Shown piece by piece: positions 1 through 64,000 of a stretch of DNA of 64,000 bases. A program made the translations under genes and the position numbers. Under the pieces are notes generated by a model, which saw only the letters and a program-made list of their open reading frames with translations, was not told the DNA's origin and searched no databases. The DNA is from Mustelus asterias (Eukaryota). The stretch is from the NCBI RefSeq assembly GCF_964213995.1, contig NW_027590123.1:806001-870000 (forward strand), written 5' to 3'. Numbering within the stretch: position 1 is the first letter of the stretch; each line of letters starts with the position of its first letter.

Positions 1-756
1 CCCCCCCCCCCACCCGCCACCCCACCCCTGCCCTGATCTGTACTGGAATTTCTAATCCACACAATTCTCCTCTCATTCTGCTCACCTCAACTCAGCTTTT
101 CAGCTCAACTTTTTAATCCGTTTTCTCTCATGTTCTCGTCTGGTTTCCTTTTTAAAGCATCTAAAGTATTTGTCTCAACCACTTCCAGTCGCAGTGAGTT
201 CCATATTCTAACAACTGTCTGAAGAAATAAATATCTCCTCCTGTTGATTTATTCATCTGTGTTGTCTGTTCATGGTTCCCAGTATTGGAAACACCAACAA
301 GTGGAAACATTTGTGTTGCTGATTCTGATTATCTGAGTATCTTTAATATGTTATCCAGAATCGTCATAAAGAAATGAGGAAAACAAGTTTAGAAAAAGTT
401 TTGTGAGGTTAGTCTGAAATCAGTTGAGAAGCCAATAAAGATATTCCCTCTCTGGGTGGGAAGATCTGTAAGAAATCATCTTTTAATAATCTTATATAAA
501 TCTTGAAAAATGTATTGACTCTTATAGGAATCTCTCTTTCTCATTTTCTTATTGGGTAAGCTTCCTGGGTTGATAAATACAGTAGTGTAGGCCTGTTGTC
601 TCTGCTAAGGACACATCTCTAGCACAGAACCTGAAACAAGACAAAGTTGATAGGGTGGGGGGTGATTCTCAAAACCCACATGTAAACAGATTGTCTGAGT
701 AAAGATTAAACAGGGTGTCCGAGCAAGTGATGAGCCACAAAATGACTTCAAGGACA

Positions 757-1098
757 TAAAAATCATAGAAATCCTACAGTACAGAAAGAGGCCATTCGGC
801 CCATCGAGTCTGCACCGACCACAATCCCACCCAGGCCCTACCCCCATATCCACCCACTAATCCCTCCAACCTACACATCTCAGGACACTAAGGGGCAATT
901 TTTTTTTTAGCATTGCCAATCAACCTAACCCACACATCTTTGGACTGTGGGAGGAAACGGGAGCACCCGGAGGAAACCCACGCGGACACGAGGAGAATGT
1001 GCAAACTCCACACAGACAGTGACCCAAGCCGGGAATCGAACCCAGGTCCCTGGAGCTGTGAAGTAGCAGTGCTAACCACTGTGCTAATGTGCCGCCCT
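757..1098 (-). mobile_element. tRNA-derived SINE (HE1/V-SINE type)
   Basis: Head GGGCGGCAC..TGGTTAGCAC (A box)..GGTTCGATTCCC (B box); CR1-like 3' tail. Confidence 0.85.
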
Positions 1099-1329
1099 AT
1101 CGATCGGAATAGGGCGGCACTGTGCTACCGTGCCATCCGATCGGATTAGAAGGGATTATCTTGATTATCTGTCCCTGAATAATGGACAATTGAATGAGTG
1201 ACAAAAAACCCACAGAAATTTGGTTTATAAATAGGCATTTGAGAGGGTAAATCACATCAGACAGCAAAGAGCTTCTCAAAGTGATCCATCCATCCACATT
1301 TGTTCCTCTTCATTGGAAGTGTGAGAAAG

Positions 1330-2620
1330 AGGTTTATAGATGTGGTCTAATGTACAATGAATGATGACACTTTAAATGATATGTGAACAGATGGTCAAAA
1401 GCTTGATAGGAATGGGAGATTTTAACGAGAATCTTTAATCAGGAGGGAGAGGCTGGAGAGGTTTCGGGAGGGAATTTAAGAACTTCACACCAAGACACAG
1501 CCATTACTGATGGAGTAATTAAAATCAAGAGGCCAGAATGATATCTCAGAGGTTGTGTTATTGGAGATTAGAGGTTGGGAGAGACAAGGCCATGGAGGGA
1601 TTTGAAAACAAGGATGCGAATGTTAAAATCAATGCATTACCTGACCTGGACCCGATGTAGTTCAGTGAGCACAGGATGTGGTGGGCGAATAGCAGGCAGG
1701 CAGTGGAGTTTTGAATAATTACATGTGACTGTTGGGGTGGGGTGAATGTGAGAGGTTGGTTAGGAATGGTTTGGAATCATCCAGTTTAAAGTGTCACAGG
1801 CAGGGATGAGGGGTGGAGTGGGGACAGGTGACATTATGGAGATTGAAATATCTGGTATTAGTGATGGTGTGGATATGTGGTCAGAAACTCATCTTGGGAT
1901 CAAATCTGACACGGAGATTGTGAAGAGTGTGGCTCAGCTTCAGACAGTTCCCAGGGAGAGGGGTGGACTCAGTAGTTTCTGAATAGAATTTGTCATGGTG
2001 ACTGAAGACAATAGTTTTGGTCTTCCGAATTTTTAACTGGAGGGAATTTCTGCTCATCCAGTACTGGATGTGGGATGAGCAGTTTGATAGTTTAGTAAAA
2101 GTGGAGGAATGGCGAGGGATGGGGGTGAGGTCGAGCTGGGTGTTGTCAGTGTACATGTGAAAACTAACACGGTGCTTTTGGATGATGTTACCAGTGGCAG
2201 CTTGGAGACGGGAAATAGGAGGGGCCAAGGACAGATTCTTGGGGCACACCCAGTTCAAGGACTTGGAGAGGAAAAGGGAGGTTGGAGATGGGGAAGTGGT
2301 TTGCAATCACTTTGGGGTCAAAGGTTATTTTTAGGATGGTTGATGTCAGTGGATTTAATGATGAGCTGAATAGAACCAAGCAAGAGAGAAAACTCAAAAC
2401 TCTCAGCTAAGGTGGAGAAATTGGACGATCAGCAATTTGGCGAGAATAGGATCAAGGGGGCAGAAGGTGGGTCTCATGAAGAAGATGTGCTCTGAGGAGG
2501 TTGAAGATGGGAGAGGAACTGTAGAAAGATATGGGTTCAGGGCTCAGACAAGGGGAAATGTGAGAGATAGTCTGGTCCAATGGTCCAGCAGCAGGGGGGA
2601 AAGCAGCAGAAACAGCTGTT
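1330..2620 (-). mobile_element. Degraded L2-clade LINE reverse-transcriptase fragment
   Basis: GVPQESVLGP and SFHMYTDNTQL (degenerate YADD) motifs across frames. Confidence 0.7.
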
Positions 2621-2627
2621 CAGGTTA

Positions 2628-3450
2628 TAAGAACAAAGAACAAACAAAGAACAAAGAAAATTACAGCACAGGAACAGGCCCTTCGGCCTCCAAGCTTGCA
2701 CCGACCATGCTGCCCGACTTAACTAAAACCCCCTACCCTTCCGGGGACCATATCTCTCTATTCCCATCCTATTCATGTACTTGTCAAGACGCCCCTTAAA
2801 AGTCACTACCGTATCCGCTTCCACTACCTCCCCAGCAGCGAGTTCCAGGCACCCACTACTCTCTGTGTAAAAAATCTGCCTCGTACATCTCCTTTAAACA
2901 TTGCCTCTCGCACCTTAAACCTATGCCCCTGAGTAATTGACTATTCCACCCTGAGAAAAAGCTTCTGACTATCCACTCTGTCCATGCCTCTCATAATCTT
3001 GGAGACTTCTATCAGGTCTCCCCTCAACCTCCGTCGCTCCAGTGAGAACAAACCAAGTTTCTCCAACCTCTCCTCATAGCTAATGGCCTCCATACCAGGC
3101 AACATCCTGGTAAATATTTTCTGTACCCTCTCCAAAGCCTCCACATCCTTCTGGTAGTGTGGCGACCAGAATTGAACACTAGATTCCAAGTGCGGCCTAA
3201 CTAAGGTTCTATAAAGCTGTAACATGACTTGCCAATTTTTAAACTCAATGCCCCGGCCGATGAAGGCAAGCATGCCGTATGCCTTCTTGCCTACCTTCTC
3301 CACCTGCGTTGCCACTTTCAGTGACCTGGGTACCTGTACACCCAGATCCCTTTGCCTATCAATACTCTTAAGGGTTCTGCCATTTACTGTATATTTCCTA
3401 TCTCTATTAGACCTTCCAAAATGCAATACCTCACATTTGTCTGGAACATT
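2628..3450 (-). mobile_element. 5'-truncated CR1 LINE with (TTCTTTG)n tail
   Basis: KCEVLHFG..LVRPHLE..WSPHY..LERRRLRGDLIE C-terminus. Confidence 0.92.
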
Positions 3451-3723
3451 TATCTCAATCTTAGTGACATAGAAGCTCTTCACATTTGTTGTTACGAGGT
3501 GAGGATGGAGGAGACAGGGGAGAGAGAGAGAGAGACCTTCAAAAGGAACTAACTTGCGTTTGAGATGTTAAAAGATTTGCCAGTGTGTGCTTAAGTTTAT
3601 CTGAGTTTTACCCAGAATACTAACCAGCAACTGTAACTGCGATGGAATTTATTAACAACAACAATAGAAAAGACCGCAATGAACATGTTTACATTCTGGG
3701 TGTGACTAACAGCCAAATTCAAT

Positions 3724-4598
3724 TCACTTGTGAATCTGTCGATGTGTCAGCAGGTTGGATTTCTGAGTGAAGCTCTTCCCACACACGGAGCAGGTGAACG
3801 GTCTCTCCCCAGTGTGAATTCGCTGATGGACAGTGAGATGAGATGATCGCCTGAATCCAGTCCCACAGTTAGAGCACCGGAATGGTCTCTCATCAGTGTG
3901 AATACGTTGATGGAGCATCAGGTCCCTGGGACGTTTATAGCAGTTCCCGCAGTCTGAACATTTGAAAGGTCTCTCCTCCATGTGAACTTGCCGGTGTGAA
4001 ATGAGTTGAGATGATCGCCTGAACCCTGCTCCACACTGGGAGCATTTGAATGGTCTCTCGTCAGTGTGAACACGTTGATGGAGCATCAGCTCACCAGAAC
4101 ATTTATAGCTTTTCCCACAGTCTGGACATTTAAAGGGTCTCTCCCCAGTGTGAATTCGCTGATGTGTCATGAGATGGGATGATTGAATGAATCCCTTCCC
4201 ACACCAGCTTTTTCTCAGTGTGAAGTCGCTGGTGTATCAGTAGGGTGTATGACTGAGTGAATCCCTTCCCACACACAGAGCAGGTAAACGGCCTCTGCCC
4301 ATTGTGACTGCGTTGGTGAATTTCCAGCTCATATGGATAATTGAATCCTTTCCCACACTCCCCACATTTCCATGGTTTTTCTCCAGTGTGACTGCGCTTG
4401 TGTCTGGACAGGACAGCGAATCGTCTGAAATCTTGTCCACACACACAACACACGTACGGTTTCTCCTCACTGTGAACGGTGCTTTTTCCTTCCATGTTCA
4501 AAATATTTTCCAGTTCTGATAAATTGGGTGACTCCATCAGATCCTGATGTGACGTTTGGTACAAGTTTCCTGACTGCATATCCTCCTCTTCTAAAACC
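3724..4598 (-). pseudogene. C2H2 zinc-finger exon ZNF-1 (about 9 fingers), frameshifted in finger 4
   Basis: HTGERPF linkers in ORFs 4130-4579 and 3724-4170; deletion near 4205 removes the first Cys region and shifts frame; acceptor tttcacag at 4599. Confidence 0.85.
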
Positions 4599-4919
4599 CT
4601 GTGAAATTAATTTAAAACAGAAAAAAGGGAGTGAGCGCGAACCCACAAAAACACAAAGGCAGGTTGTGAAATTGAGCTGAATGAATCTGGTAATTTGTGG
4701 GGCAGGCGCTCGGAAAAAGTGACCATGAAAATCGCTGGATTGTCAAAAAAACAACAATTGATTTACTAATGTCCTTCAGGGAAGGGAACCTGTCACCCAG
4801 TCTGGGTCTCTCAAGACTCTGGGCACTGTGGGAGCAGGAGAGACATAACGGTGGACACGCAGGAGGTGAAGGAACCAGATTTCAGATCAGCCATGACATC
4901 AATTGGTCACATGGGATTT

Positions 4920-5282
4920 TTAAAAATTCATTTGCAGCACATGGGCATTGCTGGCCGGGCCAGCATTTATTGCCCATCCCTAGTTGCCCTTGGAGGGCAG
5001 TTGAGAGTCAACCACATTGCTTTGACTCTGGAGTCACATGTAGGCCAGACCAGATAAGGACAGCAGATTTCCTTCCTTAAAGGACATTAGTGAACCAGAT
5101 GGGTTTTTCCAGCAATCAACAGTGGTTTCATGGTCATCATCAGATTCTTAATTCCTGATATTTTTTATTGAATTCAAATTCCACCAACTGCCGTGGCGGG
5201 ATTCGAACCTGCATCCCCACAACATTAGCTGAGTTTATGTTTTGATAGTCTAGCATAATACCACTTGGCCATTACCTCCCCA
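4920..5282 (-). mobile_element. Deu-domain-type tRNA-derived SINE
   Basis: B box GGTTCGAATCC; core CTGGTTCACTAATGTCCTTTAAGGAAGGAAATCTG shared with copies at ~46870 and ~63570. Confidence 0.75.
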
Positions 5283-5287
5283 GTGCA

Positions 5288-6375
5288 GGTAATGTCTTGA
5301 GATGGATAGAAAGCTGGTTAGCATATGGGAAGCAAAGAGCTGGCACAAATGTGTTATTTTCTGATTGGCAGCCAGTGACTAATGGGGTTCCACAGGGATC
5401 TGTGCTCGGACCCCAACTGCTCACATTATATATTAATGATTTGGAAGAGGGAACTGAATTTTCTCCAAATTTGCAGATGATACAAGGTTGGGGTGGGAGG
5501 GTGAGCTGTGAGGAGGATGCAGAGATGCTTCAGTGTGATTTGGACAGTCTGAGTGTGTGGGCATATGCATGGCAGATGCAGTACAATGTGGATAATTGTG
5601 AAGTTATCCACTTTGGTAGCAATAATAGGAAGACATATTATTACTTGAATGGGTATAAATTGAGAGAGGTGGATACTGAGCGAGACCTTGATGTCCTTGT
5701 CCATCAGTCACTGAAAGTAAGCGTGCAGGTACAGCAGGCAGTAAAGAAGGCAAATAGTATGTTGGCCTTTATAGCGAGAGGATTTGAGTATAGGGATAGG
5801 AATGTTTTGCTGCAATTGTACAGGGCATTGGTGAGGCCACAACTGGAATATTGTGTGCAGTTTTGGTATCCTTATCTGAGGAAGGATGTCCTTGCTATAG
5901 GGGTCATACACCGAAGGTTTACCAGGCTAATTCCTGGGATGTCAGGTCTAACAAGTCGGTTAGGATTATATTCACTGGAGTTTAGAAGAGTGAGAGGGGA
6001 CCTCAGAAACTTATAAAATTTTAAACAGGGTTAGACAGGGTAGATTCAGAAAGAATGTTCCCAATGGTGGGGAAGTCCAGAACTAAGAGTCATTGTTTGA
6101 GGATAAGTGGTAACCTTTTAGAACTGAGGTGAGTGGAAATTTCTTCACCCAGAGGGTGGTGAATGTGTGGAATTCACTACCACAGAAAGTAGTTAAGGCC
6201 AAAAAGTTGTGTGATTTCAAGAAGAAATTAGATATCGTTCTTGGGGCTAAAGGAATCAAGGGATATGGAGGCGAAGGTGGATCAAGATATTGAATTTGAT
6301 CACCCATGATCGAAATGAATGATGGAGCAGACTTGAAGGGCTGAATAGCCTACTTCTGCTTCTAGTTTCTATTTT
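5288..6375 (+). mobile_element. CR1 LINE 3' fragment, frameshifted
   Basis: [10 protein letters not shown] and YRALVRPQLEY motifs; 3' UTR. Confidence 0.9.
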
Positions 6376-6509
6376 TCTAATCTCTCTGGACTTGAAGAAC
6401 AAATACCTGAATAATTAACTCCAGCTGGTTATAGGGGTTATTAACAGCAGCAAAAACACACCACAGCTATCAGAACGATCAGAGGTCAGTCTTGGATGTG
6501 ATTAACTGT

Positions 6510-7019
6510 TCAGTAACTGGGGAACCTACCTCCGGAAGACTTGTGAACTCGCTGGTGTCTCATTAGGTTTTGTGACTGAGTGAATCTGTTCCCACATATG
6601 GAGCAGGTGAACGGCCTCTCCCCGGTGTGAACTCGCTGGTGTATCAGGAGATCAGATGAGTTAGTGAATCTCTTCCCACACACAGAGCAGGTGAAAGGCC
6701 TTTCCCCAGTGTGAGCACGCTTGTGTTTCAGCAGGTGAGATGAACTGCTGAATCCCTTCATACACACAGAGCAGGTGAATGGCCGCTCCCCAGTGTGAAG
6801 CCGCTGGTGAGTGCGAAGGTTGAACATTCGACTAAAACTCTTCCCACACGGTGCAGATGAACAGACTCTTCCCAGTGTGGCTGCGCTGATGTGCTTCCAG
6901 CTGGGATGGAGAACTGAATTCCTTCCCACAGTCCCCACATTTCCATGGGTTCTCTATGGTGTAGATGTCCTCGTGTCTCTCCAGGTTGGATGATTTAATG
7001 TCTGTATATTTCAAATATC
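6510..7019 (-). pseudogene. C2H2 zinc-finger exon ZNF-2 (about 5 fingers), frameshift near 6850
   Basis: ORF 6832-7014 continues in ORF 6510-6938 after an apparent TG loss in a GTGTG run. Confidence 0.8.
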
Positions 7020-7699
7020 CTGTGAAAGGAGTTTACAAACATCATCACTGTCAGTACGGGATCGAAATTCAGAACAGACATTTCTAGTTGCTACGGAACA
7101 TGTTTTCCTCACTTGTTCTTATGAAGCAATAAATTCTCATCCCACATCCTCTCCCTCGGCCTTGTGCTGGAATCCAAACTCTAGGGAGACCAACCAACTC
7201 ATATTTTATCTGATTGTCCTGTATTTGAGTCCACTGTGCCAGGCTGCATGGCGTATGGGTGCTGTTTCACCCATAAGATGGATGTGTGCAGCACCCTCTT
7301 CCAACTGTTCTGGCTGCCAACCAGCCCGTGCCCACCCACACAGTTCCAGCAGCACCGCACACAATACTGCTCACCTGCTCCGACAGACTCTTGAAGGATG
7401 TCCTTTCATTTTCTCTGAGAGAGTTGGTCAGCCTGGCAAACCCAGTGTGAAATATCTTCACAAATCTTTTCTCCCACCCTCTATTCTGGTTGGGTTCAGT
7501 TCTTTTGTACAGAGTCAAAATAAAATCAATCAATTATTTTCTTTCCCGGTCACTGCAGGGAGCTGCAGCTTCTTATTGGGGGGTGTTGGGGCCTCCAGCG
7601 GGTGTTTGTGAATCCTCCCCGCCCACCTCCCAGGGTTTCCTTCCTTCCCAGAGATCAGAGTCCTCATTGATTTGAAGCCAAAGTGTAACCTCTTATTTA

Positions 7700-8420
7700 T
7701 TGTCCCCCTCCCCCATCCTCTGATGTGAACCATCCTCCAGTGGCTGAGCCAGGATGGGGCTGTTAACCTGGGCCTGTTCCCGGGAGGGAGAAGCCCCGCA
7801 GCTGCAAACCAGGGAGCTGACAATGATTCTGAAGGGTTTGCGGATCCTCGCAGCCACCGCCTAACGCTGACTCCGCTTCTCCGGGACAAAGGACTCTCGC
7901 TCCCGAGGCGAACAAAGCAACTGCGCATGCTCCACATTCAGACCGCGTGTTCAACCTCCATCAGCCGGACCGGACTGCGCATGTGCCGGATCGCAATGCC
8001 CTGGGGAGGGTGATTGACAGCAGCTCCGGACCAATAGGAGGAGGGGGGCGGGCCTGGAGGGCCGCCGGAAGCAGCTGGTCCTCCAACCAATCAGCGTGAA
8101 AGAGGGGCTCCGACTGAAGCATGCGCGTTGCGGGTAATGGCGACGGGGAATGCTTATTACCCAGGATCCGTAATTTCTCAGCGTAAAATCGCGGATCGGT
8201 GGGTACGATGGAACCGGCGAGTGGACTGGAAGGCTTCATAAACAGGTTGTGCGATCTGTAAAGTCCCCCCAAAATTTTCCGGTTACCGCATTTGCATCGA
8301 GCGGGTCAAAAATCCCCGAGATCGGCCGGAGCGTTAACGGCCTCCATCTTTATTGGGGGCAATGTGCGGCAGTGCGCATGGGTGATCGCCATCTTTGTAA
8401 GGGGCAATATTGTCATTGAG
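7700..8420. promoter_or_regulatory. CpG-island promoter, probably bidirectional
   Basis: CpG-dense; NRF1-like TGCGCATG at ~7922, 7977, 8373; CCAAT at 8031 and 8087; GC boxes; YY1-like CGCCATCTT at ~8387. Confidence 0.75.
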
Positions 8421-8519
8421 TGGGCGGGGCTTGTTCCCCATTGTTCAGAATGGAGACAACTTGTCCATCAAACGGCATCAACCCTCTGAGTCTCAATGTC
8501 TTATTGATGAGGCAGAGCG

Positions 8520-9553
8520 GTGGCAGAGAAGGAAGGAAATCACAAGATGCTTTCTAAATATTTTAAGGGCAAGAGGGTAATCAGGGAAAGAGGAAGTAGT
8601 TTAGGAATCAATTGTCCATTCAGCAACCTGGGTGTGGAGCCGGAAGATGTATGTGAGGTATTAAATTAGTATTTTGCATCTGTGTTCACTGTGTGGAAGG
8701 ACAATGTAGGTACAGAAAGCAGGAACGGGTGTGTGATAGAATTGAACAGATTGTGATTGCTGGTGTGGTAAATAGCGAGGAGGACAACCTTATATTACAG
8801 GGTGATACAGACAGGCTGGTCAGACGGGCAGAACAGTGGCAAATGGAACTTAACCCTGAAAAGTATGAAGTGATGAATTGTGGGAGGAGGACAAGGCCAG
8901 GGAATACAGAGGACCAGAGGGACATTGCGGAGCATTCCCAATTATCCCTGAAGCCAGCAGGACAGGTGGTTATGATGGAGCTGCATAAAACACTTGTTAA
9001 GTCACAACTCGGGTCCTGTGCGCAGTTCTGTTTGGAACACTATAGGAAGGATGTGATTGCATCAGAAAGGGAGCAGAGGAGATTCACCAGGATGTTGCCT
9101 GGGCTGGACCATTTCAGCTATGAAGAGAGACTGGTTAAGCTGAGGTTGTTTTCCTTAGAGCAGAGAAGGCTGAGGGGTGACCTGACTGAGGTGTACAAGA
9201 TTATGAGGAACATAGATCAGGTAAATTGGAAGGAACTTTTCCCCTTAGTAGAGGGGTCAATAACCAGGGAGATAGATTTAAGTTAAGGGCCAGGAGGTTT
9301 AGAGTGGAGTGGAGGAAAAACCTTTCACTCAGAGAGTGGTGGGAATCTGGAACTCACTGCCTGAAAGGGTGGAAGAGGCAAGAATCCTCACATTATATAA
9401 GAAGCATTTAGATGAGCAGGTGAAACACCATAGCATTCAAGGTTATGAACCAATTATTGGAAAATGGGATTAGAATAGATAGGTGCTTGCTGGCCGGCAC
9501 AGACATGATGGGCCAAAGGGCCTCTTTCTGCGCTGTAGAACTCTATGACTCTA
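8520..9553 (+). mobile_element. Old, internally deleted CR1 fragment
   Basis: WQMELNPEKYEV and EQRRLRGDLTEVYKIM motifs. Confidence 0.85.
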
Positions 9554-9954
9554 AATGGAGGGAATTTCTTGTTCATCCAGTACAAGATGTCAGATAAGTC
9601 AGGGTGATGTGTGACTTGAAGGGAATTTTGGAGGGATGATGTTCACAGACACCTACTACCCTGGTCCTCCTCGGTGGTGGAGGTTGGTGGTTGATTGATT
9701 TGTAAGTAAATAAAATTCCCTCCCGTCACCCCATGCTGCTCCAGTTCTCACCCTCTCCCTTCCCTCCCTTCTGGTGTCAGTCCAGAAAAGGTGGTAGGTT
9801 CCCCTACCAGTGAACCAGTTGAATTTTTCACAACAACGTCAGTTTTCATGGTCACATTTTTCTAGCGCCTGCCCCACAAATGAGCAAATTTGTTCAGCTC
9901 AATTTCTGCTTTTGCGGCTTGTCTCCTTTCCTTTTCTCTGTTTTGAAATAATTT

Positions 9955-10138
9955 ATAATAATAATAAGACTGCATTCCAATCATTATTCTGTAAATTGAG
10001 TTTGTGTCTCTGTATGCCCTGTTTGTGAGCATTTCTCCACTCCACCTGACGAAGGGACAGCCTGTTCCGAAAGCTCGTGGCATTTGCTACCAAATAAACC
10101 TGTTGGACTTTAACCTGGTGTTTGTTAAACTTCTTACT
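9955..10138 (+). mobile_element. Penelope-like element terminal (pLTR) fragment with 14-bp TSD
   Basis: TTTTGAAATAATTT at 9941-9954 and 10139-10152; similar to the repeat arms at 27138-27250 and 27581-27692. Confidence 0.8.
10042..10080 (+). ncRNA. Minimal hammerhead ribozyme (Penelope-associated)
   Basis: CCAC-CUGACGA-A-GGGACA/UGUUCC-GAAA-GCUC-GUGG. Confidence 0.7.
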
Positions 10139-10201
10139 TTTTGAAATAATTTCACAGGGCAATTGGAAGGAAGGATTTGCAGTTGGAAAACTCAACCTAA
10201 A

Positions 10202-11573
10202 GTTACATCAGTGGTAGGGAAATTATCGGAGAGGATTCTTCGGGACAGGCTTTATTCCCACTTGGAAATAAGTGGACGTATTAGTGAGAGGCAACATGGT
10301 TTTGTGACGGGGAGGTCGTGTCTCACAAACGTGATTGAGTTTTTCGAGGAAGTGATGAAGATGATTGATGAGGATAGGGCAGTGGATGTTGTCTACATGG
10401 ACTTCAGAAAGGCCTTGGACAAGGACCCTCATGGCAGACTGGTGTAGAAGGTGAAGTCGCATGGGATCAGAGGTGAGCTGGCAAGGTGGATACAAAACTG
10501 GCTCGGTCAAAGAAGACAGAGGGTAGCAATAGAAGGGTGCATTTCTGGATGGAGGGCTGTGACAAGTGGTGTTCCTCAGGGATCAGTGCTGGGACCTTTG
10601 CTATTTGTAATGTATATAAATGATTTGGAGGAAAATGTAACTGGATTGATTGGTAAGTTTGCGGACAACACAAAGGTTGGTGGATTTGCAGATAGCGATG
10701 AGGACAATCAGAGGATACAGCAGGATATAGATCATTTGGAGGCTTAGGCAGAGAGATGGCAGATGGAGTTTAATCCGGACAAATGTGAGGTAATGCATTT
10801 TGGAAGGTCTAATACAGATAGGAAATATACAGTAAATGGCAGAACCCTTTAGAGTTTTGATAGGCAAAGGGATCTGGGTGTACAGGTACACAGGTCACTG
10901 AAAGTGGCAATGCAGGTGGAGAAGGTAGTCAAGAAGGCATATGGCATGTTTGCCTTCATCGGCCAGGGTAGTGAGTTTAAAAATTGGCAAGTCAGGTTGC
11001 AGCTTTATGGAACCTTAGTTAGGCCGCACTTGGAATATAGTGTTCAATTCTGGTCTCCACACGACCAGAAGGATGTGTAGGCTTTGGAGAGGGTGCAGAA
11101 AAAATTTACCATGATGTTGCCTGGTATAGAGGGCATTAGTTATAAGGAGAGGTTGAAGAAACTTGGTTTGTTCTCAATGGAGCGATGGAGGTTGAGGGGA
11201 GACCTGATAGAAGTCTACAAGATTATGAGAGGCATGGACAGAGTGGATAGTCAGAAGCTTTTTCCCAGGGTGGAAGAGTCAATTACTAGGGGGCATAGGT
11301 TTAAGGTGTGAGGGGCAATGTTTAAAGGAGATGTACGAGGCAGATTTTTTCCAGAGAGTGGTGGGTGCCTGGAACTCGTTGCCGGGGGAGGTAGTGGAAG
11401 CGGATACGGCAGTGACTTTTAAGGGGCGTCTTGACAAGTACATGAATAGGATTGGAATAGAGGGATATGGTCCCCGGAAGGGTAGGGGTTTTAGTTAAGT
11501 CAGGCAGCATGGTTGGTGCAGGCTTGGAGGGCCGAAGGGCCTGTTCCTGTGCTGTAATGTTCTTTGTTCTTAG
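10202..11573 (+). mobile_element. 5'-truncated CR1 inserted in the ZNF-3 exon
   Basis: RT motifs with stops; same subfamily tail as 2628-3450; possible TAAA TSD. Confidence 0.9.
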
Positions 11574-12745
11574 TAAACATCACATCAGAATCTGATGGAG
11601 TCGCCCAATTTATCAAAACCTGAAATCATTGTGTTGTAAACATGGAAGGAGAAAGTACCATTCACAGTGGGGAGAAACCGTACGTGTGTTGTGTGTGTGG
11701 ACGAGGCTTCATCTGACTGTAGAACCTGGAGAGAGACAAAGACACCCACACCATGGAGAAGCTGTGGAAATGTAAGGACTGTGGGAAGGGATTCAGTTAC
11801 TCAGTTATGCTGGAAACTCATCAGTGCGTTCACACTGGGGAGAGACCATTTACCTGCACCGAGTGTGGGAAGGGATTCACTAATTCATCACATCTATTGA
11901 GACACCAACTAGTTCACACTGCGGAGAGACCTTTCAAATGCATGGACTGTGCGAAGTGCTACAAAAATTCTGGGGAACTGATACGTCATCAACATGTTCA
12001 CAATGACATGAGACCATTCAGGTGCTCTCATTGTGGGACTGGGTTCACACAATCATCTGACCTCACTGTACACCAGTGGATTCACACTGGGGAGAGGCCG
12101 TTCACCTGAAAAGAGTGTGGGAAGGGATTTGCTCAGATGTCCACTCTGCTGACACACCAGCTGATTTACACTGGGAAGAGACCATTCACCTGCCCTGAGT
12201 GTGGGAAGAGATTCATTAATTCATCCAACTTGCTGAGGCACCAACACGTTCACACTGGGGTGAGGCCATTCACTTGCACGGAGAGTGGGAAGGGATTCAC
12301 TAATTCATCCCATCTGCTGATGCACCAGCAAGTTCACACTGACGAGACTGAACTGCGGGAAGTGCAACAAAAGTTCTGGGGAACTGCTGTCCCATCAACA
12401 AATCCACACTGACTAGAGATGATTCAAGTGTTGCCATTTTGGTCTGAGTTTAGGGAATCTCATCTCATTATACACCAGTGCATTGAAACTGAGAAGAGAA
12501 TGTTCACTCCCTCTGACTATGGGAAGGGAGTCATTCATTCGTCCCACCTGCTGAGTCAGAGTCATAGAGGTTTACAGCATGGAAACAGGCCCTTCGGCCC
12601 AACTTGTCCATGCCGCCCTTTTTTGTTAAACCTCAAAGCTAATCCCAATTGCCCGCATTTGGCACCTATCCCTCTCTACCCATCGTACCCATGTAACTAT
12701 CTAAATGCTTTTTAAAAGATAAAATTGTACCCACCTCTACTACTA

Positions 12746-15700
12746 AGAACATAAGAACATAAGAAATAGGAGCAGGAGTAGGCCATCTAGCCCCTCGAGC
12801 CTGCCCCGCCATTCAATAAGATCATGGCTGATCTGACGTGGATCAGTACCACTTACCCGCCTGATCCCCATAACCCTTAATTCCCTTACCGATCAGGAAT
12901 CCATCCATCCGCGCTTTAAACATATTCAGCGAGGTAGCCTCCACCACCTCAGTGGGCAGAGAATTCCAGAGATTCACCACCCTCTGGGAGAAGAAGTTCC
13001 TCCTCAACTCTGTCTTAAATCGACCCCCCTTTATTTTGAGGCTGTGTCCTCTAGTTTTAACTTCCTTACTAAGTGGAAAGAATCTCTCCGCCTCCACCCT
13101 ATCCAGCCCCCGCATTATCTTATAAGTCTCCATAAGATCCCCCCTCATCCTTCTAAACTCCAACGAGTACAAACCCAATCTCCTCAGCCTCTCCTCATAA
13201 TCCAAACCCCTCATCTCCGGTATCAACCTGGTGAACCTTCTCTGCACTCCCTCCAATGCCAATATATCCTTCCTCATATAAGGGGACCAATACTGCACAC
13301 AGTATTCCAGCTGCGGCCTCACCAATGCCCTGTACAGGTGCATCAAGACATCCCTGCTTTTATATTCTATCCCCTTCGCAATATAGGCCAACGTCCCATT
13401 TGCCTTCTTGATCACCTGTTGTACCTGCAGACTGGGCTTTTGCGTCTCATGCACAAGGACCCCCAGGTCCCTTTGCACGGTAGCATGTTTTAATTTGTTT
13501 CCATTGAGATAGTAATCCCATTTGTTATTATTTCCTCCAAAGTGTATAACCTCGCATTTCTCAACGTTATACTCCATTTGCCATATCCTCGCCCACTCAC
13601 TCAGCCTGTCCAAATCTCTCTGCAGATCTTCTCCGTCCTCCACACGATTCACTTTTCCACTTATCTTTGTGTCGTCTGCAAACTTCGTTACCCTACACTC
13701 CGTCCCCTCCTCCAGATCATCTATATAAATGGTAAACAGTTGCGGCCCGAGTACCGATCCCTGCGGCACGCCACTAGTTACCTTCCTCCAACCGGAAAAA
13801 CACCCATTTATTCCGACTCTTTGCTTCCTGTCGGATAGCCAGTCCCCAATCCACTTTAACACACTACCCCCAACTCCGTGTGCCCTAATCTTCTTCAGCA
13901 GCCTTTTATGGGGCACCTTATCAAACGCCTTTTGGAAATCCAAAAACACCGCATCCACCGGTTCTCCTCCATCAACCGCCCTAGTCACATCTTCATAAAA
14001 ATCCAACATGTTCGTCAAGCACGACTTTCCCCTCATGAATCCATGCTGCGTCTGATTGATCGAACCATTTCTATCCAGATGCCCTGCTATCTCCTCTTTA
14101 ATAATGGATTCCAGCATTTTCCCTACTACAGACGTTAAGCTGACCGGCCTATAGTTACCCGCCTTTTGTCTCCTTCCTTTTTTAAACAGCGGCGTAACAT
14201 TAGCCGCTTTCCAATCAACCGGCACTACCCCAGAATGCAACGAGTTTTGATAAATAATCACTAACGCATCCACTATTACCTCTGACATTTCTTTCAATAC
14301 CCTGGGATGCATTCCATCCGGACCCGGGGACTTGTCCACCTTCAGTCCCATTAGTCTACCCAGCACTGCCTCTCTGGTAACATTAATCGTATTAAGTATT
14401 TCTCCTGCTGCCAACCCTCTATCGTTAATATTTGACAAACTATTTGTGTCCTCCACCGTGAAGACCGACACAAAAAACGTATTTAAAGACTCAGCCATAT
14501 CCTCATTTCCCACTATTAACTCCCCCCTCTCGTCCTCCAAGGGTCCAACATTCACTCTAGCCACTCTATTCCTTTTTATATATTTATAAAAACTTTTACT
14601 ATCATTTTTTATATTAATTGCTAGCCTAGCTTCATAGTCTATCCTTCCTTTCTTTATCGCTTTCTTAGTCTCTCTTTGTTGTTTCTTAAATTTTTCCCAA
14701 TCACTTGTTTCTCCACTATTTTTGGCCACTCTGTACGCAGCTGTTTTTATTTTAATACTCTCCTTTATTTCCTTCGTTATCCACGGCTGGTTCTCCCTTT
14801 TCTTACAATCCTTGTTTTTTGCTGGAATATATTTTTGCTGAGAACTGAAAAGGATCTCCTTAAAAATCCTCCACTGTTCCTCAGCTATCCTACCTGCCAG
14901 CCTGCTCTCCCAGTCTACCTTAGCCAATTCATCCCTCATCCTATCATATTTCCCTCTGTTCAAACAGAGGACACTGGTTTGAGACCAAACTTTCTCCTCT
15001 TCCATCTGAATCAGAAATTCGACCATATTGTGGTCACTAGACCCAAGAGGGTCCTTCACAATAAGATCCTTAATTCTACCTACCTCGTTACACAATACCA
15101 GATCCAAAATAGCTCGTTCCCTTGTCGGTTCCGTAACATGCTGTTCAAGGAAACTATCCCGACAGCATTCTAAGAACTCTTCCTCCATTCCACCCTTACT
15201 GACTTGAGTCTGCCAGTCAATGTGCATGTTGAAGTCCCCCATGATTATTGCCGTTCCGTTTTTACACGCATCCCTTATCTGCTTGTTTATAGCCCTCCCT
15301 ACCTCAACATTATTATTTGGGGGCCTATATACCACACCTACTAGTGTCTTTCTCCCTCTACTATTCCTCATCTCTACCCATAATGATTCCACGTTTTGTT
15401 CCTCAGAGCCTATGTCATCCCTCAGTACTACCCTGATATTATCTCTTATTAATAGCGCGACCCCACCACCTTTTCCTTCCTGTCTATTCTTCCTAAACGC
15501 CTGATACCCCTGGATATTCATCTGTAATGGCCACTAGATCGTACCCACTTGTGCTGATTTGCACCATCAACTCATTCACCTTGTTCCGAATGCTTCGTGC
15601 ATTCAGGCAAAGTGTCCTTATTCCAGCTTTTATCTGGACCCGCTTTGATGAGTCGCGAACACCCTCTCCCTCTACTCCCTTATCTAAATTACCGCCTTCA

Positions 15701-16223
15701 TTCACTTGCACCCTCTCCTCTACCATTAATTTTGTAATTCCCCTTACCCCTGCATCCTCCCCCCCATCAATTAGTTCCTTGATCCTAGTCAACTCTTCTA
15801 GCTCCCCTCCCCCCAACCTATCTAGTTTAAATTCTCCCCAGTAGCCTTAGCCAACCTACCGGCCAGGATATTGGTCCCCGTGTGATTCAAGTTCCACCCG
15901 TTTTTTGTATACAGATCACCCCTGCCGCTAAAGAGGTCCCAATGGTCCAGGAACCTGAATCCCTGCCCCCTGCACCACTCCCTCAGCCACACATTCATCC
16001 TCCACCTCACTCCATTCCTGCCCTCACCTTCCCGTGGCACAGGCAGTAATCCTGAGATTACTACCTTTGCTTTCCTCTTTCTCAGCTGTCTCCCTAATTC
16101 CCTGTACTCCCTTTTCATGACCCCTTCTCCCTTCCTACCCACATCAGCGGTACCAATATGTACCGCTACCTCAGGCTTCTCTCCCTCCCACCTCAGGATT
16201 TCCGGGACGCGACTAGCGACATC
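12746..16223 (-). mobile_element. CR1 element B: partial ORF1 plus near-intact ORF2, (TTCTTATG)n tail
   Basis: 892-aa open APE+RT frame; small frameshifting deletion near 15522 in the endonuclease N-terminus. Confidence 0.95.
12843..15521 (-). CDS. CR1 ORF2 (endonuclease plus reverse transcriptase), N-terminus frameshifted
   Basis: [18 protein letters not shown] and FADD motifs. Confidence 0.9.
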   Translation of the reverse strand: MNIQGYQAFRKNRQEGKGGGVALLIRDNIRVVLRDDIGSEEQNVESLWVEMRNSRGRKTLVGVVYRPPNNNVEVGRAINKQIRDACKNGTAIIMGDFNMHIDWQTQVSKGGMEEEFLECCRDSFLEQHVTEPTRERAILDLVLCNEVGRIKDLIVKDPLGSSDHNMVEFLIQMEEEKVWSQTSVLCLNRGKYDRMRDELAKVDWESRLAGRIAEEQWRIFKEILFSSQQKYIPAKNKDCKKRENQPWITKEIKESIKIKTAAYRVAKNSGETSDWEKFKKQQRETKKAIKKGRIDYEARLAINIKNDSKSFYKYIKRNRVARVNVGPLEDERGELIVGNEDMAESLNTFFVSVFTVEDTNSLSNINDRGLAAGEILNTINVTREAVLGRLMGLKVDKSPGPDGMHPRVLKEMSEVIVDALVIIYQNSLHSGVVPVDWKAANVTPLFKKGRRQKAGNYRPVSLTSVVGKMLESIIKEEIAGHLDRNGSINQTQHGFMRGKSCLTNMLDFYEDVTRAVDGGEPVDAVFLDFQKAFDKVPHKRLLKKIRAHGVGGSVLKWIGDWLSDRKQRVGINGCFSGWRKVTSGVPQGSVLGPQLFTIYIDDLEEGTECRVTKFADDTKISGKVNRVEDGEDLQRDLDRLSEWARIWQMEYNVEKCEVIHFGGNNNKWDYYLNGNKLKHATVQRDLGVLVHETQKPSLQVQQVIKKANGTLAYIAKGIEYKSRDVLMHLYRALVRPQLEYCVQYWSPYMRKDILALEGVQRRFTRLIPEMRGLDYEERLRRLGLYSLEFRRMRGDLMETYKIMRGLDRVEAERFFPLSKEVKTRGHSLKIKGGRFKTELRRNFFSQRVVNLWNSLPTEVVEATSLNMFKARMDGFLIGKGIKGYGDQAGKWY

Positions 16224-17558
16224 CTGGTAGCTTGTTCCAGACACTCACCACCCTCTGTGTGAAAAAATTGCCCCACTGGACACTTTTGTATCTCTCCCCT
16301 TAAACCTATGCCCTCTAGTTTTAGACTCCCCTACCTTTGGGAAAATATATTGACTATCTACCTTGTCTATGCCCCTCATTATTTTATAGACTTCTATAAG
16401 GTCACCCCTCAGCCTCCTACGCTCCAGAGAAAAAAGTCCCAGTCTATTCAGCCTCTCCTTATAACTCAATCCATCAAGTCCCGGTAGCATCCGAGTAAAT
16501 CTTTTCTGCACTCTTTCTAGTTTAATAATATCGTTTCTATAATAGGGTGACCAGAATTGCACACAGTATTCCAAGTGTGGCCTTAGCAATGTCTTGTACA
16601 ACTTCAAAAAGACGTCCCAACTCCTGTATTCAATGTTCTGACCGATGAAACCAAACGTGCCGAATGCCTTCTTCACCACTCTGTCCATCTGTGACTCAAC
16701 TTTCAAGGAGCTATGAACATGTACCCCTCGATCTCTTTGTTCTGTAACTCCCCAATGCCCTACCATTAACTGAGTAAGTCCTGCCCTGGTTCAATCTACC
16801 AAAATGCATCACCTCGCATTTGTCTAAATTAAACTCCATCTGCCATTCGTCAGCCCACTGGCCCAATTGATCAAGATCCCGCTGCAATTGGAGATAACCT
16901 TCCTCACTGTCCACCATGCCAGCAATCTTGGTGTCATCTGCAAACTTACTAACCATGCCCCCTATATTCTCATCCAAATCATTAATATAAATGACAAATA
17001 ACAGTGGGCCCAGCACTGATCCCTGAGGCACACCGCTGGTCACAGGCCTCCAGTTTGAAAAACAACTCTCTCCAACTAACAGAAGCCAATTTTGTATCCA
17101 TTTAGATACCTCAACCTGGATCCTGTGAGATTTAACTTTATGCAACAACCTACCATGCGGTACCTTGTCAAAGGCCTTGCTAAAGTCCATGTAGACAACA
17201 TCAACTGCACTGCCCTCATCTACCTTCTTGGTTACCCCTTCAAAAAACTCAATTAAATTTGTGAAACATGATTTTCCACTCACAAAGGCATGCTGACTGT
17301 CCCTAATCAGTCCTTGCATCTCTAAATGCCTGTAGATCCTGTCTCTCAAAATACCTTCCAATAATTTACCCACCATAGATGTGAGGCTAACTGGCCTGTA
17401 GTTCCCAGGCTTTTCCCTGCAGCCCTTTTTAAACAAAGGCGCAACATTTGCCACCCTCCAATCTTCAGGCACTTCACCTGTGACTATCGATCATTCAAAT
17501 ATTTTGGCTGGGGGACCCGCAATTTCCTCCCTAGCCTCCCACAACATCCTGGAATATA

Positions 17559-20500
17559 GAACATAGAACATAGAACAGTACAGCACAGAACAGGCCCTTC
17601 GGCCCACGACGTTGTGCCGAGCTTTATCTGAAACCAAGATCAAGCTATCCCACTCCCTATCATCCTGGTGTGCTCCATGTGCCTATCCAATAACCGCTTA
17701 AATGTTCCTAAAGTGTCTGACTCCACTATCACTGCAGGCAGTCCATTCCACACCCCAACCACTCTCTGCGTAAAGAACCTACCTCTGATATCCGTCCTGT
17801 ATCTCCCACCACGAACCCTATAGTTATGCCCCCTTGTAATAGCTCCATCCACCCGAGGAAATAGTCTTTGAACGTTCACTCTATCTATCCCCTTCATCAT
17901 TTTATACACCTCTATTAAGTCTCCCCTCAGCCTCCTCCGCTCCAGAGAGAACAGCCCTAGCTCCCTCAACCTTTCCTCATATGACCTACCCTCCAAACCA
18001 GGCAGCATCCTGGTAAATCTCCTCTGAACTCTTTCCAGCGCTTCCACATCCTTCTTATAGTGAGGTGACCAGAACTGCACACAATATTCCAAATGTGGTC
18101 TCACCAAAGTCCTGTACAGTTGCAGCATAACCCCACGGCTCTTAAACTCCAACCCCCTGTTAATAAAAGCTAACACACTATAGGCCTTCTTCACAGCTCT
18201 ATCCACTTGAGTGGCAACCTTTAGAGATCTGTGGATATGGACCCCAAGATCTCTCTGTTCCTCCACAGTCTTCAGAACCCTACTTTTGACCCTGTAATCC
18301 ACATTTAAATTAGTCCTACCAAAATGAATCACCTCACATTTATCAGGGTTAAACTCCATTTGCCATTTTTCAGCCCAGCTTTGCATCCTATCTATGTCTC
18401 TTTGCAGCCTACAACAGCCCTCCACCTCATCCACTACTCCACCAATCTTGGTGTCATCAGCAAATTTACTGATCCACCCTTCAGCCCCCTCCTCTAAGTC
18501 ATTAATAAAAATCACAAAGAGCAGAGGACCAAGCACTGATCCCTGCGGCACACCGCTAGCAACCTGCCTCCAATCCGAAAATTTTCCATCGACCACCACC
18601 CTCTGTCTTCGGTCAGACAGCCAGTTACCTATCCAATCGGCCAACTTTCCCTCTATCCCACACCTCCTCACTTTCATCATAAGCCGACCATGGGGGACCT
18701 TATCAAACGCCTTACTAAAATCCATGTATATGACATCAACTGCCCTACCTTCATCAACACACTTAGTTACCTCCTCAAAAAATTCTATCAAATTTGTGAG
18801 GCACGACTTGCCCTTCACGAATCCGTGCTGACTATCTCGGATTAATCCGCATCTTTCTAAATGGTCGTAAATCCCATCCCTAAGGACCCTTTCCATCAAT
18901 TTACCAACCACCGAAGTAAGACTAACCGGCCTATAATTACCAGGGTCATTTCTATTCCCTTTCTTAAACAGAGGAACAACATTCGCCATTCTCCAGTCCT
19001 CTGGCACCATCCCCGTGGACAGCGAGGACCCAAAGATCAACGCCAAAGGCTCTGCAATCTCATCCCTTGCCTCCCACAGAATACTAGGATACATTTAATC
19101 AGGCACAGGGGACTTATCGACCTTCAGTTTATTCAAAACTGCCAAGACATCCTCCCTCCGAACATCTATTTCCTCCAGCCTATTAGCCTGTAACACCTTC
19201 TCTTCCTCAAAAACATGGCCCCTCTCCTTGGTGAACACTGAAGAAAAGTATTCATTCATCACCTCGCCTATCTCTACTGCCTCCATACACAAGTTCCCAC
19301 TACTGTCCTTGACCGGCCCTAACCTCACCCTGGTCATTCTTTTATTCCTCACATAAGAGTAAAAAGCCTTGGGGTTTTCCTTGATCCGACCCGCCAAGGA
19401 CTTCTCATGTCCCCTCCTAGCTCTCCAAAGCCCCTTTTTCAGCTCATTCCTTGCTAACTTGTAACCCTCAATCGAGCCATCTGAACCTTGTTTCCTCATC
19501 CCTACATAAGCTTCCCTCTTCCTTTTCACAAGACATTCCACCTCTTTCGTGAACCATGGTTCCCTCACTCGGCCATTTCCTCCCTGCCTGACAGGAACAT
19601 ACCTATCAAGGACATCCAGTATTTGTTCCTTGAAAAAGTTCCACTTTTCATTAGTTCCTTTCTCTGACAGTTTCTGTTCCCAACTTATGCTCCCTAATTC
19701 TTGCCTAATCGCATCATAATTACCCCTCCCCCAATTGTAAACCTTGCCCTGCCGTACGGCCCTATCCCTCTCCATTGCAATAACAAAAGACACCGAATTG
19801 TGGTCACTATCTCCAAATTGCTCTTCCACAACCAAATCTAACACTTGGCCCGGTTCATTTCCCAGTACCAAATCCAATGTGGCCTCACCTCCAGTCGGCC
19901 CATCCACATATTGTGTCAGGAAACCCTCCCGCACACACTGCACAAAAACTGCCCCATCCAAACTATTTGACCTACAAAGGTTCCAATCAATATTTGGAAA
20001 GTTAAAGTCCCCCATGACAACTACCCTGTGACCCCCACACATATCCATAATCTGCTTAGCAATTTCTTCCTCCACATCTCTATTACTATTTGGGGGCCTA
20101 TAGTAAACTCCTAGCAACGTGACCGCTCCTTTCCTATTTCTAACTTCAGCCCATATTACCTCAGTGTGCAGATCCCCCACGAAGTGCCTTTCCGCAGCCG
20201 TTAAACAATCCTTGATTAACAATGCCACTCCTCCACCTCTTTTACCAGCTTCCCTACACTTAGTGAAACATCTATACCCCGGAACGTCCAACAACCATTC
20301 CTGTCCTTGTTCTACCCACGTCTCCGTAATGGCCACAACATCGTAGTCCCAAGTACCAATCCACGCCCCAAGTTCATCTACCTTGTTCCGGATGCTCCTT
20401 GCATTGAAGTAGACACACTTCAACCCACCTTCCTGTCTACCAGTACCCACCCTTGACCCTGATACCTTCCCCAATACCTCACCACCCTCACTGATTTCTG

Positions 20501-21593
20501 GACTACAACTCCCTTTCCCACTCCCCTGACAAATTAGTTTAAACCCCCCTGAAGAGCCGTAACAAATTTCCCTCCGAGGATATTGGTGCCCCTCTGGTTC
20601 AGGTGCACCCCGTCCTGTTTGTACAGGTCCCACCTTCCCCAGAACGTGTTCCAATTATCCACGTATCTGAAACCCTCCCTCCTACACCATCCCTGCAACC
20701 ACATATTTAACTGCACTCTCTCCCTGTTCCTCAACTCGCTATCACGTGGTACCGGCAACGTACCAGAGATGACCACATGTTTCGTCTTGGCTCTCAGCTT
20801 CCAGCCCAGCTCCAGAAATTCCTGCTTTAAATCCCCGTCCCTTCTCTTACCTATGTCATTGGTACCAATGTGCACCACGACTTGTGACTGTTTCCCCTCC
20901 CCCTTCAGAATCTGGAAAACACGGTCTGAGACATCACGGACCTTGGCATCCGGTAGGCAACATACCATCCGTGAGTCTCTTTTGCTGCCACAGAACCTCC
21001 TATCTATCCCTCTAACTAACGAGTCCCCAATAACTATCGCCCTCCCGCTCTCCCCCTTTCCCTCCCGAGCCACAGAGACGGACACAGTGCTGGAGATCCT
21101 CTCACTGCGGCTCCCCACTGGTATGTCATCCCCCTCAACCGTATCCAAAGCGGAATACTTGTTGCTAAGGGGAACGACCACCGGGGATCCCTGCACGGAC
21201 TGCTTCCTCCCAGCCCCTCTCACCGTCACCCATCTGCTTTCAATCCTCGGAGTAACTGTATTCCTAAAGCTTGTGTCTATGGCCATCTCTGCGTCCCTGA
21301 TGATCCTAAGTTCATCCAACTCCAGCTCCAGTTCCCTAACACGGTTTTGGAGGAGCTGCAGATGGGTGCACTTCCCACAGGTGTAATCAGCAGGGACACT
21401 GTCGTCGTCCCTCACCTCAAACATAGTGCAAGAGGAACATTGCACTGCCTGCACACCCATCCCCTCTAGATACCTTGCCAGTACCAGGTAGAAAGTGCAA
21501 AAATGAATTCAACTCACCCCTGCTCGCCCTTTCAGCCTAAAACCTGTGAGCCAAAGTCTTATAGCTCACACTCTGCTTCCCACACACTCCACT
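17559..21593 (-). mobile_element. Near-full-length CR1 element C with GAATATA TSD
   Basis: ORF1 20534-21460; ORF2 with one premature TAA at 19095-19097; (TTCTATG)n tail; TSD at 17552-17558 and 21594-21600. Confidence 0.95.
20534..21460 (-). CDS. CR1 ORF1 (Cys finger, coiled coil, SGNH esterase-like domain)
   Basis: CxxC..CxxC, leucine heptads, IGDS / HIGTND / DGVHL motifs. Confidence 0.9.
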   Translation of the reverse strand: MGVQAVQCSSCTMFEVRDDDSVPADYTCGKCTHLQLLQNRVRELELELDELRIIRDAEMAIDTSFRNTVTPRIESRWVTVRGAGRKQSVQGSPVVVPLSNKYSALDTVEGDDIPVGSRSERISSTVSVSVAREGKGESGRAIVIGDSLVRGIDRRFCGSKRDSRMVCCLPDAKVRDVSDRVFQILKGEGKQSQVVVHIGTNDIGKRRDGDLKQEFLELGWKLRAKTKHVVISGTLPVPRDSELRNRERVQLNMWLQGWCRREGFRYVDNWNTFWGRWDLYKQDGVHLNQRGTNILGGKFVTALQGGLN

Positions 21594-22465
21594 GAATATA
21601 CCTCATCAGGTCCCGCAGATTTATCTACCTGAGACCCAGTGATTTCAGAAATAACTACATTGATTGTATTTTACTTTTAATCACAGCCAGGACTGAATCA
21701 TATTCTTTGGGGTCTGTTTCTACTGCTGATGATAAACTCCAGGCCAGTTGTATGTTTTTAATCTTCTGGTTAAAAGTTAAATAAATCAGCTTTATGTTAA
21801 GCAGAGTGACAATCTTCTTGATATGTCTAGTATGTTAGGAATTTTTGAGGTGCTCTGCCCATTCCCTCTTTCCTGCATCCACACTTCCAATAACAAGTGT
21901 AAGCAGCTCATAGAGCTTCTTTAAGATCGAGAGCATCCAACGAACGACGTCTACTACCTTCAATAGCCCACCAGAAAAAAATTGCCTCTAAAGTTCCTTG
22001 TTATCTGGGCCCTGAACCTGCATCTTCCTCTGGATTCTCTCGCTATTTAATTGGGACCATCAATGATGGTGTTTTTACCCAGCATTCCCCATGGTTGAGA
22101 GTATCCCCTTTCCACGGCTCAGGAGAGCAGTGGGCAGGCCTGGTTCTGCCCTGTGTTTGGAGCATCCGCAGTGTCAGCCATGACTATGAACAGACATTTC
22201 TCTCTCGGATCCACGATGGGTAAAAGAGGGGATGGCGGGAGCAATGGATCTGGTGGGTGGCCGGAGATTCTCTGGAAACATATTGTGTAAACCTCAAACC
22301 CCAAATGAGACACAAGGGGAATTATCCCAGTGGCAAAGCTGGAGCAGGAGGAGAGAATGTTGTGAATTTCTATCCTGGATGGATTTTGGAAACTCCTTTT
22401 ACTGGGGGTTAGAAGGGGAGGATTTACATGCAGCAATCTCAAACTAAAGAAAGGTTCATCTCTCC

Positions 22466-22700
22466 AGGGTGGCAGAGTGGTTAGCACTGCTGCCTCACTG
22501 TCTGTGTGGAGTTTGCACATTCCCCCTGTAACTGCACAGGCTTTCTCCAGATGCTCTGGCCTCCTCCCACTGTCAAAAGATGTCTAGGTAAATGTGTGGG
22601 GTTGCTGGGGGTGTGCGTGTGTAAGATGCTCCTTTGCAGAGTCAGTGCAGACTCGATGGGATGAATGGCCTCCTTCTACACTACAGGGATTCTATGATTC
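22466..22700 (+). mobile_element. HE1-type SINE, degraded
   Basis: GTGGTTAGCACTGCTGCCTCAC..TGTGTGGAGTTTGCAC core. Confidence 0.75.
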
Positions 22701-22842
22701 TTCTGATACAGACCTTCAAATGGGATGGACAGGTAGATGTGGACAGAACGTTTCCACTGTGACATGAATACACAGTGACATCCAATCCAACCACTTACAC
22801 ACAGACACTAAATTAAGGACCAGTTAAATTCAGACACTAAAT

Positions 22843-23020
22843 CCAGAGACCATTTACACTGAGACACCAAATCCAGGGACCACCTACACCGTGACACCAA
22901 ATCCAGGGACCACCTACACCGTGACACCAAATCCAGGGACCATCTACACCGTGACACCAAATCCAGGGACCACCTACACCATGACACCAAACGCACGGAC
23001 CATTTACACCGTGATGCCAA
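22843..23020. repeat. 30-bp minisatellite, about 6 copies
   Basis: ACACCGTGACACCAAATCCAGGGACCACCT tandem units. Confidence 0.9.
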
Positions 23021-23119
23021 ACCACAACCTTCAGCAACTCAAAGGATGCAGGAAAACTATCACCTCCAAATATCGCTTCTAATCTGAGACAACTGAGGCA
23101 ACCTGTAACTTCCTGCATT

Positions 23120-23310
23120 TAAGAGGCAATTTAACGTGGCCAATCCACCTAATCTGCACAGCGTTGGGGTGTGGGAGGAAACCGGAGTACCCGAAGGAAC
23201 CTCATGTACTCACAGGGAGAACGTGCAAACTCCACACAGTCACCCAAACCTGGAATTGAAGCCAGGTCCCTGGTGTTGTAAGACGCCAGTGCTTACCACG
23301 GTGCCACCTT
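23120..23310 (-). mobile_element. HE1-type SINE fragment
   Basis: TGGGAGGAAACCGGAGTACCCG..GCAAACTCCACACAG core. Confidence 0.7.
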
Positions 23311-24169
23311 GTGTCACTGTACTGTGTTGCTAGGAAATAAGTTTTAGGATTTTGGCCGAGTGATTGTGAAGGCAGAGCAGTAAACTACCAAGTCAGAATA
23401 GTGTGTGATTCTGAAGAGTAAATGCAGGTAGTGGGGTTTCCATGCACAAACTGTCCTTATCCATGTTGGAGAAGAGGTGTGCAGTTTTGGAAGCTGCTGT
23501 CAAAGGAGGTTTAGCCAGTTGCTGGTAATTCTAGTAATGTCCATGTTCCAGTTATTAATTTGAAAAATTTCTAAATGAAAATTTAATGAAAATCCCTTTT
23601 CCTTACTTGAAACACAGTTTTAAATGGTCCGTTTGTTTCTAGACTCGGTTCCATGAGCAATGCCTTCAACTAAACAAAATCAAAACACTGCAACTGCTGG
23701 AAATCTGAAATGAAAAGAAAAAACGTTGTAAATACTCATCAGGTTAGACAGCATCTATGGAGACAGAAACAGAGTCAATGTTTGCAGTCACTGACGCTTC
23801 TCTAATAAAACACATACCAATAGCTGCTGTTTAATGGGGCCATGGATCCCACAATCCCCTGTGCCCCAGAAACCGCTCTATCCATCACACACATTTCCCA
23901 TTATGACACTTCTGTGTCAAGAGGGCGAGCTGTTTAAAAGTCGTCGAGTTCCACTTTTGCGTGTTGATGTTCATTAAAGATACAGATCGACTTCCCTCTC
24001 ATTATGTATCAATTTCAGATACTTTGGTCGAGAATTTTCATTCTCCAATTTTCTGGTGGATAATGGATGCCTTGAGTACTTAGATTACAGTATAATTTGA
24101 TTCCTAATGTTATTGACTTCAACCCTATCCCTAATTTTCACATCGCAGCAAAAACACTTACTGTTCATA

Positions 24170-24670
24170 AATGAGGAGTTTCGATGGCGTGCGCTTTACC
24201 CACCATTCTTCGCGGTGGGGAATGTCCCCTATCCTCAGCACGGGAGGGTTGTGCATGCGCAGTGAAGCAGTGTTTGGCGCATGCGCAGCATGGATGATGG
24301 CAATGGGGAGAGACATTCCTCTGTCTCATCAGCAACCGGTAAGGATGCGGACACATGGAGGGAGGATTGGAACCGGCAGATGGACGGAGAGGGTTTCTAA
24401 ATATCCGGTGAAGGTCTCAAACCTCGAATAGTAATCCGCAGGTCCTGTGTTTGCAGTTTTGGGTCTTTTTCCCGGGACAAGACTCAGGTTAACAGCCGCC
24501 ATCTTGATTCAGCAGGGAGCGGAGCGCATGCGCTGGGATCTTGGTGACGCAACAGTGAGTGGGTGGGGCTTCAGCGTTTTCTGCTCCCAACTGGGTCCTA
24601 GTGCCCGGACGCAGAGCAAACCGAGCAACAGGTTTTAAACAGCTTCACCCACTCCCAGGCTGCAGCTAAT
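24170..24670. promoter_or_regulatory. CpG-island promoter, likely for ZNF-4
   Basis: GCGCATGCGC (NRF1-type) at ~24278 and ~24524; GCCGCCATCTTG (YY1-type) at ~24495. Confidence 0.7.
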
Positions 24671-24699
24671 GTTTGCAGCCTTGAGGAATCCATGGGCCA

Positions 24700-26745
24700 T
24701 GTACACACTCCAGAAGTTGTTTATTCCTGTTTCGCGCAAGAGTGGTAAGGGAATTGTGGCCAAGCCATGGCTTACAAGGGAAATTAGAGGTCGTATCAGA
24801 TTCAAGGAAGAAGCTTACAAATCGGCAAGAAAAAGCAATAGATCCGAGGATTGGGAGCAGCTTAAAATTCAGCAAAGGAGGACCAAGGGATTGATTAAGA
24901 AGGGAAAAATGGAGTATGAAAGTAAGGTAGCAGGGAACATAAAAACTGACTGTAAAAGTTTCTATAGATATGTAAAAGATTAACAAAAACAAATGTTAAA
25001 AATGGGAGAATTCATAACGGGGAATAAAGAAATGGCTGAGGGATTAAATTTGTACTTTGCTTCAGTCTTCACAAAGGAAGACGTGAATAATGTGCCAGAA
25101 GTGCTGAGAGAAAGATGTTTTAGTCAGGGGCTGAAGGAAATCAGCATTAGTAGAGACATAGTTTTGGGGAAATTGATGGGATTGAAGGTGGATAAATCTC
25201 CAGGTCCAGATAATCTTCATCCCAGAGTACTTAAGGAAGTGGCCCTGGAAATAGTAAATCCATTGGTGGTTATTTTCCAAAATTCTTTGGACGCTGGAAT
25301 AGTTCCTACAGATTGGAGGGTAGCTAGTGTAAGCCCACTATTCAAAAAGGGTGGGAGAGAGAAAACAGGGAACTATAGACCAGTGAGCCTAACATTGGTA
25401 CTGGGGAAGTTGCTGGTGCCTATTATCAAAGATTTCACAACTCAGAATTTGGAAGACAGTGGTATAATCAGACAAAGACAGCATGAATTTACAAAAAGGA
25501 AATCATGTTTGATGAATCTATTGGAATTTTATGAGGATCTAAGTAGTTGAGTTGGCCGAAGAGAACCAGTGGATGTGGTTTATTTAGACTTTCAGAAGGC
25601 TTTCGACAAGGTCTCACATAACAGACTACTATGTAAAGTTAAAGCACGTAGGATTGCTGGTAATGTCTTGAGATGGATAGAAAGCTGGTTAGCAGATAGG
25701 AAGCGAAGAGTTGGCATAAATGAGTCTTTTTCTGATTGGCAGTCAGTAACTAATGGGGTTCGGCAGGGATCTGTGCGAGGACCCCAACTATTCACATTAT
25801 ATATTAATGATTTGGAAGAGGAAACTGAATGTATTATTTCCAAATTTGCAGATAATACAAAGTTGGGTGGGAGGGTGAGCTGTGAGGAGGCTGCAGAGAT
25901 GCTTTAGCGTGATTTGGACAGGCTGAGTGTGTGGGCATCAGCATTGCAGATGCAGTATAATGTGGATAAATGTGAGATTATCCACTTTGGTAGCAATAAT
26001 AGGAAGACAGATTATTACTTGAATAGGTGTAAATTGAGGGAGGTGTATACTCAACAAGATGTTGGATTCCTCGTGGATCAGTCGTTGAAAGTAAGTGCGT
26101 AGGTACAGTAGGCAGTAAAGAAGGCAAATGATATGTAGGCCTTCATAGCAAGAGGATTTGAGTATTGGGATAGGGATGTTTTGCTGCAGTTGTATAGGGC
26201 GTTGGTGAGGCCACACCTGGAGTATTGTGTACAGTTTTGGTGTCCTTATCTGAGGAAGGATGTCCTTGTTATAGAGGGAGTGCAGCGAAGGTTTACCAGG
26301 CTGATTCCTGGGATGGCAAGTCTGTCATATGAGGAGAAACTAAATTGGTTAAGATTATATTCACTGGAGTTTGGAAGAGAGAGAGGGGATCTCATAGAAA
26401 CTTATAAAATTGTAACAGGGTTAGACAGGGTAGATACAGAAAGAATGTTCCCAATGGTGGGGGGAGTCCAGAACTCGGGGTCATAGTTTGAGGATAAGGG
26501 GTAAACCTTTTAGAACTGAGGTGAGGAGAAATTTCTTCACCCAGAGGGTGGTGAATGTGTGGAATTCACTACCACAGAAAGTAGTTAAGGCCACAGAATA
26601 TAGATCAAGGGAATGGGGGAACGGGAGTGGGGTGGGCGGGGGGGATTAGGATATTGAATTTGATGATCAACCATGACCATAATGAATGGCGGAGCAAGCT
26701 CGAAGGGCTGAATGACCTACCCCCACTTCTAGATTCTATGTTTCA
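24700..26745 (+). mobile_element. CR1 LINE, 5'-truncated, multiple stops
   Basis: KSPGPD, NYRPVSL, DFQKAFDKV and FADNTK motifs; 3' UTR. Confidence 0.92.
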
Positions 26746-27182
26746 GTGAGAGAAGTTGCCTGAAGCGGTGGCAAAGAATTTGGTTACACTTCAGCCCCAG
26801 GCTCCTCATGTTTACATAGAAACATACTAGAAAATAGAAGTGGGGAGTAGGCCATTCGGCCCTTCGAGCCTGCTCCGCCGTTCATTATGGTCATCAAATT
26901 CAATATCGTAATCCCACCTCCCCCTCACCCCCACCCCCCGTATCTCTTGATCCCCAAGAAATGTATCTAATTCCTTATTGAAATCAGACTCTACTTCTAC
27001 TTTTGAGGAAGGGAGTTCCAAAGATTCAAGACTCTCTGAGTGAAAAAAAATCTCCTCATCTCTGTCTTCAATGGGCAACACTTTTTTATGATGTGGAGAT
27101 GCCGGCGTTGGACTGGGGTGAACAGGGTAAGAAGCCTCACAACACCAGGTTAAAGTCCAACAGGTTTATTTGGTAGCAAATA

Positions 27183-27219
27183 CCATTAGCTTTCGGAGCG
27201 CTGCTCCTTCGTCAGATGG
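27183..27219 (-). ncRNA. Minimal hammerhead ribozyme (inverted copy)
   Basis: CCAU-CUGACGA-A-GGAGC/GCUCC-GAAA-GCUA-AUGG. Confidence 0.72.
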
Positions 27220-27611
27220 AGTGGAAATGTGCTCTCAAACAGGGCACAGAGACACAAAATCAAGTTACAGAATACTGATTAGAATGCGAATCCCTACAGC
27301 CAGCCAGGTCTTAAAGATACAGACAATGTGGGTGGAGGGAGCATTAAGCACAGGTTCAAGAGATGTGTATTGTCTCCAGACAGGACAGCCTGCAAGTCCA
27401 GGAAGCAAGCTGTGGGGGTTACTGATAATGTGACATAAATCCAACATTCCGGTTTAGGCCGTCCTCATGTGTGTGGAACTTGGCTATCAGTTTCTGCTCA
27501 GCGACTCTGCGCTGTCGTGTGTCGTGAAGGCCGCCTTGGAGAACGCTTACCTGAAGATCCGAGGCTGAATGCCCGTGACTGCTGTGCACTGTTTGAGAGC
27601 AGATTTCCACT

Positions 27612-27648
27612 CCATCTGACGAAGGAGCAGCGCTCCGAAAGCTTATGG
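27612..27648 (+). ncRNA. Minimal hammerhead ribozyme
   Basis: CCAU-CUGACGA-A-GGAGC/GCUCC-GAAA-GCUU-AUGG. Confidence 0.72.
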
Positions 27649-28319
27649 TATTTGCTACCAAATAAACCTGTTGGACTTTAACCTGGTGTTGTTACAACAC
27701 TTTTTTAAACAGTGACCCCGAGATTCTCCCATAAGAGTAAACATCCTCTCCACATCCAAGACCTTTCAGAATCTTGAAGGTTTAAATTAAGTTGCCTCTT
27801 ACTCTTTTAAACTCGAGCAGAAGCTAAACTTGAGCAGAGACAGTCTCTGGTGTTATTATATGGGACAGATTTACTTCTGGTCCTGTAATAAATGCATTTA
27901 TTATTTCCAGTCTTGTAATATAGTCCTGTAGCTACGTTATATATTTCCAGTCATAGAGTCATTCCAGCACAGAAAGAGTCCATTGGATAACTCGAGTCCA
28001 TACCGACTCTCACAGTAATTTCATAGTTTGTCATGATTTTCACAGTGACTTCATTGCAGTGTTAATGTCAGCATCCTTGTGACACTAATTAATAAATTAT
28101 CAAAAATAAACTATAAACTGTCTGTCGAGCAATTCTGTCCGTCTGGAGTGGGTCCCATTCTGTAACCCTGCAGCACACATCCAATCTCATTTAGAAATTA
28201 TTGATCATCTCTGCTTGACTACCCCCACAGGCAGCAAGTTCAAGATCATCATCAATCGCAACCCCCTGTATCTTCACCAACTGGAGCCATCCTATCCATT
28301 AAATATATTTTTAGTTCAA

Positions 28320-29178
28320 TCATAGCAGAGATATTTGTATCATCGATAGTCACAGGTGAGGTGCCTGAAGATTGGAGGGTGGCAAATGTTGTGCCTTTGT
28401 TTAAAAAGTGCTGCAGGGAAAAGCCTGGGAACTATAGGCCGGTGAGCCTCACATCTATGGTGGGTAAGTTGTTGGAAGGTATTTTGAGAGACAGGATCTA
28501 CAGGCATTTAGAGATGCAAGTACTGATTAGGGACAGTCAGCATGGCTTTGTGAGTGGTGAAGAAGGCATTCGGCATGCTTGATTTCAGTGGTCAGAACAT
28601 TGAATACAGGAGTTGGGACGTCTTGTTGAAGCTGGACAAGACATTGGTAAGGCCACACTTGGAATGCTGTGTACAGTTCTGGTCACCCTATTATAGAAAT
28701 GATATTATTAAACTAGAAAGAGTGCAGAAAAGAATTATTAGGATGCTACCGGGACTTGATGGTTTGAGTTATAAGGCTGGATAGACTGGGACTTTTTTGT
28801 CTGGAGCATAGGAGGCTGAGGGGTGATCTTATAGAGGTCTATAAAATAATGAGGGGCACAGATCAGCTCGATAGTCAATATCTTTTCCCAAAGTAGGGGA
28901 GTCTAAAACTAGAGGGCATAAGTTTAAGGTGAGAGGGGCAATTTTTTCACACAGAGGGTGATGAGTGTCTGGAACAAGCTGCCAGAGATAGTAGTGGAGG
29001 CGGGTACAATTTTGACTTTTAAAAAGCATTTAGACAGTTACATGGGTAAGATGGGTTTAGAGGGATATGGGCCAAATGCGGGCAATTGGGACTAGCTTAA
29101 GGGTTTAAGAAAAAAGGCGGCATGGACAAATTGGGCCGAAGGGCCTGTTTCCATGCTGTAAACCTCTGTGACTCTATA
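28320..29178 (+). mobile_element. CR1 fragment (element-A subfamily) with large internal deletion
   Basis: PEDWRVANV..QHGFVS joined directly to VKKAFGML at ~28555. Confidence 0.88.
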
Positions 29179-29821
29179 GAGACTGTCTGGCAGCCTGCAT
29201 GGAGATTTCCAGCTCTCTGTGTCCAGGACAGGAAGCAGTGAGCATGGACCTGTCAATCAGCCTCAATCAGCACCTTCAGGAGAATTGGGAGGGTGAATAT
29301 TAGATACAGCAGAGTGAGAATGGAGGGAGAGTGTGTGGGATGGAGATTCACAGCTTTTGGGGAATGAGAGAGGAAAGAATGTTCCATAGAAACTAGAATT
29401 GTCTGTTCTGAATTTCTATCCTGTATTGACTGTGATGACTTTTGTAAATTGTTTTTACAGGCTATCAGAAGGTGAGGATTTACAGACAGAAATCTTAAAC
29501 CAAACATCATGTCAACATCTGACAGAGTCACTCAATTCAACGGGACCTGAATATCATCGGCCTTTGAATCGAGAAGGAGAAATGTTTTTCTGTTCTGTCT
29601 GCTTCAGGAGATTTTAAATATCAGTGTGACTGGAAAGCACCGAATCTCACAAACACCAGAGTGAGAGTGTTCCAGTGCACTGCGTGTGGAAAACACTTCA
29701 GTTGCACAGCCTGAAAAAACATCGCAGCATTCACAGCGGGGAGAGACTGTACCCGTGTTCTGTGTATGGATGAGGGTTCAACTGATTGTCCGACCTGGAG
29801 AGTCACAAGGACACCTGCACC

Positions 29822-30412
29822 ATGGAGAAACGGTGGAAATGTGGGGACTGTGGGAAGGGATTTAGATACCCTTCTCACCTGGAAACCCATCGACGCAGCC
29901 ACACTGGGGAGAGACCGTTCACCTGTTCTCAGTGTGGGAATGGATTCAGTCGATTATCCACTCTGCAGACACATCAGAGAGTTCACAATGAGGAAAGGCC
30001 ATTCATCTGCTTTCATTGTGGGAAGAGATTCACTCAGTCATCCGCCCTGCAGACACACCAGCGAGTTCACAATGAGGAGAGACCATTCATCTGCTCTCAG
30101 TGTGGGAAAGGATTCACTCAGTCATCCAGCCTGCAGACACACCAGCGAGTTCACACTAGGGAGAGGCCGTTCACCTGCTCTCAATGCGGGAATGGGTTCA
30201 CTCAGTTATCCCATCTGAAGACACACCAACGGTTTCACACTGGGGAGAGACCATTCACCTGCCCTCAGTGCAAGAAGGGATTTGCTCAGTTATCTACTCT
30301 TCAGACACACCAGCGAGTTCACACCAAGGAGAGACCATTCTCCTGCTCTCAGTGTGGGAAAGGATTCACTCAGTTATCCAACCTGCGGAGACACCAGCGA
30401 ATTCACAAGTGA
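29822..30412 (+). CDS. C2H2 zinc-finger protein ZNF-4, 7 intact tandem fingers (196 aa from ATG 29822)
   Basis: Uninterrupted CxxC..HxxxH x7 with TGERPF-type linkers; exon acceptor at 29460; upstream fingers degenerate. Confidence 0.8.
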
Positions 30413-31200
30413 TTCCAGGAGTTGGATTCTGCTGTTATTGTTTCTGCTCTCAATTACATCCAGGACTGCATTTTGTTCATTCTCACAGTTGGTCACTGGG
30501 GAGAATTGGAGGCTCTCTTTCTGCTGGACTGGCCGGTCTCACCACTTTGCCTCCAGTGGGCTGATAATCTTTTAACCTTGTTTTGAATATCTGGCTTTGG
30601 ATTTCTCAAGGATCACAGAGTGAAAGGGTGTTTGGAAGTTCAAAGATATTTTGTTCACAATACTATTTGGAAGGCGCACAAAGCATGCAGAGGGAGTAGT
30701 GAGCCTGCGGAACTGAAAGAGATTAGTATTAGTGAAAAAGTAGCACTGGGAAAATGAATGGGGTTGGAAGTGAATAAATCCCCAAAAAGCTGCTGATCTA
30801 CATCCCAGAGTGTTGGAAGAGGTGGCTGTGGAGATAGTGGATACATTGGTGGTCATCTTTCCAAATTCTATAGATTCCACAGGACCAGGCTGAGGAGAAG
30901 GCAGTTGGTGTGTTCACTACATTTATTTATTTATTTTAAGTTAAATTTGTGTAAAAAAATCGGAGGTTTTTTTTAAAACAGGAAGTGGGCCCAGCAGGAG
31001 TCTGGGAAGGTTTTTGGAGGGTTTAAAAGTAGGCCGCACTTTTGAGCGGGCAGCGTCGTTAGCGGGCAGCAGAGTGAGCAGGAGGCAGAGTGAATGCTGT
31101 AGGGCTTTGGCTCACAGGGCTTAGGCAGAAAGGGCGAGCAGGGGTGAGTTAATTCATTTTTTGCTGTTTCTACCTGGTACTGGCAAGGTATCTAGAGGGG

Positions 31201-32127
31201 ATGGGTGTGAAGGCAGTGCAATGTTCCTCTTGCACTATGTTCGAGGTGAGGGACGACGTCAGTGTCCCTGCTGATTATACCTGTGAGAAGTGCATCCATC
31301 TGCAGCTCCTCCAAAACCGTGTAAGGGAACTGGAGCTGGAGTTGGAGGAACTTAGGATCATTAGGGATGCAGAGATGGCCATAGACAGAAGCTTCAGGGA
31401 TACAGTTACTCCGAGGAATGAAAATAGATGGGTGACGGTGAGAGGGGCTGGGAAGAAGCAGTCGGTGCAGGGATCCCCTGTGGTCGTTCCCCTTAGCAAG
31501 AAGTATTCCGCTTTGGATACGGTTGAGGGGGACGACATACCAGTGGTGAGCCGCAGTGAGAGGATCTCCGGCACTGAGTCCGTCCCTGTGGCTCAGGAGG
31601 GTAAGGAGGAGAGCGGGAGGGCAATAGTTATTGGGGACTCATTAGTTAGAGGGATAGATAGGAGGTTCTGTGGCAGCAAAAGAGACTCGAGGATGGTTTG
31701 TTGCCTAGCGGATGGCAGGGTCCGTGACGTCTCGGACCGTGTTTTCCGGATTCTTAAGGGGGAGGGGAAACAGTCACAAGTCGTGGTACACATTGGTACC
31801 AACGACATAGGTAAGAGAAGGGACGGGGATTTAAAACAGGAATTTCGGGAGCTGGGCTGGAAGCTGAGAGCAAAGACAAAACATGTGGTCATCTCTGGTA
31901 CGCTACCGGTGCCACGTGATAGCGAGTTGAGGAACAAGGAGAGAGTGCAGTTAAACATGTGGTTGCAGGGATGGTGCAGGAGGGAGGGTTTCAGATACGT
32001 GGATAATTGGAACACGTTCTGGGGAAGGTGGGACCTCTACAAACAGGACGGGGTGCACCTGAGCCAGAGGGGCACCAATATCCTGGGAGGGAAATTTGCT
32101 ACGGCTCTTCAGGGGGATTTAAACTAA
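31201..32127 (+). CDS. CR1 ORF1 (intact, esterase-like)
   Basis: 308 aa, near-identical to 20534-21460. Confidence 0.9.
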   Translation: MGVKAVQCSSCTMFEVRDDVSVPADYTCEKCIHLQLLQNRVRELELELEELRIIRDAEMAIDRSFRDTVTPRNENRWVTVRGAGKKQSVQGSPVVVPLSKKYSALDTVEGDDIPVVSRSERISGTESVPVAQEGKEESGRAIVIGDSLVRGIDRRFCGSKRDSRMVCCLADGRVRDVSDRVFRILKGEGKQSQVVVHIGTNDIGKRRDGDLKQEFRELGWKLRAKTKHVVISGTLPVPRDSELRNKERVQLNMWLQGWCRREGFRYVDNWNTFWGRWDLYKQDGVHLSQRGTNILGGKFATALQGDLN

Positions 32128-34821
32128 TTTGTCAGGGGAGTGGGAAAAGGAGTTGTAGTCCGGAAGTCAGTGTTGAGGGTGGTGAGATATTGGGGAAGGT
32201 ATCAAGGTCAAGGGTGGGTACCGGTAGACAGGAAGATGGGTTGAAGTGTGTCTACTTCAATGCAAGGAGCATCCAGAACAAGGTGGATGAACTTGGGGCG
32301 TGGATTGCTACTTGGGACTACGATGTTGTGGCCATTACGGAGACATGGGTAGAACAAGGACAGGAATGGTTGTTGGACGTTCCGGGGTATAGATGTTTCA
32401 GTAAGTGTAGGGAAGCTGGTAAAAGAGGTGGAGGAGTAGCATTGTTAATCAAGGATAGTTTAACGGCTGCGGAAAAGCACTTTGAGGGGGATATGCACAC
32501 TGAGGTAATATGGGCTGCAGTTAGAAACAGGAAAGGAGCGGTCACGTTGCTAGGAGTTTACTATAGGCCCCCAAATAGTAATAGAGATGTGGAGGAAGAA
32601 ATTGCAAAGCAGATTATGGATGCGTGTGGGGGTCACAGGGTAGTTGTCATGGGGGACTTTAACTTTCCAAATATTGATTGGAACCTTTGTAGGTCAAATA
32701 GTTTGGATGGGGCACTTTTTGTGCAGTGTGTGCAGGAGGGTTTCCTGACACAATATGTGGATAGGCCGACAAGGGGTGAGGCCACATTGGATTTGGTACT
32801 GGGAAATGAACCGGGCCAAGTGTTAGATTTGGTTGTGGGAGAGAACTTTGGAGATAGTGACCACAATTCGGTGTCTTTTGTTATTGCAATGGAGAGGGAT
32901 AGGGCCGGACGGCAGGGCAAGGCTTACAATTGGGGGAGAGGTAATTATGATGCGATTAGGCAAGAATTAGGGGGCATAAGATGGGAACAGAAACTGTCAG
33001 GGAAAGGCACTGATGAAAAGTGGAACTTTTTCAAGGAACAAATACTGGGTGTCCTTGATAGGTATGTCCCTGTCAGGCAGGGAGGAAATGGCCAAGTGAG
33101 GGAACCGTGGTTCACAAAAGAGGTGGAATGTCTTGTGAAAAGGAAGAGGGAAGCTTATGTAGGGATGAGGAAACAAGGTTCAGATGGCTCGATTGAGGGT
33201 TACAAGTTAGCAAGGAATGAGCTGAAAAAGGGGCTGAGGAGAGCTAGGAGGGGACATGAGAAGTCCTTGGCGGGTCGGATCAAGCAAAACCCCAAGGCTT
33301 TTTACTCTTATGTGAGGAATAAAAGAATGACCAGGGTGAGGTTAGGGCCGGTCAAGGACAGTGGTGGGAACTTGTGTATGGAATCAGTAGAGATAGGCGA
33401 GGTGATGAATGAATACTTTTCTTCAGTGTTCACCAAGGAGAGGGGCCATGTTTTTCAGGAAGAGAAGGTGTTACAGGCTAATAGGCTGGAGGAAATAGAT
33501 GTTCGGAGGGAGGATGTATTGGCAGTTTTGAATAAACTGAAGGTCGATAAGTCCCCTGGGCCTGATGAAATGTATCCTAGGATTCTTTGGGAGGCGAGGG
33601 ATGAGATTGCAGAGCCTTTGGCTTTGATCTTTGGGTCCTCGCTGTCCACGGGGATGGTGCCAGAGGACTGGAGAGTGGCAAATGTTGTTCCTCTGTTTAA
33701 GAAAGGGAATAGAAATGACCCTGGTAATTATAGACCGGTTAGTCTGACTTCGGTGGTTGGTAAATTGATGGAAAAGGTCCTTAGGGATGGGATTTACGAC
33801 CATTTAGAAAGATGCAGATTAATTCGGGATAGTCAGCACGGATTTGTGAAGGGCAAATCGTGCCTCACAAATTTGATAGAATTTTTTGAGGAGGTAACTA
33901 GGTGTGTTGATGAAGGTAGGGCAGTTGATGTCATATACATGGATTTTAGTAAGGCGTTTGATAAGGTCCCCCATGGTCGGCTTATGATGAAAGTAAGGAG
34001 GTGTGGGATAGAGGGAAAGTTGGCCGATTGGATAGGTAACTGGCTATCTGATCGAAGACAGAGGGTGGTGGTGGATGGAAAATTTTCGGACTGGAGGCAG
34101 GTTGCTAGCGGAGTGCCGCAGGGATCGGTGCTTGGTCCTCTGCTCTTTGTGATTTTTATTAATGACTAAGAGGAGGGGGCTGAAGGGTGGATCAGTAAAT
34201 TTGCTGATGACACCAAGATTGGTGGAGTAGTGGATGAGTTGGAGGGCTGTTGTAGGCTGCAAAGAGACATAGATAGGATGCAAAGCTGGGCTGAAAAATG
34301 GCAAATGGAGTTTAACCCTGATAAATGTGAGGTGATTCATTTTGGTAGGACTAATTTAAATGTGGATTACAGGGTCAAAGGTAGGGTTCTGAAGACTGTG
34401 GAGGAACAGAGAGATCTTGGGGTCCATATCCACAGATCTCTAAAGGTTGCCACTCAAGTGGATAGAGCTGTGAAGAAGGCCTATAGTGTGTTAGCTTTTA
34501 TTAACAGGGGGTTGGAGTTTAAGAGCCGTGGGGTTATGCTGCAACTGTACAGGACCTTGGTGAGACCGCATTTGGAATATTGCGTGCAGTTCTGGTCACC
34601 TCACTATAAGAAGGATGTGGAAGCGCTGGAAAGAGTGCAGAGGAGATTTACCAGGATGCTGCCTGGTTTGGAGTGTCGGTCTTATGAGGAAAGGTTGAGG
34701 GAGCTGGGGCTGTTCTCTCTGGAGCGGAGGAGATTGAGGGGTGACTTAATAGAGGTTTATAAAATGATGAAGGGGATAGATCGAGTGAACGTTCAAAGAC
34801 TATTTCCTCGGGTGGATGGAG

Positions 34822-36000
34822 GCCAAAAGGCCTTTGACAAGGTGCCTCACGGGAGACTGCTGAGTAAAATAAGGGCCCATGGTATTCGAGGCAAGGTACT
34901 AACATGGATTGACGATTGGTTGTCAGACAGAAGGCAGAGAGTTGGGATAAAAGGTTCTTTCTCAGAATGGCAACCGGTGACAAGTGGTGTCCCGCAGGGT
35001 TCAGTGTTGGGGCCACAGCTGTTCTCTTTATATATTAACGATCTAGATGACGGGACTGGGAGCATTCTGGCCAAGTTTGCCGATGATACAAAGATAGGTG
35101 GAGGGGCAGGTAGTATTGAGGAGGTGGGGAGGCTGCAGAAAGATTTAGACAGTTTAGGAGAGTGGTCCAAGAAGTGGCTGATGAAATTCAACGTGGGCAA
35201 GTGCGAGGTCGTACACTTTGGAAAAAAGAATAGAGGCATGGACTATTTTCTAAACGGTGACAAAATTCATAATGCTAAAGTGCAAAGGGACTTGGGAGTC
35301 CTAGTCCAGGATTCTCTAAAGGTAAACTTGCAGGTTGAGTCCGTAATTAAGAAAGCAAATGTAATGTTGTCATTTATCTCAAGAGGCTTGGAATACAAAA
35401 GCAGGGATGTACTTCTGAGGCTTTATAAAGCACTGGTTAGGCCCCATTTGGAGTACTGTGAGCAATTTTGGGCCCCACACCTCAGGAAGGACATACTGGC
35501 ACTGGAGCGGGTCCAGCGGAGATTCACACGGATGATCCCAGGAATGGTAGGCCTGACATACGATGAACGTCTGAGGATCGTGGGATTATATTCATTGGAG
35601 TTTAGGAGGTTGAGGGGAGATCTGATAGAAACTTACAAGATAATGAACGGCTTAGATAGGATGGACGTAGGGAAGTTGTTTCCATTAACAGGGGAGACTA
35701 GGACGCGGGGGCACAGCCTTAGAATAAAAGGGAGTCACTTTAGAACAGAGATGAGGAGAAATTTCTTCAGCCAGAGAGTGGTGGGTCTGTGGAATTCATT
35801 GCCACAGAGGGCTGTGGAGGCCGAGACGTTGAGCGTCTTCAAGACAGAAATTGATAAATTCTTGATTTCTCGAGGAATTAAGGGCTATGGGGAGAGAGCG
35901 GGTAAATGGAGTTGAAATCAACCATGATTGAATGGTGGAGTGGACTCGATGGGCCGAATGGCCTTACTTCCGCTCCTATGTCTTATGGTCTTATGGTCTT
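34822..36000 (+). mobile_element. 5'-truncated CR1 element E nested in D
   Basis: Starts at QKAFDKVPH, ends in a (CTTATGGT)n tail; host sequence GATGGAG|ATTACAAGG is rejoinable. Confidence 0.9.
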
Positions 36001-37734
36001 ATTACAAGGGGGCATAACTATAGGGTTCATGGTGGGAGATATAGGAAGGATATCAGAGGTAGGTTCTTCACGCAGAGAGTGGTTGGGGTGTGGAATGGAC
36101 TGCCTGCAGTGATAGTGGAGTCAGACACTTTAGGAACATTTAAGCGGTTATTGGATAGGCACATGGAGCACACCAGGATGGTAGGGAGTGGGATAGCTTG
36201 ATCTTGGTTTCAGATGAAGGTCGGCACAACATCGTGGGCCGAAGGGCCTGTTCTGTGCTGTAATGTTCTATGTTCTATGGAATGGTTGCTGCAGATTGGA
36301 AGGTGGTAAATGTAACCCCACTGTTTAAGGAGGGAGAGAGAAAACGGGGAACCACAGACCCATCAGCCTGACATCAGCCGGAGGGAAAATGCTACAATCT
36401 ATTGTACAGGATGTGATAACAGATGAATATGCATATTCAGAACAGGGGTACGTCCCTCACACCTGCTCCACCATTCAATACATACACAGCTGATCTGATT
36501 GTAACCTCAACTTCACATTCCCGTTGACCCCCCCAATGAGCTTCAGACTAAAACTCCCTCCTCTGTGTAACATCTGGGAGGAAATCAATGTTTCCCCCTT
36601 TCCATTTCTTTTCTCATTCTGGGGGAAATTGGGGCCTTGCAGCAACTGAAGGGAAAGGAAGTGAATCCAGGGAGGCTGCAGACTCTGGAAAGGTTTGCCC
36701 CAGGTCTCTCTCGACTCTGGAAAGGTTGGCCCAGGTCTCCTTCTCTACCTCTTAAAGACACTGACATAATTTCCTCTCTCAACTTGACACATTTATTTGT
36801 CTGGCTAAAAGGATGGTCTCTTTTCGAATGTTCACGGGCTGGTTTCCCCAGGAGATAGAAACCTGCTCGACCATCCATTATGATCATGGCCGATCATCAA
36901 ATTCAATATTCTGATCCCTCCCGCCCTCCCAATATCCTTTCAGCGCCGAGAACTCTATCTAATTTCTTCTTGAAATCACACAATGTCTTGGCTTCAGCTA
37001 CTTTCTGTGGGAGTGAATTCCACACATTCACCATTCTCTGGGTGAAGAAATTTCTCACTTCAGTCCTGAAAGGTTGACCCCTTATCCTCAACTCCCCCAC
37101 CGTCAGGAACATCGAGAGATGGCTGACATTTAAGGGGGACAGTAAATATAGGACAGACATCTGTCTAATGTTGTTACATGGTACATAATTGGTTCTGTAA
37201 CAAAATACATTTATTATTTCTAGTTTTGTAATATAGTACTTTAGCGACATTATATATTTCCATTATACATTCACAGCACAGGTGTCCATTCAGTAACTCG
37301 AGTCCATGCCGACTTTCTGTCGGACAATACAGTCAGTCCCACTACCCCTCTATAGCCCTGTTCCCCTGCAAGTTTATTTCCTTCAGATGCCCAACCCAAT
37401 TTATTTTAAATTATTCTTCTCCACTTCCACCACTGGTGTGATTTTCTGATTATACCCACTCGCTGTCTAAATAAAGTTCTTCCTCACACACCCCCTACTC
37501 TATCTCAAATTAAAAGATACAGCACTCTCGATCAAACATTTTCTGGACAGTTAATTGTGCATCTGAAGAGATATATGTACATTTACTGAATTAAAATGTT
37601 TGGGTGTCTGACTCCAGGACCTTGTATCGATAGATCAACATGACTCACTGATTCAGCAGAATTGAGAGGGTGAATATTAGACACATCAGAGTGCGAATGG
37701 AGTGTGTGGGACGGAGATTTACAGCTTTTGGGAT

Positions 37735-38030
37735 CTTTTTAATGTATTAGTGTCACAAGCCGGCTAACATTAACACTGCAATGAAGTTACTGTGAAAATC
37801 CCCGAGTCGCCACACTTGCGTACACTGGGTACACTGAGGGAGAATTTAGCATGACCAATCCACCTAACCCGCACGTCTTTTGGATTGTGGGAGGAAACTG
37901 GGGCACCCGAAGGAAACCCATGCAGACACGGGGAGAATGTGCAGGCTCTGCACAGACAGTGACCCATGCTGGGAATCAAACCCAGATCCCAAGTGCTGTG
38001 AGACAGCAATGCTAACCACTCTGCCAAACG
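37735..38030 (-). mobile_element. HE1-type SINE
   Basis: Same core as 757-1098; absent from the paralogous intron at ~29360. Confidence 0.8.
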
Positions 38031-38123
38031 AGTGGGGAAAAATGTTCCATAGAAACTAGAATTGTCTATTCTGAATTTCTATCTTGTACTGATAGTGAAG
38101 ACTTTTGTAAATTCCTTTTACAG

Positions 38124-39058
38124 GATATCAGAAGGTGAGGATTTACAGACAGAAATCCCAAACCACACATCACATCAATATCTGACAGTCACTCAATTCA
38201 CCGGGACCTGAATATCATCAGCCTTTGAATGTAGGAGAAATGTTTGTCTATTTTGTCTGCAACAGAAAATTTTAAACTGGAAAAGCACCTGGACGCACAG
38301 AGATCCGAGTGAGAATGTTTCAGCTTTAACTAGTTACACAGTTTTTCAAAACATTACCCTTTGGAGTCGGGAAAGACACTCTCTGTCGTCTGTGTTTGTG
38401 GACACCTCAGTTGGTTCTTGAATGTGGAGAGTCACAAGGACACCTGCACCATGGAGAAACCTTGGGAATGAGGGAAGGGATTCGTTACCCCATCAAGACT
38501 GGAAAGTCACCGACGCGTTCGCACTGTGGAAAGGCCATTTACTTGCTCTGATTGTGGGAAGGGAGTCACTCAGTTATCCCACCTGTGGAGACATCAGTGA
38601 ATTCACACAGAGGAGAGGCCTTTTATCTGCACTGAATGTGGGAAGGGATTCACTCAGTCATTCAACCTGCTCGGACACCAGCGAGTTCACACTGGAGAGA
38701 GGCCGTTCATCTGCACTGAGTGTGGAAAGGGATTCAGAGATTCATCCACTCTGCAGAAGTACCAGAGAGTTCACACTGGGGAAAGACCATTCACTTGCTT
38801 TGATTATGGGAAGCGATTCCGAGATTCCTCCACCCAGGTGAGACACCATCAATTTTATACGGGGAGAGACTGTTCACCTGCTCTGACTGTGGGAAGGGAT
38901 TCACTCAGTTATCCACCCTGCAGACACACCAGCGAATTCACACCGGGGAGACGCCATTCACCTGCTCTCAGTGTGGGAAGGGATTCACTCGGTCAACTTC
39001 CCTGCTGAGACACCAGCAAGTTCACATTTGCTTACATGAGGTGGATTCTGCTGTTAAT
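38124..39058 (+). pseudogene. C2H2 zinc-finger exon ZNF-5 with stops and frameshifts
   Basis: Repeated CACACTGGGGAGAG..TGTGGGAAGGGATTCACTCAG units; TGA in a finger near 38598; several indels. Confidence 0.85.
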
Positions 39059-39229
39059 CACATCCAGGACTGAACCATGTTCATTCTGACAGTTGGTAAA
39101 GTGGGAGAGTCGGAGGGTTCCTTTGAGCCTGGCAGAGCACATTTCCACTGAAATGATCCACAACAACTGATGAAGGACATTAATTTCTCCAGGAGAGTAA
39201 ATAGTGTTTTTCCCCTACTACATGCAGCT

Positions 39230-39625
39230 CTAAAATGAACACAAAGAACTGGAAAAATGCAGCAGGTCTGGCAGCATCTGTGGAGAAGAATTTTGTAGAA
39301 CAGAAGCAAAAGGCGAGGTAATGGTTGTCGTAAAGAAGTGAGTGTTCAGGACAGAATAATGAACATCGCTGTCTGAAACAAAAAACCATGAAAACAAGTT
39401 CAGGGGGTGAAGTTGTTGAACTCAATGTTGAGTCCAGAAGGCTGTAAAGTGCCTCATCGGAAGATATGGGGCTGTTTGTCCAGCTTGTGTTGGGCTTCTC
39501 CGGAACATTGCAGCAGGCCGAGGACAGTAATGTGAGTGTGAGAGCAAGGTGGTGAATTCTGACGACAAGCAAGCGGAAGGTCAGGGTCATGCTTGTGGAC
39601 TGAGCGGAGGTGTTCCACAAAGAGG
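39230..39625 (-). mobile_element. Penelope-like element remnant
   Basis: EHLRSVHKHDPDLPLA..GLNIEFNNF C-terminus; a related terminal fragment lies at 23670-23800. Confidence 0.7.
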
Positions 39626-41600
39626 GCAGGGAACAGGCTACAGAGGGGCTGAAGAGAAACCATTTGTGTCCAGAACATTGTGAACATCCTTTTACTCTGG
39701 TTGTCTTTGATCCTCAGGTCATTTTCTGTTTGTTTTAACCATGTTCTGTTTCATTAATAAACTTTTATCAGTAAAAATATTTGATTTTTCTGGACTTTTC
39801 CTGATTGTGAAGCTGAAACATCTGTATCAGAAGGCCCCAGCCTCGGAGAATAAGTAGTTAATTGTATCAAATTGGCCCCAGCTTTTTGAAACTTCTGTGT
39901 TTTTTTTCCCCCTGGTCAATCGCAAAGATCCCAATCTAGTCATAATTTGAAAATTTGTATTCGATGATGTGCTTATCTTAAATACGACTGAAGGGGAAAA
40001 TTATTAACCAATTTACAGGGTTTTTGACAGAATACATAAGACACTACAAACAAAGAGTTAAATGATTCTTGAAACAAGGATAATATGGGAATGAAACAAA
40101 TACTTTACAAATATGTGGATGCAATAAGAGAATTAAATAAATAACTATGATTATAAAACATATGCTCATATTTTAAATGTAATTTATGTATTGAATGAAT
40201 TATTGTTCATTTCAAGCAAAAGCAAGTCACTGTAAGGTATGATGACAAATCGAAGAGTTGAGAGCCAATGGCCTGGGAGCCTTAGTAGTTGCAGAATTAA
40301 TATCTAAAAGTTTCTGGCGAGGGAACGCATTTTGCAACTTTATGAATGGGGACATTCAATGTTTAGACATAGAATAGATCGTACTGGGACTCAGGATCAC
40401 GTGTCTATCCAGTTTTGGAAATGAGCCGGTGGGAATGTTCATTTTGACCTCCTCACACAGAGATACCTGCCTCGTGAGCTTTATATTGTCTGTAGTTAAC
40501 GACAGTATTGGTCATCTCAAATTATCCCACAACACGAGTCATAATTTGGAAATTTGCAATCGATGATGTGCTTATGTGAAATACACCTCATTCTCTTGGT
40601 TTCACCCCATGGTTTGCACATCTGTTCTGTATGTGTTCTCTATCTAGCTTGTGGTTTGCCTGCCTGGGAAGTATTTCATCGGACGATATATAGAGAGATA
40701 CACTCTGTTAACCCACGCTGCAGCGACACTGATAGTGTTTTTAAGGGACAGTGTATAGGAAACTATCTTCTGCCACACACTGTCCTGCATCGGCCTCTAA
40801 TGAATGAGCCTTTTGCTGTTTAGAATTACCTGAAACTCGTCAGTGACAGACCAGTTTATGCGTGAAATCACCGCGGTTCTCCTCATTATTCATTCATTCT
40901 GTATCTGGATTTTATCATAAAAAGGCAGAGATGAAGGTGTATTTACACGGATGGGTCACTGGGTGGCGCAGTGACTCTTTCACGAAAGGGCATTGAGTTC
41001 AACCACATCCCACATATGACTGGGGAAAATCCCTATCTGGGAAAGAGGGGAAACCGTGTAATAGGGAAAATGGGGCGGAGTTGATGTGTTTTGGAGAACG
41101 GAATTAAGCCAAGCCAGAGTTGGTTAAAATTTCATTCAATATTTATTTTAAAAATTCAGAGAATATTTTACAGCAACATTATTTTTTTAAAGTTAGAAAA
41201 GTGAACATAACGATCGAGCTTCACATTGAGAACAGAACAGATGCACAGGGAATCCGTCAGTATCTGTACATCTGTTACATACACCAGAAAGAGAAAACAG
41301 GACCTTAATAGAAAGAGGAATTATCAAATGTGAATAAGGAATGAGAAAAGTTTCTTATTTCTACATGATCTTTAAACTACGGGGAAACTATTAACCACAA
41401 TTACATTATAACAAAAAATGCCTCGTACATTTCACACTGAAAACTGAATTAACGTCTATGATTGCCTCAGTTACAGATTCAGAATGATAAACTGAGAGAA
41501 TTTTACTGATAGAGTCACCGAGAGCAGATATTGCATTTGATCCATACAGAGATCTTGATAATCAGCTGCAGGAAATCTGCAGCTTCCAAAATTCAACCCA

Positions 41601-41609
41601 TCATTTGAT
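41601..41609 (-). CDS. IGHM: IgM TM2 exon (IK-stop; cytoplasmic tail KIK)
   Basis: ttcttttacag|ATC AAA TGA; candidate AATAAA at 41142-41147. Confidence 0.9.
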   Translation of the reverse strand: MK

Positions 41610-41749
41610 CTGTAAAAGAAAGATACAATAATGAAGCAGATGTTGATGATGCGGGACGTTAATGTTAGAGTTTTTAATCAGCGAAACATTGAGAATCTTT
41701 TCAAATCCATTCTGCCAGTTTGAAATGTGAGTGAATTGAATCATCTCAC

Positions 41750-41877
41750 CTTCACCAGAGTGACTGCAGTGCTGTAGAAAATGCTCAGGAAGAACAGCAC
41801 GATGAATGTAGAAGCGGTTGTCCAGATGTTGCTGTTATCATCCTCATTGTCATCAATCCAGACACGGTCGGTGGAGT
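41750..41877 (-). CDS. IGHM: IgM TM1 exon ([43 protein letters not shown])
   Basis: Acidic spacer plus the conserved antigen-receptor TM motif; cccctag|AC acceptor, AAG|GTGAGA donor. Confidence 0.96.
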
Positions 41878-42439
41878 CTAGGGGATGGAGACCAGGAACT
41901 GAAATTAGATTACTTTATTTATCCAGGTGATCTTATTGTTATTTTTATGTTTCCCGTTCTCCTTTTTAAGCTGTTCATTTAATCTCGAATTTAATTTTCA
42001 ATGTATATCTACTGTTAAATTCAGGACACTCAGTAACCGATCTCCGTAACTATTTTCACATCTGATCTTTATTGACATTCCTTGGACAGTCCATGTGAGA
42101 AAACACTGAAGATGTTTAATTGAGTATCAGTTCATTTTTGAACTATTTGCCACTATCCCTTATTGAACAATGTTATGACTGATATCGAGGAACGTTCACT
42201 GATCAATGATTGTTTTCACAGATGGTTACTGATCTATAAACTAAATTTGTTGTTTAAGTCTTGGGGTGTAATTTCCGATCTGTGCTTCTTTATGGTGGAA
42301 ATAGATCATGAGCTTAATTCAGCTTCTCACTGTGTTTGTCTGTTCATTGTACATTTGGATAGCTAATCTGTGGACATGTGCATTAAAAAATCACCTTTAA
42401 ATTTTACATTCATCATTTGCCTACCGTTTGTATTTAAGA

Positions 42440-43880
42440 TCATGCGTTTGTGTGCGTGTGCATGAGCATCTCCTGGTCTGCATTATTCTTTGGCTCTGAG
42501 TTAATATGTGTGCAAGAGTGTTAATGTGCGCGTTCATTTGCCTATGGTTGTTGATTTGTGAAGTTGTTTGCATCTGTGTGTATATTTTATTCTTCTGTCA
42601 TTGTGCATGTATGACTATTATTGTGTGAAGTCTATGAATATGTATTAATGCCATTCTTAATGGGCGCACGTGTGTTTATGCCTATTGCTATGTGTTAATT
42701 TCTGTCACTCCAGTAATGTTTGTTTCCCTTTCTGTGTGCGTCTGTCTCTCCGTGTGTCTGTGTGCATGTCTGTTAACAGGTCAGTACATGTATATACGTG
42801 TTGATAGTTCTTTATAACGGTGTGTTGATGTATGTTTGTGTTTCGATGTGTAGTAATGTGTGCTATGGTGTTCTGTTCTGTATGAGCATGTTAATGTTTG
42901 CGTCTACATGTTTGCGTGTAAATGTTTTGCAGTCTGTTCATCTATATGCAGTCTGCTAATTTGTTTATATATATTTCCATGTATGTTTGTTAATGTGTAT
43001 AACATTGTGCGTCTTTATATCTATATTCCTGTCAGCGTGAATGTGTGCTGATATATATGTACTTATTTGAGTCTATGTATTTGCTTGTGTATTTATGTAG
43101 CTCTGCATGCGTGTGTATCTATCTGTATTGTGTCTCTGCATGTATGTGCTTGTATTTGGGTCTGTGTACCTACTCACATATGTGTCTGTGTATGTACTTG
43201 TGTGGTTTATGTGTATATGTGTACGTTTATACATATTTGATTATCTACGTATGTTGTTGTTTTAGTGCCTGTTTGTACAAGCGCGAGTCTATGTATCCGT
43301 GTGTGTGTGTGTGTGTGTGGAGGGCGGGGGGGGGGGGGGGGGGGGGGGGTGGGGGGGAGAGAGAGAGAGAGAGAGAATGTGTGTGTGTGCCGATGTATAT
43401 TTGTGTACGGATGTATTTATGTATGGGTGTATTTTTGTGTGGGTGTATTTGTGTCTGTGTGTATTTGTGTGTGTATTTTTGTTTGTGCCTGTGTTGTCCA
43501 TGAGTGCATTTGTGTGTGCATTCTTGTTTCTCTGCATGTGTGTTTGTTTGCGCAAGTATTGCATGTACCTATGGTGTGTGAAAGTGTATCTGTGTGTATG
43601 CATGTATCTGTGTGTTTTTGTGCATGTGTATGTGCTGTGTATGTATGCTTCTATGTCTGCATTTGAATGTGCCTGTCCGTATTTCTGTATATGTGCATGC
43701 ATTTGTGTGTGTATTTACATGTGTCTTTCTGCATTTGTGTGCATTTTGTGAGTATGTGTATTTGTGCATTTGTGTCGATGTGTGCGTGTGTGTGTGTCTG
43801 TGTGTGTGTGTATGTGTACGCCTATGTGTGTATTTATAATTGTGACAGTTTTGTGCGGTACTGTCAGTGTGTGTATTTTT
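42440..43880. repeat. Degenerate (TG)n/(TA)n low-complexity tract with a poly-G core
   Basis: Direct inspection. Confidence 0.9.
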
Positions 43881-44176
43881 TAACCGTTGCTGCAAGTTTC
43901 ACCGGCAATCAGTAACTGAACGTGATCCAAACAATATGAATAATGGAGCATATTTTCAGTGTTTGCTGTAGAAATTTCTTTTATGTGAGTGGCACGGTGA
44001 TATCAGGAGAGCGAATGAAATAATTCATTGATGCATCTCAGAAACCTCAGTGACAGAACAGTGAAAACCGGGGAGGATTCTATTATTTGTTTAAATTTGT
44101 ATCATGGGAAATCAATGCCAGCACATGATTAACAGGAACAAGAGTGTTGAAACATTTTTAAATTATGTTGCATAAG

Positions 44177-44217
44177 TATATATGTATATAAGTATACATT
44201 CATATATATATATATAA

Positions 44218-44254
<37 letters not shown>

Positions 44255-44270
44255 TATATGTGTATTATAT
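44177..44270. repeat. (TA)n microsatellite
   Basis: Direct inspection. Confidence 0.95.
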
Positions 44271-45072
44271 ACTTCAACGACACTTTGATAATGATAATGA
44301 TACTTCAAAGTCTGCAGCAAGTAAACCGAAAGCTAATTTGTACTGTTGACAACTGAGTCCTTATAGTCGAGAGCCGTTCCCTTCCAAACACGCTACTTGG
44401 GGAGAGGGAGGAGAGTGAGCTCATAGTTTCCCTCTCTCTACCTGGTGAAGCAATGTGCCTGATGGTTCTAACCACTGAGGAGGTGGTGGTGAATGGATTA
44501 AATAATGCCATTCCTCCTGCTTTCGTTGAGGAAGTGATGGTACATGGGTTAGCTACTGCTCCTCCCCTCTCTTTGTTGGGTGAGTAGGAATCCGGTATGT
44601 TAACAATTTCACTCTCCCCTCTCTCTGATGGGGGGATTGTTGCTCCATGTTTCTGTGTGACCCTCACTTCAGTTCCCAGTGGGTGTGGTGAAGCAGCTTA
44701 AAGCTGACATCAATGCGTAAAGGCATGGACAACGACAGAAGCAGGAACACCGAGATCTAAATGTTGTGTTTGTTTGTCAGAAATGTTGAAATTGTCGGAG
44801 TTTTCCTCAGGGAGGAAAGTCGCTGAAGATATTTTGCAGAATCCTGTAATGAATGCGCTCCACTCTGTCTCTAACACAGGGTGTGTCTGAGCTGGGCGCA
44901 CTGGTTCAACAAGACTTGGACCTGAGACCTGAAAATATCTGAGTCAAACCAAAGATAGCTAATGGAAGTAAAACTGAAAAACAATCAATTAAGCGTTTGG
45001 CTATTTCATTTGTTGTTAGAGGAAAAATATTTTATTATTTTTATTGAAGTTTTTAATGTAACCGAGTGATTC

Positions 45073-45464
45073 TCATTGACATGAATTAACGGTGTCCATC
45101 AGAGCAAGGGAAATGTTCACAAAACTGGGTTTACCGCTGGATTTGTCAACTGTTCTGTTGATGATCTTCAAGGGGATGGCTTCATGTCCCACCACACAGG
45201 AGTAAGAAGCGCCGCTGGACCACTCCTCTGCTGCAATGGATAACAGGCTGTACATGAAGAAGGAGCTATTCCCGCTCTCCGCGACCACCTCGGTGTTCCT
45301 GTAGTTCCCAGGATTCACCGGCTTGTCGTTGACGGTCCACTTGACGAAGATCTCTCGAGGGGAGAAACGTCTCACTAAGCAACTGAGGGAGACGAATCTC
45401 TGAGCGGAGACTTCTTCTGCCGAGGGCAAGAGGACAGAGACGAACGGTTCCCGCGGATTTGGAT
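45073..45464 (-). CDS. IGHM: IgM CH4 plus secretory tailpiece ([20 protein letters not shown]); internal donor after 45135 for the membrane form
   Basis: C1-set domain; tailpiece with NIS sequon and penultimate Cys; internal G|GTAAAC donor; AATAAA at 45040-45045 and 45031-45036. Confidence 0.97.
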
Positions 45465-45961
45465 CTGCAGAAAATGTACAATAAATGTCAATAAACTGGA
45501 GGATTCTGGAGACAATGAAACTGCTGGCTCGGTATCAGAAAAATGTGCTTCGCTTTCGATTTTAAATGTTTCTATTTTTGACTTCCAGCTTGGAGGAGAG
45601 GTGAACGCAATTGTTTTCTCAAATAACTCAGCGGGTTGGACTGGAAAGTTTCAGAAAGTTTACAGCACTGAATCAGGCTCTTCGGCCCAACTGATCGGCT
45701 TTTTTTTATTGGTTTTCATGCTCCACATCAGGCTCCTCCCTCGTTATTCGATCTAAACCCAATAACATCGCCTTCAGTTCACTTTTCATTCATCAACACA
45801 TCAAATTTCCCCGTAAAAATATATGCAGGACCAGAGTCTTTAGTTAGTAGAGTTTCCACTCAGGGGACACCATTAATGCACTGAATACTGAATATTGACC
45901 AGTACACTGACACTGGAAGTAGACACAGTGACGCATTTATTGCTTCAATCTCTCAGCTCAC

Positions 45962-46270
45962 CTGTTTCCTTGTGGATGGATTTTCTTAAAGGAGTCGGCA
46001 GATCCTGATGGCTCACCACGCAGTGAAACACAGCCGCACTCAGCCAGGCTTGTGTCGAGATGTTTAAGTTGCTGACCACGCTGTCAGGATCGGCTCCTGG
46101 CTTTTCGGCAATCTCTGATTTCAAATACTTCCTGTCTCGGATCCAGGACACATTGACTCCATAAGGAGCATGAGAAATGATGCAGGTTAAGGTCACGGTA
46201 GCCTCCAGTAAGACCTGTTCTATTGGTGGTGGCTGTATGGTCACTGTGGAATCATGGCACTGGCAAGGAC
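45962..46270 (-). CDS. IGHM: IgM CH3 exon
   Basis: [45 protein letters not shown]; 309 nt, phase 1-1. Confidence 0.95.
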
Positions 46271-46699
46271 CTGTGAATGACAAATGAAAATCAACCCAAG
46301 TTCCCTCTTCAGAAGCAGGGCAGTAGTATTCACCCTAAAGGAGAAAAAGTCGCCTTCGAGATATCAACCTCTAAGTATCGCCTTTAAACTTTTATAGACG
46401 ATGGAAAACCAGCTCGATCTGTGAAACTATTCTCTTTATTAAAATATTTTAGCAGCGGTATCATTCTCATGAATCAGCATTGCAGCATTCCAAACCATGC
46501 CCCAACTCAGGAACACAGTACTTGTCATTGATTTATTATTAGGGTGAATGCACTTTCCAACATTTAACCCCTCCGCTGTGACCTGTGAAACAGTCCAACA
46601 CCAACTGTTTCTCCAAATCTTACCAGCCGTCTCAGGAAAAAGGCTGACATCATGGCCGCCTCGCTCACTATGTTACTTCAAAACAGAAAGAAACACTCT

Positions 46700-47005
46700 T
46701 TCAAGGGGAGGCAGTGGTATTGTCAATGGACTTGTAATCCAAGAGACCGAGGACAAGACTCTAATTGAAGAGACACGGATTCGAATCTCACCACTGCAAA
46801 TGGTGAAATTTGAATTCAATAAAAATCTATGATTAAAAGTCAAATGATCATCATGAAGCCGTTGTTGTAAAAACCCACCTGGTTCACGAATGCCCTTTAG
46901 AAAAGTAAATCTGCTGTCTTTATCTGGCCTGGCATGCATGTGACTCCAGATCCACAGCAATGTGGTTGACACTTAAGTGCCCTCAGGGATGGGAAATAAA
47001 TGCAC
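46700..47005 (+). mobile_element. Deu-domain-type SINE in the CH2-CH3 intron
   Basis: GATTCGAATCTC B-box-like motif; shared Deu-type core. Confidence 0.72.
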
Positions 47006-47188
47006 ATCTCATGAAGGAATAACAAAAATTGCTGTTGTGATGAAATTCTGAATGGGGCACTGTCTTAATGCAGCAAACCACATGGCAGCAAATTCGAAGT
47101 TGTTCTGTGCTTTGTACTAACTTTAATAGACCCCTAATTCCGATTAACATCGGAATGGTATATTTTATCCTCGGTTTGAGTCTCTTAC

Positions 47189-47500
47189 CCAGAGATCCGC
47201 TGATGTTCTGACTCTGAGTGAATCCTTGATGAGTGACCTGGCAGGTATAGACCGCTTTGCTGATCCATTCCTGAGCGGAGACTGTCAGCCGACTGCTGGC
47301 CGAGAAGTTCCTGTTCACTTCATAGGCGGGAGAGGTGATAATTCCTGAATCCATGGGTTGTCCATTCTTCAGCCACTTCACCGTCATTGACTTTGGCTGG
47401 AAATCGATGATTGAACAGACGATGGTTGCAAATTTTCTGCTGGTGATTTCTTCACTGGAACTCACGGTGAGGATAACGGTTGGGGTGATAACGATTGGGC
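47189..47500 (-). CDS. IGHM: IgM CH2 exon
   Basis: C1-set domain [38 protein letters not shown]; 312 nt, AG/GT, phase 1-1. Confidence 0.95.
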
Positions 47501-47599
47501 CTTCAACAAACAAATGTTCAGACGTTACTTGAAGATTCCATTGACATCAATTAAAATTAGTTCTTTTATATGAGCAAAATAGCTGCCGATTTGAGAATT

Positions 47600-48330
47600 A
47601 TATCCATGGTTTGGTTGAATTGGCAGGGAAATGGCGAATGGAATTCAACCGTCAAAAGTGCCACACAATGCATTTGGGGAGGGAAAGCAAAGCAAGGCAA
47701 TAAACTGGAATGTTAAGAGGGATTGAGGAAATGCAAGACCTTAGAGAGCACGTCCACATGTCCTTATAGATGGTAGGGCAGCTGGACAAGTTGATCAAGA
47801 AAGCATATCGGATTAGTTCCTCTATTATGTGAGATATTGAATGCAAAAACAGTGATGCAATGATGGAGCTGCATAAAACCCAGTTAGGCCACGTTTGGAG
47901 TTTGCTGTTCAGTTCTGGTCACCACGTTGCAGGAATGACGTAATGAATCTGGAGAGAGATGAGGTTAACAAGAATGTTGTCAGGGCCTGAAAATTGCAGC
48001 CATGAGGCGAGATTGGATAGGCAGGGGTTTTTCTCCTCAGAAAAAGAGGAGGCTGAGGCGTGACGTAATTGTGGTTCACAAAATTAGAAGGGACGTAGGC
48101 AGAAATAATTCATTCCCCAAGTGGAGGGCTCAATTACCAGGGAGCATGGTCATTTAAAAGGTCATTACGTCTGCATCTCAGGTGCTTTAACCTGCAATGC
48201 TACGGCGCAAGGGCTGGAAAATGGGCTCAAAATGTCTGGCTAGTTTATTTGTTCTCCCTTTTGGCCAGCACAGACGTGATGGGCTCAATGGCCTCATTCT
48301 GCACAGTAACAGTCCTGTTGTTCTTTGGTT
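47600..48330 (+). mobile_element. Old CR1 fragment in the CH1-CH2 intron
   Basis: Degenerate WQMEFN..RPRLEFAVQFWSP motifs and 3' UTR. Confidence 0.75.
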
Positions 48331-48473
48331 CTGAACAACTTTTCAGTCAGTAGACACTTACCTGGATTTTGAATAATTCATTTTTTTTCAGAATGCTACA
48401 GATCAGTTATAACTAAAGCCTTATACAGTTCAATCACAGCGTTCCTGTCTTGCCCAAGTTCCACAACACTTAC

Positions 48474-48773
48474 ATTGCATTTCAATGCTCTTGACGGAGT
48501 CGCTGTGTCGAACCTCACAGTCGATTTTGCTGCACTCTCCCTCTGACTGGGTGATGGTTAACTGGCTGCTCAGGGTATAGGTTCCCTTCGTGTTTCTCAC
48601 TGATGGATAAGTCTTAAATCCAGTGGCGATCAGCTGCCCATTTTTCTTCCAGGTCAGTTTGGAGACATCTGGAGAGTAGTCCATCGCCAAACAGCCGTAG
48701 GTGATGGAGCCAGCGGAGTTGTGTTGCTGACAGGAAGAGACGAGGCTGTAGAGAGTGGGCGGAGACGGTGTCG
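48474..48773 (-). CDS. IGHM: IgM CH1 exon
   Basis: ttctttcccag|CG; [42 protein letters not shown]; 300 nt, phase 1-1; carries the extra N-terminal Cys expected for light-chain linkage. Confidence 0.95.
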
Positions 48774-49299
48774 CTGGGAAAGAATAGTCGATTCAACAAG
48801 TTAGACTCTTACTTGCGTTTATTAATTAGTCAAACATATTTATACAAGTAAGTTTCTATATTAGGTATAGCTCTTGGGGCTAAAGGGATCAATGGATATG
48901 GGTAGTAGACGGGGTCAGGATATTGATGAGCTGTGATCAAAGTGAATGGTAGAGCAGGGTCAAAGGGCCGAATGGCTTACTCCTGCTTCTATTTTCTATG
49001 TTTCTACATCACGATTTGTCTAGAATTATGAACTTAACTTAATATTTCCCGATTAAGACCTACATACACCTTTCAGCTTCTGTTACTCCTATCATTTGAG
49101 AATCGCCATCTTTGTAGAAACTCACATCAATGTCTCGACCTCTATCAGATTGGAAAGACAAAAACATTTTGATGTCATTGTAATGACATACCATTCATTA
49201 GATTAACAGAAAAGTGTAAAGAGTTTCTCCATTACTTCAGGCACTAGCTATTTCTCAAACAACAGCACTTTGTGATGAAGAAGATGTCTCTTCATTCAT

Positions 49300-49427
49300 A
49301 TCAGCCACTCGCCTGATGAAAGAGCTCCAAAAGCTCACGATTCCAAATAATCCTGTTGGAGTTCAACCTGGTGTTGTGAGACTCCTTACTGTGCCCACCC
49401 CAACCTAGCGTCGGCATATCCACATTG
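49300..49427 (+). mobile_element. Penelope pLTR fragment with degenerate hammerhead core
   Basis: CTGATGA..AAAAGCTC..CCAAATAATCCTGTTGGAGTTCAACCTGGTGTTGTGAG. Confidence 0.7.
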
Positions 49428-49744
49428 TAGCTTTGGCTATTGCCTGTGTTCAAACTAACTGATGCCCCTTCCTCTCTCCGACTCACTGCCTCTCACTCCA
49501 CAAAACGAAGATTAGTGACTTTGCTTCAAAAATACCTTCGGAATGAATACTTACTGAATGACCAGGAAACTCTCAATGTGATTACAAATTCAAATAGTTG
49601 CAACATTGACTAATTGAAGGGCCATACATTAATAGCAAGAGTTGGCCATTCGGGCCCTGAAGTCTCCTCCATTATTCACTGAGATTACAGATGATCTGGT
49701 TGTGGTGCTAGCTCTATTTTGCACATCCTCACTCCGCCCGTCGA

Positions 49745-50400
49745 TCACCCACTCTCTGCCCATTTTCCCCGACTCTCTGCGCTTTCCCCTGGCTCTCTGC
49801 TATTCTCTGTGGCTCCTTTCCCCTTTCACCCGGCTCTCCGCACTTCCACCTGGCTCTCTACACTTCCCTCCAGCTCTGTCCCCTCTCCCCCGGCTCCCTG
49901 CCCTTTCCCTCAGCTCCCTACCCTTTCCCCCGGCTCTTTGCCCGGTGTCCCTGCTCCCTATCCACTTTCCCCTTCCCCCTGGCTCTCTGCCCTTTCCCCC
50001 TGACTCTCTGCCTTTCCCCTTGACTCTCTACCCTTTCCTCTGGGCTATCTTGTCCTTTTCCTCGGCTCTCTGTCCTTTCCCCGGCCTCCCTGCCCTTTAT
50101 CCTGGCTCTCTCCTCTTTCCCTGGTTCTCTGCCCTTTCACCTGGCTCCCTGCCCTTTCTATTAGCTCTCTGCCCTTTCTTCTGGCTCTCTGCGCTTTCTC
50201 CTGACTCTCTGCCCTTTCCCGGCTCTCAGCCCTGTTGCCCGGCTGTGGGCCCATTCCCCAGGCTCTCTGCCCTCCCCCCCCCCCCCCCCCCCGGCTCTCT
50301 GCCCTTTAGCACGCCTCCTGTTCTCCCCGGCTCTTTCCCATTGTCCTTGGTCCTGAGCCCCCAGGGATTCCCCCCAGCTCTCCACATTCGCAGGGCAGCT
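49745..50400. repeat. ~20-bp tandem array (plus strand GGCTCTCTGCCCTTTCCCCT), about 30 units
   Basis: Direct inspection; strongly pyrimidine on plus, G/purine-rich on the Ig sense strand. Confidence 0.9.
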
Positions 50401-50469
50401 CCCACATTTGAACTCCAAACTGCCGCTTGAGATCTTTCTTCTCTCTCATCGCAGACCTCCACACACAGG

Positions 50470-51910
50470 TTTAGCGAGTGTGAGTGAGAGAATGTGAGTG
50501 CGTGCGGGTGAGTGATTGAAGGAGTGAGAGTGGATGAGTGATGGTGTGTGAGTGACGGAAGGTGGGTAAGTGAGGGTGAGTGAGTGAAGTTCTTTCAGTG
50601 AGGATGAGTGATTGAGGGTGAGTGAGTGAGTGTGGGTGAGGGTGAGAGAGCATGAGTAAATGATGGTGTGTGAGAGAGGGTGGGTGAGTGAAGGTAGCTT
50701 AATGTGTGAGTGAAGGTGGGTGAGTGAGTGTCGGTAAGAGAGAATGAATGAGGGTGAGTGAGTGAGGATGCGTGAAGGTTAGTGAAGGTGGGTGAGTGAG
50801 AGCGAGTGAATGAGGGTGAGGAGTGAATGTGACTTAGTAAGTGAGGGTGAGAGAGTGAGTGAGTCAGGGTGTGTTATTGAGGGTGGTGTGTGAGAGTGTG
50901 TGAGGGAGAATGAATGCGGATGGGTGGATGAGTGCAGGTGAGTGAGTAAAGGTGTTTGACTGAGGATGAGTGATTGAGGATCTGTGAGTTAGGGTGGGTG
51001 AACGTGAGTGATGGTGAATATGTGAGGGTGTGTGAGTGAATGTAGGTGCGTGAGTCTCAGTGAGTTTGAATGGGTCAGGTGGCGTATGTGAGAGAGAGAG
51101 GGTAATTGAGCTTGAGTGTGTGGGGGTGCGTCTGGGTGAGTGAGGGTGGGTAAGTGGGGAGAGGGTGAGTGAGTGAGGGTGAGTGAGAGTGATTGAGACT
51201 GGATGAGTGAGGGAGGGTAAGTGCGGTGAGTGAGAGTGATTGAGACTGGATGAGTGAAGGTGGGTAAGTGGACTGAGTGAGTGAGAGTGAGTGAGACTGG
51301 GTGAGTGAGGGCGGGTTAGTGGGATGAGTGAACGAAGGTGACTATGAGTGTTGGTGAGTGACTGAGGCTCTGAGTGAGTGACTGAGGGTTAGTGAGTGAG
51401 GTTGAGTGAGTGATAGCGTGTGAGTGTGGGTGACTGAGTGACAGTGAGTGAATGAGGGTGTGTGAGGGCGAGTGAGTGAGTGAGTGCTGGTGAGTGAATG
51501 AGGGTGTGAATGTGAGTGAATGAGGGTGAGTGAGTGAGGATGGGTGAGAGTGAGAGAGCGAATGTGTGTGAGTGATTTTGAGTGAGTGAGGGTGTGAGGG
51601 TGAGTGACTCAGGGTGAATGAGGATCAGTGAGTTTCTGAGGTTGAGTGCGTGAAATTGAGTGTGTGAAGTTGAGTGTGTGAGGTTGAGTGCGTGAAATTG
51701 AGTGTGTGAGGGTGGATGAGTGAGCAAGGGTGAGTGAGTTGGGATGAGTGAGTTGGGATGAGTGAGTTGGGATTTGTGAGTGGGGATGAATGAGTGAGAG
51801 TGTGTCAGCGAGGGAAGGTGGGTAAGTGAGGGTGAGTGAGTCAAGTTCTTTGAGTGAGGATGAGAGATTGAGGGTGAGTGAGGAAGTGTGGGTGAGGGTG
51901 AGAGAGTCAG
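50470..51910. repeat. (GAGT/GAGGGT)n degenerate satellite
   Basis: Direct inspection. Confidence 0.92.
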
Positions 51911-52483
51911 TGGGCCACCTCCACCTCTTCCTCTCCATCGATCTTTTCCCGATTCTCCACATTGATCAGCTTTCAGTAACAGGGATGTGTAAATCACCGG
52001 GCAGCTGCTTTAATGTCGGTGTCTTTCTTTAAGAAACACGTACCAGTGAACAAATAGTCAGACTGAGGGAGCTGCAGGGAAGCTGACAGCAAAACTAGGA
52101 TGGGTCGCACAGGAATCAACCAGTATTGGGAGCCAGGCGGCCTTGGTCTCAGCCAATTCCCTTCTTATTTTTTGGGTTTTTGTGTCCGGTGTAACACATG
52201 GAAATTCCTACTTCTGACCTCATGTTGGAGGGAATGTCACTGTTGAAGCAGTAGAAGATTGTTGGTCCCGAAACAATCCCCTGCCGAAATCCTGCAGTGA
52301 AATCTGAACTTAGATGTTTGACCTCCAACCACCAATACCATGTTGCTTTGTGCTAAGTATGACTCCAAACAGAGAAGAATTTCCCGCCGATTCTTATTGA
52401 CTAGTTTTACTCGGGCCCCTTGATCCCACCCTCATTCAAATGCTACCGGGGTGGGGGGCGTATCGGGGTGGGGGGGGGGGGTG

Positions 52484-52800
52484 CGGTGGCGGTGGCACAG
52501 TGATTAGCGCTGCTGCCTCAGAGTTGGATTCCCGACTTGGGTCACTGTCTGTGTGGAGTTTGCAAGTTCCCCCCGTGTCTGTTTGGGTTTCCTTCGGGTG
52601 CGCCTGTTTCCTCCCACAGTCCAAAGATGTGTGGGTTCGGTGGATTGGCCGTGCTAAATTGCCCCTTTGTGTCAGGGGGACTAGTTAGGGTAGATACATG
52701 TGGTTATGGGGATAGGGCTTTGGTGGGATTGCTATTGGTGCAGACTCGATGGGCTGAATGGCCTCCTTCTGCACTGTAGCATCCTATGATTCTACTCTAT
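52484..52800 (+). mobile_element. HE1-type SINE
   Basis: GGTGGCACAGTGATTAGCGCTGCTGCCTCA head and conserved core. Confidence 0.8.
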
Positions 52801-52822
52801 GGTGTCAAGGACAGACACTCTG

Positions 52823-52993
52823 NNNNNNNNNNNNNNNNNNNNNNNNNNNNNNNNNNNNNNNNNNNNNNNNNNNNNNNNNNNNNNNNNNNNNNNNNNNNNN
52901 NNNNNNNNNNNNNNNNNNNNNNNNNNNNNNNNNNNNNNNNNNNNNNNNNNNNNNNNNNNNNNNNNNNNNNNNNNNNNNNNNNNNNNNNNNNNN
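52823..52993. other. Assembly gap (N run)
   Basis: Run of N; the true J-C intron length is uncertain. Confidence 1.
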
Positions 52994-54940
52994 TGATAGA
53001 ATGCGTTTGCACGTGTGTGAGACAGTGGACTGTGCGTGCAAGAGGAGAGAGTGTGCGTGAGAGAAAGGATGTGTGAGATAATGTGTGTGTGTGAGACAGA
53101 ATGTGTGTTTGAAGAGTTATTCTTTGTGTGTGACAGTGTGTCTCTTCTTGAAAATGTATGTGTGTGGAGGGGCGGGGAGAGTGTGTGTGGGGAGTCTGTG
53201 TGAAAGAGTACTTCTGTGTGTGAGTGTGTGTATGTTGATGTGAAAAGGAGTGTATCTATTTGAGATACACGATGTCTGTGAAAGAGAGTGTGTGTGCTTG
53301 AGGGAGGGTGTGTGTGTGGGAGAGTGTTGTGTTCATGTGAAAGACAGTGTGTGTGAGAGGGAGTGCCTATTGGAAAGCAAAATAATATGTTCATCAGTGT
53401 GTGAAACTGTGCATGGGATGGCGTGTGAGTGCGAAAGATGTGTACAATGTGTGTGGGAGATAGAAGCAATGTGGGGTGTTTGAGTGTATGTGTGTGTGTG
53501 TGTGGAGGGGCGGGGAGAGTGTGTGTGAGCGAGAAAAAGTGTGAAACTTAGACAGAATGGATGCGTGAGTGTGTGTGAGTGAAATGACTGTTGAGAGAAC
53601 ATGTGTCTGTGATAGGTGGAGTGTTTAAAGAGCGATACATTGTATATACATGTGTGTTCGAGTGTAAGAGAAGGAGAGACTGTGTGAGAGATTGTGTGCG
53701 TGTGAAAGAGAGGGTGTTTGTGAGAGACAGGGTTTGAGAGCAAGATTGTGCATGTGAGACAATGTGTAAGGGGGAGGGTCGGGATGGCGACCTCCTCGTG
53801 AACCTGCTCCTGGGCCTGGCGAAACGCGCCATTTACCGGTCCAGGCTGCGGGCGATCGAGGGGGCCGTCCATCCTGACTGTCTTCCCCTCTACCGCGGCT
53901 ACGGTCGCGGCCAGGTGTCCCTGGAGAGGGAGCATGCGGTGTCCACGGGCGAGGTTGACGCTTTCCGCGCCCGCTGGGCACCGCAGGGGTTGGGGTGCAT
54001 TATTGGCCCTAATAATCACATTTTAATTTGATGTTTTTAAGTTTCCTTTGTACTTTGATTTCTGTTCGGGCTGTTCCCCCTCCTTTTTGGGGAGCTGCCC
54101 CTTTTACTTTGTCCTGATTTAATCTGAGTTTGTTTACTTGGTTTGGTTTGACCTAAAAAGAGGACAATGTGTAAGGGAGTGAGCGTGTGAAATAGAGAGA
54201 AATATGTGCCTGTGTGAGAGAATACATGTGCAAGTGTTCGTATGAGTGAGAGAGGGCATCGGAATGTGTGTGAGACGAAGTGAGAGTGTACGGAAGAGGG
54301 AATGTGAGAGGCATAGTGCATGTGTGTGTGAGAGAGCGAATGTGTGCGCGAGACTGTGCTTATGGGAGAGACTGTGTCTGTGTGTAAGAGTGTGTGTTAG
54401 AGTGTGTGCATGTTCTATGTTTGTGAGAGAGTGATTGTGAGAGAGCCAGTGTGTGAGAGCAAGAATGTAGAGGTGTGAGATAGTGTGCGCAAGAGAAATA
54501 GAAATATGTGCGTGTGTGTGTGTGTGAGAGAGAAAGAGATGCGTGTGCGAGAGGAATTGTGAGAGAGCGTGTGGAGAAATGTGAGACAGCTTGAGCGTGT
54601 GTGACAGAGAGTGGGAGAGAGTCCATGTGAGAGTGCGTGCGCGAGAGTGTGAGACTGTGCTGATGTGAGAGTGTGTGTCTGTGTATAAGAGAAAATGGGT
54701 GGGTGTGTGGGGATGTGAGCGCTTTTGTGGATGGGGATGTGAGAGATTGATGGAGAGAGCGAGACGATGTATGTATTTGTATTGAGAGAGTGTATGTGTA
54801 ACGTGAGAGAGAGAATGTGTATGGGTGTGTAAGAGAGACCGTATGAGAGAGAAAGTAAGTGTGAGTATGTATGTGTGTGTGTGTGCATGTGTGAGAGAAT
54901 ATGAGAGTATTTATGTGTGTGAGAGTGTGTGATGTGTATA
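52994..54940. repeat. Degenerate (GT/GA)n tract
   Basis: Direct inspection. Confidence 0.9.
53773..54162 (+). mobile_element. 5'-truncated Tx1-like non-LTR retrotransposon with 15-bp TSD
   Basis: GC/CpG-rich; LLVNLLLGLAKRAIYRSR..FRARW C-terminus; GACAATGTGTAAGGG at 53758-53772 and 54163-54177. Confidence 0.8.
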
Positions 54941-55079
54941 AGTCTCTATTTGGCTGATTCAGTCTGGAAAAGCACACTCACTCCACACATACTCACCCAT
55001 TCACACAGTAAGTGGAAGTGACAAGTGAGCACAATACGGAGCGCGGGCTAAGGGTTGGAAAAACATTTAAATCTTTCGC

Positions 55080-55560
55080 AATCAGTCGCAATTGAATAAT
55101 TCACCCTACTCAATGAGGGAAACCTGTAAAAACTCAAGAAATATGACACAATCCAGGGCAAAGCCACCCACAAGATTATCCGCCCCCTCATTCACCCTAT
55201 TCGCTCTCTCCATCACTAACAAGCAGTGACAGCAGTGTGTGTTATATACAAGATGCACTGCAGCAACTCACCAAGGCTCCATAGTAAACACTGTCCAAAC
55301 CCGTTGCCTTTATATCCTAACAGGATAAGGGCAGCAGCCACATATGAAGACTACCACCTGCAAGCTCCCCTCCAAGACACACACCATCCTGACTTGAAAC
55401 AATACCTCAGTTCCTTCTGGGTCAAAATCCTGGAACTTCCACCTAACAGCACGGCGGATGCCTGCAGCATATGGATTGCAGTTATTCAAGGATGCTTTAT
55501 ATCAACACTTTCTCAAGGAACAATTATTGATGATTAAAACTTCTGGCCGAGCAAATGACT
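55080..55560 (+). mobile_element. Old LINE 3' fragment (CR1/L2 group)
   Basis: AVCVIYKMHCSNSPRL..GSKSWNFH remnant. Confidence 0.6.
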
Positions 55561-58500
55561 CTAAAATGGGTTTAGAAGATTAAAAATAAGATGCAAATGA
55601 ATTTGACCCTTCAACTGTCATACCAAACAGGTCATGGACTGCTTTACTACGGAGCACAATATAGTAAATCTCACTTTGCATTTGCTCATCGAACATTCCC
55701 AAGGCCGGTACATCACTGGTTAAAAATCATCCAAATCTCCCTCTACAATCTGACGTTTCTGCTCTCTCTGATGGTCACAATATGCTTTAGGGATCTCATT
55801 TCTGAGACGCCGAGCCAAACATCAAGTCAAACTGTCACATTTCTCACAGATACAAGTTTATTGAAGAAATAAATCAAATTTCACTCCCTGAAATACAGCA
55901 GAAGGAACCAGAAGTTTTACAACCAGTCAGGCAGATTCCTGGTCCCAACACAGTGACCACGCGCGCAGAAACAGAACAGACACAAACGGTGCAACAATCG
56001 ATTTCCCAGCAGATGGGTATGATCAATCTGTCAATTTAATTCAAACTGTTTGATTCTAATTGATCAATGATCAATTTGCAACAGAAAATCAATAACCTCT
56101 TTTAAATAAAACTGATATTCATTTCAAAACTCCTGTCGATTTTAAATTAAGTCTCTCTGTCTGTCTCACTTCTCGAAAACTATGTAAAAATGTAATTTCG
56201 CTGAAAATTAGGAATCAAAAATAACAGATTCAGGACAGTTCAATGTCCCCGACAGAGATACAGTGACACAGTAAGGATTAAATAAACCAATAAACATTTA
56301 CATTGAAAATCATTACCTGATTCGATCGAATTTCTTAATTAAATGTAATCAACAAAATATTCGAGATAAAACACCTTATCGAGCTAAGCATAGCTGATGA
56401 AAGAAAGGTTTTGTCTCTTAATTCATTTTCGATACAATTAAACATTCTCTGAAACGGATGATACTTTGCACGCCCGTGCATTATTCAAGGTATTTTGTTT
56501 TGAATTAATTAGCACCAATATTATATTTTGTTTTGTTAATTGCCGGTTACTTTTCCTGTTAGCTGATTTGTACTCCCTAATAAAATCAGTTTTCAATCAT
56601 TCAAAACTTTCCCTGCCTCGAACATTGTGAAGTAATTAGGTTCCAATTAAATCTTAAACAATAAACTTCAAATTACTGAATGGAAAAATTCAGACATCTG
56701 TAATTCATTTGCTTAAATCGAATAACATTGTCATGTTTTTTCATTTCCACTTTTACTCCAAATGCCTTATTATAACCTGCAAACGTGTTAAGAATGCATG
56801 TTTCTGAATTTGTATATACTGTAACGGCCTGGCAGTTTGAGGTCAATGAAGCTGCTTCCTAGATTTAATAATTTGGACCATCCATATAATTTAATTACTG
56901 AACATATTGTTTAAATTAAGAAGTTCTGAATTAAACAATGAAAAACACAATGAGGACAATTGATTCAAATCCTCTGCAACACTGAAACATGATGCACAAA
57001 ATAAGTCGAGACTTTTTCTTCAGTATAATATTTAATACTAATTAAACATAATGCTCAAATAGAATCAATTCTTCCATTCTGTCATTTATTCATCCAATAA
57101 TTCTATTCTATGTTCAGCAGTAATGGGAGACAGGATGTGATTATTAAATGCAGAGCAAATATTACTAATATAAAAATATTATAATATTATAAAAATTAAT
57201 TATTTGAATTTCAAGTATTAAATTGCAAATCTCTAGCCAGTTTCTGTTGACACCTTACGACAATTCAAACACCATTATATGAACAATTGTTTAGTGTTAG
57301 CGAATTCCACCTGTCAGAAAACTGTGTTCACTCTGTCACATTTATTTAAACTGCGGGATTCTAATTGATCAATTTTCAAACTACAACAAAAATCAATAAC
57401 TTCTTTTAAATTAAACTGATATTCATTTCAAAATTCCCTTCGACTTTTAACTATTTCTCCCTGTCTATCTCAAATTTCGAAAACTAGGCAAAAAAAATAT
57501 TTTTTTTCTGAAAATGAGCACATCAGATATAACAGATCCAGTGTAGTGTAATGTCCCTAACAGAGATACAGTGACGCCGTAAGAATTGTAATTCATGATT
57601 TACTTTAATCTGCAAGCATCAGTTAACATGAATAAAATGCTCAAATATATATTTGTTTTATTTTTTCCGATACCAGTTTGTTTTATCCTGACAAGGATGT
57701 TTAAACGCATTTTATTTTTTTCATTTAGCGAGACAAAGTGTAACCGCTCAGGATCACCGAGTTGAAACAATACAGAAACAATTGAGAAACACCAAACCAT
57801 TTCACAAATTTTGGGATGAGATTAGTGATTAATTACCTCTGCATCCAACTACAAATTACTTGGAAGGAATGCTGCGCCTGCACAGAAACAATGTAATAAT
57901 CGGGCACAAAAATTGCCAAATAGCGTTTTATTGCCAATTATTCTCCAAAACTCAGATTTAAGTGAATGCGAACTTCATCGGGGATATAACAATTAATGCA
58001 AAGTATCTTGTTGAACTGAGCGCTGCTGTGGAAACAGCATGTTATCATGGAAATAGTTTCTGGAATTATCACAAAATATTTCCAGCCGAGAAACCTTTCT
58101 GGTCATGTTAATTGTATGCAAAGCACAGCAGAACTATTAACGCCGATTAATGCGAAATGATATTAATGGAAAATAATCTTTTGTGAATATGTAGTTATGT
58201 TACCGATTAATAACAGTTTGATTTATATTAATTTTACTATCAAACTTGTTAACGAGAAGTTTCTTTTTGCAGCAACTACTTAGTGTCCGATTGAGCGTTG
58301 TAAGACATGATTTATTTTAATTTCTAAGTTAGTTAAAATTTATTAAAATGCTGTAATACCTTTATTTTATTTATTTCACAACCTGCTTATTTTCTCCCTA
58401 CAAGGATTTTCAAACTCATAGATTATTTGCATTTAACCAGAAAACGTGTAACCGCTCACTGCCACCGAGTTTAAACAATGCAGAAACACCAAAACATTTC

Positions 58501-59804
58501 ACACATTTTAAACATTCTTAGTGACCCAACAACAGAACCTCCTCAACAGAAACACACCAAAACACATCAATGAGGGAATGAATCCGTTTCACGGGGACGC
58601 AACTCAATTATCCATTCAACAAAATCAAAAATATGATTGCAAGGAAATCTCAATATTCAATCCGGCAAACCAGCTCGTCACCAAATATATGAATGATTGA
58701 ACTAAACAGAAATTTGGAATAAGAGCAATAGCATTGCGAGGAGGTGGAATATGTCCAACAAATTAAAATTGAAATTTTACCACATTCTATTCATATTGGG
58801 TCATATTTCAAACAGATTTCAAACATATTAAAATATTGGGTGGGTAAAAGCTGCAGCCGTCAGATGCCACCGAGGTTAAACATGGCATGTATCCCAAATT
58901 GTGAATGCTGTGGTAAACTATGTTTTGGACGAGTGGCATAAACCATGGTTTGGTTTAACCTGCAATTATCAGCTACGATTTAAAAAAATACAAATACAAT
59001 AAAGCCTGCCTGATTTCTGTCTGCAGGCACGCGTCAAGTAGTTTAAAACCCGCAGACTGTTTGTATTCAATCACAAAGTGTGTAACAGCTCAGTGTCACC
59101 GAGTGGAAACAATGCAGAATCTCCGAACCATTTCACAAATTTTACTTATTCAAAGTCACCCAGCCAGACAACCTCCTCACCAGAAACACGCAGCACTGAG
59201 GGACTGAACCCCGGTTCATGCAGAAGCAGCTCAATTCTACAAACAGTTGCAACAGAATCAAATTTCACATTGGCAGAAAATCTCAATTTAAAATCCAGCC
59301 AATCTGACCATCACCAAAGCAACTAATGATTAAAATAAGCACAACAATGAGATAACAAAACCAGATTGTGATTAAGCGGAACATGTTCGCAACATTAAAG
59401 TAGAAACTTTAACACATTTTGTTAATATTGGGTTAGATTTCAAACACTTGTGCAGTAGATGGTGCAACTCGCAGCCACTAGATGTCACCGAGATTAAACA
59501 TTGAAGAAACGCCGAACTGTTTAACAAAAGGAATGCATTTAAAGTAACCCAGCCACACAATGTCCTCAGCAGATAAACACCAAATCACAACAAGAGACTG
59601 AATCACTCAGTATCGCCTTTTGTCAATTAACAGTAGAATTCTATAACCCCCATTTTAAGCAGGATCACATGAAACATTGTAAAGATTTTCAGCACAGAAT
59701 CCACCAAACCACATTACATTGAACGAATGAATTAATAAAATCGAGAAAAAGTACAAAACAAAAACTCAAATAAAACACTGACTAAATAAATGCATGGTTC
59801 TTAC

Positions 59805-59852
59805 CTGCAGTCACCGTCACCATGGTCCCTTGTCCCCAGTAGCCCATGGCGT
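59805..59852 (-). CDS. IGHJ: JH segment (AMGYWGQGTMVTVTA)
   Basis: WGxG motif; phase-1 donor G|GTAAGA. Confidence 0.97.
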
Positions 59853-59891
59853 CACAGTGTCACATTCTCGAGGCTGGGTCATACAATAACC
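59853..59891 (+). other. JH 23-RSS
   Basis: CACAGTG + 23-nt spacer + ACAATAACC. Confidence 0.94.
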
Positions 59892-60218
59892 ATCTCTGCA
59901 CAAAATAGACAGAAATCCATCAGTATTTTAAAAATTCACAAGCCAGAGGGAAAGCAAATCACTGCATGTTCATGAAATTATTATTGCACTGGTGGATACC
60001 GTTCGCTCTTCGTAAATAACCTTAATGTTTTATATTTCATAGAGGATCACATGATCAAGTTACTGAAAACACCAACTGATAATCAAATAGTTATCATAAA
60101 TTTTCCATATTAATTCTCGCTATTTGTGTAGGGCTGGGACATAAATAATACAGCACTGTAAATAATGCTGGATTGGAAAACAGAGCACTGCCCCAGTCTC
60201 GGTCAATTAATGCTGAGG

Positions 60219-60286
60219 GGTTTGTGTATTGACAGTAACTGCTGTGCCACCCAGTTATCACAGTGAGACACAGCATGACAAATACT
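60219..60286 (-). other. D2 diversity segment (coding 60247-60258, ATAACTGGGTGG) flanked by two 12-RSS
   Basis: Plus-strand CACAGTG-12-ACAAATACT at 60259-60286; minus-strand CACAGCA-12-ACACAAACC at 60246-60219. Confidence 0.93.
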
Positions 60287-60584
60287 GTGCCCGACTGCTA
60301 ACTGTTTAATTTCACTGCTGTCTCAAAAATCTGATTCTGCCTCATCCACGAGCGAATGAGTGAGATATTTCAGCTTGTCCTGGTCATTGTATTTATAAAG
60401 GGGATCGGAATGCTTTTAAACTCTGTGTAGATTTAGCATATCGGTAAATATAGATTTTATGGGAAGATTTTTATACCTTTTCACAAACTAATATTACTTC
60501 CACACATTATTTCACTGAAGCCTCGTTTACTTTGAAACTCCTGCTGTGGTGCTGATCACCAATTTGAACAATCTCTTTCCATGA

Positions 60585-60664
60585 GGTTTTTGTATGAGGA
60601 TGTCGCTGTGCTCAGCACAGTGACCCACTGCTGTATCACAGTGACAGACACTCGCACAAAAACT
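60585..60664 (-). other. D1 diversity segment (coding 60623-60636, ATACAGCAGTGGGT) with 5' 12-RSS and 3' 22-RSS
   Basis: Plus-strand CACAGTG-12-ACAAAAACT at 60637-60664; minus-strand CACTGTG-22-ACAAAAACC at 60622-60585. Confidence 0.93.
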
Positions 60665-61035
60665 GCACTCAGTCTCTGTTCAGTACTGCCGCTCAATATT
60701 CACTTCAAGTAGACCATTATTTCGATGTAATTTACAATTTATGCAGCAGTTCACAAAACACAATCTAGAAACATCTCCTCCAAGTATCAGAAATATTAAA
60801 ACGAGCATTATATCCAGGTGTGTAATTGCTGAAACTGTTAACAGTAAATATAAACAGAGTGAAAAGCTCAGCCCATTATGTCTGTGTGTTTTCTTGGTTT
60901 AATGTTTAATTTTCACTAAGTTGGGTTTGTCAGAAGCGGTTTGTGTTTTGGTTCTGGTCACTGTCGTTAATACTACATTTAAAACAAGCACTGACCTTCA
61001 GGTTATGATGGAAGTTGCTGAATTCCCTCTCGAGC

Positions 61036-61074
61036 TGTTCTTGTTCGGGTCCATCCCTAGTTCCTCTCGCTGTG
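61036..61074 (-). other. VH 23-RSS
   Basis: CACAGCG + 23-nt spacer + ACAAGAACA. Confidence 0.93.
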
Positions 61075-61379
61075 GTGTCTTGCACAGTAATAGATGGCGG
61101 TGTCTTCGGTCTTCAGCCTCGTCATCTCCAAAGAGAAGATGTTGCTTGAAGTGTCTTTGGACGCAGTAAATCGATCTTTAATTGCTGGGGCGTAGTTGTT
61201 GCTAGATGAACTATAGTACCACAGCAGCCACTCTAGCCCCTGTCCTGGAACCTGTCGGATCCAGTACATGTAAGCGCTGCTAAGACTGAAGCCGCTGGTT
61301 TTACAGGTCAGTGTCAGGGAGCCTCCTGGACGCCCGGTCTCTGCCTCTGGCTGAGTCAACACAACCTCCGACTGGACAC
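61075..61379 (-). CDS. IGHV: Ig heavy-chain variable (VH) segment, germline, open frame
   Basis: Acceptor tttttacag|GT; [60 protein letters not shown] with both Cys and Trp; followed directly by an RSS. Confidence 0.97.
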
Positions 61380-61511
61380 CTGTAAAAATAGATCAAAAAA
61401 CCCGAGGATTAATCCTGGTGAAATGATTTGTGACTCTGGAATATTACAGAGATGGACTAAAACTGAGACAGTAACTGTGGGAGACTTAGAAAATGAAAAA
61501 TAACTACTCAC

Positions 61512-61557
61512 CGGATAAGAAAGTCAGCAACAAACTGAGAGAAATCGCCGACCTCAT
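61512..61557 (-). CDS. IGHV: IgM VH leader exon (MRSAISLSLLLTFLS+G)
   Basis: ATG at 61557; 46-nt hydrophobic signal-peptide exon ending in phase-1 donor G|GTGAGT; 132-nt intron to the V exon. Confidence 0.95.
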
Positions 61558-61639
61558 CCTTCTGGTGATTTGGGGGAAATGGTTGTGTCAGGAACTCAAT
61601 GAACAAACCACCTCCCGGACTGTTGGATTCCGGTCCCAG

Positions 61640-61700
61640 TGAGCGGCATTTAAATACCCGGCAGTAGGGGGCGGCTTTCCAGGCGCCGCCTGTTGATTCC
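61640..61700 (-). promoter_or_regulatory. VH promoter (TATA-like element and GC box, no octamer)
   Basis: TATTTAAA at 61656-61649, ~90 nt upstream of the ATG; adjacent GGGGGCGG; no ATGCAAAT seen nearby. Confidence 0.6.
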
Positions 61701-63429
61701 CTGCTGGAGGCGGTAACTGGACCCCAACAGAATGGACTTCCAGATTTACAATAGGTTAATATTAAAATGGACACTTTATCTGTGTCGGGATATTTGGCTG
61801 AATATGTCCATTGTATTGTCTCCATTATTTCTGATGGTGATATTGCAGTTCATCATTTCTTTATTTAAAATAACTAATACCATTGTAAATATGGTGATTT
61901 TATTACCACGCCCCCAAGAAGAATACAAATCTAAAAATGATGAAATAACATTTGTTGAAAATAAAGAGACCGTCAGTCTGTGTTGCAACAATTCCGGGTC
62001 TCTGTCACATTACAATAATAAAGCATCATTTATCAGAAGAATTTTTACCGATTTCTGTAACTAAATGAGGGGGTATGAACAAAGTGATTGCATTTACTGT
62101 GTGGATGGCTATCACTGTACAATTTGGGTTTGGAGATGAGAAGAAACTCTCACACAATACAATGTTTCTCCTTATATTTGTCAAACTGCCCCAATCTCGA
62201 AGACAGCCCTTTGAAAATGATAAGAATCCTGCCCTCCTGATAATTAAATAGTGAGTTGACAGAGAAACATAAAATTAACCTCGACTTTTGACAGAGAAGT
62301 TAATGAATGGAACGGACACGGAGATCATTAAAGTTCTCCTTCAGCATCCAGATCATTGCAGGTCACTCTATCGGCCACCGGCTGTCTAACATTCGCTGGT
62401 ATTGCGAACACAAGATATCAGGGCTTTGCGGCAGATTGCACAATATCACAAGAATAAATGTTTTATCTTCCATTGAATCAGGTTATGAACTGATCATTTC
62501 TCCACACATTGGCAGCTATGATTGGAACTCTTCAATAACAGGAATCAGATTACACTGTACAATAGAATAGGGTGTTAATCAGGTACAAGAGACGCTGCTG
62601 TTTAAGTGTGATACAGAACGTTCAGAATATTCCAGGAGTTCCCGCTGTTCATGTCAGTTTTATGATGTTCCCTTAATATTATTTCGATGCATTTTATGCC
62701 ATTGCACTGATTTCAATTGACTGGGGAATTGGGACCATCAACATCTCTGTCTCGCATTTCATGAAGTGGTTAATAAACAGACTTTAATTAGTGGAATGGC
62801 ATTTACTTGGAAGTTATACAAATGAAAAGGCATCTGGTCACTTTATTGTTTTGCGATACTATTTACTCACATAATGAACAGGACATTGAATGAAAATATT
62901 TGATTAGAATGATTACGATTTAAAATGTGTCTTTCTTGTGGGAATGAAACATTTATTGTTTAAATGCTGAATCGCATTTTGTCCATTTAGGTTCACGCTA
63001 ATCTGTCCCACACAGTATTTGGCAGCAATCCAAACTGCTGTCAAATGCTCAAAGTTATTGACAGGAAGCATCTGGGGGTGTTGCGCAGCAGAACAAAGAT
63101 CTGTTTCCTCAGTACTGACCGCTTGGCTGCAAGCCAACTTAAAACCCTTCACATTGTCAATGAGGCCTATTTATAAACAAATCTACCCAGCAACAGTACT
63201 GGAGGCACTTTAATTTTTAAAAGTTGTAAATCTAGATGAATTTTTCCCATCTCTAATGAAGGAATTTCATGCAGCTTCTCTGGCACCCTGTTAGCAACAA
63301 TGAGGATTTTTCCAACACATCAGGATATGGTGATAGATGGATAGAAAGAATTACAGGCAAACTGAGAGATGTCTCAGAGAGACGATACATGAACATGTAT
63401 GTTTGTATTTTCTTTCCCTTTATCTTTCC

Positions 63430-63760
63430 ATGGGATGTTTGGTTGCAAAGACCGGCACTTTTTGTCTGTCCCAAATTCCCTTGAACTGAGTGGTTTTCTC
63501 GGCCACTTCTGAACATATTAAGGAGTCAGCTATTTTGCTGTCCATCTGGAGTCACATCCTTGTGAGACCAGGTAGCGATGGCAGATTTCACTCATTGGGG
63601 AATCAGAGAGGGTCCGATGGTCGCCATTCGTATCTGTTCCATATTTATTTATTGAATTCAAATTCCACCAGCTGCAATGCTCCGATTTAAATCCCTGTCC
63701 CCACATCATTGTCCTGGGCCTCTGGATCACTGGGCCACTTCAATTAATATTACGTCACCA
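63430..63760 (-). mobile_element. Deu-domain-type SINE, degraded
   Basis: Shares TCTGGAGTCACAT..TTTATTGAATTCAAATTCCACCA with 4920-5282. Confidence 0.65.
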
Positions 63761-64000
63761 TCTGCGCAAACAATAAATGAATGACTGTGTTGATGCAAGA
63801 ATGAATGACCGTTGCATGAATGAAATGAATATCAGTTGGATGCCTGAATATTTTGATTGAGGAATCAGTGAACGGATTGATGGATGCATTGTTAAATGGT
63901 ACTGAAAGATGCTGTTCCACATTCCCATATTTGTACTTGAATGGTTCATAAATTGAAACAGTTCCTTGTTTCCATTTCTGTCAATCTAATAACTTCAATA

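Follow-up and report, generated by a model that had tools for sequence, protein, structure and literature searches.

A degenerate G-rich minisatellite before Cmu1 in a houndshark IgM cluster: switch-like in predicted DNA structure, probably a passenger repeat

According to the available text of PMC4245955, mammalian switch regions have the motifs AGCT and GGGG in common, and a synthetic switch region functional in CH12F3 cells consists of nine 80-bp repeats with four AGCT each (36 AGCT in 720 bp, 46% G). The mouse S-gamma1 region is about 12 kb long, and switching in mice is partly restored by an artificial G-rich cassette of 1 kb (PMC5485518, available text). Thus, short length alone does not exclude activity. 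The accessible domain in the mouse is given as 4-5 kb from the I-mu promoter in the available part of PMC2212040. In the axolotl, the switch regions (S-mu, S-chi and S-upsilon) measure 12-15 kb and were detected by enrichment in AGCT (z over 4) or in RGYW/WGCW; S-mu is a 12-kb AGCT peak, and S-upsilon is rich in RGYW/WGCW without AGCT enrichment (PMC9911811, available text). The Xenopus switch regions are described as AT-rich in the accessible parts of reviews. As for sharks, the available portions of three reviews (PMC4279169, PMC8201067 and PMC4588147) state that switching takes place between clusters without switch regions, one of them adding without cryptic promoters, and report, from Zhu et al. 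2012 and Zhang et al. 2013, an inter-cluster isotype switching in the nurse shark whose targeting is unknown. The nurse shark locus concerned is a V-D-D-J-C IgM minilocus, the same kind of locus as the one analysed here.

We found that a single, complete V-D-D-J-C cluster lies on the minus strand of the window (the whole stretch of 64,000 nucleotides that was analysed); its recombination signals are proper, and its leader, VH, JH, four Cmu exons, secretory tail, TM1 and TM2 are all open (Table 1). The best two of 16 matches to the Cmu1 protein are a Mustelus asterias protein (98% identity) and Triakis scyllium IgM (90%); the sequence therefore marks the locus as an IgM cluster of the houndshark type, from a Mustelus-like animal. 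The Cmu4 exon (45,464-45,073, minus strand) reads RRFSPRE in an open frame; in C1-set domains a glycine is usually found just before the F of this stretch. C2H2 zinc-finger genes, built of 84-bp repeats and mixed with LINEs, form a cluster at positions 1-39,070 of the window that stops about 2.5 kb short of the IgM TM2 exon.

The 3' half of the J-C intron is pieced together from dead repeats and simple sequence. The J-proximal part (56,020-59,763) is AT-rich and made of old imperfect direct duplications, 62-79% identical, which take up about 2.2 of 4.3 kb; within it, a module around CTCGGTG recurs five times (59,492, 59,103, 58,874, 58,469 and 57,761), an octamer is present at 58,425, and WGCW reaches 20.5/kb over the first 2 kb, above the G-rich array described below. 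We regard this J-proximal part as a candidate for an enhancer or a zone accessible to AID. Also inside the intron, at 55,949 on the plus strand, there is an RSS-like site in the orientation of a JH signal, with a perfect heptamer, a 24-bp spacer and a nonamer with two mismatches.

Table 1. Coordinates of the IgM cluster, of the array and of the neighbouring repeats in the window
Feature	Position	Strand	Remarks
Leader exon	61,557-61,512	-	open
VH exon	61,379-61,075	-	open; 23-bp-spacer RSS
D segment	60,636-60,623	-	12/22 RSS
D segment	60,258-60,247	-	12/12 RSS
JH segment	59,805-59,852	-	23-bp-spacer RSS
J-C intron	59,804-48,774	-	~11.0 kb; contains a 171-N gap at 52,823-52,993
GTGA-type low-complexity tract	50,476-51,907	+	plus strand ~48% G, which makes the Ig template strand the G-rich one
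Three weak unit-like stretches	50,327-50,391	-	13-14/20 matches, in the chance range; hold one of the five AGCT of 49,745-50,400
Core minisatellite	49,748-50,310	-	20-bp unit with consensus GGGAAAGGGCAGAGAGCCAG, ~27 degenerate copies; Ig sense strand 48% G
G19 run inside the array	50,274-50,292	-	strongest G4Hunter signal within the array
Decayed LINE 3' tail	49,630-49,697	-	on the strand of the array, ~50 bp beyond its downstream end; nhmmer E 2.8e-6 (model derived from six other copies in the window)
Short retroposon of very high copy number (fragment)	49,343-49,425		some related contigs join across it
LINE 3' tail between Cmu1 and the array	48,860-49,006	+	some related contigs join across it
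Cmu1 exon	48,474-48,773	-	open
Cmu2 exon	47,189-47,500	-	open
Cmu3 exon	45,962-46,270	-	open
Cmu4 exon with secretory tail	45,073-45,464	-	open
TM1 exon	41,877-41,750	-	open
TM2 exon	41,609-41,601	-	open

The G-rich, strand-skewed minisatellites of vertebrates are degenerate head-to-tail arrays of 10-60 bp units, shorter than 1 kb, with a purine/pyrimidine bias and prone to form G4. The array in the J-C intron has all of these traits, and differs in sitting in a multi-copy Ig cluster, so that it recurs with the clusters; with a period of 20 and about 27 copies it falls within the definition of a minisatellite (head-to-tail unit of 10-60 bp, under a few kb). The first-pass annotation had reported about 30 copies of a G-rich ~20-mer roughly 1 kb before Cmu1, with the Ig sense strand as the G-rich one, and our analysis agrees with it on each of these points. 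Tandem Repeats Finder gave a period of 20 at 49,752-50,273 (25.5 copies, 69% matches, score 319), and by segmentation 27 units were delimited in 49,748-50,310, followed by three weak ones (13-14/20) up to 50,391, with a mean identity to the consensus of 82%. The segmentation is lenient and, since it delimited 22-26 'units' also in five shuffles, the significance of the array rests on its lag-20 identity (0.60; none of 300 shuffles exceeded 0.43) and on the ungapped copies matching the unit at 16/20 or better (15, against at most one in 300 shuffles). The array is 563 bp long, 974 bp upstream of the Cmu1 start (48,773) and 9.5 kb downstream of JH; its sense strand is 48% G and 81% purine, and this G content is the highest among all the 570-bp windows of that strand in the 64 kb. 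When metagenome contigs were searched, a two-unit pattern of the array gave no match, and Cmu1 gave 160 pattern matches, none of which was confirmed as the locus. The J-C intron sequence is not treated in the available text of PMC2435157, PMC5192425 and PMC9936319, and no description of the array was found in the literature searched, which left out the primary papers on shark switching.

The potential to form R-loops and G4, which had also been claimed for the array, was borne out as a prediction: our in-house G4Hunter and R-loop-zone scripts gave nine R-loop initiation motifs with elongation zones, together with G4Hunter peaks. The authors of PMC4245955, in the available text, do not endorse sequence-based R-loop predictors. 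The GTGA-type tract, which begins 165 bp upstream of the array, is longer (1.43 kb), about equally G-rich and of opposite polarity, and the predicted elongation zones reach 1,120 bp in it compared to 720 bp in the array. TG-rich tracts at 43.3-43.8 kb (in the Cmu4-TM intron) and at 53.0-54.8 kb have the polarity of the GTGA tract, and among the four skewed tracts the array alone has the polarity of a switch region. An inverted 12-kb S-gamma1 switches poorly (PMC5485518, available text). Within the TG tracts of the two introns we observed three copies of a TG-flanked G-rich motif on the plus strand (43,306, 53,153 and 53,490), hinting at a shared low-complexity element. The second of these tracts also encloses a short open frame (53,738-54,028, plus strand), which we take to resemble the end of a LINE ORF2.

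The likeness to mammalian S-mu and other switch regions lies in the place of the array between JH and the first C exon, in its tandem repetition and in the G-clusters of a G-rich non-template strand, the G content being 48% compared to 46% in the working synthetic region; with the amphibian switch regions it has in common the place before a C gene and motifs of the RGYW type. In contrast, mammalian switch regions extend over several kb and the axolotl ones over 12-15 kb, with enrichment in AGCT or RGYW/WGCW, whereas the array measures 0.56 kb, although synthetic regions of 0.7-1 kb work, and shows no enrichment in AGCT or WGCW. It contains AGCT at 5/kb, about tenfold less than the synthetic region (50/kb), has no GGGGT and no known I promoter, and lies far from JH. 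As the array fails in length and in the enrichment of overlapping AID hotspots (AGCT, WGCW), we do not class it as a switch region; predicted DNA structure is the only respect in which it would work like one.

That most units carry AGCC/GGCT or AGCT, as the first-pass annotation had put it, is correct, AGCC or AGCT being present in 21 of the 30 units, but the motif is mostly AGCC (17 occurrences, against five AGCT, in 49,745-50,400), AGCT is rare (three in the core), and GGCT is merely the complement of AGCC. The unit also contains GGCA, an RGYW, which had been overlooked, as had the G19 run. In the consensus, GGCA and AGCC are 8 bp apart on opposite strands, giving one classical hotspot per strand, and both are present in 2.8% of shuffled units; among composition-matched real 20-mers elsewhere in the window (n = 1,462), 72% have WRCY or RGYW and 13% have both. 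AGCC is a one-direction WRCH hotspot and, when the two were compared at one V-region position in human Ramos cells, acquired fewer mutations than AGCT (PMC12864871, available text).

We compared the motif counts of the core with those of 112 equal-sized, non-overlapping windows. AGCT (three, 5.3/kb) was equalled or exceeded in 31 of them, WGCW (five, 8.9/kb, against 14.7/kb in the intron) in 104, and WRCH+DGYW (45, against a median of 52) in 84. Classical WRCY+RGYW was high, its count of 41 being reached by 4 of the 112 windows and by none of the 15 from the upstream intron. The five AGCT of 49,745-50,400 gave p ~0.05 against 1,000 dinucleotide shuffles, and four of them are followed by G, which is what CpG decay of the common variant AGCCG would yield. 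Because amplification of a single unit gave the array, its motif density counts as one observation. As to the retention of the motif, 22 of the 30 units still have the C of AGCC that AID would target, below the median column (25/30), although the A and G of AGCC are the best-retained columns (29/30).

Contigs from four of the 20 listed runs (X1, X5, X8 and X9; coded organisms A-D) were compared over 47,150-49,830, a stretch that includes the first 83 bp of the array only; none of the 20 listed runs contained half of the query words, and no RNA run was among those listed, which has no bearing on expression. All 30 bins of the stretch were covered in all four runs. The boundary between flank and array was bridged, with at least 31 letters on each side, by at least four pieces, found among the 32 listed, from three of the four runs (organisms A, C and D): one from X1 (record 8), ~90% identical, which continues past the end of the compared stretch, one from X8 (record 23), 95% identical, and two from organism D (X9, records 29 and 30), ~85% and ~80% identical, in which the match ends at 49,784, 36 bp into the array. 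Among the pieces listed for X5 none was bridging, and 12 X5 contigs have a variant at 49,781. The summed contig depth, which is not copy number and was used as an order-of-magnitude contrast only, was 1,402 (X1), 128 (X5), 754 (X9) and 18 (X8) in the array bin (first 70 bp), 1,133-1,661, 117-201, 979-1,590 and 21-66, respectively, in the Cmu1 bins, and up to 2,038,605 (X1) in the retroposon bins. The depth at the array edge is similar to that of Cmu1 and unlike that of the retroposons, so the edge seems to be tied to the IgM clusters rather than to a dispersed family, and the array is probably not private to this cluster. Absence from paralogous clusters and dispersed occurrence genome-wide, in either orientation, had been named in the first-pass annotation as two of three grounds for giving up its proposal. 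The former was not seen, as far as the Cmu1-proximal edge is concerned, which recurs in divergent contigs at ~80-95% identity; regarding the latter, there was no retroposon-like pile-up of contigs over the first 70 bp of the array, a result that bears on dispersal and does not cover orientation.

The bridging contigs also carry the decayed LINE tail and the unique flank; duplication of the whole cluster thus explains the sharing, and selection is not needed. Contig joints across 48,809-49,220 and 49,294-49,432 suggest that some copies of the cluster are without the two retroposon insertions. Moreover, two X1 contigs join 47,483 to 48,406 or 48,455, with ~0.9-1.0 kb unaligned, suggesting clusters with a shorter or different Cmu1-Cmu2 intron.

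Considering the observed structure and position of the array, its motif counts and the sharing of its proximal edge, we favour, with a probability of about 0.7, the reading that it is an old minisatellite, copied with whole clusters and probably prone to R-loops, and not a switch element. A purine-rich 20-mer is its likely source, amplified once through slippage or unequal exchange; the resulting array probably multiplied as whole IgM clusters were duplicated, and would now be decaying as a neutral passenger. Transcription from the VH promoter, as it crosses the array, could plausibly produce short R-loops or G4; with few two-strand hotspots and ~10 kb between it and that promoter, and no known promoter nearby, the array would be a weak focus for AID double-strand breaks. 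Some observations run counter to the passenger reading, namely the high WRCY+RGYW, the GGCA/AGCC pair, the A and G columns kept in 29 of 30 units, the top sense-strand G content of the 64 kb, the S-mu-like place and the recurring edge; further, the axolotl S-upsilon is rich in RGYW/WGCW without AGCT enrichment, and the 1-kb cassette gave partial rescue.

The first-pass annotation had proposed that the array could be a proto-switch element. In such a reading, R-loops or G4 would let AID deaminate the staggered GGCA/AGCC on both strands, and the breaks would join the matching array of another cluster, bringing VDJ to a different C region. We consider this improbable, and the AID-targeting step is where the proposal found no support. 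The S-mu-like place, the 48% sense G with G-clusters and predicted R-loop zones, WRCY+RGYW above all 15 upstream-intron windows, one hotspot per strand in the unit, the edge bridged in three of the four runs among the pieces listed, and a nurse shark switching of unknown targeting have to be set against an AGCT content about tenfold under that of a working synthetic region, WGCW under the background, WRCH+DGYW under the median, 0.56 kb compared to ~12 kb for mouse S-gamma1 and axolotl S-mu, the 9.5 kb to JH, an adjoining tract that is G-rich on the opposite strand, and the reviews cited above, whose available portions have shark switching without switch regions. The proposal would need an intronic promoter, a transcribed acceptor cluster and an enrichment of junctions. 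In the nurse shark, Zhu and Hsu are said to have found in 2010 that mutation affects VDJ and reaches no further than 2 kb into the J-C intron, a stop which also argues against the proposal. The wider claim, that the IgM clusters of houndsharks and their relatives have before Cmu1 an unrecognised switch region that does not depend on AGCT and focuses AID breaks by R-loop/G4 and staggered GGCA/AGCC, evolved independently or ancestral and in any case pre-tetrapod, is a long shot. The array is short and poor in two-strand AID motifs, and for this reason it is most likely a passenger repeat rather than an ancestral class-switch signal.

The passenger reading is compatible with an origin from the adjacent LINE, the array having grown from a G-rich segment just upstream of the LINE 3' tail, an origin that we regard as unlikely. 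A decayed LINE tail with the orientation of the array does lie ~50 bp from its end, and the LINE tails of the window have a G-rich purine stretch at the equivalent place; the decayed tail, which by blastn matches the tail of the RT element at 12.7-15.5 kb, is presumably CR1-like. However, the LINE model built without this copy matches 49,697-49,630 only and none of the array, and no unit at 16/20 or better was found elsewhere in the window, LINEs included. One organism-D contig, in addition, joins 49,550 to 49,769 with the tail unaligned, although other sequence may lie between the two points. An earlier LINE model that matched the array was discarded as circular, since the array was in its alignment, and the match was lost on rebuilding. 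Another regulatory role, as a polymerase pause site, a factor-binding array or a purine-rich splicing aid for the long J-C intron, would fit the purine-rich sense strand and an edge common to related contigs, but it is very unlikely: both octamer sites of the 39-64 kb region (55,591 and 58,425) are 5-8 kb off, the units are 18% diverged from the consensus, single-strand folding of the array revealed no unusual hairpin (z -0.33), and an Rfam search of the intron gave no matches. The chance of an assembly artefact, which the 171-N gap and the long low-complexity tracts nearby might have raised, is negligible, as the units differ among themselves and the passage from flank to array is spanned by contigs of three runs.

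The way in which sharks, without switch regions, move VDJ onto the C region of another cluster is an open question. If the array did focus breaks, switch-like DNA elements would date back to about 100 million years before the amphibians, and there would be a defined sequence to test. On present evidence the array is an ordinary repeat, at most a candidate for such an element and a marker of the duplication of IgM clusters.
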